NCBI GenBank assembly: GCA_964016885.1
Contig: OZ024746.1
Coordinates: forward strand, 41,292,001 to 41,356,000
Source of the DNA: Eledone cirrhosa
Taxonomy: Eukaryota
DNA length: 64,000 bases
Reading direction: 5' to 3'
This document shows positions 1-64,000 of the stretch, piece by piece. Each line of letters starts with the position of its first letter. The first letter of the stretch is position 1. The position numbers were made by a program, and so were the translations under genes. The notes beneath the pieces were generated by a model that had not been told where the DNA came from, did no database searches, and saw only the letters and a program-made list of their open reading frames with translations.

Positions 1-883
1 AAGCTGAGACAGCTAATCAACACATTATGTTTAGATGGCAAACCCTCCCATTTTATCATCGATTTTTTGGTCACATATTCCTTAACTTATATTCAAGTAT
101 ATACAGTAGTTTAAAATCTTCCAATATATCATATATAAGAACCATATGTTAAGCTACTATCTAAGTAATGAAATAAATATTTGAGTAAATCCCTCATGAA
201 TTAATTGAAATACAGTGTATTTCATTGTAAATATGGTCATGAAAGGGTTAAATGGGATTCAGTTAAGAATTGATACTGTGGCAGACTAGTCTATACAAAA
301 CTAGATTAGAGTATCTTTATCTTGTCAGGAACTTATCATATGCTTCAAGGTGTTCATTATAGTTAATCACTATTATTAAATATAATTAAACAAAGTTAAT
401 TGTGTTCAATGCTTTTTCATTGATTAGTCCATAGAAATTCTGTTCCAGCATGATTCCCAATAAAGTTAAGTATAGACAGTCAATTGCAACATGTATAGCA
501 AATGACATCCATATTATTGTAAGACATTTCAAGAACAGTGTATAATAAATGTAATTTAGTTTTTTTTCTCTTTAAAATAATTAGCAATAACATTTTTCCT
601 TTGTTTCATATTGAAAGGAAAATGTTTGTTTCACTTGAGTTTTTATTTTAAATTAATTGTCTTTTAATTTTCTGAAATGAAATTTCATAAAGGCTGGGTG
701 AATTCATATACAACCCTATGCATTCATATACAACCCTATTATGCTTAACACTTTCTTACTGCTACTGCTATCTAATTATAACCAATTTGTTTGCACTATA
801 TGCAAATGAGCATTTTTGACAAATGTTCATCACACAAAATCTATATAGATTTTAATCTGTTTACATCTCAGTACCGGTTGACT

Positions 884-934
884 GAATGACACTGATGAGA
901 GATTAACGAATCCTGAAACAGTTGTCAGGCATTC
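884..934 (+). ncRNA. Type I hammerhead ribozyme motif (stem I partly decayed)
   Basis: gaatgaca-CTGATGA-gagatt-aacg-aatcct-GAAA-c-agtt-g-TC-aggcattc: both core boxes, GUC triplet, stem I gaatg/cattc. Confidence 0.65.
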
Positions 935-1415
935 TCAACAGCTACTGAGATACTTGTTACTTGTTCATAGAGCAAAAGAGAGAAAAAATAATTTTTTCAT
1001 AATGAAAAAATATTTTTCCTTTGATAGTATGGCCCTCATATATTTATTGTATATGCTTTCATATACACCACTATTATGTATATATCATCACCATCATCAT
1101 CATTGTTTAGTGTCCATTTTCTATGCTAGCATGGGTAGGATGGTATGTCCCTTTGTGAAAGATCAGGTCGGAGGACCGTCTTTCACTCACGCAGAACTGA
1201 CTTTGACTTGGTTTCTACGGCTGTATGCCCTTCCTAACACCAACCACATTTACAGTGTATGCTGGGTGCTTTTTGTTGTGACACCTACATGACCACTTTA
1301 CAGTGTGGACTGGGAGCTTTTGTCTAGACACCTATATATATATGTATATATACTGAGAGGTTATAGGGATGCTGATGATAAATATCAACAATATCTGTAA
1401 GGTAGAATATGTTCA

Positions 1416-1485
<70 letters not shown>

Positions 1486-1539
1486 TATATACATACATAT
1501 ATATACATATACATATATATATACATATATATATATAAA

Positions 1540-2025
1540 TACAATATCGGAGAAAGCTTTTTAGCGATACTCCGGCCAAATTCCAACTCACTCAACAAAC
1601 ATTAGGAAATAAGTGATTATATTCCCAATTATGTGTTCGGGGTGCTAACTAAAAGTATTGTGTGGAAAATTGGCTGTATTATTTCAAATGAGACATATCT
1701 AATATATCTCTTCCCAGACGGACATCTTGTTTCATTATAGGATTCCTACAATTTGGGTGAAATTATACCAATTTATGTAGGAGCTTGTATACCATCAATA
1801 GATATATATTCAAGTGGGCTCCTATAATTCATCAGTGGGTGCCCCAATAATACTAATATTGATAATCTAACCAACATCAGCATTTAGCGATAATCACTTT
1901 CTGTGCCTGAGGTATCTGTCAGGTTGTCAGTCCAATTATGTATATATATGTAGTTTCAGAAGATCCCGTTAAGGGTGAAAGCAGCGATTCTTTGCTTAAA
2001 CTTTAATCTGTTATTTTAATAAATA
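1540..2025 (+). mobile_element. Putative 3' end of a Penelope-like element (ORF C-terminus plus pLTR with degenerate hammerhead)
   Basis: Frame ends [17 protein letters not shown], resembling the PLE C-terminal ES..I...P.LN motif; downstream agttt-CAGAAGA-tccc-gttaa-gggt-GAAA-gcag..ttgc-TT-aaact (1952-2002), then AATAAA. Confidence 0.5.
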
Positions 2026-2029
2026 TATA

Positions 2030-4234
2030 TCATCATCATCATCATCACCGTTTTACGTCCGTTCTTCCACGCTAGCATGGGTTAGACGGGTTGTCCTGTT
2101 GTGGGCAGTGTCTGGTCGGCTGACCATGCCTTGCTCATACAGGAACTGATCTGGCTTGATTTCTACAGCTGGATGCCCTTCCTAACACCAACCTCATTTA
2201 CAGTGAGTGCTGGGTGCTTTTTCGTGGCGCCTACATGTCCACTTTACAGTGTGGGCTGGGTGCTTTTTTGCCGTGGCACCTCCATGACCACCTTGCGGTG
2301 GGGGTCTGGGGGCATATTGTCTATATGCTTCAGCTTGTACCCATGGGAGGTCGGGTACTCTGTATTACTGCGTGACGCCAGAAGTCACGGTCGTGTGTCA
2401 TTGTCTTTGAGAGGTGTAATTGGGTAAGGTCGGCTTTTATCACCTCATCCCAGGTCATCTTGGGTCTCCCCACTCCGCGTTTTCCATCAACTTCTAGTGC
2501 TCTGCACCTTTTTATGCAGCTGTCATCCTTCATACGCATCACATGTCCATGCCAGTGCAACCACCTCTCCTGCACACAGCATTTGATTCCTCTTATGCTC
2601 AGTCTCTCTCTCAATTCATTTATGCTTTGTCGTTCACGTATATTACTGTTACACATCCATCGGAGCATGCAGGCTTCGTTTCTCTCTAATCTACGTAAGT
2701 CTTCCACCTTCAGCGCCCAGGTCTCACTACCATGCAACATCGCTGTTCGGATACATGCATCATACAGTCTGCCTTTCATTCTGAGGGAGAAGCCTTTTGC
2801 AGCTAGCAGTGGTAGTAGTTCCCTAAACTTCTTCCATCCCGTTCTTACCCTAGTTATTGTACTTTCTGAACACCCACCTCCGCTGCTAATTCGGTCACCT
2901 AGGTAGCAGAAGCTGTCTACTGTTTCTACAGGGCCCTCCCAGAGATTGGTGGTACTTGTTTCCTGTGGCTGTTTGCTGCTTGCTGTCTCAGCACAGCTGC
3001 TGCATGTGAATCCTACATTCTTAATTAAGCTTCCTGAGATCCCGCTACATCTCTTGTGTACCCATTGTTTGCATTTGGGGCAGAGAATGGAGTTCCTACC
3101 TACACCTTTCCTACATACTGAGCAAGGCCATTTCCCTGAGGGGATCTGGGTTCTGTTTTCTCGTCTACTTACAAGGACCTTAGTCTTTGTCATGTTGACT
3201 TTGAGACCCTTTCTTTCTAGACCCTGCTTCCAAGTTTGGAATTTATTCTCTAGTTCTACCATAGATTCAGCTATGAGTGCGAGGTCATCAGCATACAGGA
3301 GTTCCCATGGGCATCTGGTCTTAAACTCCTCCGTTATTGCCTGCAGGACTATGATAAACAGGAGAGGGCTAAGAACAGCGCCCTGGTAGACCCCAACCTG
3401 TACGCTAAATTCCTCGCTATACTCATTGCTAATCCTAACTTTGCTGACTGCTCCCCTATACATGGCTTGTACCGCTTTCACAAGCCATTCATCTACTCCT
3501 AGTTTTCTAAGAGCCCACCAGATTACAGCACGTGGAACTCTGTCAAAGGCTTTCTCAAGGTCGACAAATGCCAAGTAGAGTGGCTTACTTTTAGCTAGGT
3601 ACTTTTCCTGTAATTGCCTCACAAGGAAGAGGGCATCAGTGGTGCCTCTTCCTGGTACAAACCCAAATTGCATCTCGTCTATTTTCACCCGGTCCCTAAT
3701 CAGCTGTGCTATAACTCTTTCTGTTACTTTCATGACCTGGTCCATCAACTTTATACCTCTATAGTTTCCTCTATCTAGTGCATCGCCTTTACCTTTGTAG
3801 CAGTTGACAATGATGCTACTGCACCAATCTTTTGGTATGGCACCTTCTAGTATTACCTGGTTAACGATACGTGTGGTTATAGTGTGACCTACAGACCCAG
3901 ATGCCTTCAGCATCTCGGCAGCTATACCTGATGGACCGGTTGCCTTCCCCATCTTCATATCTTTGATTGCCTTACTTACTACGCTGCTGCTGACTTGTAC
4001 TGCTGGTCCCTCTATAGGGTCTACTTGGGGTAGGGTCTCTCTTTCCATGCATTCTCCTCATTTAGTAATCTATCATAATGACTCTTCCATGCATCTTTCT
4101 TCTCAGCACTTGTGAGGGCAAGCTCACCTTTATCATTCCGGATACACTTCTCTCCAATGACATCACAACTATCTCTGACACACTGCCTCGCAATCTTGAA
4201 TACCTCCTGTTTCTGGCCCTCACGTTGTAAAACA
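2030..4234 (-). mobile_element. 5'-truncated RTE-clade LINE (subfamily A) with (GAT)n tail
   Basis: RT ORF, 3'UTR shared with other copies, (CAT)n at the left end, truncated into (TA)n; frameshift near 4049. Confidence 0.95.
2330..4048 (-). CDS. RTE LINE reverse transcriptase (partial) with internal PHD-like finger
   Basis: [53 protein letters not shown]; CxxC..CxxCxxxxHxxC..CxxC insert. Confidence 0.9.
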   Translation of the reverse strand: MERETLPQVDPIEGPAVQVSSSVVSKAIKDMKMGKATGPSGIAAEMLKASGSVGHTITTRIVNQVILEGAIPKDWCSSIIVNCYKGKGDALDRGNYRGIKLMDQVMKVTERVIAQLIRDRVKIDEMQFGFVPGRGTTDALFLVRQLQEKYLAKSKPLYLAFVDLEKAFDRVPRAVIWWALRKLGVDEWLVKAVQAMYRGAVSKVRISNEYSEEFSVQVGVYQGAVLSPLLFIIVLQAITEEFKTRCPWELLYADDLALIAESMVELENKFQTWKQGLERKGLKVNMTKTKVLVSRRENRTQIPSGKWPCSVCRKGVGRNSILCPKCKQWVHKRCSGISGSLIKNVGFTCSSCAETASSKQPQETSTTNLWEGPVETVDSFCYLGDRISSGGGCSESTITRVRTGWKKFRELLPLLAAKGFSLRMKGRLYDACIRTAMLHGSETWALKVEDLRRLERNEACMLRWMCNSNIRERQSINELRERLSIRGIKCCVQERWLHWHGHVMRMKDDSCIKRCRALEVDGKRGVGRPKMTWDEVIKADLTQLHLSKTMTHDRDFWRHAVIQSTRPPMGTS

Positions 4235-5559
4235 TATATATATATTTATATATATATATATATATATTGAGGGATATACATACATATTTGGCCCTATATA
4301 TTTAGAAAAATGTACAATATGACTTACATACTTATATCTACATATGTTTACACATACAAATATTAACTCATATATATGAAAATTGAATTAGAAACTTTTG
4401 TCGTACTTTTGGCTACAGAAAATAATCTAATAACAGAGTATATAAACTCACAGAATGGAAACAAATGAGTATCATGTATGTATGTATGCACACATACACA
4501 TACATATATATTCATACATCACACTTTCATAGACTGAGTCACAGAGGGAGCTGTTATGTAGTCTCTTGACTGCAAAAAACAGCAGCTAAATGTTTCCTAA
4601 ATAATACCCCACTGTCTTAAAAAAGGGATGATGCATTAGATAATGTAGTTCAAATGAATTATGTCAGAAAATAAAAGATTGGATTATCATGGCTATAATT
4701 CGTATGACCATAGGTCTGCTGGATCAAGCTTAACCCAAGACTAAACAACAATGTATACATCACTTGCATGAATATATGTCTACATACATACAGATACTGG
4801 CACATCCACACAACGGAATTAGGAATGTGTATCCCTGTACAATTTATATGCATGAAAATTCAAAAGGAATAAATATACAAACATATCTGTATCTAATCTA
4901 TATTTATAGGCATATGTTTATGAGTATGTATATACTTACATACACATAAAAAGACACATACATAAGATGCACAAATATACATAATATAGAATGTGTATGA
5001 ATCATAATAAATCTAATTATCTTATCGTTAAACTGTCTTAATTATAATTCCTGTTACACGAACATATACTTGATATATGTAGAGGAATTATTATTGATAT
5101 ATGTACAGCATATACATATAAACTTGATATATATATATAGCAATTAATAGGTTTTTTATTAATAAAATCTTACCAATAATATATGATTTATTTGATATTC
5201 GTAAGGGTCAAATATTGAATGAAACTAGGATATTTTGCTATGTTAGAGATATATGTAACTTACCTTATTCCCTGTAGGTTAAATTACTAAACAAATCTTA
5301 CATGATTCATAGGGTGTAACAATATTCAAACAACTGCTTAGTTTGCAGATATATATTGATGATGATGATAATGATATTTGTAAGTTTATTTAAGATGTTA
5401 GGAAGTTAATACCCTTCTAAGGTAATGTTTAGTATGTTTACTTGGATAGATGGAAACACCTAGTTCAATTATATTTAATGTATTGTTTACAAATGTATGT
5501 TTTTTCTTGTACACATTTCGTAGTTTATAGTGATATTGATGATAAATATCAACAATATG

Positions 5560-5845
5560 GAGATGATAAAGAAATGTGGTGAGGGGAGAGATGCTGTGCT
5601 GAGAAGGACCCATCCTACGCATGCAAGTGTGTAATTAGGGAATGGCAAGCATGGCATGTGCCAAGAAATACAGGTGGAAAGAAGTTGCAGTAGAGGTAGA
5701 TCAATAAGACCTGGGCAGAGGTGGTGAGAACTGATCTCAAATTGCTGGGACTTACAGAGGAGATGATAAAGAAACATGGTGATGCTGTGCTGTGTGGAAG
5801 TGTGGAAAAACGGATGTAAAATCGATGATGATGATGATGATGATG
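5560..5845 (+). mobile_element. Old RTE 3' fragment
   Basis: Degenerate GRP..RW coding end and RTE-type tail ending in (GAT)n. Confidence 0.55.
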
Positions 5846-6479
5846 TATATATATATATATATATACCTCAAGGAAAAATATGTAAAGGCTGGATTCCAGT
5901 AACTTCTTTTATTGTTGCACAAATGTATTTCTGTGGCTAATTGATTACATCATCAAACCATCAAATCATGAGCCAATTCAATCGGGAATGTTATAAGATG
6001 GCATGAACATAATAGATTTAGTTAAGTAATCCTTACTAAAGCACATCAAAATAAGAACAAAAATAAAGAATTAATGATATGGAGGCAGCTGGATTAGTGA
6101 TGTTACCACCAAGACCGTCCATGTTGATAGCTTATATTGCATTAGAAATGTTATATAACAACCTTATTACATAAGATGCTGTCTTATGTAATCATGTTAG
6201 TGGTTGTGTGATGGCAGCATTATGTACTTTATACAATAATGATAATTGTGAAGGCCAGATGTAGATATTCATTTTATTCATAATCTGCTGTAATACATAT
6301 TTCTGTGGCATTAATAATTACATAATGCTTCCATCACAGATCCACCAGCATGATTTCATCAAACAGCATTTTAAGTAATACGGTGGCTATGTAACATTTC
6401 TAATGAAATACAGGCTATCAACATGGGTACAAACTCTCATAGGACACACATCAAATTTGCAACCTGTATAATATACACC

Positions 6480-6970
6480 AAGGGTGTTGGACCTACGATC
6501 ATAATGTTGTGGGTTTGATTCGTGGGCTGGGTTGCGTGTTGTGTTCTTGAGCAAAATATTTCATTTCATGTTGCTCCTCAGGTGAAAATGAGCACCAGCA
6601 ATAGCTAGGGGTTTAACCCTGCAATGGACCGGCGTCCTGTCCAGGAGGAAGTCTTGTACATTTAGTCGCTTCATGCCACAAAACTAGGACAAGCACTGGC
6701 CTAATGAGCCTTAAATGGCTTAAGACAGACTTTAGACTTTAGAGATGACACTTTAGAGATGTAATTTTATAACAATTACATTATGATAATTATGTTAAGG
6801 CACAGGATTTAATTATTAGAGTGTTGGGTTCACAAGCAGGAGCTTGTGAGTCTGATTCCTGAACCAGGTGCTGTGTTGTGTTCTTGAGCAAGACACTATA
6901 TTTCACATTATTCCAGTTCACTCAGTTGGAAAAAAATGTGCTGTGATATCACTGGTGCCAAGCTATACTG
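6480..6970 (+). mobile_element. Two degenerate tRNA-derived CORE-like SINE copies
   Basis: B-box-like ggtttgattc; gtgttgtgttcttgagcaagacact motif shared with the copies at 17070 and 26369. Confidence 0.6.
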
Positions 6971-7854
6971 ACCACATCTACATCTAGCTTTTGTTGATGT
7001 CGAGAAGGCCTTTACAAGACTAGTTCTGTTTCTTTTAGAACCAAAATTGTTGGAAGAGTGGCATAACTTAGCTAATTCCTTACGAGCAACTGACTTATAA
7101 GCAACTGACCACATTAGGGTATGGTAGCATTATCAGTTGTGAACGTGCTTACACTGTCTTCCCCACACCACCAGATCATGTTTGCACATTATAGTGACAG
7201 CCAGAAACAGAGTGAAAGAGAGAGGTATGAAGGAAGAGGGAAGAGTGCATGTTAATATTAGAAGATGATAAATCAAATAAATAAATTGTGGTCATTAAAC
7301 TCTCATCAATTTATCATAAACATTAAGGGAGAATGCTTCAATTAACATTAGAAAATAAATAATAAATAAATATATTTTGGCCTAAATATACTCCTTATCT
7401 ATTTAACATAAGCATTTTTACTGGCTGGAGAAGGCAATTTCAGCTAAATAGTTTTATGGTCTTTTAATGACCAATGGAATGATGGATATCAAAGGAAGCC
7501 AGTGATCCTGGAGTAGAATATTGGAGTGGGACTAGTGTCTGCTGGAAGGTCATTTAGGGTCAGAGTAGAAGATAGAAGGAACCTAGGCAAGGGGAAAGGG
7601 AAGATACTTGAATCAAAGTAACTATTAACAGAGATCGGGGAATGAGAAATTAGATGAATTTAAATAGTTTAGCTAAGTACAAGCAGATACACACAGATAC
7701 ATACACACACACATACATGCACACACACATACATACATGTATTCATACATGCATACATACATACTCACACATACATACATACTTGCACACACACATACAT
7801 ACATATACACATACAACCCACGCTAGGGTTGAAAATAGACGTTAAACGATGATA

Positions 7855-8035
7855 ATTGTTTCTACTTTAGGCACAAGGCCAGCAATTACCCAGTGTATTA
7901 CTGGTACTTTATTTTATCGACCCCATAAGGATGAAAGGAAAAGTCTACCTCGGCGGGATTTGAACTCAGATCGTAAAGGGACGTAACTATGCTGGAAAGC
8001 ATAGCGTCCGACCCTCTACCGATACTGCCAATCCA
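7855..8035 (-). mobile_element. tRNA-derived SINE, family A
   Basis: Head tggcagtatcggtagag, B box gagttcaaatccc, central ctttcatccttatggggtcgataaaataaagtaccag, tail ggccttgtgcc..gaaacaatt. Confidence 0.85.
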
Positions 8036-8679
8036 AACGATGATAATGATGATATATACATACATACATAACATACATACATACATGCACACACATATAT
8101 GCAAATATCCTTGTGTATACTTAAATACCAGCATATATTTATATATAACAAATATTCATAAAAGTATTTAGACGCACAAATAAATAGGCAACATATGTGT
8201 CAATATATGTATACATACATGGTGGATTGTTTGTTGGTTTCAACACTGAAAAATTAGTTGTTTAATCAACTGAATGTCTGACATGTGAATTAATGTGTAA
8301 ATGGTTGAGTATTTCACAGACACGTGTATCATTAATGTAATTCACAAGCCAAACCAACAGGTACAATCAGGGCCTATGAGAGAGGGGTCCAAGAGCTAAG
8401 AAGGTCCCACAGCAACCGTGCAACATCCATTTTGAGAAAAATATTTGCCTGCTTGGGGCCCCAAAGGGGTCTTGTACTGCCTTGCAAAATTTCTCTTGGA
8501 GGCCCTGGGTATAATCCATCTGAGAGTCTTCTATACAGCTTCTGTCTATCCAATTTCACTCACAATGTTTGTGTCCACCTGAAGCTATGGTGAATAAACT
8601 TACTCAAGATAACACACAGTTTGATCAAATCTGGGACCACATGATTGTAAATGGAACTTCTGAACAACTGCTTTATATT

Positions 8680-9040
8680 GTGGATGAAAATGTTGATAAC
8701 CTGATCAATTTCCCAACTTTCATCAATAATATGAAATCTCACACCCAATTCACTATGGAGTTCAGTAAATTGCTCTTCTTTCAACACCATTTTTTGTCTA
8801 TTTTCCATGTTTGCCTGGGTTACTAATAACTAAATGAAACACATATCTGATATATATATTTAAACCTACCAACTCACAACAATACCTCTATTTGATATAA
8901 TTTCCTTTAAAAAAATCCACCCAAGTTAACATTCCATTCAATTTTGCTAAGTGAGCCTGCAAAATAGATTCAAACCCAACACCAAGAGATGATAGATTAG
9001 GAGGGATGAACAAAATTACTCTTCAAGAAGTATGGTAGAA
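8680..9040 (+). pseudogene. Degenerate Penelope-like RT remnant
   Basis: NNMKSHTQFTME, DIY(I)KPTNSQQYL and IPFNFA resemble PLE RT motifs LN..HP.I.FT.E, Y.KPT....YL and IP...A. Confidence 0.6.
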
Positions 9041-10718
9041 ACCCAAGTTAGTTTTGTAAGAACTATCTTTAATCTTTTCATTGCCATATCTCTTATGAAA
9101 GACATTGCCTATAATTTTGAAAATAATCAAGAAAAGAATTTGAAGGGATTTAGTAATATAACTTTCTCATTATTAAGCTGATGTTTGGAGCATAACATAA
9201 CAAAATTTCTACCAAAAAATTATGACAGAAGCTTATTAGATAAATATGAACATTGTAAGATAAAGAGTTTTGTATCATAAAACAAGGTTAGTTTCAGGTG
9301 GTTTGGTACCAAACAGTTAATGGAATATCACATGCTATGATGGCCATCAGAGACTTAGTAAAAAAGCCATGTGAATAGCAGCACATTTTTTACTTCCATG
9401 CCAAATCCCAGTTGTCAATAGCAGTTAGTCTCTGTTTCAATTAGCTTTGATTTTTTAGTATCCCTCATAGCATTCTTCCTCTGTAGTTACAACCCAAACT
9501 CTTAATGGCTTCCTTCATGGTTATTGTGATTTGTTCTACAATTTCAAAGTGAAACTCTTTAACCTACCCAAATATTATGGACAGATTAACAACTCTTGTC
9601 TTTTGAGATCTCTGTGAAAAAGCCCATTCAACTGCATGAGGAAAAATTTTCATTTCTGTTCTTGTCTTCACTACAGCAGTGATATCAACCATAAAAGCAC
9701 ACAGTGGCTATGAAATGTGTGTGCAGTGGTTGTTTCTTTGTGAGATGTATTTATTTTTTATTTGTATATAGTGTTTCTGTTTGTTTATGAGTAGGTGTCT
9801 TGGAGTGTATACAATTGTTTAGACAAGATGGATGAGCTTGATTTGTTAACAGTGGTTGGAATATAGTGGGGTGGAGTAATGTGGACATTAAAAAAGAAAG
9901 GAAGGGAAGAAGTAAAGGTTTGTTTGTGAGAAAGGAATTTTGGGATGCATAAAATTGTTTTTTTTTTGGGTGGTGGTGGTGGGGGGGGGGGGAGGAATGG
10001 TCATAGATAGAGATCAAAATATAGATTATGTGGTGTATGGTGGTGGTGGTGGTGATGGTGGTGGTGGAGGTTGTGTTCTGGTTGTGTGGTTTGTTTGTGA
10101 GTAAAGGGTTTTAAAGTAGATAAATTTATTTTGGATACAGTGAAGATCGCAGATCAGAATAAAAGAGCCCGAATGGGATGGAGTGGGGTAGTGGTTAGGG
10201 AAACCTGTTTGTTGGTTATAAAGTTGATTAATTTAATAATTTATTTATGGTGTAAGAGGTGATGCTGAATAGAAAAACTGAAACCCAAATATTAGTTTAT
10301 ATATGGTAGAGGTTGAATGGAGAGAGAAAGGAAGAGAGAAAGAGGCTATTGATTTTAATAGGAGGCTCCTCTATATAGCTATGTAGGTGTAAATGTAAAG
10401 ATAGCCAAATAGACACACAAATCTATACATATACAAAGTGCTATCAGAAAGTTTCTAGAGTGCATAAGATGTGATTGTAATACTGTATTCAATGAAAATG
10501 CATGTGCAACTGATGATCATTGAGAGAAGGTCTATTGAGTAAGACTACAAATAGTCTTCATACTATCTATTTATGTTCAATTATTATGTAGGACTTTGTA
10601 ACAATTAGAACAACTCTGCATTTTTTACGATGACTGACAAATTCAAGCTATCCTAAATTTGAGAATCACACACATTTTCATTCTCACGTGGTCAAATGTT
10701 TGTTGAAAATTAAACTTG

Positions 10719-11560
10719 TATGAGATTTATCCCAAGAGTAAGTGTACTGATGTTTTATTTAAATGTATATGAGATGTACATAAAATTACAAGTTATCTTT
10801 TTCAAAATATAATCCTTGGGAAGTCACACAGTAGTTCCAACGTTTTTCTATTAATTGTAACAGTACCAGAAGCCATTTTGGTGGGTGTCCTTAGGTTGTC
10901 AGATACAATTTTTTGTATGTTTTCCACAGTCCCAAAATGATGACCCATCAACTTCGATTTTAATTACACGGAGCTAGATCTGGACTGTAGGGAGGATGTG
11001 AAAAAGTGGGAATGTTTTTCTTCACTAGAAATTCTCTAATTGAAAGTGTTGTGTTTGGGCACTAATTTTGCACAAATCTTTTGCATGTGCAAATGAACTA
11101 TTAAAATTCTGGGAACTGCATTTTTATCCAAGCTCGTTTCTTCTGCAATCATGTTTATACTTAGCGATCTTTTGTTCATTTGATGACGAGATTGGCCTTC
11201 CAGAACAAGGTTTGTCTTCAACATTTTCTCTGCTCTTTTTGAAAGCTTTGTGTCTCTTAAAACCTTTCTTCTCGATAGAGTGGCATCTCCATAAGCTTGT
11301 GTTAAGAATTAGATATTTTGGAGACAGATTCTTTGAGTTTCACACACATTTTGATTGTGTACCATTGTTTGATATTTTCCCACATCACAAACATAACAGA
11401 GATATAAATAACTTATGATTGAATCAATCAATCATGTTGAAACAAGTATGTATGTGCAGCAAAGGTCATAACCAACATGCCTATATACATCAACGAGGTG
11501 CTATGTTTCCATGTCGTACATAGAAAAATCAATATCCTTACTTTTGGGACAAACCTCGTA
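10719..11560 (-). mobile_element. Internally deleted mariner element
   Basis: Imperfect TIRs TA-tgagatttatcccaagagtaag / cttacttttgggacaaacctcg-TA; remnants IKMCVKL, QAYGDATLSR, KICAKLVPK, HPPYSPDLAP, RWNYCVTSQGLYFE. Confidence 0.85.
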
Positions 11561-13443
11561 TATAGATGATTGAGATAAAAAACATGCAAGAATAGACCAA
11601 AGAATGCAGAATGTTAGAAATAATGTTACTTATATATTGTTATTATTATTGCGTGAAAGGAATATATGAGAGAATAACTCTAAAATAATATGTATAAGCT
11701 GTGTAAATTCTGGTTTTTATTTATTCATCATATAAGAACCAATATTAATTATATCTTCTTAACTATATCTTCTTAAGAAATATCTTCTTAAAAATATATC
11801 TTCTTTAAAACACCCTTCTAATAACAAATACTTTAATATCGACAAAAGATTAAAATTAAAATTTAAAAATAGCCTTGGAAGAAACAATAAAAAAAAAAAT
11901 ATCCCTATTCACAAGCAATATATAAGAGTAGCTAAATATTTAATTTGGCATGCATAGTATATTTTATTTTAATACCTAATAAATACTAATTGATAGTTTT
12001 CTTCTAAAAAATATAATTTACATTACTCATCATCATCTTCATCATGATTGTTTAACGTTTCTTTTCCCTGAAAATAAGGGCTGGATGAATGTATTTTACT
12101 ATGGAACCAGCACTAAGGAGGTTCTATTTTAAACACAACTGAAGAGTCCTCTCAACTCACTAACATTTTTTTCTATGGCTGTTGTCCTTATCCCCAACTG
12201 CCTTACAGAGTATACTGCATGCATTTTATCATGTACACACCAACATTAGAAAGGTTGTAGTGTCCTTGGTAAAACTTTAAAAAAAATAGCAAATAAATTA
12301 TAGGAAATAAAGTTAGGTGAAAGCATTTGTAAACACATGGTGCAAAATATATTATTTGAATGCTTTTATGTGTGGATATACATTTTTAATATCAGGTTGA
12401 ATTTTTAAATAAAGCTCTTTTAAATACTTCTATAACTTTTTTCCCAAACCTTTTCTCTTAAAAAATAAGGGTATATCTTATAAATAAGGGTATATCTTAT
12501 AACCTGAAAGTTATGGAAAATAGAAATTGGTTTGTTTCACCAAACCATATAAACATTTAAACAAACATTGCATAAACATAGCATAACTGATACTAACCTC
12601 AAATTTTCATCTCAACAGAAATTGTGAACGAACCTTTAGCTGTATACTTAAACAGCTATTTACAGTTAAATATTTAAAAAACCATTTATAAAATAACAAT
12701 GAATATGAGAGTGTCTCCCCTAACCCTGAAAATAATTACATATATTTATATCCCATGCTAGTGTGGAAAATGGACGTTAGACGATGATGATGATGATGAT
12801 GATGATGATGTATTTATATATTTATTCAATTACTATAGTTCCAAAGGTTTGTATTATTCAAACCATTTAATTTATATGACTTAAAATAAAAGAGAACCTC
12901 TATGATTAATTATGCTCTCCATTGTTTTTATAGATTCTTATACAGAAATATATTTATGATTTCTAATTCACATTCTATTCTTAACATTAGTTCATTGTCC
13001 TAATATTTTAATGCAATGATCATGTTTGACATTATCAACCAGGACTTTGAACCCTATAGTATAAATTCAATATTTGACCCCATTGCTTTTTTTAACTCAT
13101 TGGAATGTTTAAAAAAAAAAAATTCAAAATCTATCGATTGCAAATTAAAATGTAATGCATTATCATTACATCTGGTGTATTCATATTAATTTAATGTGAA
13201 AGTTTCAAAACTACATGAATTCAACAAATCAAATCTGCTATCAAACGTCAAGTTCCTTATCTTACTATGCATAATATATTGATCTAATATGAAATTTTGT
13301 TGCAAAAGGCTAAATGCATATTTATGGTCAAATATTTTAAATAATTTATAAGACAACAAAATACATAAACCCCTTATAAGAGTGTCTTCTCTAACCCTGA
13401 AAATAATTGTAAACAATTTATTATGTCACTAGTACTAGATAGT

Positions 13444-13671
13444 TTAACCCTTTAGCATTTAAACCGGCTGTATCCAGCTAGAATTCTCTCACCTCTTTCT
13501 GGTCAAACTGGTCATAACTGCCACTGATACTGAATTTAAGGTATTGTTCTCAACATAAATAATATCAAAATCTCATAGATTCGATATTATGAGAGATTAT
13601 TATGTGAGGTAAAGCCTTTGCTGCGAAAATATAATAGTAAATATAGAGTAATGTAAATAGTAATGGGTTAA
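13444..13671. mobile_element. piggyBac-like MITE (TTAA-CCCT termini)
   Basis: ttaaccctttagcattta...gggttaa; homologous (reverse orientation) to the copies at 60488 and 60853. Confidence 0.7.
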
Positions 13672-14449
13672 GTCTTGGTAGGACTAAAGGATCCTCTTGA
13701 TCCTAGGTTGTCTCCACTCATTTGCCAACCACATTACAGGATGTAGTGGGTGCATTTTACTGCAACACCATCACTAGTAAGACTAAAGAGAATTGGCAGA
13801 GACATTAGAGTTTTGGAAAAACTGCTTTGCAATATTTGTTTTAGCTCTGTGCAGTTCAAATTTTGCTACTGCCAACTTTGCTTTTCATCCTTTCAGAGTC
13901 AATGAAATATAGTGACGGGGATTGGCAGAATTGTTAAAGCATCAGATGAGATGACTTGCAGTATTAGTTCTGGCTCTTTGTGTTCTGAATCAAATCCTGT
14001 TGTGGCTTAATTGGGTGACAGACTTAACTAGTCACCTAATTTAATACCACATGTGTGCTTTTACCAAAGTTCACTCTGTTGTAAGGATTCAGACCAGGTT
14101 TCTGGCTCGATGATAAACAAGATTATATGCAGTCACACACACACAGACAATTGATAAAGTGTCCCAAATGAACACTCTATATATCTTCCACGCAGGAGAT
14201 GCAACTCATGACAAAACCTGTTCTGTTTATTACACTTACCTCCTTACACAAAAATTTCACATACCAATGTATTTTCTTGCATCTTCCCAGAGGAAGTCAT
14301 GTTGGTTCATAAAATGTTTGCTTGATAAAATATTCGGTTGAAAAAATCTTGAAACATATGTAACATAGATTTGTAAACCTTGTACTATATACCTTGTACA
14401 CACACATTGTACACTTAAAATCGATAAATCTCCTTATTTACAACAAACC

Positions 14450-15150
14450 ACAAACATCCAAACCCAAAGACAAGCTACAAATGATCAATGTAATATACAA
14501 ATTCAATTGCAAAAAATGAAAGTTATAATTTTCATGCAACCATTGGCCTTCTCTTGAAGGCTCATGCTGGAACTAGATGATATTCTGGTATGAGTAAGCA
14601 GCTGCTATATCAAATACGTATTTTGAGAAGGCAAGATTAGAGATTCTCTCATTTATATTGGCTACTAAATATTTTGATATCGATGGATGGGTGACAAGAG
14701 CATTTACTAAACTTATTCCTTCAGTATATGAAAGATCTTGTGTATGTTAGAGTCTGGTGAAAAGTGATGCCTAAGAAATCTATACTGGTTAGATTGGTGG
14801 CAATGGTAATTTAAAACCTTAGCTCCCTAAAGCTCCCTAAGGTGTAGTCAGCATTAGAACATAATAGAGTCATGTCATAATCCTAGAACATGTTGATACT
14901 AAAGTCTGGGATCCTATAGAGTATATATAATCTGACCAAATTGCATTCACTGTTGAATGACACCATGCGAATGTTGAAAAAGCCTGATGAGTCAGATGTT
15001 TTCACTCAAGGTAAGTCTTTGATCATGAGCAGTATTTTAGGCACATGAAATTATCTTTAGGTGAATTTCATTTATGTACACATTTAGTTGGATCAATTTG
15101 ATAGCTTTATCTATTAATAGAAAGAATTCTGTATATTAAGGGGTAAAAGT
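14450..15150 (-). pseudogene. Degenerate Penelope-like RT remnant
   Basis: Minus-strand pieces TNLTSIDFLGITF and NINERISNLA..KYVFDIAA match PLE RT TNL...FLD.T and I..RIS.LS...F..AA; many stops. Confidence 0.6.
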
Positions 15151-15857
15151 TCACACATATAGACAAACACACACACACACACACATGCATACACAGACAT
15201 GCACATACACATCATCATCATCATCGTCATCATTATTATTATTATTACCATTTTGTATAGATTAGGGTCGTCATGTTCTGAGGTTAGAATGGTCAGATGA
15301 CTGCATCATGCTCATATGTTCCATTCTGGCACAGTTTTTATGGTTGGATATACTTAACTAATGCCAACCACTTTATGGCATATGTCAGTTGCTCTTATTG
15401 TGGAGCCAGATCTTCCACCTGACACCTGACAGAGTGGACTCGGTAATTTTTATTGTGGCACCTTCCCTACACCATCATCATTTGATGTCCATTTTTCTTG
15501 CTAGCAAGGGTTGAACATTTACATATATTACCTTTTGCATACATATATATCAACACTTTTGTGGACACCCAAATTCGTTAAGTGTATACACATACTTATG
15601 CATACATAGATATGAATGCAGAAGTTAATTGTTAATAGAGACAAATACTAATACTCACAATATTGGCACTACACACTCTATCCCCCCTCTCTCTCTCTAT
15701 TATATAACACATATATAATCCAATCTCTGTGCTCTTCCTCCTCCTCCTTCACTACCTCTATAGATTATAAACAGTCAACCACTTTCCTTCACTAAATTCT
15801 TCTCCCACCATGCCTCACTTACTGTATGATACAATCGTTTTCTCATTCAATTCTTAC

Positions 15858-16215
<358 letters not shown>

Positions 16216-17069
16216 TCTGACATATTCCACTTCTTTATCATATGAGAAAACATACAAACAGCAACTATAAACAGCATATACATATGCTAACTAGGCTTGA
16301 TCATATATGTATACATTAACCTACAGTGAGTGTATAACATAACAGATTCTTGTTCAATACACATATAATACAAATCACACATATATATATACATATATAC
16401 ATACATACATACACACATATATACATATATGCATACATATATACATGCATACATACACACACATACATACACACATATATACATACACATATATATACAT
16501 ACACACACACATATATACATATATATATAGATAAATAAATACATACATATATACATACATACATGCATACATACATATATACATACATACATACACATAC
16601 ATACATACATATATAAGCACACACACATACACATGTGCAACAACTATATAATATAAGGTATAAACATACAGTAAATATGTGTACATTATAAGGTACATGA
16701 ACATACATTAACTATATATATATATATATATACAAGCAAAACATTCTATGCACACATGCAGCTATTGTTTAGTATATAACAAACACTCACACACACACAC
16801 ACACACACACATACATACACACACACACACATAGACTCTCACACACACATACTCCTGCAATGAGTATGCAAGTGCAGTATGTAAACTATGCTTGCTGCAT
16901 TTCTATATCACAAATCATACTCACTCATACATATATACATATATATAAATGCACACAAATATATGTACACACATACATATATAAATGCATATCTGTACAT
17001 ATATTTATACATGCACACATACACAAATACGTATATACATACATTCATACATACATGCATTTATACATG

Positions 17070-17410
17070 TGGAGGCACATGGCTTAGTGGCTAAAGCATT
17101 GGTCTTGCAATCGAAAGGTTGTGAGTTCAATTCTCAGACCGGGTGATGTGTTGTTTCCTTGAGCAAGACACTTTATTTCACATTGCTCCAGTTTACTCAG
17201 CTGTAGAAATGAGATGATAGGGACTGGGGTCCCTATCATTCCACTGCAAAGTGGTCGTGTAGGTGCCATGGCAAAAAAGCACCCAGCACTCACTGTAAAT
17301 GAGGTTGGTGTTAGGAAGGGCATCCAGCTGTAGAAATCAAGCCAGAATCAGTTCCCGTCCCACCCTTGCAAGCAGGGAAAAAGCGGACGTAAAATGAAAT
17401 GATGATGATG
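17070..17410 (+). mobile_element. tRNA-derived CORE-like SINE (family B) with RTE-derived 3' tail
   Basis: A box tggcttagtgg, B box gagttcaattc, ccttgagcaagacactt core, tail nearly identical to the RTE-A 3'UTR, (GAT)n. Confidence 0.85.
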
Positions 17411-18629
17411 AAATGAGGATACACACAAACAAACACATGATGATGATGTCTGCAACTCAATTTTGAGTAATGCCATCGCTTGATACTTAAGCATGAACAT
17501 CATGGATGTGGCTTTTTAGTCCTGCTAGGGTCTTGCATATGGCCAGCAATACCATGCATTGTAAAAAATGTCTCATATCAAGCTATGCCTCTGCTTAAAG
17601 CTTTTTTTAAGTGAGGAAAGGCTTTGCACAGGGCCAACCCCACTTTCTGAACATTGAATGCATTTACCCAAAAGGAAGAACTGGTCTACATTGTAGGATG
17701 CAAATGAAGTCACATGTTTTATATCAGAGTGACCTTCTCCTTGATGTCTTAATGAAGACTAGTGGTCTCTCACTCCATATATATATGTATTGGGATGTTG
17801 TGGTAAAGTCTGACCTCATGCAACTGAACCTAACAAAGAAGATGACACAAGATCAAGTCAACTGGTGACATGCTGTACTACAGAAGACTTGCCTTCTCAC
17901 AGGATATGGAGGAAATGCAAACAGAGAGGTGTAACAGCCTTTATAGGTCCCTATACCCCTTCTTTCATTATCTCCCACCACCAAGTCTCCTTCCCATTCA
18001 CACCACTGATCCTTACTTTTCTCACCCGACCCATGCCAGCATAGAAAGCCAAGCAAGCCTCACAATATACCACTAGACACAACTTAATCTCTTCAAGGCT
18101 ACTCCCATGACCCAATACTTCTTCTCCCATGGTCGTATGACTCCTCCACCCACTCCTATCAATGCCTCCTTAGTCATGGTGTCATGATAAAAATGCACTC
18201 AGCCCACTCTGTGAAGTGGTAGTTCTAGTTCCATGATAAAAAGCACATGGGTGGTATGACCATGACAAGGTCTTACATTCCTTCTCCATATGCTGTAGCA
18301 AAAGAAAACAAAAGCCTTTATCATCTATGGTCAGTCATGCTCATGCAGCACATGTGAAATCATTTAAATTAAGTGATGCCTGTGCTTAAAGGTCTTTTTT
18401 AAATGAAGAAAGGCCTTGCACTGATCAACAGTGACAGGTATCCCCCCCACACCCAAAATAAAAAAAGGTCAACATTGAGTCAAAGGTTTTACATCAGAGT
18501 TCTTCTAGAATGATGTACTAATAAAGACTAGGGGGTCTCTTCAAGTGGGTTAACCATATGCTGGGGCAACAAACTGAGTATTTCCATGAGCCCGTGCATA
18601 CATACATATATATACACATACATACATAC

Positions 18630-18780
18630 ATGGTGGCTGCAAACTCGTTTTCGAGTACGGCCACTACTTTATATCCATGTAGGAGAACCTCTACCGATGC
18701 GCTGAACGAGTGTGGCTTTTTAGTCCAGCCAGCGACTTGAAAACTCTGGTACAAACACTACACTTGTGACAATTATTGAC
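18630..18780 (-). mobile_element. LINE 3' fragment encoding a C-terminal C2H2 finger (RTE-type)
   Basis: CSVCTRVFKSLAGLKSHTRSAH* between microsatellites; no supported splice context. Confidence 0.55.
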
Positions 18781-18803
18781 ACATATATACACATATATAC
18801 ACA

Positions 18804-18837
<34 letters not shown>

Positions 18838-19096
18838 CACATACATACATACATACATACATACATAGATATATACACACACATACATATATACATAGAG
18901 TGCCTATTTAGGTATGAGAAAAACATGCACACATGTTGTATGAATATGACACAACACATATTCATACATACAAACATATGCATACATACAGGAACTATAT
19001 GCATACAAGGAAAAGAACATGAATGCATGCTGTGTCTATACATACATGTATAGTGACAAAAAATATTGAAGAAAGATATGACACATTTTGTGTCTA

Positions 19097-19492
19097 TACA
19101 GCAGACAACGGTATTCGCAGGGGGTAAGTTCCTCGAGCAGCCGCAAAGAGTGAAAAACTGCGAATATTAGATGTGGTCCATAAAAATGCCTATAAACGTC
19201 AAAATATAACATAAAATATAATAAAAAAAGGAGGGAGCGTCTTATGCGAAGAGGCGTCTTATGCGAAGAGGCATCCAAGAGGCCAGCAAATATGGTATAT
19301 TGTTATTAATAATTTAGCATTAAAAACATATATATTGCCACGAAAAAGACATTAAAAAATCACAGAAGATATTTATGATTCCGCAAATATGCGGTGGTTT
19401 CCACAACCAATTATTAGTTAGGTTCTAAGGAAAGTTCTGTGAATAACCAGGACTGTGAATGTCAGGGCCGCAGATGCCAGGGGTACACTATA
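19097..19492. mobile_element. Tigger/pogo-like MITE
   Basis: TA-flanked imperfect TIRs; colinear with the copy at 53678-54965. Confidence 0.75.
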
Positions 19493-19504
19493 TATTACAG
19501 CATC

Positions 19505-22210
19505 TACATACATGCACATACACACATGCCACACATGCCATACACACATGCACACACATGCATATACACACATGCCACACATGCCATACACACATGCACA
19601 CACATGCCATACACACATGCCACACATGCCATACACACATGCACACACATGCCATACACACATGCCACACATGCCATACACACATGCACACACATGCACA
19701 TACACACATGCCACACATGCCATACACACATGCCACACATGCACATACACACATGCCACACATGCCATACACACATGCACACACATGCACATACACACAT
19801 GCCACACATGCCATACACACATGCCACACATGCCATACACACATGCCACACCTGCCATACACACATGCCACACATGCCATACATGCCATACACACATGCA
19901 CACACATGCACATACACACATGCCACACATGCCATACACACATGCACACACATGCACATACACACATGCCACACATGCCATACACACATGCACACACATG
20001 CACATACACACATGCCACACATGCCATACACACATGCCACACATGCACATACACACATGCACACACATGCCATACACACATGCACACACATGCACATACA
20101 CACATGCCACACATGCCATACACACATGCCACACATGCACATACACACATGCCACACATGCCATACACACATGCACACACATGCACATACACACATGCCA
20201 CACATGCCATACACACATGCCACACATGCCATACACACATGCCACACCTGCCATACACACATGCCACACATGCCATACATGCCATACACACATGCACACA
20301 CATGCACATACACACATGCCACACATGCCATACACACATGCACACACATGCACATACACACATGCCACACATGCCATACACACATGCACACACATGCACA
20401 TACACACATGCCACACATGCCATACACACATGCCACACATGCACATACACACATGCACACACATGCCATACACACATGCCACACATGCCATACACACATG
20501 CACACACATGCCATACACACATGCCACACATGCCATACACACATGCCACACATGCCATACACACATGCACACACATGCACATACACACATGCCACACATG
20601 CCATACACACATGCCATACACACATGCACACACATGCACATACACACATGCCACACATGCCATACACACATACCATACACACATGCACACACATGCACAT
20701 ACACACATGCCACACATGCCATACACACATGCCACACATGCCACACATGCCATACACACATGCACACACATGCCATACACACATGCCACACATGCCATAC
20801 ACACATGCCACACATGCCATACACACATGCACACACATGCACACACATGCACATACACACATGCCACACATGCCATACACACATGCACATACACACATGC
20901 CACACATGCCATACACACATGCCATACACACATGCACACACATGCACATACACACATGCCACACATGCCATACACACATGCCACACATGCCATACACACA
21001 TGCCACACATGCCACACATGCCATACACACATGCCACACATGCCATACACACATGCCACACATGCCATACACACATGCACACACATGCCATACACACATG
21101 CACACACATGCACATACACACATGCCACACATGCCATACACACATGCCATACACACATGCACACACATGCACACACACACATGCCACACATGCCATACAC
21201 ACATGCCATACACACATGCACACACATGCACATACACACATGCCACACATGCCATACACACATGCCACACATGCCATACACACATGCCACACATGCCACA
21301 CATGCCATACACACATGCCACACATGCCATACACACATGCCACACATGCCATACACACATGCCACACATGCCATACACACATGCACACACATGCACACAC
21401 ATGCACATACACACATGCCACACATGCCATACACACATGCCATACACACATGCACACACATGCACATACACACATGCCACACATGCCATACACACATGCC
21501 ATACACACATGCACACACATGCACATACACACATGCCACACATGCCATACACACATGCCACACATGCCATACACACATGCCACACATGCCACACATGCCA
21601 TACACACATGCCACACATGCCATACACACATGCCACACATGCACACACATGCCATACACACATGCACACACATGCACATACACACATGCCACACATGCCA
21701 TACACACATGCCATACACACATGCACACACATGCACATACACACATGCCACACATGCCATACACACATGCACACACATGCACATACACACATGCCACACA
21801 TGCCACACATGCCATACACACATGCCACACATGCCACACATGCCATACACACATGCCACACATGCCATACACACATGCACACACATGCACATACACACAT
21901 GCCACACATGCCATACACACATGCACATACACACATGCCACACATGCCATACACACATGCCACACATGCCATACACACATGCACACACATGCACATACAC
22001 ACATGCCATACACACATGCACACACATGCACATACACACATGCCACACATGCCATACACACATGCCATACACACATGCCACACATGCACATACACACATG
22101 CCATACACACATGCACACACATGCACATACACACATGCCACACATGCACACACATGCACACACATGCACATATACACATGCCACACATGCCATACACACA
22201 TGCACACACA
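19505..22210. repeat. Complex satellite of four CATG-terminated words (9, 10, 13 and 14 bp)
   Basis: ccacacatg, cacacacatg, ccatacacacatg and cacatacacacatg in variable order; stop-free in all six frames. Confidence 0.95.
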
Positions 22211-22339
22211 CCATGTAGCAGTTATATAACACAAAACAAATACAACTATACAACATGCACACATACATGATAAATAGTTATATAGCATAGCATAAGACAC
22301 ACACACATTCACACATCATCTTCAACACCATCTTATATG

Positions 22340-22864
22340 ATAAATAGTTATATAGTATAAGACACTATTATATAGACACATGCATACACACACACACACA
22401 CACACATCATCATACATGATAAACAGATATAGCATAAGACACTATTATATAGACACATGCATACACACACACACACACATCATCATACATGATAAACAGA
22501 TATAGCATAAGACACTATTATATAGACACATGCATACACACACACACACACATCATCATACATGATAAACAGATATAGCATAAGACACACAACTATTATA
22601 TAGACACACACACACATAGGACACACACACATCATCATCATCATATATGATAAATAGATATAGCATAATACACACAACTATTATATAGACACACACACAC
22701 ACACACATACATACACATATCATCATCATCATACATGATAAATAGATATAGCATAATACACACAACTATTATATAGACACACACACACACACACATACAT
22801 ACACATATCATCATCATCATACATGATAAACAGCTATAGCATAAAACACACAACTATTATATAG

Positions 22865-22895
<31 letters not shown>

Positions 22896-23050
22896 TATCA
22901 TCATCATCATACATGATAAACAGATATAGCATAATACACACAACTATTATATAGACACACACACACACACATACATACACATATCATCATCATCATACAT
23001 GATAAACAGCTATAGCATAAAACACACAACTATTATATAGACACACACAT
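22340..23050. repeat. Minisatellite of ~60 bp units with variable internal (CA)n/(CAT)n
   Basis: Repeated catgataaacagatatagcataa..actattatatagacac. Confidence 0.9.
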
Positions 23051-23219
23051 ACATGAACACAATAAGCCTACACACATTCCATGCAGCAGTTATGTAACTA
23101 TCACATAAACACAACATACACAACGCACATGTATGCACAACACACGTACGCCATGCAACAGTTATATAGCACAAGATGCATACTACTACTATCAACCATA
23201 ATAATACAGCATGTGTATT

Positions 23220-23263
<44 letters not shown>

Positions 23264-24237
23264 TGTCTGTAACTTCTTAAAATTTACACACATAAATGTA
23301 GACACTCATAATACCATGACACAATATAGCTCCTATCACAGTCATGTTGTAACAATAAGTCATTTACTTTTCAATTACAAGCTATTAGGTTCTAACCATA
23401 TATTTGTCCCCATAAACAATTATTTATGTAAAGGTACTCATACATATGTATGTCACTGGTACATATATAACGAACATTTATGTAATTATATCATAGAAAT
23501 AAATTAATAAAATATCATTCTTGTTTTTAATAATTTCCATGTGTCCGTAATCAACAAAAACTATAGGGTTTCTCTTAGGTGAACCATTAATTTATCAAAA
23601 CACAAATTTCGCAGTTTGTATTATTGTTAATATATCCGGTAATCCTAGTATATATGGTACACCAATCCTGGTTACCAAACATTAAAGAAATTCAATGTTA
23701 TTACTGTTATTATTGATGGCTCTGGTCCATTAGTAGTAGTAGTATATATATATATAAAGTACATATATACATATACTACTACTAGATACAAAATATACAT
23801 CATACAAGCAAGTATATAGAGATAAGACACAAACAATTATATATATGTATACCCCCACACTCACATGTGCACACATGGTGTATTCAGCAATATATATATA
23901 TATATATAGAAGCTTAATATATCTATTATAAAAACACGTTACATATATATGTATGGGCTTGTAACTCCTGATGGAGTCATAGTGGCATTTAAAATCTGGC
24001 AGAGTCAGTCCCTCACTAGGTCTGAACATGGCCAACGTCTTCCAGAGAAGGAGAGAGAGAAGTGAGAAAGATATATAGAGCAAGAATCAGCCCTGGAACT
24101 GGTCTAGTACTTTTTCTGTAGACCTTGAAAGGCTCAAAGGCTAAGTTGACCTTGGTGGGATTTGAATAAAGTACATAGAGAACCGGTACGACTACTGCAA
24201 AGAATTATATCTGATGTTTGAATGACTCTACTAATTC

Positions 24238-24903
<666 letters not shown>

Positions 24904-25049
24904 TCCAACCCTTGCTGACAGGGTAAGCTGATATTAAAACGACAATGATGATGATGAGATATATATATATGCTTGATGTTGTTATAATGGTCCGTTTCGA
25001 GTGCGTAGAACAGTGAACCACATGTAACAGTAGTTACACACTCACCTAG

Positions 25050-25084
<35 letters not shown>

Positions 25085-25200
25085 ATATATATGTGTGTAG
25101 TGCACCTGTGTACTGTACACAATAATTTTCATTATCATTATTATTATTAATTATTACTTTATTTTATATATATGTATATATGTATATATATATATATATA

Positions 25201-25913
25201 TCATCATCATCATCATCATCACCGTTTTATGTCCGTTCTTCCATGTTATCATAGGTTAGACAGGTTGTCCAGTTGTGGGCAGTGTCTGGTCGGCTGACCT
25301 TGTCTTGCTCATACGGGAACTGAGTCTGGCTTGATTTCTACAGCTGGATGCCCTTCCTAACACCAGCCTCATTTACAGTGAGTGCTGGGTGCTTTTCTTT
25401 TCCGTGGCACCTACACGTCCACTTTACAGTGTGGGCTGGGTGCTTTTTTGCCGTGGCACCTCTACGACCACTTTGCAGTGGGAGGGGGTGGGAGCATATT
25501 GTCTATATGCTTCAGCTTCGGCTTGTACCAGTGGGAAGTCGGGTCTTCTGTATTACTGCATGACGCCAGAGGTGTCATCACCTTTGAGAGGTGCAATTGG
25601 GTAAAGTTGGCTTTTATCACCTCATCCCAGGTCTTTCTTCGACTTCTAGTGTTTTGCACCTTTTTATGTAGCTCTCATCCTTCATACGCATCACATGTCC
25701 ATACCAATGCAACCTCTTCTCCTGCACACAGCATTTGATTCCTCTTATGATCAGTCTCTCTCTCAATTCGTTTATGCTTTGCTGTTCGCATATATTACTA
25801 TTACACATCCACCGGAGCATGCAGGCTTCATTTATTTCTAATCTACGCAAGTCTTCTACACACAATGCCCAGGTCTCACTACCATGTAACATTGCTGTTC
25901 ATATGCACGCATC
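25201..25913 (-). mobile_element. RTE-A 3' fragment with internal deletions
   Basis: [21 protein letters not shown], 3'UTR and (CAT)n. Confidence 0.9.
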
Positions 25914-26143
25914 ATATATATATATATCTAGGGAGTGTAACATGCAGTTACTGTAGATTAACTCGATTAAGCACTTGATGCATATTTTCCTGTCATTACC
26001 ACCGCGGAGGTCTGACGAGCTTTTGATTCCAGAGTTGGGCCAGATCGATACATATCGAACCTTGAGCTGATCAATAATGAAACGCATGCCACTATTCAAT
26101 AAACGTAATGAAGACATAACAAATCGTCCTTTTATTATTTATT

Positions 26144-26352
26144 TGGCAGTATCGGTAGAGGGTCGGACGCCATGCTCTGATGCATAGAGTTACGGCCCTT
26201 GTCATTCTGAGTTCAAATCCCGCCAAGGTTAACTTTGCCTTTCATCCTCACGGGGTCGATAAAATAAAGTACCAGTCATGCACTGGGGTCGATTTAATCG
26301 ACTTTCCCCTCCCCCAAAATTGCTGGCCTTGTGCCTATATAAGAAACCATTA
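26144..26352 (+). mobile_element. SINE family A
   Basis: Same head, B box, central and tail motifs as the copy at 7855. Confidence 0.85.
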
Positions 26353-26368
26353 ATATATATATACAGAT

Positions 26369-26838
26369 GGAGACACATGGCTTAGTGGTTAGAGCATTGG
26401 CCTTGCAATCGAAAGGTTGTAAGTTCAATTCTCAGACCGGGTGATGTGTTGTTTCCTTGAGCAAGACACTTTATTTCACATTGCTCCAGATTACTCAGCT
26501 GTAGAAATGAGATGATAGGACTGGGTCCCTATCATTCCACTGCAAAGTGGTCGTGGAGGTGCCATGGCAAAAAAAACACCCAGCACTCACTGTAAATGAG
26601 GTTGGTGTTAGGAAGGGCATTCAGCTGTAGAAATCAAGCCAGAATCAGTTCCCGTCCCACCCTTGCAAGCAGGGAAAAAGCGGACGTCCTATCATCTCAT
26701 TTCTACAGCTGAATAAACTGGGGCAATGTGAAATAAAGTGTCTTGCTCAAGGAAACAACACATCACCTGGTCTGAGAATTGAACTCACAACCTTTTGATT
26801 GCAAGGCCAATGCTCTAACCACTAAGCCATGTGCCTCC
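26369..26838. mobile_element. SINE family B (+) followed directly by an inverted 5' half copy (-)
   Basis: 26369-26687 full copy; 26688-26838 is the reverse complement of head and core. Confidence 0.85.
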
Positions 26839-26880
26839 ATACGTACATACATATATGTATACAGACGTACAGTAGCATGC

Positions 26881-26920
<40 letters not shown>

Positions 26921-26962
26921 GCATGCTACTGTACGTCTGTATACATATATGTATGTACGTAT
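26839..26962. repeat. Perfect 42 bp inverted repeat around (TA)n
   Basis: 26839-26880 is the exact reverse complement of 26921-26962. Confidence 0.9.
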
Positions 26963-27160
26963 ACACACATACTTACATTTAAGTAAGTGCCGTACTAAGA
27001 GTGAGGAATGAAATTTCGTTTTCATTTTATTTCAACTTATCATTCTCGGTATGCCTGACCGACATAACTCACTCGATATGCAAATTAGGCTGCTCAGCCG
27101 TTAATTTTCATAAGGAAAGTATATACTTTCGAACGTTCAACTATCTGGCAGATAGGTATA

Positions 27161-27201
27161 CGGTGCTGATGATAGCTAACAAGCTTGAAACTAGTACATC
27201 G
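27161..27201 (+). ncRNA. Minimal type I hammerhead ribozyme
   Basis: cggtg-CTGATGA-t-agct-aaca-agct-t-GAAA-ctag-TA-catcg; palindromic stem III, GUA triplet. Confidence 0.8.
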
Positions 27202-27251
27202 TTCCTGTGTCAGTGTTGAACAAAAAGGTGGCGTGGTTGCCTTAACACCGT

Positions 27252-27288
<37 letters not shown>

Positions 27289-27338
27289 TTGGGGAGGGTC
27301 ATATTTGTGTAATATTGCCAGAATTTTCTGTTATATAT

Positions 27339-27391
<53 letters not shown>

Positions 27392-27442
27392 CATATATAT
27401 ATTTATATATATACATATTTATATATATATATATATATAATA

Positions 27443-29891
27443 AGGTGGAGGGGTCAATTAAGGCCAAAAAGCAGGCTTGGAAAGTATGGCGGGATGGGGG
27501 AAGTAGAGAAGACTATCAAGTGGCCAGGAGGGAAGCTAGGAGACAAGTGTACTTAGCAAGAAGGGAAGCTGAGGAAAGAAAGTTCAAGCATGTTCTACAA
27601 CGCGATGACCAAAAACGTGAGGTGTTCAGGATTGCTAGGCAATGCGTCAAGGAAAACCGTGATATTGTCGGGGAGAAGTGTGTACTAAACGACGATGGCA
27701 CACTTGCCATCACCGACGCTGATAAGAAGGTAGCTTGGAAGTGTCACTATGAAAGGCTACTAAATGAGGAGAATAAATGGGAGAAAGACAGTCTCCCCCA
27801 TATCGACCCAATAGAGGGACCAGCAGTGTTAGTCGAGGGGAGTATAATAAGTAAGGCAATCAAGGATATGAAGACGGGTAAGGCGGCTGGGCCTTCGGAA
27901 ATAGTTGCTGAGATGCTGAAGGCATCTGGCACGGTGGGACACACCATGGTCACCCGCATAGTTAACCAAGTCGTACAGAATGGGGTTGTTCCGAAGGACT
28001 GGCATAGCAGCATCATCGTTAACTGTTATAAGGGTAAAGGAGACGCCCTAGATAGGAGTAACTATAGAGGCATTAAATTAATTGACCAGGTCATGAAGGT
28101 CCCGGAAAAAGTAATAGCGCAACTAATCAGAGAGAGAATTGACCTAGATGAAATGCAGTTCGGGTTTGTGTCAGGCAAAAGTACCACAGACGCTCTTTTC
28201 ATAGTACGACAACTACAGGAGAAGTACCTAGCTAAAGGTAAACCCCTCTACTTAGCTTTTGTCGACTTGGAGAAAGCCTTCGACAGAGTCCCCCGCTCCA
28301 TTATCTGGTGGGCTCTTAGAAAACTAGGCGTTGACGAATGGCTTGTGAGGGCTATACAAGCCATGTATAAAGAAACAGTCAGCAAGGTTAGAATTAACAA
28401 CGAATATAGTGAAGAGTTTAGCGTAAAAGTTAGCGTCCATCAGGGCTCTGTTCTCAGCCCCCTACTATTTATTATTGCCCTTCAGGCTATAACAGAGGAG
28501 TTCAAGACAGGCTGCCCATGGGAACTCCTATACGCAGACGACCTGACACTCATAGCGGAATCAATGGCCGAGCTAGAGAAGAAATTCCAAACATGGAAGC
28601 ACGGCCTAGAGTCAAAAGGACTTAAAATTAACCTGGCTAAGACCAAAGTACTAGTTTGTAGGAAAGAAAACAAGGCGGCGGTCCCTTCTGGGAAATGGTC
28701 GTGCTCGGTGTGTAGGAAAGGCGTAGGTAGAAACTCCATTTTATGTCCTAAATGCAAAGTATGGGTGCATAAAAGATGTAGTGGGATCACAGGTAAGCTA
28801 ACTAAGAACATAGATTTTACATGTGGCCGGTGTTCTGGTGCAATAAGTAGCAGCAAGTGCCCACAAAATACTAGCTCTTTCAATTGCGCAGAGGGTTCTA
28901 TAGAAATAGTGGACAGCTTCCGTTACCTGGGCGATAAAATCAGCAGTGGGGGAGGGTGCTCTGAAAGTACTGTAGCTAGAGTCAGAACTGGTTGGAAAAA
29001 GTTCAGAGAGCTTATACCACTATTAGCTGCTAAAGGGTTCTCCCTAAAAATGAAAGGCAGGTTGTACGATGCCTGCATACGAACAACAATGCTGCATGGC
29101 AGTGAGACCTGGGCATTGTGTGCAGAGGATATACGCAGACTAGAGAGGAACGAAGCTTGCATGCTCCGCTGGATGTGTAACAGTAATATACGTGAACGGC
29201 AAAGCATAAACGAACTAAGGAAAAAATTAGAGATAAGAGGGATCAGATGTTGTTTACTCGAGAGAAGGCTACGTTGGTATGGACACGTGATGCGCATGAA
29301 AGTCGATAGCTGTATAACAAAGTGCAGGGCAATAAAGATAGATGGTAGTCACGGAATAGGCAGACCTAGAAAAACCTGGGACGAGCTGATAAACTCCGAC
29401 ATCACACACTTACACCTCTCCAAGACAATGTCACTGGACCGAGACCTTTGGCGGTACTCAGTAACAGAGAAGACCTGCCTTATCTAAATATATAGTAAAA
29501 CCTACTCCAGCCAGTAGGCATCTCTAACAAAATACACCCCGTCCCACCACCACCACCCCCACCCCCACCCCATCCACACCACCCCGTTCTATGTAAAGTT
29601 ATATTGGTGCCGCGCCATCGAGGCCGAAACAAATGAGATCGTGTAGGTGTCACGACAAAAAAACACACAGTCCACGCTGTAATGTGGCCGTGTAGGCAAC
29701 ACGGTAAAAACCTCCCAGACCCACACTGTAAATGTGGTTGGTGTTAGGAAGGGCATCCAGCTGTAGAAAACCTGCCAGACAGTCCTATGCGAGCAAGACA
29801 ATCACTCTTGCCTCAAGTGGGACTACCCCCGTCCAAACCCATGCAAGCGTGGAACACGGACATTAAACGTTGATGATGATGATGATGATGA

Positions 29892-29894
<3 letters not shown>
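27443..29894 (+). mobile_element. 5'-truncated RTE LINE (subfamily B)
   Basis: Uninterrupted RT ORF, 3'UTR, (GAT)n tail; flanked by (TA)n on both sides. Confidence 0.95.
27445..29487 (+). CDS. RTE RT (680 codons open, N-truncated) with PHD-like insert
   Basis: [43 protein letters not shown]. Confidence 0.9.
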
Positions 29895-31128
<1,234 letters not shown>

Positions 31129-31247
31129 AGGTGAGTTTTATTGTAGTACAATAAAGCAATGCAGATATCGGATAAGAAGCACTCTACAGTTTGTAGGACT
31201 GGAGTATACATAATATAAGATCAAAAGATGGTTAAAGGAGTTCCATG

Positions 31248-31318
31248 TATTTTATTATGCGCATTTCAAAAACAAACATCATCATGCAATAATATTTGTG
31301 TTTTCATCAGATAAAACA
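31248..31318 (-). ncRNA. Type I hammerhead ribozyme (mirror copy)
   Basis: Reverse complement of 31461-31531. Confidence 0.8.
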
Positions 31319-31460
31319 GGAGAACATGATATGAAGGCTAAAAAACACTTGTGGATAGTGCAGTTTTAAATCAACATATGTTGATTTAAAACTGAAAAGA
31401 TATGTTGATTTAAAACTGCACTATCCATAAGTGTTTTTTAGCCTTCATATCATGTTCTCC

Positions 31461-31531
31461 TGTTTTATCTGATGAAAACACAAATATTATTGCATGATGA
31501 TGTTTGTTTTTGAAATGCGCATAATAAAATA
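31461..31531 (+). ncRNA. Type I hammerhead ribozyme
   Basis: tgttttat-CTGATGA-aaacacaaatattatt..atgatgatgtttgttttt-GAAA-tgcgca-TA-ataaaata; palindromic stem III, AUA triplet. Confidence 0.8.
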
Positions 31532-31561
31532 CATGGAACTCCTTTAACCATCTTTTGATCT

Positions 31562-31616
<55 letters not shown>

Positions 31617-31620
31617 TATA

Positions 31621-31694
<74 letters not shown>

Positions 31695-31698
31695 TAAA

Positions 31699-31744
<46 letters not shown>

Positions 31745-32342
31745 ACTTGATCATATTTCTCTATCCCGTTTTCTCCCCCCATAGTTATTATATTTTTATT
31801 ATTATTTGAAAAAATCGGTTTTTTTACATTGTGTTTTCCCCTCCTAATATTCGCTTATATTTCTTTATATATTCTCTATATATTTTTGTATCTTTATTTT
31901 TTTATCTTTATTATTTCCACTTTTATCCTCCTTTATATTTCACCCTATTCTTACTTTTATACCTTATTATAGTGTAATCTTCCCCATGCCTTATTATACA
32001 CTATTAATTATAGATTATTATTATTACTCTTTTTCCATTTCTAATTACCTCAGGTACTTTCTCCTCCATTATATATATATATATATTGTATGCCCTTTGT
32101 GTTTGTGTAGCCTCTGCACACCCTCTGCACCATACTATCGACGCCACCCCATCTATGGTTCAGCTAACCACTCGACTCCCGGGAATGAATATGACCGCAG
32201 CTAGTAAACAAGGACCCACACCCCACCCTCCCACACCAAAATTAGACTTATCGTCCCCTACTTTTGCTCTTTACTCTCTTTACTCTTTGTTCTTGAATGT
32301 TTGGTTGGTAGAGTCCATAACACCAATCAAACCCCTTTTATA

Positions 32343-32387
32343 GCTCTGACGAATCCTACGGTTACGTAAGGAAGAAACATTGTAAGC
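32343..32387 (+). ncRNA. Type I hammerhead motif at the end of a ~700 bp pyrimidine-rich island between (TA)n tracts
   Basis: gct-CTGACGA-a-tcctacg-gtta-cgtaagga-a-GAAA-cattg-TA-agc, then AATAAA. Confidence 0.7.
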
Positions 32388-32425
32388 CAATAAAAATCTT
32401 TTGATGTAGACGCTCTTGTGTTCTT

Positions 32426-32476
<51 letters not shown>

Positions 32477-32479
<3 letters not shown>

Positions 32480-32857
32480 CACACGACCGTGACTTCTGGC
32501 GTCACGCAGTAATACAGGGTACCCGACCTCCCATGGATACATGCTGAAGCATATAAACAATATGCCCCCACTCCCCCCACCGCAAGGTGGTCGTGGAGGT
32601 GCCACGGCAAAAAAAGCACCCAGCCCACACTGTAAAGTGGACATGTAGGCGCCACGAAAAAGCACCCAGCACTCACTGTAAATGAGGTTGGTGTTAGGAA
32701 GGGCATCCAGCTGTAGAAATCAAGCCAGATCAGTTCCTGTATGAGCAAGGCATGGTCAGCCGACCAGACACTGCACACAACAGGACAACCCGTCTAACCC
32801 ATGCTAGCGTCGAAGAACGGACGTAAAACGGTGATGATGATGATGATGATGATGATG
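32477..32857 (+). mobile_element. RTE-A 3' end fragment in (TA)n
   Basis: Near-identical to the reverse complement of 2030-2400. Confidence 0.9.
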
Positions 32858-32885
32858 ATATATATATATATATATATATATATGA

Positions 32886-32951
<66 letters not shown>

Positions 32952-32958
32952 TCATATA

Positions 32959-33014
<56 letters not shown>

Positions 33015-33026
33015 TATATATATATA

Positions 33027-33078
<52 letters not shown>

Positions 33079-33088
33079 TGTATATATA

Positions 33089-33136
<48 letters not shown>

Positions 33137-33154
33137 TATATATATATATTCATA

Positions 33155-33216
<62 letters not shown>

Positions 33217-33217
33217 C

Positions 33218-33250
<33 letters not shown>

Positions 33251-34360
33251 TAAACAAACCATTGGAGCATCGAGTGAGTTGATGTACAATACTCATGCAC
33301 CACGGAACAACTAAATACCACAAGACACAACATATTTACAGATATATACACACACCATACAATGACTATACAAGATACACAACACACACACTCATGCATA
33401 CCCATATATTCACACATATAGCAAAAAATGCATGCACTCACATATGCACACACACACACACACATACCCACACTAAACACACACAGCATAACATCTTTAC
33501 ATAACAAATTCTATGCACACTCACATACAGACCAAAATGCACACACTCATACACAATAAAATACAGTCACACTCACACAAACAAACTCATGCACACATAT
33601 ATATACACACACAAACTCACACACACACACACACATACAGACAAAAACATGCAGTCACATTAATTAATAGACAAATACACAGACACACTAACACACACAC
33701 ACATTTATACACACACACATGTATACAGACACAGCCATGCACACACATTTATAAATACACAAATATACAGACACACAAACACATACACACATATTTTCAC
33801 CCACACTTACACACACACATACACACACATTCATACACACATACATTCACTCACACATGCATTCATATATAAACACATACATAGAAACAGAGTCATTCTG
33901 AAGCATAGAAACTTACATGGCAGAAATAAGAGTAGAGATTGTAAGAATGGAAGAACAATAATGACAAATGATTTAGAAAATTTGTAAGACAGTCATGTTA
34001 ACATTCTTAAATAGAACAGGAAATATCAGAATTCTGTATTCTTACTTTATATTCTTCTCTTTTTATATTTCACATTTCTTTTAATTTATAATATATATCA
34101 AACATATGAACATACATACATGCACACATACATATATACAGTCATATATAGGTACATATCTATCTATCTCTATCTATGTATGTGTGTGTGTATGCATATA
34201 TATATATATATAGATTTTGAGTTTATGTTGGTTGTATACCAACACCTCAGTATGCAGGCTGGAGCACTCGACGAAATGCGCAGGTTGGTTTGGTTACTCC
34301 GGAGTAGTGTAAAATAAAGTTAAATAAAAGTCAAATGATTAAAATTTAGCTTCGTTTATT

Positions 34361-34415
34361 ACTGCTATATATATTTCAGTGACAGCCATCTTTGGCTGTG
34401 ACCTCTTCAGGCAGT
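34361..34415 (-). ncRNA. Type I hammerhead ribozyme (mirror copy)
   Basis: Reverse complement of 34646-34700. Confidence 0.82.
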
Positions 34416-34645
34416 TTGAATTAGTATGGTATAGACAAGTACATGTGTTGTTTAGGTGTATGATATTGTCAATACTCTGATATGCCCAGTTCCTTGCTGG
34501 GTTGTTAATTCACTGGGGAACTGGAGTCATATGACTCCAGTTCCCCAGTGAATTAACAACCCAGCAAGGAACTGGGCATATCAGAGTATTGACAATATCA
34601 TACACCTAAACAACACATGTACTTGTCTATACCATACTAATTCAA

Positions 34646-34700
34646 ACTGCCTGAAGAGGTCACAGCCAAAGATGGCTGTCACTGAAATATATATAGCAGT
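34646..34700 (+). ncRNA. Type I hammerhead ribozyme
   Basis: actgc-CTGAAGA-ggtcacagcca-aaga-tggctgtcact-GAAA-tatata-TA-gcagt, then AATAAA. Confidence 0.82.
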
Positions 34701-34744
34701 AATAAACGAAGCTAAATTTTAATCATTTGACTTTTATTTAACTT

Positions 34745-34811
<67 letters not shown>

Positions 34812-35240
34812 CGTGTGTGCGTGTGTGCGTGTGTATGTGTGTATATATATATTTATATATATAAGCAATATATTTATATATATAAGCAAAAGGGATATTC
34901 AATTTGTTGGTAATTCAACAAATATAAATGTTTATAAGTGTATATATATATATATATATGTTATAGTTCTGGTATCTCAAATTAGTACCATCGAACCACA
35001 ACTATTATAAACACCATGCATATTTCTGTAGGTACTTAGTGCCTGTTGGAATATCCATACCCTTTTATAATTATTCTCCTATATGTAGAGAACAAAACGT
35101 TGTATCGCGCTGCTATTTTTAGCGGCATGATCAACAAGTTTATAATATCCCGCTTTTACTTATGGCCTATTTTTGTGTGTAGGTCACTTTAACGGCCTGA
35201 CTCCATGCAACAGGCTTTATACCCTTATAGTACGGAAATA

Positions 35241-35320
35241 GCAGTCTGAAGATCTAATTCTTTCCATTGGAAATTCTCTGAATTTCCAATCTTTTGATTA
35301 GTGAAACCGTCGGTAACGGC
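35241..35320 (+). ncRNA. Type I hammerhead with extended stem II
   Basis: gcagt-CTGAAGA-t-ctaat..attggaaattc-tct-gaatttccaat..attag-t-GAAA-ccgtcgg-TA-acggc. Confidence 0.72.
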
Positions 35321-35393
35321 AATAGAACAGGTGAATATTTAAATCGTTTTTTAATTTATTTAAAAGATTGTTTGATGATTACTTGTTCCGCTC

Positions 35394-35467
<74 letters not shown>

Positions 35468-35470
<3 letters not shown>

Positions 35471-35612
35471 CAGGTAAAATTCAGTTATAACGAATACCAG
35501 TATAACAACATTTTTTTCAATCCCTGAGGTCAATCTCATTATAAAGAATTTTTCGTTGCAACAAATTTTTTTTCATACCTTGAGAATTTTGTTATAATGG
35601 AATTTCACAGTA
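35468..35612. mobile_element. Short Tigger-like MITE
   Basis: Imperfect TIRs gtaaaattcagttataacgaa / tttgttataatggaatttcac. Confidence 0.5.
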
Positions 35613-35653
35613 TATGTGTGTATATATATATGTATATCATCAACATTTCATCA

Positions 35654-36520
35654 TCTATATATTAATTTCAACAATGTCAGTATTCCGTGTGTCATAATTC
35701 TCGATTATCATTGGTTCATAGGTTTCAAACGACTCCGCCCACCTCAACGACACCAAACTTAAATTAATATGCATAATACCAATGAGGGTGTGATAGGGGA
35801 GAGTAAGAAACAGAGAGGCAAAGTGAACGCTGTAACTATTACCATGTGCGCGTGTGTAACTATTACCATGTGTGTGCATATGTTTATGTGTGTGTGTGCA
35901 TACGTGCAGCGTTCCAGAGAAAGTAAAAGCAATTCAACTTTATCAAACAGTGAACTACAGCGGCGATGGCATGCAGCCTGGAATGAAGAGAAACGGGCCG
36001 AACAGTGCCATCGGAACGCCGAACTTCAGAGGCGAAGACGTGCCGCCATGAATGAAGAGGAGATGGCTGAACAACGCCAACGAAACACTGGAGCCAAGCA
36101 GTGACGGCGTGCTGCAATGGTTGAAGACGAACTGGCTGAACATCATCTTTTATATTAATTATCTATACCTATATCTACATATAATATAAAAGTTTGGAAC
36201 TTCCATCATCCTTTTGAGAAACGTGGAACAACCACGTCTATGCAATGATACACGTTTTACAGTCAGGCAGAAGATGAACTATTTCCTAGAGGTCACTCTT
36301 CTAGATGGGAGCACCTAGAATTGTTCATATACTATGCACAAACGGTACAACAAAGAATCTGGTATATCTGGAAGATTTTTTTTACTGTTTGTTGTATCAC
36401 ACAGAGACCACGGACTCGCCTCATACTGTAATCAGACAAACATCCAATACAGTCATTTTCTCTTTTACCTGTCTTCTCTTATCATCTGTTTACCCGTGCA
36501 AAGCTGGGTATGTCAGCTAA
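35654..36520 (+). mobile_element. Non-autonomous, internally deleted Helitron
   Basis: 5' A|TC, 3' hairpin tacccgtgcaaagctgggta then CTAA|T; E/R-rich repeats (NEEEMAEQRQRN) and helicase C-terminal-like NGTTKNLVY. Confidence 0.7.
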
Positions 36521-36679
36521 TGATATTTATTTCAACGTTTCCATGATCGCATGGGGTGAACAGGACTTTTAGTTGTTTCTTATGACAAGCAGGGCCATTG
36601 TGTATCTATTCTAAATCAAATACATGGTATAATGAAAGGCCGACTGTATGTTGCTTGTGTGTGAAGTATGGCTCATGTT

Positions 36680-37090
36680 TCTGCATGGGCAGTGGCTGCA
36701 GAAATATGTACAGGCTGGAGAGAAATGAAGTAAACATGCTTTGATGGATTTGCAATATTAATGTAGGAGAATGACAGAGCTTGGATGAACTGAGAGAAAA
36801 AACTGAGTATAAGAGGAATCAGAAGTGGTGTGCAACAGAGTAGACTGTGTTGGTATGGATATGTGGTGCACATGGATGGTGATCACTGGGTGAATAAGTG
36901 CCAAGATATCTCAGTGGAATGAAGCCACAGTAGCAGGCCAAAGAAAAGCAGAGATGGTGAGAACTTATCTCAAACCACTGAAACTCACAGAGGAGGTGAC
37001 AAAAGATCATGACGTGTGGAGAGATGTAGGGCTGAAAAGGACCCGGCCAACCCATGCAAGTGAGGAAAAAATAAACATAAAAATGATGAT
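36680..37090 (+). mobile_element. Old RTE 3' fragment
   Basis: Degenerate LERNE..ML.W and WYG.V pieces; tail acccatgcaagtg..(GAT)n. Confidence 0.7.
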
Positions 37091-37559
37091 GATATATACT
37101 TATTATACAAGTAAAAAAATGAAAAGAAAAACAGTACACATTACAAAATAGTATATTAGTTTAATGCTTAAAAGACGTTTTGGATGCTAATCCTTCATTG
37201 AAAAAGAAAACAGAAAGAAGAGGATTGTTCAGGCAAGAGAAAGAAAAGGAAGATAAATAAAAAAAAAACAAGAAAGAAATTACTTATCTTATATATAAAC
37301 AATAACATCCACCATTTCTTTTGGGGATTCTATCTTCTAAAAGGTGCAAACAAATCTCAACAACATCTTTCAATGAAACATTCGCCAACACTACACTTGA
37401 TGTCCCCCCTCCATACACATGCACACATGTATTTCATGACTCGTACACTGTTCATTTTCCTGACATTTGTACATTTTTCTATGTACTATACATGCACCTT
37501 TGATGAGTTGTAGTGCACCTGAGCACTGTACACAATAATTTCATTATTATGATTATTTA

Positions 37560-37830
37560 TCATTCAACATAGCAGCAAATACATATATATCAATGACATC
37601 TGATAGTTTCATAGAGACCATTAAATGCCATTGACAAATACTATGTAATAGAAGAAAATACCAAAGAAATCCCACATAGATTCATCCACTATATTTAATA
37701 CATAATATGACTGCAATAGGCAAAACCTTCTTCTATCTTGTAAGAACTAATCACTCCCAGCATCAAATATATGTACAGGAAAATAGTTAACCCAAACTAA
37801 CTCAAAATAAGCTACTCGTCACTGACAAAG
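37560..37830 (+). pseudogene. Penelope-like RT-to-GIY-YIG linker remnant
   Basis: TAIGKTFFYLV resembles the PLE TNIGK.FL.L motif; heavily decayed. Confidence 0.45.
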
Positions 37831-37854
37831 TATACACACATCTTAAAATCTAAT

Positions 37855-38270
37855 AATAATGATTTCTACATTTGGCACAAGGCCAATTAAATCGACCCCA
37901 GTCATAACTGGTACTTTATTTATCAACCACATAATGATGAAAGGCAAAGCTAACCTTGGTGGGATTTGCAATTCGAACGTAAAGCGACATAACTCTATGC
38001 TACAAAGCATAGTGTCTGACGCTCTACCAATACTACCAAAGCATCTAATAATAATGGTTTCTGATTTAAACATAAGGCCAAAAATAATAGGGGAGGGGAA
38101 AATTGATTAAATCAACCCCAATGTGTTACTGGTACTTTAATTTATCAACCCCATAAGGATGAAAGGCAAAGCTAACCTCAGTGGAATTTGAACTCAGAAT
38201 ATAAAGGGACATAACTATAGGCTGCAAAGCATATTGCCCAATGCTCCTTTGATACTGATAATCTGCCACC
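37855..38270 (-). mobile_element. Two tandem SINE family A copies
   Basis: Shared SINE motifs, separated by (TAA)n. Confidence 0.8.
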
Positions 38271-38555
38271 TTTAGCATTTATTAATAATGAAAAAGTATT
38301 GAAGGATTTGCCCCAACAGATACGAAACAGCATCAGAACACTGACAGACAATGGCTACTTTGAAGACGTTTACTTAATAAATGGTAACAACATAGAAAAA
38401 AAAAATCTGTTAAATATGTAGACCAACCAGGTACCTCTTACATGTGGAGAGTTTCAGACAGTTGTCTTCAGCTGAAGAAATTAAATTATGCATAATCTAT
38501 ATCTGGTAATGAGAAATTTTTCTCCCATTCATTACCATTAACATATGCATGTGTT

Positions 38556-38587
<32 letters not shown>

Positions 38588-38759
38588 CGCACATGCACAT
38601 GCTTTATATACAAAATGATTTTTTTCCTTTTCAGCTAGACGCCTTCATCACCGCCTTTTAAAACAAGACCAACTGATTTTTTTATACACCAACGCCAAAT
38701 TCAAGAGATGGTGACATGAATAGACAGGTTTTTTTAAAAATAAATCTTTTCATTTCTGC

Positions 38760-39740
38760 CACTGCCCTCTCTCCTCTATCTCTTACTATTTCTTCTTTAA
38801 TTGCTCATTCTATTTTTTGATGAAGATCTAACGTCTGAAACGTTAAGACCCTTTTCCTCCAATATCAAGTGTAAAACTAATATATTTGCTTTGATATTTC
38901 TGTTTGACTTTTGCATATATAAATATATAAATATATATAAATATAAATATATATAAATATCATTTCTGTTCTCCTGGTTATTCTTCCCTACATGTTTCAG
39001 TCCTCGGTGTCCTTTTACATCACGGATCACAGGCCTCATGTACCAGGACTTAACAAAGTCTGATTCACCGCCTTGGGTCCTATTCCTGTCTTGGACTCAA
39101 CTCACCTCCCCAATTTCTTTAATACCTTGTCCATTATCACATGCACTTGTACATTCACCCCTAGATTCCTATGGTTCTCTCTTGATCTTCTCTTACAACT
39201 AATACAGACCGACTAAATATGCTCACTCCACTTTTCCCTTCACTGCTCTGTATAAATACACACCCTTATATTAACATACTTTTGCTCATAGCTTTGTACT
39301 TACATGCACACACACTCTTTTACTTACATATACACACACATTTCTTCTTAGCTTTGTACGGACATATAATAACACTCACACACATGCTTACGCACGTGCA
39401 CAAGTATAGCTCTTTTTACAAAACGTTTTTTGTTCCATTTCAGGTAGATGCGCTCCATCATCCACTTTTCTAAAAAATAAATCATACACAAAACGCCAGC
39501 ACCAACAGTTTTGCAAGAGATGTCAACATGAACAGACCTGTTATATTTATCTAACAACATTTTTTCCAATTCCATCCCGCCCATCCCCTCAATCTATCTT
39601 ATATCTCATTCTTTCTTCTGATGAAGGACTAGCGTCCGAAACGTTAAGACCCTCTTCCTGCTATTTCAAGCGTTAACCTAATATATCTCTTCCATATATT
39701 GTACCGGTTGTGTTGTTATTTATGTTTACCTTTTACATAT
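38760..39740 (+). mobile_element. Element bounded by two direct pLTR-like repeats, each with a minimal hammerhead
   Basis: tgatgaag..gaaacgttaagaccct..tcaag..ctaatatat at ~38817 (decayed) and ~39618 (intact). Confidence 0.6.
39614..39649 (+). ncRNA. Minimal type I hammerhead (PLE-type)
   Basis: tctt-CTGATGA-a-ggac-tagc-gtcc-GAAA-cg-TT-aaga; ACGT palindromic stem III. Confidence 0.78.
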
Positions 39741-40279
39741 ATATATATATATATGTATGTTCGAAACAATGCTAACACTTAAAACCTGCAGTTATATCAA
39801 CAAAGAAACTTAGCAGCCTTGATAAATATAGATCGATAAAATATGTATCAGATTGAAATACTGAAATATGTACTGGGGCGAATACCATCCAAATTCTCCC
39901 CGAAGGCACTTACACCCCCCTCCCACACACACATATGCACTATTTCTCTCCCTTAGACACATATATTCACACCTACTCCCCCCCCTCTCTCTCTCTCTCT
40001 CTTACATAGTCATGCTGTCCTCATATTTTAAATGAAGATATATGACTAGGAAAAATGCAATAAAACTTAAATTCTTAAATAAGTGCATGTTCACACAAAC
40101 ACACGCAAACATATAAACATACAGGCACATACACACACTGATTATGCTTTTCTCATACACATAAAGTACATACATACTGTGTATTCTTGACCTTAATGTA
40201 GCATTTGAGAAATGAAACCCTTAGGTCATTCAGCCAATGCAACAGAGAATGATAATGCACAATAAATATTCAAGTAACT

Positions 40280-40286
40280 TCTCTCT

Positions 40287-40373
<87 letters not shown>

Positions 40374-40459
40374 TATCATCATCATCATCATTTACCATCT
40401 ATATTTCCATGATTTCATGGGTTGTATATATATATATATATATATAACATACACATACC

Positions 40460-40543
<84 letters not shown>

Positions 40544-40598
40544 GCATATCATTATCATCATCATCATTTACCATCTATATTTCCATGATTTCATGGGT

Positions 40599-40633
<35 letters not shown>

Positions 40634-40808
40634 CATACACACATATATATATATATGTGCATGTTTTTATGTATGTGTATAAATATTGTGTAGTGCATCT
40701 CCCCCCCCCCTCTCTCTCTATATATATATATATATCTATATATATATATATATGCATATCATTATCATCATCATCATTTACCATCTATATTTCCATGATT
40801 TCATGGGT

Positions 40809-40861
<53 letters not shown>

Positions 40862-40925
40862 CATACATATATATATATGTGTGCATGTTTTTATGTATGT
40901 GTATAAATATTGTGTAGTGCATCTC
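40280..40925. repeat. Three tandem copies of a ~200 bp microsatellite-containing unit
   Basis: gcatatcattatcatc..ttccatgatttcatgggttg occurs three times. Confidence 0.85.
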
Positions 40926-41104
40926 AGCAATAGTGCTAGTAATACAGATAATATATGCAACAACTAAGTGCTATCCACAGCAATATAACAGAATAAAATT
41001 TGGTTATAGATGAATAAAGGAAAACTGGAGACATTCGGAAGAATACAACATTGCTGCCTCTCCCACCATAAAAAGGATGGAAAGAAAACAAATGTAAAAT
41101 ATAG

Positions 41105-41300
41105 TAATAATTGTTTCTACTTTGGGCACAAGGCCAGCAATTACCCAGTACATTACTGGTACTTTATTTTAATCGTTCCCGTAAGGATGAAAGGCAAAGA
41201 GAACCTCGAAGGGATTTGAACTCAGAATGCAAAGGACCATAACTCTATGCTGCAAAGCATGATGTCTGACGCTCTACCGACACTGCCAATCCAGCGCTCT

Positions 41301-41348
<48 letters not shown>

Positions 41349-41533
41349 TGTTTCTACTTTAGGCAAAAGGCCAGCAATTATCCAGTGCATTACTGGTACT
41401 TTATTTTATCGACCCCGTAAGGATGAAAGGCAAAGTCAACCTCGGCGGGATTTGAACTCAGACCGTAAAGGGACATAACTATGCTGGAAAGCATGGCGTC
41501 CGACCCTCTACTGATACTGCCAATACACCGCTC
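41105..41533 (-). mobile_element. Two tandem SINE family A copies in (TAA)n
   Basis: Shared SINE motifs. Confidence 0.85.
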
Positions 41534-41801
41534 TTATAATAATAATAATAATAATGCTTTCTTTATTAACCACAAGGGTTTACATAAAGTAGACATTAAG
41601 GATAGTACAGGACAATACAGGACGGTACAAATGGGCATTTCTGCGTGTAAAAAAAACAGAGGATGTAATAAAAAATAACAATGAAAAATTCCCCAATAGG
41701 GGGGAGACTTCCGAGGGACATTTGTGGAGAAAGCCCATTAAAAGGCCACAGTGACCCTGACCACCAGGGCAAGTGCCCTCTCCCAGTTTTCCACCTTTAA
41801 T

Positions 41802-44800
41802 TTACAGACACATATTCAGAGTAGGCCCATTCACTTGGGCCATACTTGCTTCTCTCACCCATCTTTCAAAAAAATGCTGGGAAGAGACCACTTCCCTCTC
41901 TACCCTGATTTTCCTTTTCAAATGAAATTTGAAAAAGTTAATCAGGGCATCACCGAAGAGGTAAGTGCTCGTCTTCAGCCCTTTCAAACGTGTCCACCAT
42001 ACTATCTCTTTCGCCATGGCCACCAGACAGATAAAAACTGCCTGCCCTTCCCGGCTAAAGGAGGAGGGCGGGGCAATCCTCACGATGGACTCAGCTGATA
42101 GCTGGATCCGTCCTACACGTGACAGCAGGTGTTCGACATAAACCCACAAGTCAGCAATGCTCGGACACTGGACGAGTGCGTGCAGGACGGTTTCGTCGCC
42201 CTGTGCGCATCTCAGACATGCCCGGCTGACGGCACCTCCATGCCTGTAGAGTTTATCCCGAACTGGCAAAGCTCCCCGGTAGCACTGCCAGGCCAGGGAT
42301 TTCTGGAAGTTGTCCATAGGCCCCGGCCCGAAAGTCCTTCCGAAGAGATTGGCTAGTTGATTTTCGTCGACGCCTAGAGTTTCTCCAAGTATGTCGTCGT
42401 TCTTCCCATCCACTAATCCTCTATAGAACGCCAAGGTGGAGTTTCCACCGATCACATTGCCCGATTGGTCGAGGGCTGTGAGCGCCTGAAGACATTCCAG
42501 TCTCCAAGCGCTCCCTCTCGGTCTTCGCTTGACCCAGGACTGCAGCTCCATCAAGGAGACGAGCTGGGGAAAAGACGTGTCTAGCAAACGGCGACCACAC
42601 CTGATCACCGTCGAGGAAGAGGTGGAGATGTCGTAGCCTGAGCGCGTGTCTGCGCATCATCAGCCATGGCATGCCCAGCCCTCCACGTAGCGGGTGTTGA
42701 CAGCAGATGGACCGCCTGACCATCGGAGCGCGTCCCTTCCACAAAAAGCGAAAGAGCAAACGCTCCAGCGCAGTCAGGCGGGGCTTAGGACAAGGTACGA
42801 CGGTCAGGCGGTAGTAGATGACGAACGCGATGTACGCGTTAGCCACCTCCGCTCGACCTTTCAGGGATAGCTTCCTCTCGGCCCATTTCTGGGTGAGAGA
42901 AGCCACCCTGCTCGTCACCTCGTCCCAGTTTTTGTCCGTCTGGAGGTCTGGACCGGACCAGACCCCTAGCAATTTAACCGGTCCGTCCGTCCAGCGCCCG
43001 ACGACGCTGTTGGACGGCATGGACCTGCCTCTCCAGGTGCCGAGCTGCAGGCCCACTGACTTTTCCTGGTTGATCATTGCTCCTGTCACCGCTTCGTATT
43101 CTCTTAGTGTAGTGCCGATCGCCTCGATGTGTTTGGCGTCGACACCACTACGGTGACATCGTCCGCATATGCTGACACGGATCTTCCGCATCCTAGTTCG
43201 CGCGGGACCCCCCTCAACGTCTCCAGTTTGTGCAGTAATGGCTCGAGAGTCAATACGTACAATAGGGACGAGAGGGGACATCTTTGGCGGACCGAGCGCA
43301 TGATGTTGAACGGTTCCGAAAGGTGACCGTTCACTCTCACTACAGAGCAGATGTCGCTGTGCATGGCAGCGATCCAGCCTCTGAAGACGGGCCCAAAGCC
43401 AGCCGCCCTCAGGACTGCCGCTAGGTAACGATGGTCGACCCTATCGAAGGCTTTCGACTGATCTAAATTGATCAAAGACCCACCCGTGCCAGGTTCCCTA
43501 GCTACCCTCTCTACGATGTATCGCATGAGATGGAGGTTGTCGTGGATGGATCTGTCGGGAATGGCGCATGTCTGCGCCTCTCCCACCAGACCACCAACGA
43601 CAAGCGCTAACCTCTTTGCTAGCACCTTGGCCAAAATCTTGAACTCTGTGTTTAGCAGAGTTATGGGCCTAAAATTATCTATGTTATCCCCCTTGTTCGG
43701 ATCCTTTCTCAGCAGCGCCACCGCTCCTCGGCTCACAGAGCTGGGAATTCTCCCGTTCTGTTGCCAGTTGCAGTAGACGTCCGCCAAGAGGCCTCCGAAC
43801 AAGTCTGGCATTTGTACGTAAAGTTCATAGGGCAGACCATCCAAACCAGGCGATTTACCCCTTGTGCAGCCAGTCATTGCCTCCCGTACTTCAGCGGCTG
43901 TTATCGGCTTTTCGCAACACTCCGCCTCAGTGGCCGAGAGCCGCGGCAGTCCGTCGAAGTAGACACTAAAGTCCACCCCTCGATCCGGCCCGCCACTTCC
44001 CCCGAACAGTTGAGCGAAGTGTCGCTGAAAAGCTTCATACATTTTCCCGGGATCGAGTAGCATGCGCCCGTCGTGGTCCACCAAAGACCGGATCGTGGCT
44101 TTGTTGCCACGACGCGCCTCCGCCACTCGGGCCCATTGAACGGCTTTCGTCCCCTCGTGTCTGAGAGCACGCACCCTAGCTCTGACAACGCAGCCTTCGT
44201 GCTTTGCATTGAAGAATTGGTCAAGGGCCAATTTCGCCGCAAGTACGCCGGTCGCGATGCCTTTGCTAAGCGCCTCGTCTAATTTTCTAACTAATTCTCC
44301 CTCTGCTCTATTTTTCTCTATTGCTAAAGCCTTACTAAACCTAATGGACTCTATTCTAATTGCTCTTTTCAGAGCAAACCACCACTTGTTGTTGACGATA
44401 GCCCCCGTCAACGCCCGCTTAACTAGTTCGCTAATCCGGTCTCTGTAGGCCTTGCGCGCTGGTAAGGACGCGTTTAGCTTCCAGTAGCCGGGTCCTCGTC
44501 TATGAAGCCTATCTAAGTCAAGCACACAGATCACGAATTTGTGGTCCGTGTAGCTGACTATCTTGAATTGTGGACAGCCTATGCTAGACCTATCTATTTC
44601 CCTACAAAATACTCTATCTAGATATGATCTGGATGACCCTATGCGATTTGTCCAAGTCCACATTGGTACATTCGGGAAATCCAATCGGTACCTGTCAGAC
44701 AGTTCAAAACGCCTGAGCAGGTTGGTGAGACTCTTGCACCCTCCTTCCCTATCCACTAATCCCACACAATCCCAGCGTGCATCTAAGATCCCGTTCCAGC

Positions 44801-45220
44801 CGCCCACTAACACTAAAGAGCGGGACGTTCCAAGAAAGGTCTCCAGACGCCGGAAGAAATCAGGCCACCCTGCTCCTGTCGGGGCATAGACGGCCACTAG
44901 CCTGAAAGCTTGCCCGTCTCCGCTGGTCACGTCCAGCCCCACCAACTTACCTTCTGGGTCCAGGAAGATGGCCCGTATGGCGAGATCCAAACCTCTCCGA
45001 AAAAGCACAGCAACTCCTCCCCCGATCCCGGACGGCTGGGAGATGCGTACACATCGTAGCCGCCGAAGATCGGTGCGAAGGCCCGTGCTTCGGAGATTCT
45101 GGTCTCGCTGATGGCCACTATATCTATGTTTAGTGACCTGAGGTCGTTGAGCAGGTGGCCCTGCTTCCATGACGACCCCAAGCCACGCGCATTTATGCTG
45201 CCTATTCTGAGTGAGGTCAT
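41802..45220 (-). pseudogene. Tx1/L1 ORF2 (APE endonuclease, RT, C-terminal zinc finger), three frameshifts
   Basis: SINARGL, SETR, VYAP, SYLDR, TDHK, KSPGLDG, FRPITLLN, DQSKAFDRV, AYADD, CLRC..ETVLHALVQC split over ORFs 44927-45220, 43104-45254, 42421-43281 and 41802-42608. Confidence 0.92.
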
Positions 45221-45254
45221 GTTGAAATGGAGTGGAAAAGATGGGAAAGACCAC

Positions 45255-46790
45255 TTACCTTACTTCTCGTAGAGGAAGGACGGTTTCTCCATCCTTTTCA
45301 CTGCTTGTGGCCTCCTCAGGAAGGATGTCCTTATAAATCCTCCTGGAGAGTGCTTGTCGGAAGTCTCCGATGTCTTTGGGGAATTTTTGTTTTAGTGTAA
45401 TGTACGTTTTCTGTGTGATGCGAGTGATTTGTATGTGTGGAGGTGGTGTGAACTTTTGGGTTGTTGTGTAGTCTTTTTCTGTGATGCTGGTGTTGTGTTG
45501 GATGTAGTGTAATAATTGGTTGTTGTTCAAATTTAATGCTGTGTAGTGTGTATCGTTTTGGATGTTTTGTTTTGTTTGTGTTTGTTGTGGGTTTGTTTCT
45601 GTTTCGCTTTTTGGTATTGGTGATGGTGGTGTTGGGGTTAATGATGGTGATGGTGTTGGTGTTTGGGGTGATAGGGTTGGTGATGCTGGTGTGGATGGGG
45701 GCATATCTGTCCTAACTTTTTTGTTTGATAGTTTGTTTCCCTCTGTATTTTGTTTTTGGAGGGGAAAGGAAGAGAATTTTTTCTTTTTTGGTTTCTTCTT
45801 TTTTTTTCGTGATACCGTTTCCCACTCCTCGTCGTCACAATCTGTCTCCAGTTGCGATAGGCCAGGGAGTGGAAAATCCTCCACAGGCGTTAGTTTTGGT
45901 TGTGGCGTGGTGGATGGTGTAGGCGCTGGTGCTAGTTCTGGCGCGTTGGGTGGTGGTGGTGTTGGTTTTGCTACTGTTTCTGGGGTTGTTGCTGTTACAG
46001 TTGCTTCTGTTGTTGCTGCTACAGTTGTTGCTGCCATCTCTGCTGCTGGTGGTGTTGATGGTTGAGTCACTGGGGTGGGTAGGAGAGGTGGCCTTAGGTG
46101 GGTTCCTTCACCACAAACGACACACCTAGGCCTTCTGCCCTCAACGATTACGGTGAGGTGGCTGCCGTCAGTGAGGTCTATTACCTCTGGGATCTCCTCA
46201 ATGCTTTTTTGGTCCGCTTGGATCAGGAGCTCCATCCCAGATCCGGACCAGTTCTCCTGCTTTTCTTTCGCTATTTCGATTATCTTGGTGTTGGCTTCGA
46301 TGCCGGCGAGGACGGCAGCTATTAGCCAGGGAATTTCGATTACCATTTTTTTGGCTTCTTCTAATTCCTCCTGAGTTACCTGAAATGCTTCGCACTGTTT
46401 TGCTACTCTGGCAAAATTCAGGGTGGTTTTCTTAATGGCATTGTTGTTGTTGTTATCGTTATTTTTGTTATTGTTAATTTTAGTTTCACTTGTGGTGGTG
46501 GCGTCAGTGGTGTTCGGTGTGGAAGAGTTCATTTTGGTTGAATTCATTTCGATATCACGAGTTAATTTATTTTTTTCTTTTGTTTCTGTTGTCGCGGTGG
46601 TGGTGGTGGTGGCGGCTTTAACACCTGCAGTCATTGGTAATGGCGGGAAATGAATGTCTGCCTGAGACAAATTTAAAATATTGCTACTGCTTATATTTGT
46701 TTTAGTGTTGGCAAACGTAGTAATATTTACAATGATGGTGTCGGTGTGAGGTGTTAGTTTGTGAGAAAGGAGTGACTCTGAGTCAGCCAT
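45255..46790 (-). CDS. Tx1/L1 ORF1 (gag-like), Thr/Pro-rich, incomplete zinc knuckle
   Basis: 511 aa open, directly upstream of ORF2; GRRPRCVVCGEGTHL; WETVSRKKKKKPKKKK. Confidence 0.8.
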   Translation of the reverse strand: MADSESLLSHKLTPHTDTIIVNITTFANTKTNISSSNILNLSQADIHFPPLPMTAGVKAATTTTTATTETKEKNKLTRDIEMNSTKMNSSTPNTTDATTTSETKINNNKNNDNNNNNAIKKTTLNFARVAKQCEAFQVTQEELEEAKKMVIEIPWLIAAVLAGIEANTKIIEIAKEKQENWSGSGMELLIQADQKSIEEIPEVIDLTDGSHLTVIVEGRRPRCVVCGEGTHLRPPLLPTPVTQPSTPPAAEMAATTVAATTEATVTATTPETVAKPTPPPPNAPELAPAPTPSTTPQPKLTPVEDFPLPGLSQLETDCDDEEWETVSRKKKKKPKKKKFSSFPLQKQNTEGNKLSNKKVRTDMPPSTPASPTLSPQTPTPSPSLTPTPPSPIPKSETETNPQQTQTKQNIQNDTHYTALNLNNNQLLHYIQHNTSITEKDYTTTQKFTPPPHIQITRITQKTYITLKQKFPKDIGDFRQALSRRIYKDILPEEATSSEKDGETVLPLREVR

Positions 46791-47002
46791 GATGTTTCAA
46801 AGAAAAATTTTTGTTTGATAATTATAAAAGTTTAAATTTTGGGCTCAAGGCCCCAATCTTTTTGGGTGTCCTTTTCAGATAACAATGTATATGCACTTAT
46901 ATAGAGTTAACAATAACATTTTCCATGAATGGCAATTTTGAACAACTGAAAATAACAAACCTTTGCGGAGCTCACGATGATACGATTTACTACGTAGGTC
47001 GC

Positions 47003-47029
<27 letters not shown>

Positions 47030-47033
<4 letters not shown>

Positions 47034-47220
47034 TGTTTCTACTTTTGGCACAAGGCCAGAAATTAACCAGTACATTACTAGTACTTTATTTTATCGACCC
47101 TGTAAGGATGAAAGGCAAAGTTTACCAGGTGGGATTTGAACTCCGAACGTAAAGGGCCATAACTCTATGCCACGAAGCATGTTGGCCGATACTCTACCGA
47201 TAGTACCAGTTCGCCGCCCT
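47030..47220 (-). mobile_element. SINE family A
   Basis: Shared motifs, (ATT)n tail. Confidence 0.85.
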
Positions 47221-47223
47221 AAT

Positions 47224-50200
47224 CATCATCATCATCATCATCATCATCATTGTCATCATCGTTTAACGTCCATCTTCTACGCTTGCATGGGTTTGGACGG
47301 GAGGTTTCCCACTTGAGGCAAGATTTGTTGTCCTGCTTGTATAGGACTGTCTGGCGGGCTTTCTATGGCTGGATGCCCTTCCTAACACCAACCACGTTTA
47401 CAGTGTGGACTGGGAGGTTTTTACCGTGTAACCTACACGGCCACATTACAGCGTGGACTGTGTGTTTTTTTGTCGTGACACCTACACGACCACATTTGTT
47501 TCGGACTGGATGTTGTGGTACCAACATAACTTCACATTTAAGGGGGTGGTGTGGATGGGGTGGGGGTAGTGGGACGGGGGTGGGTGGGTGTATTTTGTTA
47601 GAGCTGCCTACTGACTGTAGGTTTCGCTTTGTACTTAGGCAAGGCGGGTCTTCTGTATGACTGTGTAGCGCCAAAGATCTCGGTCCAGTGATATTGTCTT
47701 GGAGAGGTGTAAGTGTGTGAGGTCGGAATTTATCAAGTCGGAATTTATTCTGGGTCTGCCTACTCTGTGGCTAGCGTCTATTTTTATCGCCCTGCACTTT
47801 TTTATACAGCTGTCATCTTTCATGCGCATCACGTGACCGTACCAACGTAGTCTTCTCTCGAGTAAACAACATCTGATCCCTCTTATTCCTAATTTCTCCC
47901 TTAGTTCGTTTATGCTTTGCCGTTCACGTATATTACTATTACACATCCAGCGGAGCATGCAAGCTTCGTTTCTCTCCAGTCTGCGTATATCCTCTGCCCA
48001 CAATGCCCAGGTCTCACTGCCATGTAACATTGCTGTTCGTATGCAGGCATCATACAGGCTGCCTTTCATTTTTAGAGAGAACCCTTTAGCAGCCAATAGT
48101 GGTATAAGTTCTCTGAACTTTTTCCATCCCGTCCTGATTCTAGCTACTGTACTTTCAGAGCACCATCCTCCACTGCTGATTTTGTCACCCAGGTAACGGA
48201 AGGTGTCCACTATTTCTATAGAACCATCTGTGCAATGGAATGAGCTAGTATTCTGTGGGCACTTGCTGCTACTTATTGCACCAGAGCACCGGCCACATAT
48301 AAAATCTATATTCTTAGTTAGCTTACCTGTGATCCCACTACATCTTTTATGCACCCATACTTTGCATTTGGGACATAAAATGGAGTTTCTGCCTACTCCT
48401 TTCCTACACACCGAGCATGGCCATTTCCCAGATGGGACCGGTGCCCTATTTTCCTTCCTACAAACTAGAACTTTAGTCTTAGACAAGTTAACTTTAAGGC
48501 CTTTTGATTCTAGGCCATGCTTCCATGTTTGGAATTTCTTCTCTAGTTCAGCCATTGATTCAGCTATGAGCGTTAGATCATCTGCATATAGGAGTTCCCA
48601 TGGGCAGCCAGTCTTGAACTCCTCTGTTATAGCCTGAAGGGCAATAATAAATAGTAGGGGGCTAAGAACGGAGCCCTGATGAACACCAAATTTTACGCTA
48701 AACTCTTCACTATATTCGTTGTTAATTCTAACCTTGCTGACTGTTTCTTTATACATGGCTTGTATAGCTCTCACAAGCCATTCATCAACAACCAGTTTTC
48801 TAAGCGCCCACCAGATAATGGAGTGGGGGACTCTGTCAAAGGCTTTCTCCAAGTCAACAAAAGCTAAGTATAAGGGTTTACTTTTAGCTAGGTACTTCTC
48901 TTGTAGTTGTCGTACAATGAAAAGAGCGTCTGTGGTACTTTTACCTGACACAAACCCGAACTGCATTTCATCTAGATCAATTCGTTCTCTGATTAGTTGC
49001 GCTATTACTTTTTCTGTGACCTTCATGACCTGGTCGATTAATTTAATGCCTCTATAGTTACCCCTATCAAGAGCATCTCTTTTACCCTTGTAGTAGTTAA
49101 TGATGATGCTGCTATGCCAGTCCTTTGGAACGGCCCCATTCTGTATGACTTGGTTTACTATCCGGGTGACCACAGTGTGTCCCACCGTTCCAGATGCTTT
49201 CAGCATTTCAGCAACTGTTTTCGAAGGCCCGGCCGCCTTACCCGTCTTCATATCTTTGATTGCCTTACTTATTATACTACCTTCAACTCGCACTGCTGGT
49301 CCCTCTATTGGATCGATGTGGGGGAGACTGTCTTTCTCCCATTTATTCTCCTCATTTAGTAGCCTTTCGTAGTGACACTTCCAAGCTACCTTCTTATCAG
49401 CGTCAGTGATGGCAAGTACACCATCATCATTAAGGACACACTTCTCCCCGACAATATCACGGTTTTCCTTGACACATTGCCTAGAACACCTCACGTTTTT
49501 GGTCCTCGCGTTGTAGAACATGCTTGAGCTTTCTTTCCTCTGCTTCCCTTCTTGCGAAGTACACTTGTCTCCTAGCTTCCCTCCTGGCCACTTGATAGTC
49601 CTCTCTACTTCCCCCATCCCGCCATACTTTCCAAGCCTGCTTTTTGGCCTTAATTGACTCCTCCACCTTACTATTTCACCACCACGTTACTCTCATCCTG
49701 CCTATAGGCTTGCTCCAGCCACAAACTTCATCTGCCGCCTTCAGCAGGTTAGCATTCAGGAATTCCCACTGTTCCTCTATATTGTACGACTCTAATTGCT
49801 CTTCCTTACTGTCGAAAGCATCAAGTAATATGCTTTTAAATTTATTACTGGCTGTGGGGTCCTTTAGCTTCCATATTTTTCTCCTGAGGATAGTCCTCCT
49901 CTGTTGTCGAGTATGTCTTGTCCTGACTATGAGGTCGCTGACTATGAGTCTATGTTGGGAGGTGCATTCTTCATGGGGGAGGAATTTAGTGTTTACAACA
50001 GACACTCTATCACATCTTCTGGTAAGGATATAATCTATCTGACTGGCGTGTTCCCCTGATCTATAGGTGATCAAGTGATTGTCTCGTTTTTTGAAGTTAG
50101 TGTTACAGATAGTTAGGTTATTTGCGTCGCAGAATTCCAGGATTCTGGAGCCTTCCCCATTTCTAGTACCAAACCCAAAGCCTCCATGGATTCCATCATA

Positions 50201-50913
50201 GCCGTCACAATGTTGTCCAACGTGACCTTTTAGGTCGCCAGCGATAATTACGTAGTCACTGTCGGTTATTTGGGAGGTAGTGAGCATCAATGTCTCATAG
50301 AATCTGTCTTTTATAGCGCCAGGCAGTCCGGTTTGGGGTGCATACGCAGATATTACTGTCACAGTAGTTCTATTTAGGACAAGTCTTATTTTAATTATTC
50401 TGTTGTTCACTCTATTTACGTCTATTATCTTATCTACCCATTTTTCTGCTAACATGATACCTACCCCACCCAGCCGATTTTCATTTCCCACCCAGAAAAG
50501 CTTATAGCATCGTTTTTTACCCACAATTAATCTAGCAGACCCACCCCTCCACCTGGTCTCTTGGATACAGCAAACATCAACCTCCTTACGTTCAAGCATT
50601 TCTACAACCTCGTTAGAGCGACCTTTTAAGGTGCCTACATTCATGGTACCAACTCTGAAGTTTAGGATTGCGTTTGGTGGGTGGGAACGGTGGGGCGTGG
50701 GGAGGGGTGAGGGGGTTGGGGTTATGTTGGCCATCCGCGGCCGAAACAAAGAGGAGTCCTTGTCTTTTTGTCCGGCAGCATGTGGTGAATTTGTCTTTAT
50801 CTTTAGCATTGTCACTGAGTGTCCAGATTTTTCAGACTCTCCAGAATTCCATAGTCCATCCATCATATTGGCAAGCAACAAGTGATAGCATAGGCCGCTG
50901 ACTTATGATTGGT
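47224..50913 (-). mobile_element. Near full-length RTE LINE (subfamily B)
   Basis: APE plus RT with PHD-like insert, 3'UTR, (GAT)n tail; candidate TSD cctaat on both sides. Confidence 0.93.
47635..50881 (-). pseudogene. RTE APE-RT ORF with one nonsense codon (49676) and a 7 bp deletion (~49483)
   Basis: GTMNVGTL, IQETRW, SAYAPQ, IDYIL, SQHRL; TWW*N; gttc-[aggattg]-ctagg missing relative to ~27626. Confidence 0.9.
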
Positions 50914-51689
50914 CCTAATAATAATGGTGGAGAGTGGGGGTGGGTGGGAGGGGTATTGGGTAGTTAGCGAGAGGGTTTAAATGAGATCTTCAAATTTTGG
51001 GCATAATTGGAGAAGCATATAACAGTAATAATAAGCGAATAATGGGGTTTTAAGATACAAGAAGATTATTTAGAAACAACCAGACAGAACTATAGAATAG
51101 CATTGAGAGAGAGCAAAAGATTGGATTCTGGGCAATGATACGGATATATGAATGAATGGCTGGAGAGAGATAAGAAAAATGGCATTTACATTATACTTCG
51201 CAGGGAACGACGAGGTCTGACCATTAATAAGCGTTGACAAATTTTGAGATTCGTACCTTGTAACAGGTTTATTTATATTTGGTGAGAGAAGGGAGTGATT
51301 GAAAGGGTGAACTAGCCGGCGCGTAATACGATATAGTGGGGGCGGGGGTAAAAATAAGAGGGACAATGAGGCCATTTTATAAATCCTAGAATTTTTCGGC
51401 CAAAATTAAACAAACAAGATTGTTAATTTAGAAATAATGGTTTCTGATTTAGACACAAGGCCAACAATTTGTGGAAGTGGAAAGTCGATTAAATTGACCC
51501 CAGTGTGTCTTCCTTGCTATTCTCCTGGGTAATGCAATCTGTATCCTGTTAGCTGGGACCCAGAGGCAGAGGGCAAGTTAGTTGGTAGTGGAGGATACTT
51601 GTTCCTCCCGTCACAACAGGAGGAAACGTAGAAACATGATAATTACTGATGATGTCACAGATATGCGTGATGAAAGAACTCTGAGAATC

Positions 51690-51870
51690 TATATTTATAT
51701 TTGTATTTTTAACTGTTGGTCAATCAATGATAAACATTGATTGCCAGCTGAATTATTTATAGAAATATAAAAATATACTGAAGTGAAAACCAAAGCAAAC
51801 AGTGAGTGTGTTTTACTATATTTTTCTGGCAATATTAGAACAACATGACCCTCCACAAATATAACAATAT
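51690..51870. repeat. Unclassified interspersed repeat (inverted copy at ~62785-62965, fragment at ~27289)
   Basis: gagggtcatgtt..aatattgccagaaaaatatagtaaaacacactca shared. Confidence 0.7.
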
Positions 51871-51934
51871 CAGTTTCAACACACAATTTCATATCAAAAA
51901 CCTCGCAAAACAAATACATCGCCACCACAATAAT

Positions 51935-52125
51935 AATTGTTTCTACTTTTGGCACAAGGCCAGCAACTATCCCAGTGCATTACTGGTACTTTATTTTATC
52001 AACCTCGCAAGGATGAAAAGTAAAGTTAACCTTGGTGGGATTTGAACTAAGACCGTAAAGGGCCGTAACTCTAGGCTTGCAAAGCATGGTGTCAGACGCT
52101 CTACCAATACTGCCAATCCCCGCCC
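51935..52125 (-). mobile_element. SINE family A
   Basis: Shared motifs. Confidence 0.85.
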
Positions 52126-52149
52126 TAATAATAATAATAATAATAATAA

Positions 52150-52704
52150 TTGGTGGGAGCATCAACCACCTCCCATACTTGAAAAAGATCACATCTCAAT
52201 CTTGTGGAACTTTAGCATCCAAACAGACCGAAAAATAGATGCAAATAGACCTGATATAATATTGAAGGACTTTAAAAAGAGGGTATGCCTGCTAATTGAT
52301 ATGTCCGTTCCAATAGACAAGAATGTATCTATAAAAACATTTGAAAAATTGAGCAAGTATAAGGACCTGGAGATAGAAATTGGAAAAATGTGGAAATTGA
52401 GAGCTAAAACAATACCAGTGGTTGTGGGTGCTCTGGGAATGATACCTAAGGGGTCTAATGATTACTTATCGCAAATCCCAGGAAACCCGCGTATAGGAGA
52501 AATACAAAAGATAGTACTAATGGGAACTGCCCATATACTAAGGAAGATTCTGTCAATATAAGTACATCACAAGTCTAAACACTAAAGATGCATGTGTGAG
52601 TATGTATGTTCTTTCTTGAATATGGCGGACCTTGTTGTCTCTTGAGGTCACTGGTTGTGACTTGGCGATAACTCGTATGAACATAAAGCAAGATAAATGC
52701 AACT

Positions 52705-52705
<1 letters not shown>
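52150..52705 (+). mobile_element. 5'-truncated R4/Dong-clade LINE (restriction-like endonuclease C-terminus) in (TAA)n
   Basis: LWNFSIQTD..NRPDI..IDMSVP..EKLSKYKDL..IPVVVGALG..GTAHILRK; (TAA)n on both sides. Confidence 0.88.
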
Positions 52706-52741
<36 letters not shown>

Positions 52742-52744
52742 TAA

Positions 52745-52957
52745 TTTCTACTTTAAGTTCAAGGCCAGCAATTTGGAGAGAGGGGAAAGTTGATTATATT
52801 GACCCCAGTACATTACTGGGACTTTATCTTATTGACCCCGTAAGGATGAAAGGCAAAGTTAACCTCAGCGGGATTTGAACTCAGACTGTAAAGGGACGTA
52901 ACTATGCTAGAAAGCATGGCGTCCAACCCTCTACCGATACTGCCAATTCACCGCCCC
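52745..52957 (-). mobile_element. SINE family A
   Basis: Shared motifs. Confidence 0.85.
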
Positions 52958-53677
52958 TGCAATAATAATAATAATGATAATAAATTTATAAATAAAATAT
53001 TACAAAAACAACAAAACTTTTCTTAAATAACAAGAAAAGTAAAAATAAAGAAAAATATCTTTTTGATGGGAGTGAAGGTGGGTGAGGTACAGGGGTAGGA
53101 ATTGAAAATATAACATTGATTAATGGGGGTATGTGTATATGTTTGTATGACAATATCAATGTAAATGTGTTTGTGTGAAAATGCAACTGCAATTGTGTGT
53201 GAATGTGGACTTATGTATGTAATTGTGGGTGAAATTATGTATGTATTATGTTTATATGCGTGTGTGTGTATGTGTGTGCATGTATGTGTGTTTATGTGTG
53301 AGAGCGTGCATGTGTGTGTGAATGCATGTATGTGTGTGTATGTGTATGTATGTTAGTGTGTGAACTTATGAATGGAAACATATTTAAAATTATGTATGTA
53401 TTATATGTTTGAATGTGTACGTATGTATGTGTGTGTGTGTGTGTGTATGTGTGTGTGTGTGTGTCTGTGTGTGTGCATATGAACTTACATATCTAATTGT
53501 ATGAAATAATGTATGTAACTGAGTGTGTGTATGTGTAAAATTATATTTTTAATTGTTTGTGCAAAAATATATATGCAATTGCGTGTGTGTGTGTGTGTGT
53601 GTGTGAAAATGTATACAACTGTTTGTGGGAAATTATGTATGTAAGTAAGTATCAAGTTGTGGGAGTAGAATTATATG

Positions 53678-54965
53678 TACGGTTGTCCCCTGTTATTCGC
53701 GGGGATTACGGTCCTTGAGCAGCCGCGAAGAGTGAAAAACTGCAAATATTAGATGTGGTGCAGAAAAATGCACATATGCATCAAAATATAACGTAAAATA
53801 TAATAGAAAAAGAGGGAGCGTCTTATGCGAAGGGGCGTCTTATGCGAAGGGGCGTCCAATAGGCCAACAAATACGGTATATTGTTATTAATTACCCAGTG
53901 CATAAAGTACCAGTAATCATCATCATCATCACCGTTTTACGTCCGTTCTTCCACGCTAGCATGGGTTAGACGGGTTGTCCTGTTGTGGGCAGTGTCTGGT
54001 CGGCTGACCATGCCTTGCTCATACAGGAACTGATTTGGCTTGATTTCTACAGCTGGATGCCCTTCCTAACACCTACCTCATTTACAGTGAGTGCTGGGTG
54101 CTTTTTTCCGTGGCACCTACACGTCCATTTTACAGTGAGTGCTGGGTGCTTTTTCGTGGCGCCTACACGTCCACTTTACAGTGAGTGCTGGGTGCTTTTT
54201 CGTGGTGCCTACACGTCCACTTTACAGTGAGTGCTGGGTGCTTTTTCGTGGCGCCTACACGTCCACTTTACAGTGAGTGCTGGGTACTTTTTCGTGGTGC
54301 CTACACGTCCACTTTACAGTGAGTGCTGGGTGCTTTTTCGTGGCGCCTACACGTCCACTTTACAGTGAGTGCTGGGTGCTTTTTCGTGGCGCCTACACGT
54401 CCACTTTACAGTGAGTGCTGGGCGCTTTTTCGTGGCGCCTACACGTCCACTTTACAGTGAGTGCTGGGTGCTTTTTCGTGGCGCCTACACGTCCACTTTA
54501 CAGTGAGTGCTGGGCGCTTTTTCGTGGTGCCTACACGTCCACTTTACAGTGAGTGCTGGGTGCTTTTTCGTGGCGCCTACACGTCCACTTTACAGTGTGG
54601 GCTGGGTGCTTCTTTGCCGTGGCACCTCCACGACCACCTTGCGGTTGGGGGTGTGGGGGCATATTGTTTATATGCTTCAGCATGTACCCATGGGAGGTCG
54701 GGTACTCTGTATTACTGCGTGACGCCAGAAGTCACGGTAATGCACTGGGTAATTGCTGGCCTTGTGCCAAAAAGTAGAAACAATTATTGTTATTAATAAT
54801 TTAGCATTAAAAAAATATATATTGCCACAAAAAGACATTAAAAAACTATGATTCCGCAAATATGCGGTGGTTTCCACAAACAATTATTAGTTAGGTTCTA
54901 AGGAAAGTTTCACGAATAACTGGGACCGCGGATGTGAGGATCGCGGATACCAGGGCTACACTGTA
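53678..54965. mobile_element. Tigger-like MITE interrupted by nested SINE and RTE fragments
   Basis: Colinear with 19097-19492 outside 53892-54797. Confidence 0.85.
53918..54736 (-). mobile_element. RTE-A 3' end with an expanded 46 bp minisatellite
   Basis: About 12 units of tttacagtgagtgctgggtgctttttcgtggcgcctacacgtccac (54081-54630). Confidence 0.92.
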
Positions 54966-55575
54966 TATGTGTTAGTCTGATATTTCATATATAATTACAT
55001 ATCAGATGATTGTGGGTGAGTTAAATAAGTATATAACAATTGATATGTGTGTGCACAATTGTGTGTGTACGCATGTGTGTGTACGCATGTTTGTGCGCAT
55101 GTTTGTGCACATGTGTGTATAATTATATATACAATTGTTTGCATAAGGTTGTATATGAATAGGATGTGTGTGTAAATGTGTGTGAGTTTGTATGTGTGTG
55201 TCTGTATGTGTGTGTGTGTGTGTGTGTGTGTTTGTGTATATGTGTGAGTGTGTGTGTGTGTGTGAGTGTGTTCATGTTTGTGTTTGTATGTGTATGAGTG
55301 TGTTCATGTTTGTTTGTGTTTGTGTGTATGTGTGTGAGTGTGTCCATGTTTGTTTGTGTGTATGTGTGTGAGTGTGTCCATGTTTGTTTGTGTGTATGTG
55401 TGTGAGTGTGTTCATGTTTGCATGCGTGCCTTCATGTATGTTAAATTAGCTATATGATTGCATGTGAGAAAGATTTAAGAAAAGTATATGAAACTGTGTT
55501 TGTGCTTTGTCTACAGAGACATGCACATGAAGAAGTATGTGTATGTCCATGTGTGTGAGTATGTGTGCATGTGTA

Positions 55576-55608
<33 letters not shown>

Positions 55609-55613
55609 TTATA

Positions 55614-55696
55614 TACAGGGTGTCCTCCAAAAATGTATACACACTTCAACAGCATTCTAATCAAAGTATGTATACACTTTTTGGTGACACCATGTA
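55614..55696. mobile_element. Tiny Tc1/mariner-type MITE
   Basis: TA-cagggtgtcctccaaaaatgtatacac...tgtatacactttttggtgacaccatg-TA. Confidence 0.7.
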
Positions 55697-55705
55697 TATA
55701 TAAAT

Positions 55706-55740
<35 letters not shown>

Positions 55741-56034
55741 GATATGTATTGGAATTTTGGTGGCGAGAGCTGGTGGTGTTTTGCATAGCTACGCCTTTCT
55801 AAATGTTTATTTATAAGCATACCATATTTCTTTAGAAATACGAAATTCCAATACATATCTGTATACAGCTATGCTTGAAGCTAAATTCTAATTCTATTCT
55901 ATAATAAGTTGAGACAACTTATACAGCTTCATATACAAATGAGATTAATCACCTCATTTACACAGACGTGAAAGGTATATATTTTTGCCTGCTTTCAAAG
56001 TCCAGCAGTTGCAAGAGTGGGGGGGGGGGGGGGG

Positions 56035-56077
56035 ATCGTCCTGATGAGACCAGTTCAGTTCAAAATGCATCGACGAT
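56035..56077 (+). ncRNA. Type I hammerhead motif with G12A core change
   Basis: atcgtc-CTGATGA-gaccagttcagttc-AAAA-tgca-TC-gacgat; perfect 6 bp stem I. Confidence 0.65.
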
Positions 56078-56241
56078 TGTCCCCCTTGCTTCTGCTGGAC
56101 ACTGCCAGGTGCTTTTGCATAGATATGGTTTTTTAAATGTTTATTTATAAACATACCGTATTTCTAAAGAAATACGAAATACTAATACACATCTGTATAC
56201 AGCTATGCTCGAAGCTAAATTCTAATCCTCTCTCTCTATCA

Positions 56242-56336
<95 letters not shown>

Positions 56337-56340
56337 GAAA

Positions 56341-56381
<41 letters not shown>

Positions 56382-56385
56382 GAAA

Positions 56386-56420
<35 letters not shown>

Positions 56421-56429
56421 TAGAAAGTG

Positions 56430-56485
<56 letters not shown>

Positions 56486-56500
56486 TATACACATATATAT

Positions 56501-56623
56501 ATAGGAACGAGTAGGACCCCGACGGCTGAGCTCAAGCCGTTTCGACGGCTAATTCTGGACTAAGTCCAGAATTAGCCGTCGAAACGGCTTGAGCTCAGCT
56601 GTCGGGGTCCTACTCGTTCCTAT
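56501..56623. repeat. 123 bp palindrome containing the 3' half of a hammerhead
   Basis: 61 bp arms, one mismatch; GAAA-cggct-tgagctc-agctg-TC-gggg with no CUGANGA. Confidence 0.85.
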
Positions 56624-56926
56624 TACCCACTCTACTACCCTAAGTATTGAGTACTTTGGTGCGTTATGGTCCACCTGGTTCCTTACCACATTTCCTTCAT
56701 TATATATATATATATATATATAAACACCCAAACACACACACATACATATGTATATATAGATGTATACACAAAGTATGCACATGCATAGTTTGTGTACACA
56801 AGCATGTAATTAATTTCTAAATGAATCTGTTGCATGTTATGTTGTGTGTGTATTTTTGTTTAGATATGTGTGTGTCTGTGTGCCCGTGCATTAATATAGA
56901 CATGCATGCATGATGGTGCACAATAA

Positions 56927-56957
<31 letters not shown>

Positions 56958-57203
56958 TGTATGTATGTATGTATGTATGTATGTATGTATGTATGTATGT
57001 ATGCATGTATTTGTGTGTGTATGTGTGTGTGTGTGTGTGCATGCATGTATGTGTTTTAGGGATACAGTCCTCATCATAACCATAGCACTAATCAATTTCT
57101 CCTCCTCTTTCTCTCTCTCTTTCTGCATGTGTGTCTTTCCATATTTTTTTATCAGTCTGTTTTTTCCTATATACATCTATCTATTTATTTCTTCATTCCC
57201 TCC

Positions 57204-57204
<1 letters not shown>

Positions 57205-57237
<33 letters not shown>

Positions 57238-57301
57238 ATACATACACACACACAAATGTATGTATATATATATATATATACAAATATATATATATATATA
57301 T

Positions 57302-57348
<47 letters not shown>

Positions 57349-57424
57349 AATATATATATATATATATATATTTGTATATATATATATATATATATATATA
57401 CGACAGTATATATATATATATATT

Positions 57425-57468
<44 letters not shown>

Positions 57469-57489
57469 AATATATATATATATATATAT

Positions 57490-57558
<69 letters not shown>

Positions 57559-57581
57559 CAAATATATATATATATATATAT

Positions 57582-57617
<36 letters not shown>
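57205..57617. repeat. (TA)nCAAA compound microsatellite
   Basis: Direct inspection. Confidence 0.95.
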
Positions 57618-57619
<2 letters not shown>

Positions 57620-57761
57620 TGATTATATATAGAAATGACTTCTACAGGACTAGAACTGTTTCAGTCATATGAAATCATCATATATATAATACCCCCACCC
57701 ATCCTCTGACACAACTCGGGAACACACACACAGACACACACACACACATATGTATATATAG

Positions 57762-57815
<54 letters not shown>

Positions 57816-58629
57816 GTTTTTCTCTCTTTTTCTCTCTATATATCCCCTTCTCCTATTATCTCTCTGGCTGTCTCTTTATATTTCTGATTCCTTCCCTAGT
57901 CACCATCTTACTCTCTACATATACCCCCTCCTCTCTTGCACACTATACTCTCCTCTTTTACTCTGTTTCTTTCTCTTTCTCTTTCTTCATCTGTATCCCC
58001 CTCTCTGCTTCACTCTGACATTTTCTACTCTACACACACCCTCCTCTCTTTCTCCCCTTCACTCTGTGTTTAGCACAATCAGTTTGTAAACTCCATTTCT
58101 AATGTTGTTGTTGCTGCTGCTCCTGTTGTTGTTGTTGTTGTTGTTGTTGCTGCTGCTGCTGCTACTGCAAGAGCTATTATTAATTTTCAATCATATGCAA
58201 CTGCATTGATTCTCTGCAGCATTAAGATTATCAGAATTAGAGAGATGCAAAACAACAGCAACCCCATCATCATCACCACCACCATATTTTTCATTGTCAC
58301 CATCATCATTTTCACCAGCAGCAGCAACAGCAGCACCACCACCACCAATACCACCCCCCTCATCATCATCATCATCTTCCACTCATCAAACCCCATAATC
58401 ATTTCCATTGTCCTCATCCTCAACATAATCACCATGTCTTTTGGATGCTTCTACAATTAGTTGGTAGAATGTATGTATCACAGTACTTCTGTTGCTGATT
58501 GTTACTGTTGTGCAATTGTAATTCTGGCAACTGTAATTCTCTCATTTGCCAGAAATGGTTCCATTGAGGTATCTTTTTTTGTTTTTGTTGTTTTGAAGTT
58601 TGTTCATTGATATGTAAATGTGTTGTTGC

Positions 58630-59192
58630 TGTGATAGAAAGCACCCTGTCCACCCTGTAAGATGACAATGTTGGTGTCATGACGAAAAACACCTAGTACA
58701 CCCTGTAAGGTGATAAGGCTGCTAAGATGATGAAAATCTGCCAAGTAATACACCCTGTAAGGCAGTAGTATTGGTGCCATGATGAAAAGCACCCAGTCCA
58801 CTCTGTAAGTTGATAGTGCTGGTGTCACAATGAAAAGCACTTAGTCCACTCTGTAAATAAGTAGAGCAGGGGGCCATGAAAAACACCCAGTTCACCCTGT
58901 AAAGTGATAGTGCTGGTGCCACAATGAAAAGCACCCAGTCCACTCTATAAGGTAGTAAAGACAAAAAAATTCTTCCACTCCCCCCTTGTAAGGTAGAACT
59001 GGAGTCATAATAAAATGCTCTTAGTACATTCTGTAAAATGGCTGGGGTTAGGAAAGGCATCCAGCCATAAAAACCAACACAAAACAGAACATATGAACAA
59101 GATGTGGTTACCTGACTTGGTCCAGTTTCAGAATGTGATATCCTGTCTAACCCATGCCAAGCATTAAAATTTAAACAATGATGATGATGATG
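58630..59192 (+). mobile_element. Old RTE 3'UTR with degenerate tandem ~46 bp units
   Basis: Repeated aaaagcacccagtccactctgtaag; ggttaggaaaggcatccagc; (GAT)n. Confidence 0.75.
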
Positions 59193-59649
59193 TGATGCTG
59201 ATGGGTAAATGGCCAGAAGAAAGATGGGGCAGCTGTTTGCAATGTAATTTCAGTAGGTGTGTGAAGTAGAAGATGATATTAGGGGAGGAGTTGTTTTTGT
59301 TAGCTTGTTTGAAGTATATGGATATGTTGAAGTGGATTGTTTAACCTTTTTGATACCAAACTGATTGAAACTGATTGAAACTGCCCCAAACTGGTTGATA
59401 TTTGAAAATGTGAGAGTCCCAAATGCAGAAAATAACTATAATAATAGTCAATCACTATAAATAGTAACCAAGAAAATTGGGTAAATTACCCTTAGAGATT
59501 GATAAAAGTGGACATTTTCAAATTTCAAACACTCCCAGTTTCAATAACTCATAAGGTTTATAAAACTGTTTATACTGTCTAAAAACCTTCCATCCTCATT
59601 TCATATATGAGACTTATGATTCCATATATGAGAGTTATGTTCCAAACAG

Positions 59650-59850
59650 TGGATTGGCAGTATTAGCAGAGTATTGGACAACATGCTTTGTGGCATATTG
59701 TTATGTCCTTTTACATTCTGAATTCAAATCCAGTGTATTACTGGTGCTTTATTTTATCGACCCCATAAGGATGAAAGGCAAAGCTAACCTAAGCGGGATT
59801 TGAACTCAGAACATAAAGGGCTATAACTCTATGCTACAAAGCATGTTGAA
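59650..59850. mobile_element. Rearranged SINE family A (head on +, body on -)
   Basis: Head and B box on +, then inverted central region. Confidence 0.65.
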
Positions 59851-60487
59851 TAATAATAATAAATTTCTGATGCTTTGTCATAAACTATTTGTGTTCAAGT
59901 ATTGCTCTTAGTTGTATGTCTCTTTATGTATGTTACGAGGCCTCCACCTAGGTTTAGCTTGTCTTGCCTTCATGGAATGTAATCTTGGATTTGATGGATA
60001 TGAATATGGCTATGTCTAACTTTATTCTATTATTTAATTCTTTCATGTGCTTCCTTGCCAATAGATCACTTGTTTGCCTATTTTATGAGTACTTTAAATA
60101 GCAGTGAATTATTTTACTTTACACAGTTTCAAAGCTTACAATTTCATTTAATCCATGATTCTAAGCGAGCTAGCTTTGAAGCCAAATATTTATGTTAAAT
60201 CTCAGTTTATTTTATCTTTTTGAACCTTTTGTCTAACTATGGTGATGTATTTAAATTGAGTCTCCTGGCTAATTCAAACAGTGAATTGGCAGAGTCATCA
60301 GATCATTTGGTAGAATGCTTCAGAATATATATTTTGGTCCTCTTCAATCTGAGTTCAAATCCCATTGAGGTCAATTTTATTTTTCATCTTTTCAAGGTTG
60401 ATTAATAAAGTACCAGTTCATTACTAGGGTCAATTCCCCACCTTCTCATATATGTTCAGACTTGGAAAAAGTTGTGCTCTGCCAGAT

Positions 60488-61073
60488 TTAACCCTTTAGC
60501 ATTTACATTACTTTATCTTTACTATTGTATTTTCACAGTAAAGGTTTTATCTCACATAATATCTCAAATAATACCAAATCTATGAGATTTTGATATTTAT
60601 TTTGAGATCAATACCTTAACATCAGTATGAGCAGCCGATTATGGCAAGTTTGAACAGAAAGAAGTGAGAGATTCTGGCTGGAACCAGCCAGTTTAAATGC
60701 TAAAAGGTTAAATGCCTATATTAATGACTCCACAAGAAGTTAGGGTCCATGGTATAGCTGCTGACTAATCATTGATGTTAGCATCAGTACTTAGTGAGGC
60801 TGTCTTGTATCTCACAAAATTACTCACTACTCTACAATGCCTTAATTTATATTTAACCCTTTAGTATTTACATTACTCTATAGTTCTTATTGTATTTTCA
60901 CAGTAAAGGCTTTACTTCACATAATTATCTCACATATCAATGAGATTTTGATATTATTTATTTTGAGAACAATACTTTAACATATGTATGAGGAGCTGGT
61001 TATGGCCGGTTTGAATAGAAAGATGTGAGAGAATTCTGACCAGATACGGCTGGTTTAAATGCTAAAGAGTTAA
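60488..61073. mobile_element. Two piggyBac-like MITEs (60488-60711 and 60853-61073)
   Basis: ttaaccctttag(c/t)attta...taaatgctaaa..gttaa. Confidence 0.78.
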
Positions 61074-62204
61074 GGCAATGTGCCCATGAAGGGGAATAGA
61101 AGAGAAAACAACAACAGAAGAATGAGTTGAATGGGTGAAAGAAGCCAGAGTGTGATAGGAGAAACTAAAAGTTTGGTGTGAGAGAATGGTAGAGGTAGGG
61201 AGTTAAGGAAGAGAGAACATACTGGATGGAGTAATATAAGAGAGATAGTAATGACAGAGAGTGATGGAAGTGTGACAATGATGGTACCTACATGTTTACA
61301 GATGAGAAGGCTATTTTGGGGAAAAATATTCTTTTGCTTTCTTTATTTCACTTTTATATATAAGATTTTAAAATATGTTTATTCTTGTTATTGATTGACT
61401 TGTATTTCCTCATTTTACCAGATATTGAAAGCTGCTATGATTAAAGGTAACTCATGTCAACAGCAAATAGTCCCCCCCCTCCCCACTATATATATTTTAT
61501 TGGTCTTCATATGTGTATGTGCATGAAGATATAAACATCCCATATACATGCATTATCACATACATTTACATACATAATAACACACATACATTAAGACACA
61601 TACATAGACACACACATATATACAAGCACACATGATAACATATGGCTGTAGGCTTTTGATTAAAAACATATCAACTGTTAGCTTAGTTAACTGATTATGA
61701 TGATGCCCATGATGAATTAGTATGGTTGATCTTTATTACATTATGTCTAGACATTTCTACTCAAATATACTGTCTAAATAGACTGTTAAGATATTACTGT
61801 CCAGTTATTAGAGTCCAAACACTGTCCAAACTTTGATTTTAAAATATTATTGTCAAAAACTAATGTGCAAATATTATTCTGAAATATTACTGTCCAAAGC
61901 TGTTGTCCAAACAATATTGTCAAAACAATATTGTCTAAAACTGCAACTTTGGTAAGACAAGATGCCAATGAGGACAAAGACATGAGTGTAAGAAGTTTGG
62001 TTACACCAAACATCTCGAATGCCATAGATTAAAAAGTATAAATCATCAGCAAATTATGGTATGTTCAGATCTCGTTCTGTTTAGCTAAGGGCACAGTAAC
62101 TGTCACCTCTGCATAACACCTTCAGATGTATAATATAGTGAAAGAATGTTACATTTATCTTAAAGTGATCAGCAAAATGACCTACATTCAGTCAATATGA
62201 TAAT

Positions 62205-62415
62205 TATGCTTTTCATCCTTAAGGGGTCGATAAAATAAAGTACCAGTAATGCACTGGGTAATTGCTGGACTTGTGCCAAAAAGTAGAAACAAATATGATA
62301 ATCCATAATTTTTTTGGCACAAGGCCAGCAATTAACCAGTACATTACTGGTACTTTATTTTATCGACCCCATAAGGATGAAAGGCAAAGTTAACCTCAAC
62401 AGGATTTGAACTCAG
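62205..62415. mobile_element. Two partial SINE family A copies, tail-to-tail
   Basis: Central and tail motifs in opposite orientations. Confidence 0.75.
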
Positions 62416-64000
62416 ATAATCCATAATCATTTCACACTAGAATCAAGGAGCCTACCATATTGACACCATATTCTCCAACAACTCTAAGAATGATAGAGAT
62501 GTGGAGTTACTGATGTTTGCCATACACAGAGTCTCAACCCAATCCCCAGAAAATTTAACATTCACAGAAAGTAAATGAGATTTTGAATATTAATTAGATT
62601 TATTTACAAAAAACAAAACAAAACAAAAAAAGAGTCAAAAATATATTTGAAGTTGTCCCAAATTCTCTGAATTATCTTACTCTAGAACTAATAAAGGAAG
62701 GTCTCTTCTCAGTAGTAGAACTTCAACCACTTTTGTCAAGACACAGGCTCAATTTTATGAGATAGGAAAGTAAAATATATTTTGTATTGTTATATTTGGG
62801 GAGGGTCATGTTGACCTAATATTGCCAGAAAAATATAGTAAAACACACTCAGTGTTTGGTTTGGTTTTTGCTTCAGTATATTTTTATATTTCTATAAATA
62901 ATTGAGCTGGCAATCAATGTTTATCATTGAATGACCAACAGTTAAAAATATAAATATAAATATAACTTTCAAAGTTCTCTTGTCACACATCAAACTGTGA
63001 CATCAAACATAATATATTTTCTCTTTTTTTTTATTTAATCTGTAACTGAAAGACTATTCAGGTAACTTTCTCGTCAGCCTGATACCAGTAGACCAATAAA
63101 CCAGAGGGATTTTCTCTTTTCAAACCTTGCAACAATCTTAATGGATTTCTGTTGTATTATACTTCACTCAGACAATCCACACAGGAAAATGGAACAAGTA
63201 GCTTTACTTCATGGCAGCTGCTGTTTGTCATGATAAGGTCAATATTGAGGTAGTTAAGAGATATTAAATGATTTCACTTGTCAAATATTCTCACTTTCAT
63301 ATATAATTATCACTCCTGATGGCAGAATCTTAAATGCTGATGCTTGATACATAGTGTTAGCCACATACGTCAGACTGGTGAATATTCATCTGGTATTTGT
63401 TATTGAATTTAGTATGTATGATTAACACTTTGCATAAAGCATCCATGTCATCTCTTGAGTAGATAAATACATGCATGTTGACTAACCAAATAAAGAAATA
63501 TAAATTATTATTTCAAGTAAAAATGGAAATAAGTTAGAAAATAAAACACCATTTAAAAAAAAAAAAAAAATTCTCTCCCTATTTGTCACACACATGATAT
63601 ATATCTATAAATATGTATACCATCATTGTGGGCTTTACTGATCTAAGAAATCATACTAGAAACTTTAATTGTTTTTGTTTTGCCTTCTTCTAACATGGAC
63701 TCTCAGATGACTGTGGAGAACCAGATTTGATCCAGTATTCTTGTCATAACAACTTGGTCTTACATAGGCCAGGATGCTATGGCCATAATCCTTTTTAAGA
63801 TTTCCCTGAAAATTGAACAAGCATCAAGTAATGTTTCTTGTATCATAATAAGGATTTTGTAACTCTGACTCGTGTGATTTCAGATGGTTGACAAATCCAG
63901 CACTTGATTGAAGAAATCAGTCATATATATTGCACCTCAATTCCTGCTGGATTGCTGCAAGACCTTAGATAAGACTTTTCCTACCAATTCAAGCAGACTT

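What the first reader, a model, noticed from the sequence alone, without database searches (positions are those of the whole stretch)
31210..31569. Second hammerhead palindrome from a different family, also folding at CATATG
Seen: same architecture as 34310-34751 but unrelated sequence. The centre reads aaatcaaCATATGttgatttaaaactg-aaaag-atatgttgatttaaaactg, a short fold-back followed by a restart. One arm mismatch argues against a read artefact. Inference: two rounds of self-priming at a CATATG micro-palindrome, a direct footprint of the inversion mechanism.
Basis: partly seen in the sequence, partly recalled or inferred. Interest (0 to 1): 0.75.

Follow-up and report, generated by a model that had tools for sequence, protein, structure and literature searches.

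The report
Penelope-like retrotransposon inverted double insertion
The palindrome is one of about 1,500 head-to-head double copies of the end repeat of a Penelope-like retrotransposon sitting in TA microsatellites; its odd centre is likely the scar left where two reverse transcripts met, so it is an ordinary member of a known element class that still says something about how such elements insert.

Summary

It did not arise by fold-back at this locus. Each arm is the terminal repeat (pLTR) of a 3.7-kb retrotransposon. [quoted passage not shown] It also carries the sequence motifs published for the Hydra clade of Penelope-like elements (PLEs).

- **Abundance:** arm sequences occur about 11,000 times in the 3-Gb genome, and about 1,500 sites are short palindromes like this one.
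- **Structure:** all 49 sampled sites carry an 83-nt 'tail' on exactly one side, and 45 of 50 lie in (TA)n.
- **Centres:** they differ between copies (33 versions in 49 sites). This window's version is unique in the genome.
- **Asymmetry:** the tail-less arm almost always runs to the same ATATG. When one arm is shortened, it is the tailed one (17 against 1-2).
- **Shared variants:** the two arms of a copy share their sequence variants.

These patterns fit two reverse transcripts of one short RNA joining at self-complementary ATAT ends. They do not fit one strand priming on itself.

The 'hammerhead' is a motif-level match only; Rfam does not score it. This is a known kind of element, of modest interest.

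The parts
30900..31126 (.). Left (TA)n microsatellite flank, the likely insertion target. TA-rich sequence runs further left to at least 30500.
   Evidence: Read. The repeat families reach 30500. GC is 0.133 for 30001-32000. Flanks are TA-rich in 45 of 50 copies on each side.
31127..31209 (-). The 83-nt 'tail', present on this side only. On the sense (-) strand it ends ...CAATAAAACTCACCTCCTAC next to (TA)n. It holds a 9-bp hairpin (31137-31155) and an AATAAA.
   Evidence: It matches the full-length copy L089 continuously with the left arm (259 nt, 99.2%, 31380-31122). Exactly one tail per palindrome was found in 49 of 49 sampled sites. In full-length copies the tail is followed by about 80 nt and then the ORF start.
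31210..31380 (-). Left arm: a pLTR copy whose sense strand is the - strand (the tailed copy). It runs to the fixed inner end ...CAACATATG.
31381..31399 (.). Private centre TTGATTTAAAACTG + AAAAG. It holds a 14-nt repeat of the start of the right arm and a 5-nt filler ending in G.
   Evidence: filler of 19 nt. The 26-mer across it occurs once in the genome. Similar restarts occur in other copies: L035, L036, L037, L055, L069.
31400..31569 (+). Right arm: a pLTR copy whose sense strand is the + strand, tail-less. It starts exactly at ATATGTTG and ends ...GATCTTATATTAT next to (TA)n.
   Evidence: 175 nt at 98.9% to L089 121-295. One mismatch to the left arm in 146 nt.
31461..31531 (+). Hammerhead-like motif of the right arm. 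Helix I is 31461-31468 / 31524-31531. CUGAUGA is 31469-31475. A long helix II spans 31476-31511. GAAA is 31512-31515. UGCGCA is 31516-31521. The predicted cut lies after UA at 31523. Its mirror image lies on the - strand of the left arm (core at 31310).
   Evidence: RNAfold and motif positions; motif scan. No Rfam hammerhead match. Cleavage was not tested.
31570..31741 (.). Right (TA)n microsatellite flank.
   Evidence: Read.

Best explanation
This palindrome is a head-to-head pair of copies of the roughly 170-nt terminal repeat (pLTR) of a Hydra-clade Penelope-like retrotransposon lying in a (TA)n microsatellite, and it was likely made at insertion, when two reverse transcripts primed from the two cut target strands ran to the 5' end of one short pLTR RNA and joined through their self-complementary ATAT ends.

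Shown:
- The element, its ORF folds, its copy numbers, the one-sided tail, the TA target, the variable centres and the arm asymmetry.

Inferred:
1. The nuclease would cut both strands of (TA)n.
2. One strand would prime at an internal UAUAUUAU site of the RNA and give the tail-less copy. That copy would run off the RNA 5' end at AUAUG, which is probably a capped transcription start.
3. The other strand would prime 83 nt further downstream on the same RNA and give the tailed copy. It would follow behind and sometimes stop early.
4. The two cDNA 3' ends would then pair (ATAT with ATAT, in steps of AT) or be joined after a few untemplated bases, and each would be filled in on the other.

On this reading, in this window one transcript would have run off, added a few bases, recopied the last 14-19 nt and run off again. 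That would be the 'restart'.
For: Identity:
- The arm 28-mer occurs 5606 + and 5659 - times with <= 2 mismatches (reversed control 0).
- Long copies carry an ORF. An intact 809-aa ORF lies at L089:430-2859.
- The RT part models at pLDDT 87.3 and gives 186 PDB matches at E <= 0.001. The top matches are all reverse transcriptases: DRT2, retron, TERT, group II intron, LINE-1 ORF2p, R2.
- The C-terminal part models at pLDDT 89.4 and aligns to the I-TevI GIY-YIG domain at Z 9.3 (rmsd 2.4-2.6 over 89-95 residues) and to T4 EndoII at Z 7.6. Unrelated rows score <= 3.1.
- The published Hydra-clade motifs are present: DKT, CxCX5C, CxxC..E, N..CxH, and no conserved Cys pair inside the GIY-YIG core (criteria read in PMC8557442 section 11).

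Architecture:
- Long pairs are head-to-head 5'-truncated copies with varied truncation points.
- 1500 short palindromic sites exist.
- Exactly one tail was found in 49 of 49 sites.
- Flanks are TA-rich in 45 of 50 copies on each side.

Made anew at each insertion:
- There are 33 different centres in 49 sites, and only 10 are perfect.
- The window's centre is unique.

Fixed RNA end:
- None of the 49 centres extends even a few nt past CATATG, yet many copies extend by hundreds of nt.
- Both families have TTC|ATATG in the long form.
- An extra G sits before the tail-less ATATG in 12 of 50 copies, and an extra A in 0.
- The terminal 8-45 nt are recopied in L035, L036, L037, L055 and L069.
- Overlaps step by AT: the perfect CATATG centre occurs 10 times and CATATATG 4 times.

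Two cDNAs, one RNA:
- The shortened arm is the tailed one (17 against 1-2).
- The arms of one copy differ at a median of 1 in 146 nt, against 7 between copies. 0 of 10,000 permutations reach this.
- In vitro, a PLE protein cleaves and extends both target strands and starts reverse transcription at two internal sites whose spacing equals the tail (PMC11167929, main text read).
Against: - No RNA data support the proposed start at ATATG. No run on record as RNA holds the sequence, and the contigs laid cannot show RNA ends.
- The extra G could be ordinary untemplated addition and not a cap signature.
- The upstream TATA-like stretch is weak in family 1 and absent in family 2.
- Shared variants in both arms could also come from two RNAs of one source locus, or from later gene conversion between arms.
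- The asymmetry count from the 49 sites only sees truncations within 17 nt of the centre. Deeper ones rest on 3 + 5 loci.
- One or two sites go the other way (L045, perhaps L063).
- The window's filler (G)AAAAG is the reverse complement of the CTTTTC that precedes ATATG in the long form. My scheme does not explain this.
- The 24-nt restart could be a later slippage duplication.
- The published in vitro work used a Poseidon-clade element, and there the start sites were not homologous to the target.
Confidence: 0.55

Rival explanations
1. Self-priming: one cDNA (or an antisense transcript) folds back at the CATATG palindrome and copies itself, making the second arm. This is the first reader's reading and the hypothesis printed for Penelope elements in 2013.
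For: Palindromes sit at the inverted junctions in both families. Both arms of a copy share their variants, as a self-copy would. The window's + strand reads naturally as a 14-nt fold-back followed by a restart. The hypothesis is stated in PMC3846280 (passages read).
Against: A copy cannot hold what its template lacks. The arm that always reaches ATATG has no tail, and the shortened arm carries the 83-nt tail (17 against 1-2). Fold-back on one strand predicts two tails or none, yet 49 of 49 sites have exactly one. A perfect palindrome with no loop (10 of 49) cannot form within one molecule.
Confidence: 0.2
2. The short palindrome is itself a non-autonomous element: it is transcribed end to end as a hairpin RNA and copied as a unit.
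For: Copy number is high (1500 sites). Some centre types recur: perfect 10, +AT 4, +C 3, and TTGATATG twice (L044 and L076). HHR-bearing non-autonomous derivatives of PLE repeats are described (abstract of 10.64898/2026.07.22.740005).
Against: There are 33 different centres in 49 sites and the window's is unique. The recurrent types are the simplest AT-step overlaps. The proposed promoter region lies upstream of ATATG in long copies and is absent from the palindrome. A 170-bp perfect RNA hairpin would be a poor template (general knowledge).
Confidence: 0.08
3. The insertion arrived with a simple centre, and the 24-nt restart arose later by replication slippage in the palindrome.
For: The restart is a near-tandem repeat (22 nt at 95%, spacing 24). 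Palindrome centres are known to be unstable (general knowledge). This centre is unique.
Against: The two units differ at the junction bases (C/G, and the AAAAG filler), which plain slippage does not give. Five other sampled copies show recopied ends, several with filler bases (L035, L036, L037, L055, L069), together with extra-base signatures typical of polymerase run-off.
Confidence: 0.2
4. A foldback or MITE-type DNA transposon made of terminal inverted repeats.
For: It has long inverted arms, many copies and a TA-rich target.
Against: The arms are the end repeat of an RT plus GIY-YIG element. The partner arms are 5'-truncated at varied points, up to kilobases. One end has an 83-nt extension. 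No transposase was seen in the long copies examined.
Confidence: 0.02
5. An in-situ inverted duplication of chromosomal DNA, or a sequencing or assembly artefact.
For: It is palindromic in form. I obtained no independent read support for the private centre (searches were unanswered).
Against: About 1500 loci have the same boundaries. The family lies at very high depth in independent runs, and in runs labelled as two other organisms. The structure is the one published for PLE insertions.
Confidence: 0.02

Closest known systems
Hydra clade of Penelope-like elements (Craig et al. 2021, PMC8557442; sections read)
   Same: A single ORF with RT then a C-terminal GIY-YIG nuclease. It has the DKT motif, the CxCX5C linker, CxxC and CxH around the E and N residues, and no CCHH. 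It inserts into (TA)n. A hammerhead-type motif lies in the repeat. Copies are 5'-truncated, with inverted partner copies and a one-sided tail.
   Different: The unit is about 3.7 kb with a 3' untranslated part of about 1 kb (L089: 120 to 3831), against 'generally <3 kb'. The N-terminal motif reads RRLRWT, not RWK. The tail is 83 nt, against the 30-40 bp quoted for PLEs. An N/S/T-rich insert lies between RT and nuclease. The hammerhead-like motif has a long helix II and no G-C at 10.1-11.1. No tree was built, so clade placement rests on motifs.
Penelope/Poseidon insertion architecture and the PAc in vitro system (PMC3846280; PMC11167929)
   Same: Inverted pLTRs joined head to head, with palindromes at the junction. 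An optional tail sits on one side. Targets are AT-rich. Both target strands are cut and extended. There are two internal RT start sites whose spacing equals the tail. A TATA/Inr-like promoter in the pLTR has been proposed.
   Different: It belongs to a different clade. Here the inverted partner seems near-obligatory: none of the 17 loci was a plain solo copy. The proximal start site is TA-like and so homologous to the target, unlike PAc. The ORF starts about 80 nt after the tail, not before it.
Twin priming of LINE-1 (5' inversions); recalled from Ostertag and Kazazian 2001, not read here
   Same: Both target strands would prime reverse transcription on one RNA, and the two cDNAs are joined by microhomology to give an inverted structure.
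   Different: In L1 the second primer anneals inside the RNA, so the inverted piece is internal and only one 3' end is present. Here both arms carry the element's 3' boundary.
Non-LTR retrozymes and minimal dimeric hammerheads of PLEs (PMC4209133, passages read; abstract of 10.64898/2026.07.22.740005)
   Same: Short ORF-less copies of a PLE repeat carrying a type-I hammerhead-like core. Helix III is 2 bp capped by a palindromic 4-nt loop (GCGC here, AUAU in family 2).
   Different: Retrozymes are tandem, head-to-tail arrays thought to move through circular RNA. These copies are head-to-head pairs. Ribozyme activity is untested here, and Rfam models do not score the motif.

Membership tests
Penelope-like elements (PLE), endonuclease-bearing | Reverse transcriptase domain in the single ORF | tested here: met
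   The model of L089 residues 150-560 has pLDDT 87.3. Foldseek gives 186 PDB matches at E <= 0.001, and the top matches are all RTs including TERT. YRDDG is invariant in 48 sequences. Pfam itself gave no hit.
Penelope-like elements (PLE), endonuclease-bearing | GIY-YIG endonuclease fused to the RT | tested here: met
   The model of the last 134 residues has pLDDT 89.4. VIA-align gives I-TevI Z 9.3 and T4 EndoII Z 7.6, with unrelated rows <= 3.1. Foldseek alone was weak (best E 0.2). Y14, Y27, G29, R38, E99 and N112 are invariant.
Penelope-like elements (PLE), endonuclease-bearing | pLTR repeats, 5' truncation, an adjacent inverted 5'-truncated copy, and a tail at one end only | tested here: met
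   L089 has the repeat at 120-378 and again from 3831. Long pairs are head-to-head with varied truncation. One tail was found in 49 of 49 sites.
PLE, Hydra clade | DKT in place of DKG; CxCX5C linker; CxxC and CxH around E and N; no CCHH in the nuclease core | tested here: met
   HSDKTNN and CNCRIKNKC. C93-x-x-C96, E99, N112 and C121-x-H123 are invariant, and no invariant Cys pair lies between the GIY and YIG motifs. Criteria come from PMC8557442 section 11.
PLE, Hydra clade | RWK motif near the N-terminus | tested here: inconclusive
   This family reads RRLRWTAYF. Its homologues read RWK or RWR.
PLE, Hydra clade | Short element (<3 kb) | tested here: not met
   The unit is about 3.7 kb in L089. 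The paper says 'generally', so this is a soft criterion.
PLE, Hydra clade | Insertion into (TA)n | tested here: met
   45 of 50 copies are TA-rich on each flank.
PLE, Hydra clade | Placement inside the clade on an RT/EN tree | not tested
   No reference PLE sequences were on hand. The homologues found carry no clade names.
Hammerhead ribozyme (type I, PLE minimal form) | Core CUGANGA ... GAAA ... UH with helices I, II and III | tested here: met
   Family 1: CUGAUGA at 31469, GAAA at 31512, UA at 31522-31523, and an 8-bp helix I. For family 2 the minimum-energy fold is the hammerhead shape. Helix III is 2 bp plus a palindromic tetraloop, as described in PMC4209133.
Hammerhead ribozyme (type I, PLE minimal form) | G10.1-C11.1 pair closing helix II | tested here: not met
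   It is A-U in family 1 and G-U in family 2 by the fold. The pair is named as highly conserved in PMC4209133.
Hammerhead ribozyme (type I, PLE minimal form) | Score against Rfam hammerhead covariance models | tested here: not met
   No hammerhead family scored at E <= 10 on 501, 581 or 77 nt. None reached gathering score in the window or in four long copies.
Hammerhead ribozyme (type I, PLE minimal form) | Self-cleavage | not testable with these tools
   This needs an in vitro transcript, probably as a dimer.
Foldback / MITE DNA transposon | Terminal inverted repeats bounded by a fixed target duplication, mobilised by a transposase | tested here: not met
   The ends are unequal (83-nt tail). 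The interior of long copies encodes RT/GIY-YIG, not a transposase. A target duplication cannot be read inside (TA)n.

The most novel reading that the evidence does not exclude
The roughly 1,750 natural junctions of these two families record how Penelope-like elements build their inverted repeats. One capped pLTR RNA is copied twice, from an internal start on one cut strand and from a start 83 nt downstream on the other. The two cDNAs pair through an AUAU-derived self-complementary end that also matches the (TA)n target. This would replace the printed self-priming hypothesis and explain the one-sided tail.
Probability: 0.35. Interest if true: 0.6.

Novelty: new member of a known kind. Interest (0 to 1): 0.4.

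Why it matters
For the genome, it means that these 'hammerhead palindromes' are insertions of an abundant retrotransposon. The family looks young: copies are 98-100% alike and at least one ORF is intact. It targets TA microsatellites, so the palindromes are not signs of local DNA instability.

For the field, how Penelope-like elements form inverted repeats and the one-sided tail is an open question. Both papers read here say so (PMC8557442; PMC11167929). The junctions in this genome are numerous and fresh enough to test the models. In my sample they argue against one strand priming on itself and for two cDNAs made from one RNA.

Tried and rejected
- **DNA search in the own genome:** searching with the 270-nt arm found nothing, not even itself, because common words are skipped. 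I used patterns instead.
- **Pfam:** it gave no family for the ORF pieces or for four homologues. A profile search of PDB sequences gave only chance-level rows. The folds were settled by structure prediction instead.
- **Rfam:** no hammerhead in any search. The many microRNA-precursor rows lie below their gathering scores and only reflect a long hairpin.
- **Hammerhead cut site:** I considered it as the source of the fixed inner end and rejected it. The predicted cut (31523/31524) lies about 120 nt from the centre.
- **RNA evidence:** no RNA holder is listed. The four runs laid are contigs and show no molecule ends.
- **Read support for the centre:** a second read-laying request, to check the private centre, did not complete.
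- **Earlier notes of this scan:** none exist for this genome.
- **Whole-window inverted-repeat scan:** it was swamped by TA microsatellites.
- **Filler AAAAG:** I tried several template-switch paths on paper and none is compelling.

Full report
**1. The observation**

The repeat finder gives arms 31205-31382 and 31397-31574 (178 nt, 98% complementary) and a 22-nt near-tandem repeat at the centre (31373-31394 / 31397-31418). As single-stranded DNA the stretch folds at -194.7 kcal/mol against -31.5 +/- 3.8 for shuffles (z -42.6; 0 of 100 shuffles as good). Both sides are long TA microsatellites.

**2. A family, not a local event**

- A 28-mer of the arm occurs 5606 times forward and 5659 times reverse in the 3.0-Gb genome with <= 2 mismatches. 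The reversed control gives 0.
- In the first 100 places listed I counted by hand 11 +/- pairs 41-64 nt apart, one pair 178 nt apart, 14 pairs 0.9-6 kb apart, and 48 places without a listed partner. I saw no -/+ pair, that is, no tail-to-tail pair.
- Aligning the first 17 distinct loci with the window showed three things. The short palindromes share the window's arms. In other copies the arm runs past ...CAACATATG into unique sequence (AAAAGTGGTTTTAG...). An extra segment (GGAGGTGAG...GGAGTATAC, window 31127-31209) is present at one end only.

**3. What the element is**

- The long pairs hold ORFs facing outward from a common centre.
- tblastn with homologues shows each long pair to be two 5'-truncated copies joined head to head, with truncation points anywhere in the ORF.
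- The ORF piece has 264 relatives at E <= 0.001 among 8000 scored candidates (best 2.4e-85). Many of them are about 700 aa long.
- A copy with upstream sequence (L089) holds an intact 809-aa ORF.
- Pfam recognised nothing, so I tested the folds. The RT and GIY-YIG results are given under Best explanation and Membership tests.
- The protein atlas places the ORF next to clusters carrying HTH_animal, GIY-YIG, DUF8422 and RVT_1 labels. I treat this as a lead only.
- RT followed by GIY-YIG defines the endonuclease-bearing Penelope-like elements.
- The motif list printed for the Hydra clade (PMC8557442 section 11) is matched: DKT, CxCX5C, CxxC..E, N..CxH, no CCHH. Exceptions are an RW-T instead of RWK, and a unit of about 3.7 kb where the paper says 'generally <3 kb'. 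I built no tree.

**4. Anatomy of the repeat**

In the sense direction a full copy reads as follows:

...3' untranslated part...CTTTTC | ATATGTTGATTT... arm ...GATCTTATATTAT | GTATAC... tail ...CAATAAAACTCACCTCCTAC | ATTAAC... about 80 nt ... ATG ORF

- The same arm appears again after the ORF and an untranslated part of about 1 kb (L089: 120-378 and from 3831). This is a pLTR.
- Insertions end either after ...CTTATATTAT (tail-less) or after ...CCTCCTAC (tailed), each next to (TA)n.
- The window's left arm plus tail matches L089 over 259 nt at 99.2%. The right arm matches over 175 nt at 98.9%.

**5. The 'hammerhead'**

- Each arm carries CUGAUGA, a long helix II, GAAA, a 2-bp helix III capped by GCGC, then UA, with an 8-bp helix I.
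- Family 2 (34310-34751) has the same plan with different helices, and its minimum-energy fold is the hammerhead shape.
- The short helix III with a palindromic loop is the form described for animal PLE hammerheads, which are thought to work as dimers (PMC4209133).
- Against this, no Rfam hammerhead model scores either motif, and the 10.1-11.1 pair is not G-C.
- I call it hammerhead-like. Activity is untested.

**6. The centres**

- The pattern GTGGATAGTGCAG-N(10-80)-CTGCACTATCCAC finds 1500 sites (control 0).
- I fetched the first 49 distinct sites on contig 1 and turned each so that the tail is on the left.
- All 49 have exactly one tail.
- There are 33 different centres. The perfect ...CAACATATGTTG... 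occurs 10 times, +AT 4 times, CATATCATATG 3 times and its mirror twice. The rest are single or double occurrences with fillers, recopied ends or a shortened arm.
- The window's 26-mer across the centre is unique in the genome.
- No centre extends beyond CATATG into the long-form sequence.
- Family 2 gives the same picture: 248 sites, with arms ending ...GGAGTCATAT(G).
- The contigs of independent runs show the same two sets of joints. Many left positions join to 31397-31400, and 31378 joins to many right positions.

**7. Asymmetry**

- With the tail on the left, the tail-less arm keeps >= 15 of its last 17 nt while the tailed arm keeps <= 6 in 8 sites: L041, L044, L058, L059, L064, L072, L074, L076.
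- In L051 both arms are short, the tailed one more so.
- The reverse holds in L045, and perhaps in L063.
- In the first sample the three clearly unequal copies (L002, L004, L019) have a complete tail-less arm and a shortened tailed arm.
- In family 2 the same holds in 5 of 5 copies (L098, L105, L114, L115, L116). Two copies are solo with a tail (L110, L112) and two are unclear (L092, L113).
- A G precedes the tail-less ATATG in 12 of 50 copies, this window included. An A precedes it in none.
- The two arms of one copy differ at a median of 1 of 146 positions, against 7 between copies. No permutation of 10,000 does as well, over the 40 of 49 copies without an indel shift (an earlier version is).

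**8. Reading**

- A fixed inner end, untemplated bases there and recopied terminal segments are what a reverse transcriptase leaves when it runs off the 5' end of its template. This rests on general knowledge of template jumping, recalled and not read here.
- The shared TTC|ATATG in two otherwise different families resembles an initiator with A as +1. The extra G would fit a copied cap. Both points are inference, and I have no RNA data.
- One tail per insertion, a complete tail-less arm and shared variants are explained if one RNA is copied twice, from the two start sites, on the two cut strands.
- A PLE protein does cut and extend both strands and does use two start sites that bracket the tail in vitro (PMC11167929).
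- In this window, read on the - strand, the tail-less transcript reaches ...CAACATAT, adds C and a few T, recopies CAGTTTTAAATCAACATATG and then meets the tailed arm. I cannot tell these apart, and a later slippage duplication is not excluded.

**9. Verdict**

This is a true palindrome and a routine insertion of a known element class, in a new, abundant and apparently young family.

I searched the held library three times. I found the general architecture and the self-priming hypothesis in print, but no statement of the tail/complete-arm asymmetry. Subscription papers and the supplements of the papers read were not seen.

Noticed in passing
window 34212-34751: This is the second palindrome (family 2). 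Its tail is at 34212-34308 on the left only, and it has a perfect CATATG centre. Genome-wide it has 962 + and 968 - arm matches and 248 short palindromes, with the same spectrum of centres as family 1. The long form reads ...GACCAATGAG...GAATTC|ATATGACTCC.
   Followed up: partly
window 27166 (+ strand): My motif scan found another hammerhead-like core: CTGATGA, a 14-nt helix II, GAAA, CTAGTA, and flanks pairing at 5 of 6 positions. It may belong to a third PLE family.
   Followed up: no
L089 (G000:C3:161784400-161788400) 430-2859: An intact 809-aa ORF of the family, with an N/S/T-rich insert between RT and nuclease. The internal 446 nt have 1401 first-look candidates in the genome, and the 40 that were scored are 98-100% identical. 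The family therefore looks recently active.
   Followed up: partly
L089 1-120: Just upstream of the 5' repeat there are three recopied units of about 25 nt (GTCGAAGxTGTTAATCAATCT...). This is the same kind of stutter as at the palindrome centres.
   Followed up: no
L041 (G000:C1:66691952-66692673) 100-230: A diverged tail end of an older insertion lies tail to tail with a young one in the same (CA)n(TA)n microsatellite. This suggests repeated hits on one target.
   Followed up: no
window 31394-31399: The filler GAAAAG is the reverse complement of the CTTTTC that precedes ATATG in the long form. TGAAAAG also equals the long-form antisense continuation. This is either chance or a clue to a slightly longer template. 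It remains unexplained.
   Followed up: partly
window 31121-31580, runs X4 and X6: Contigs of runs labelled as two other organisms hold the arm and the long-form continuation at low depth, so the family is not confined to one species.
   Followed up: no
window 17080-17137: An Rfam tRNA match at 29.5 bits, just above the gathering score of 29.
   Followed up: no
window 20001-22000: Strongly skewed composition (GC skew -0.64, AT skew +0.48), probably simple sequence.
   Followed up: no
L093 (G000:C1:11242137-11245169): A run of N directly upstream of a family-2 arm, so that copy could not be classified.
   Followed up: no
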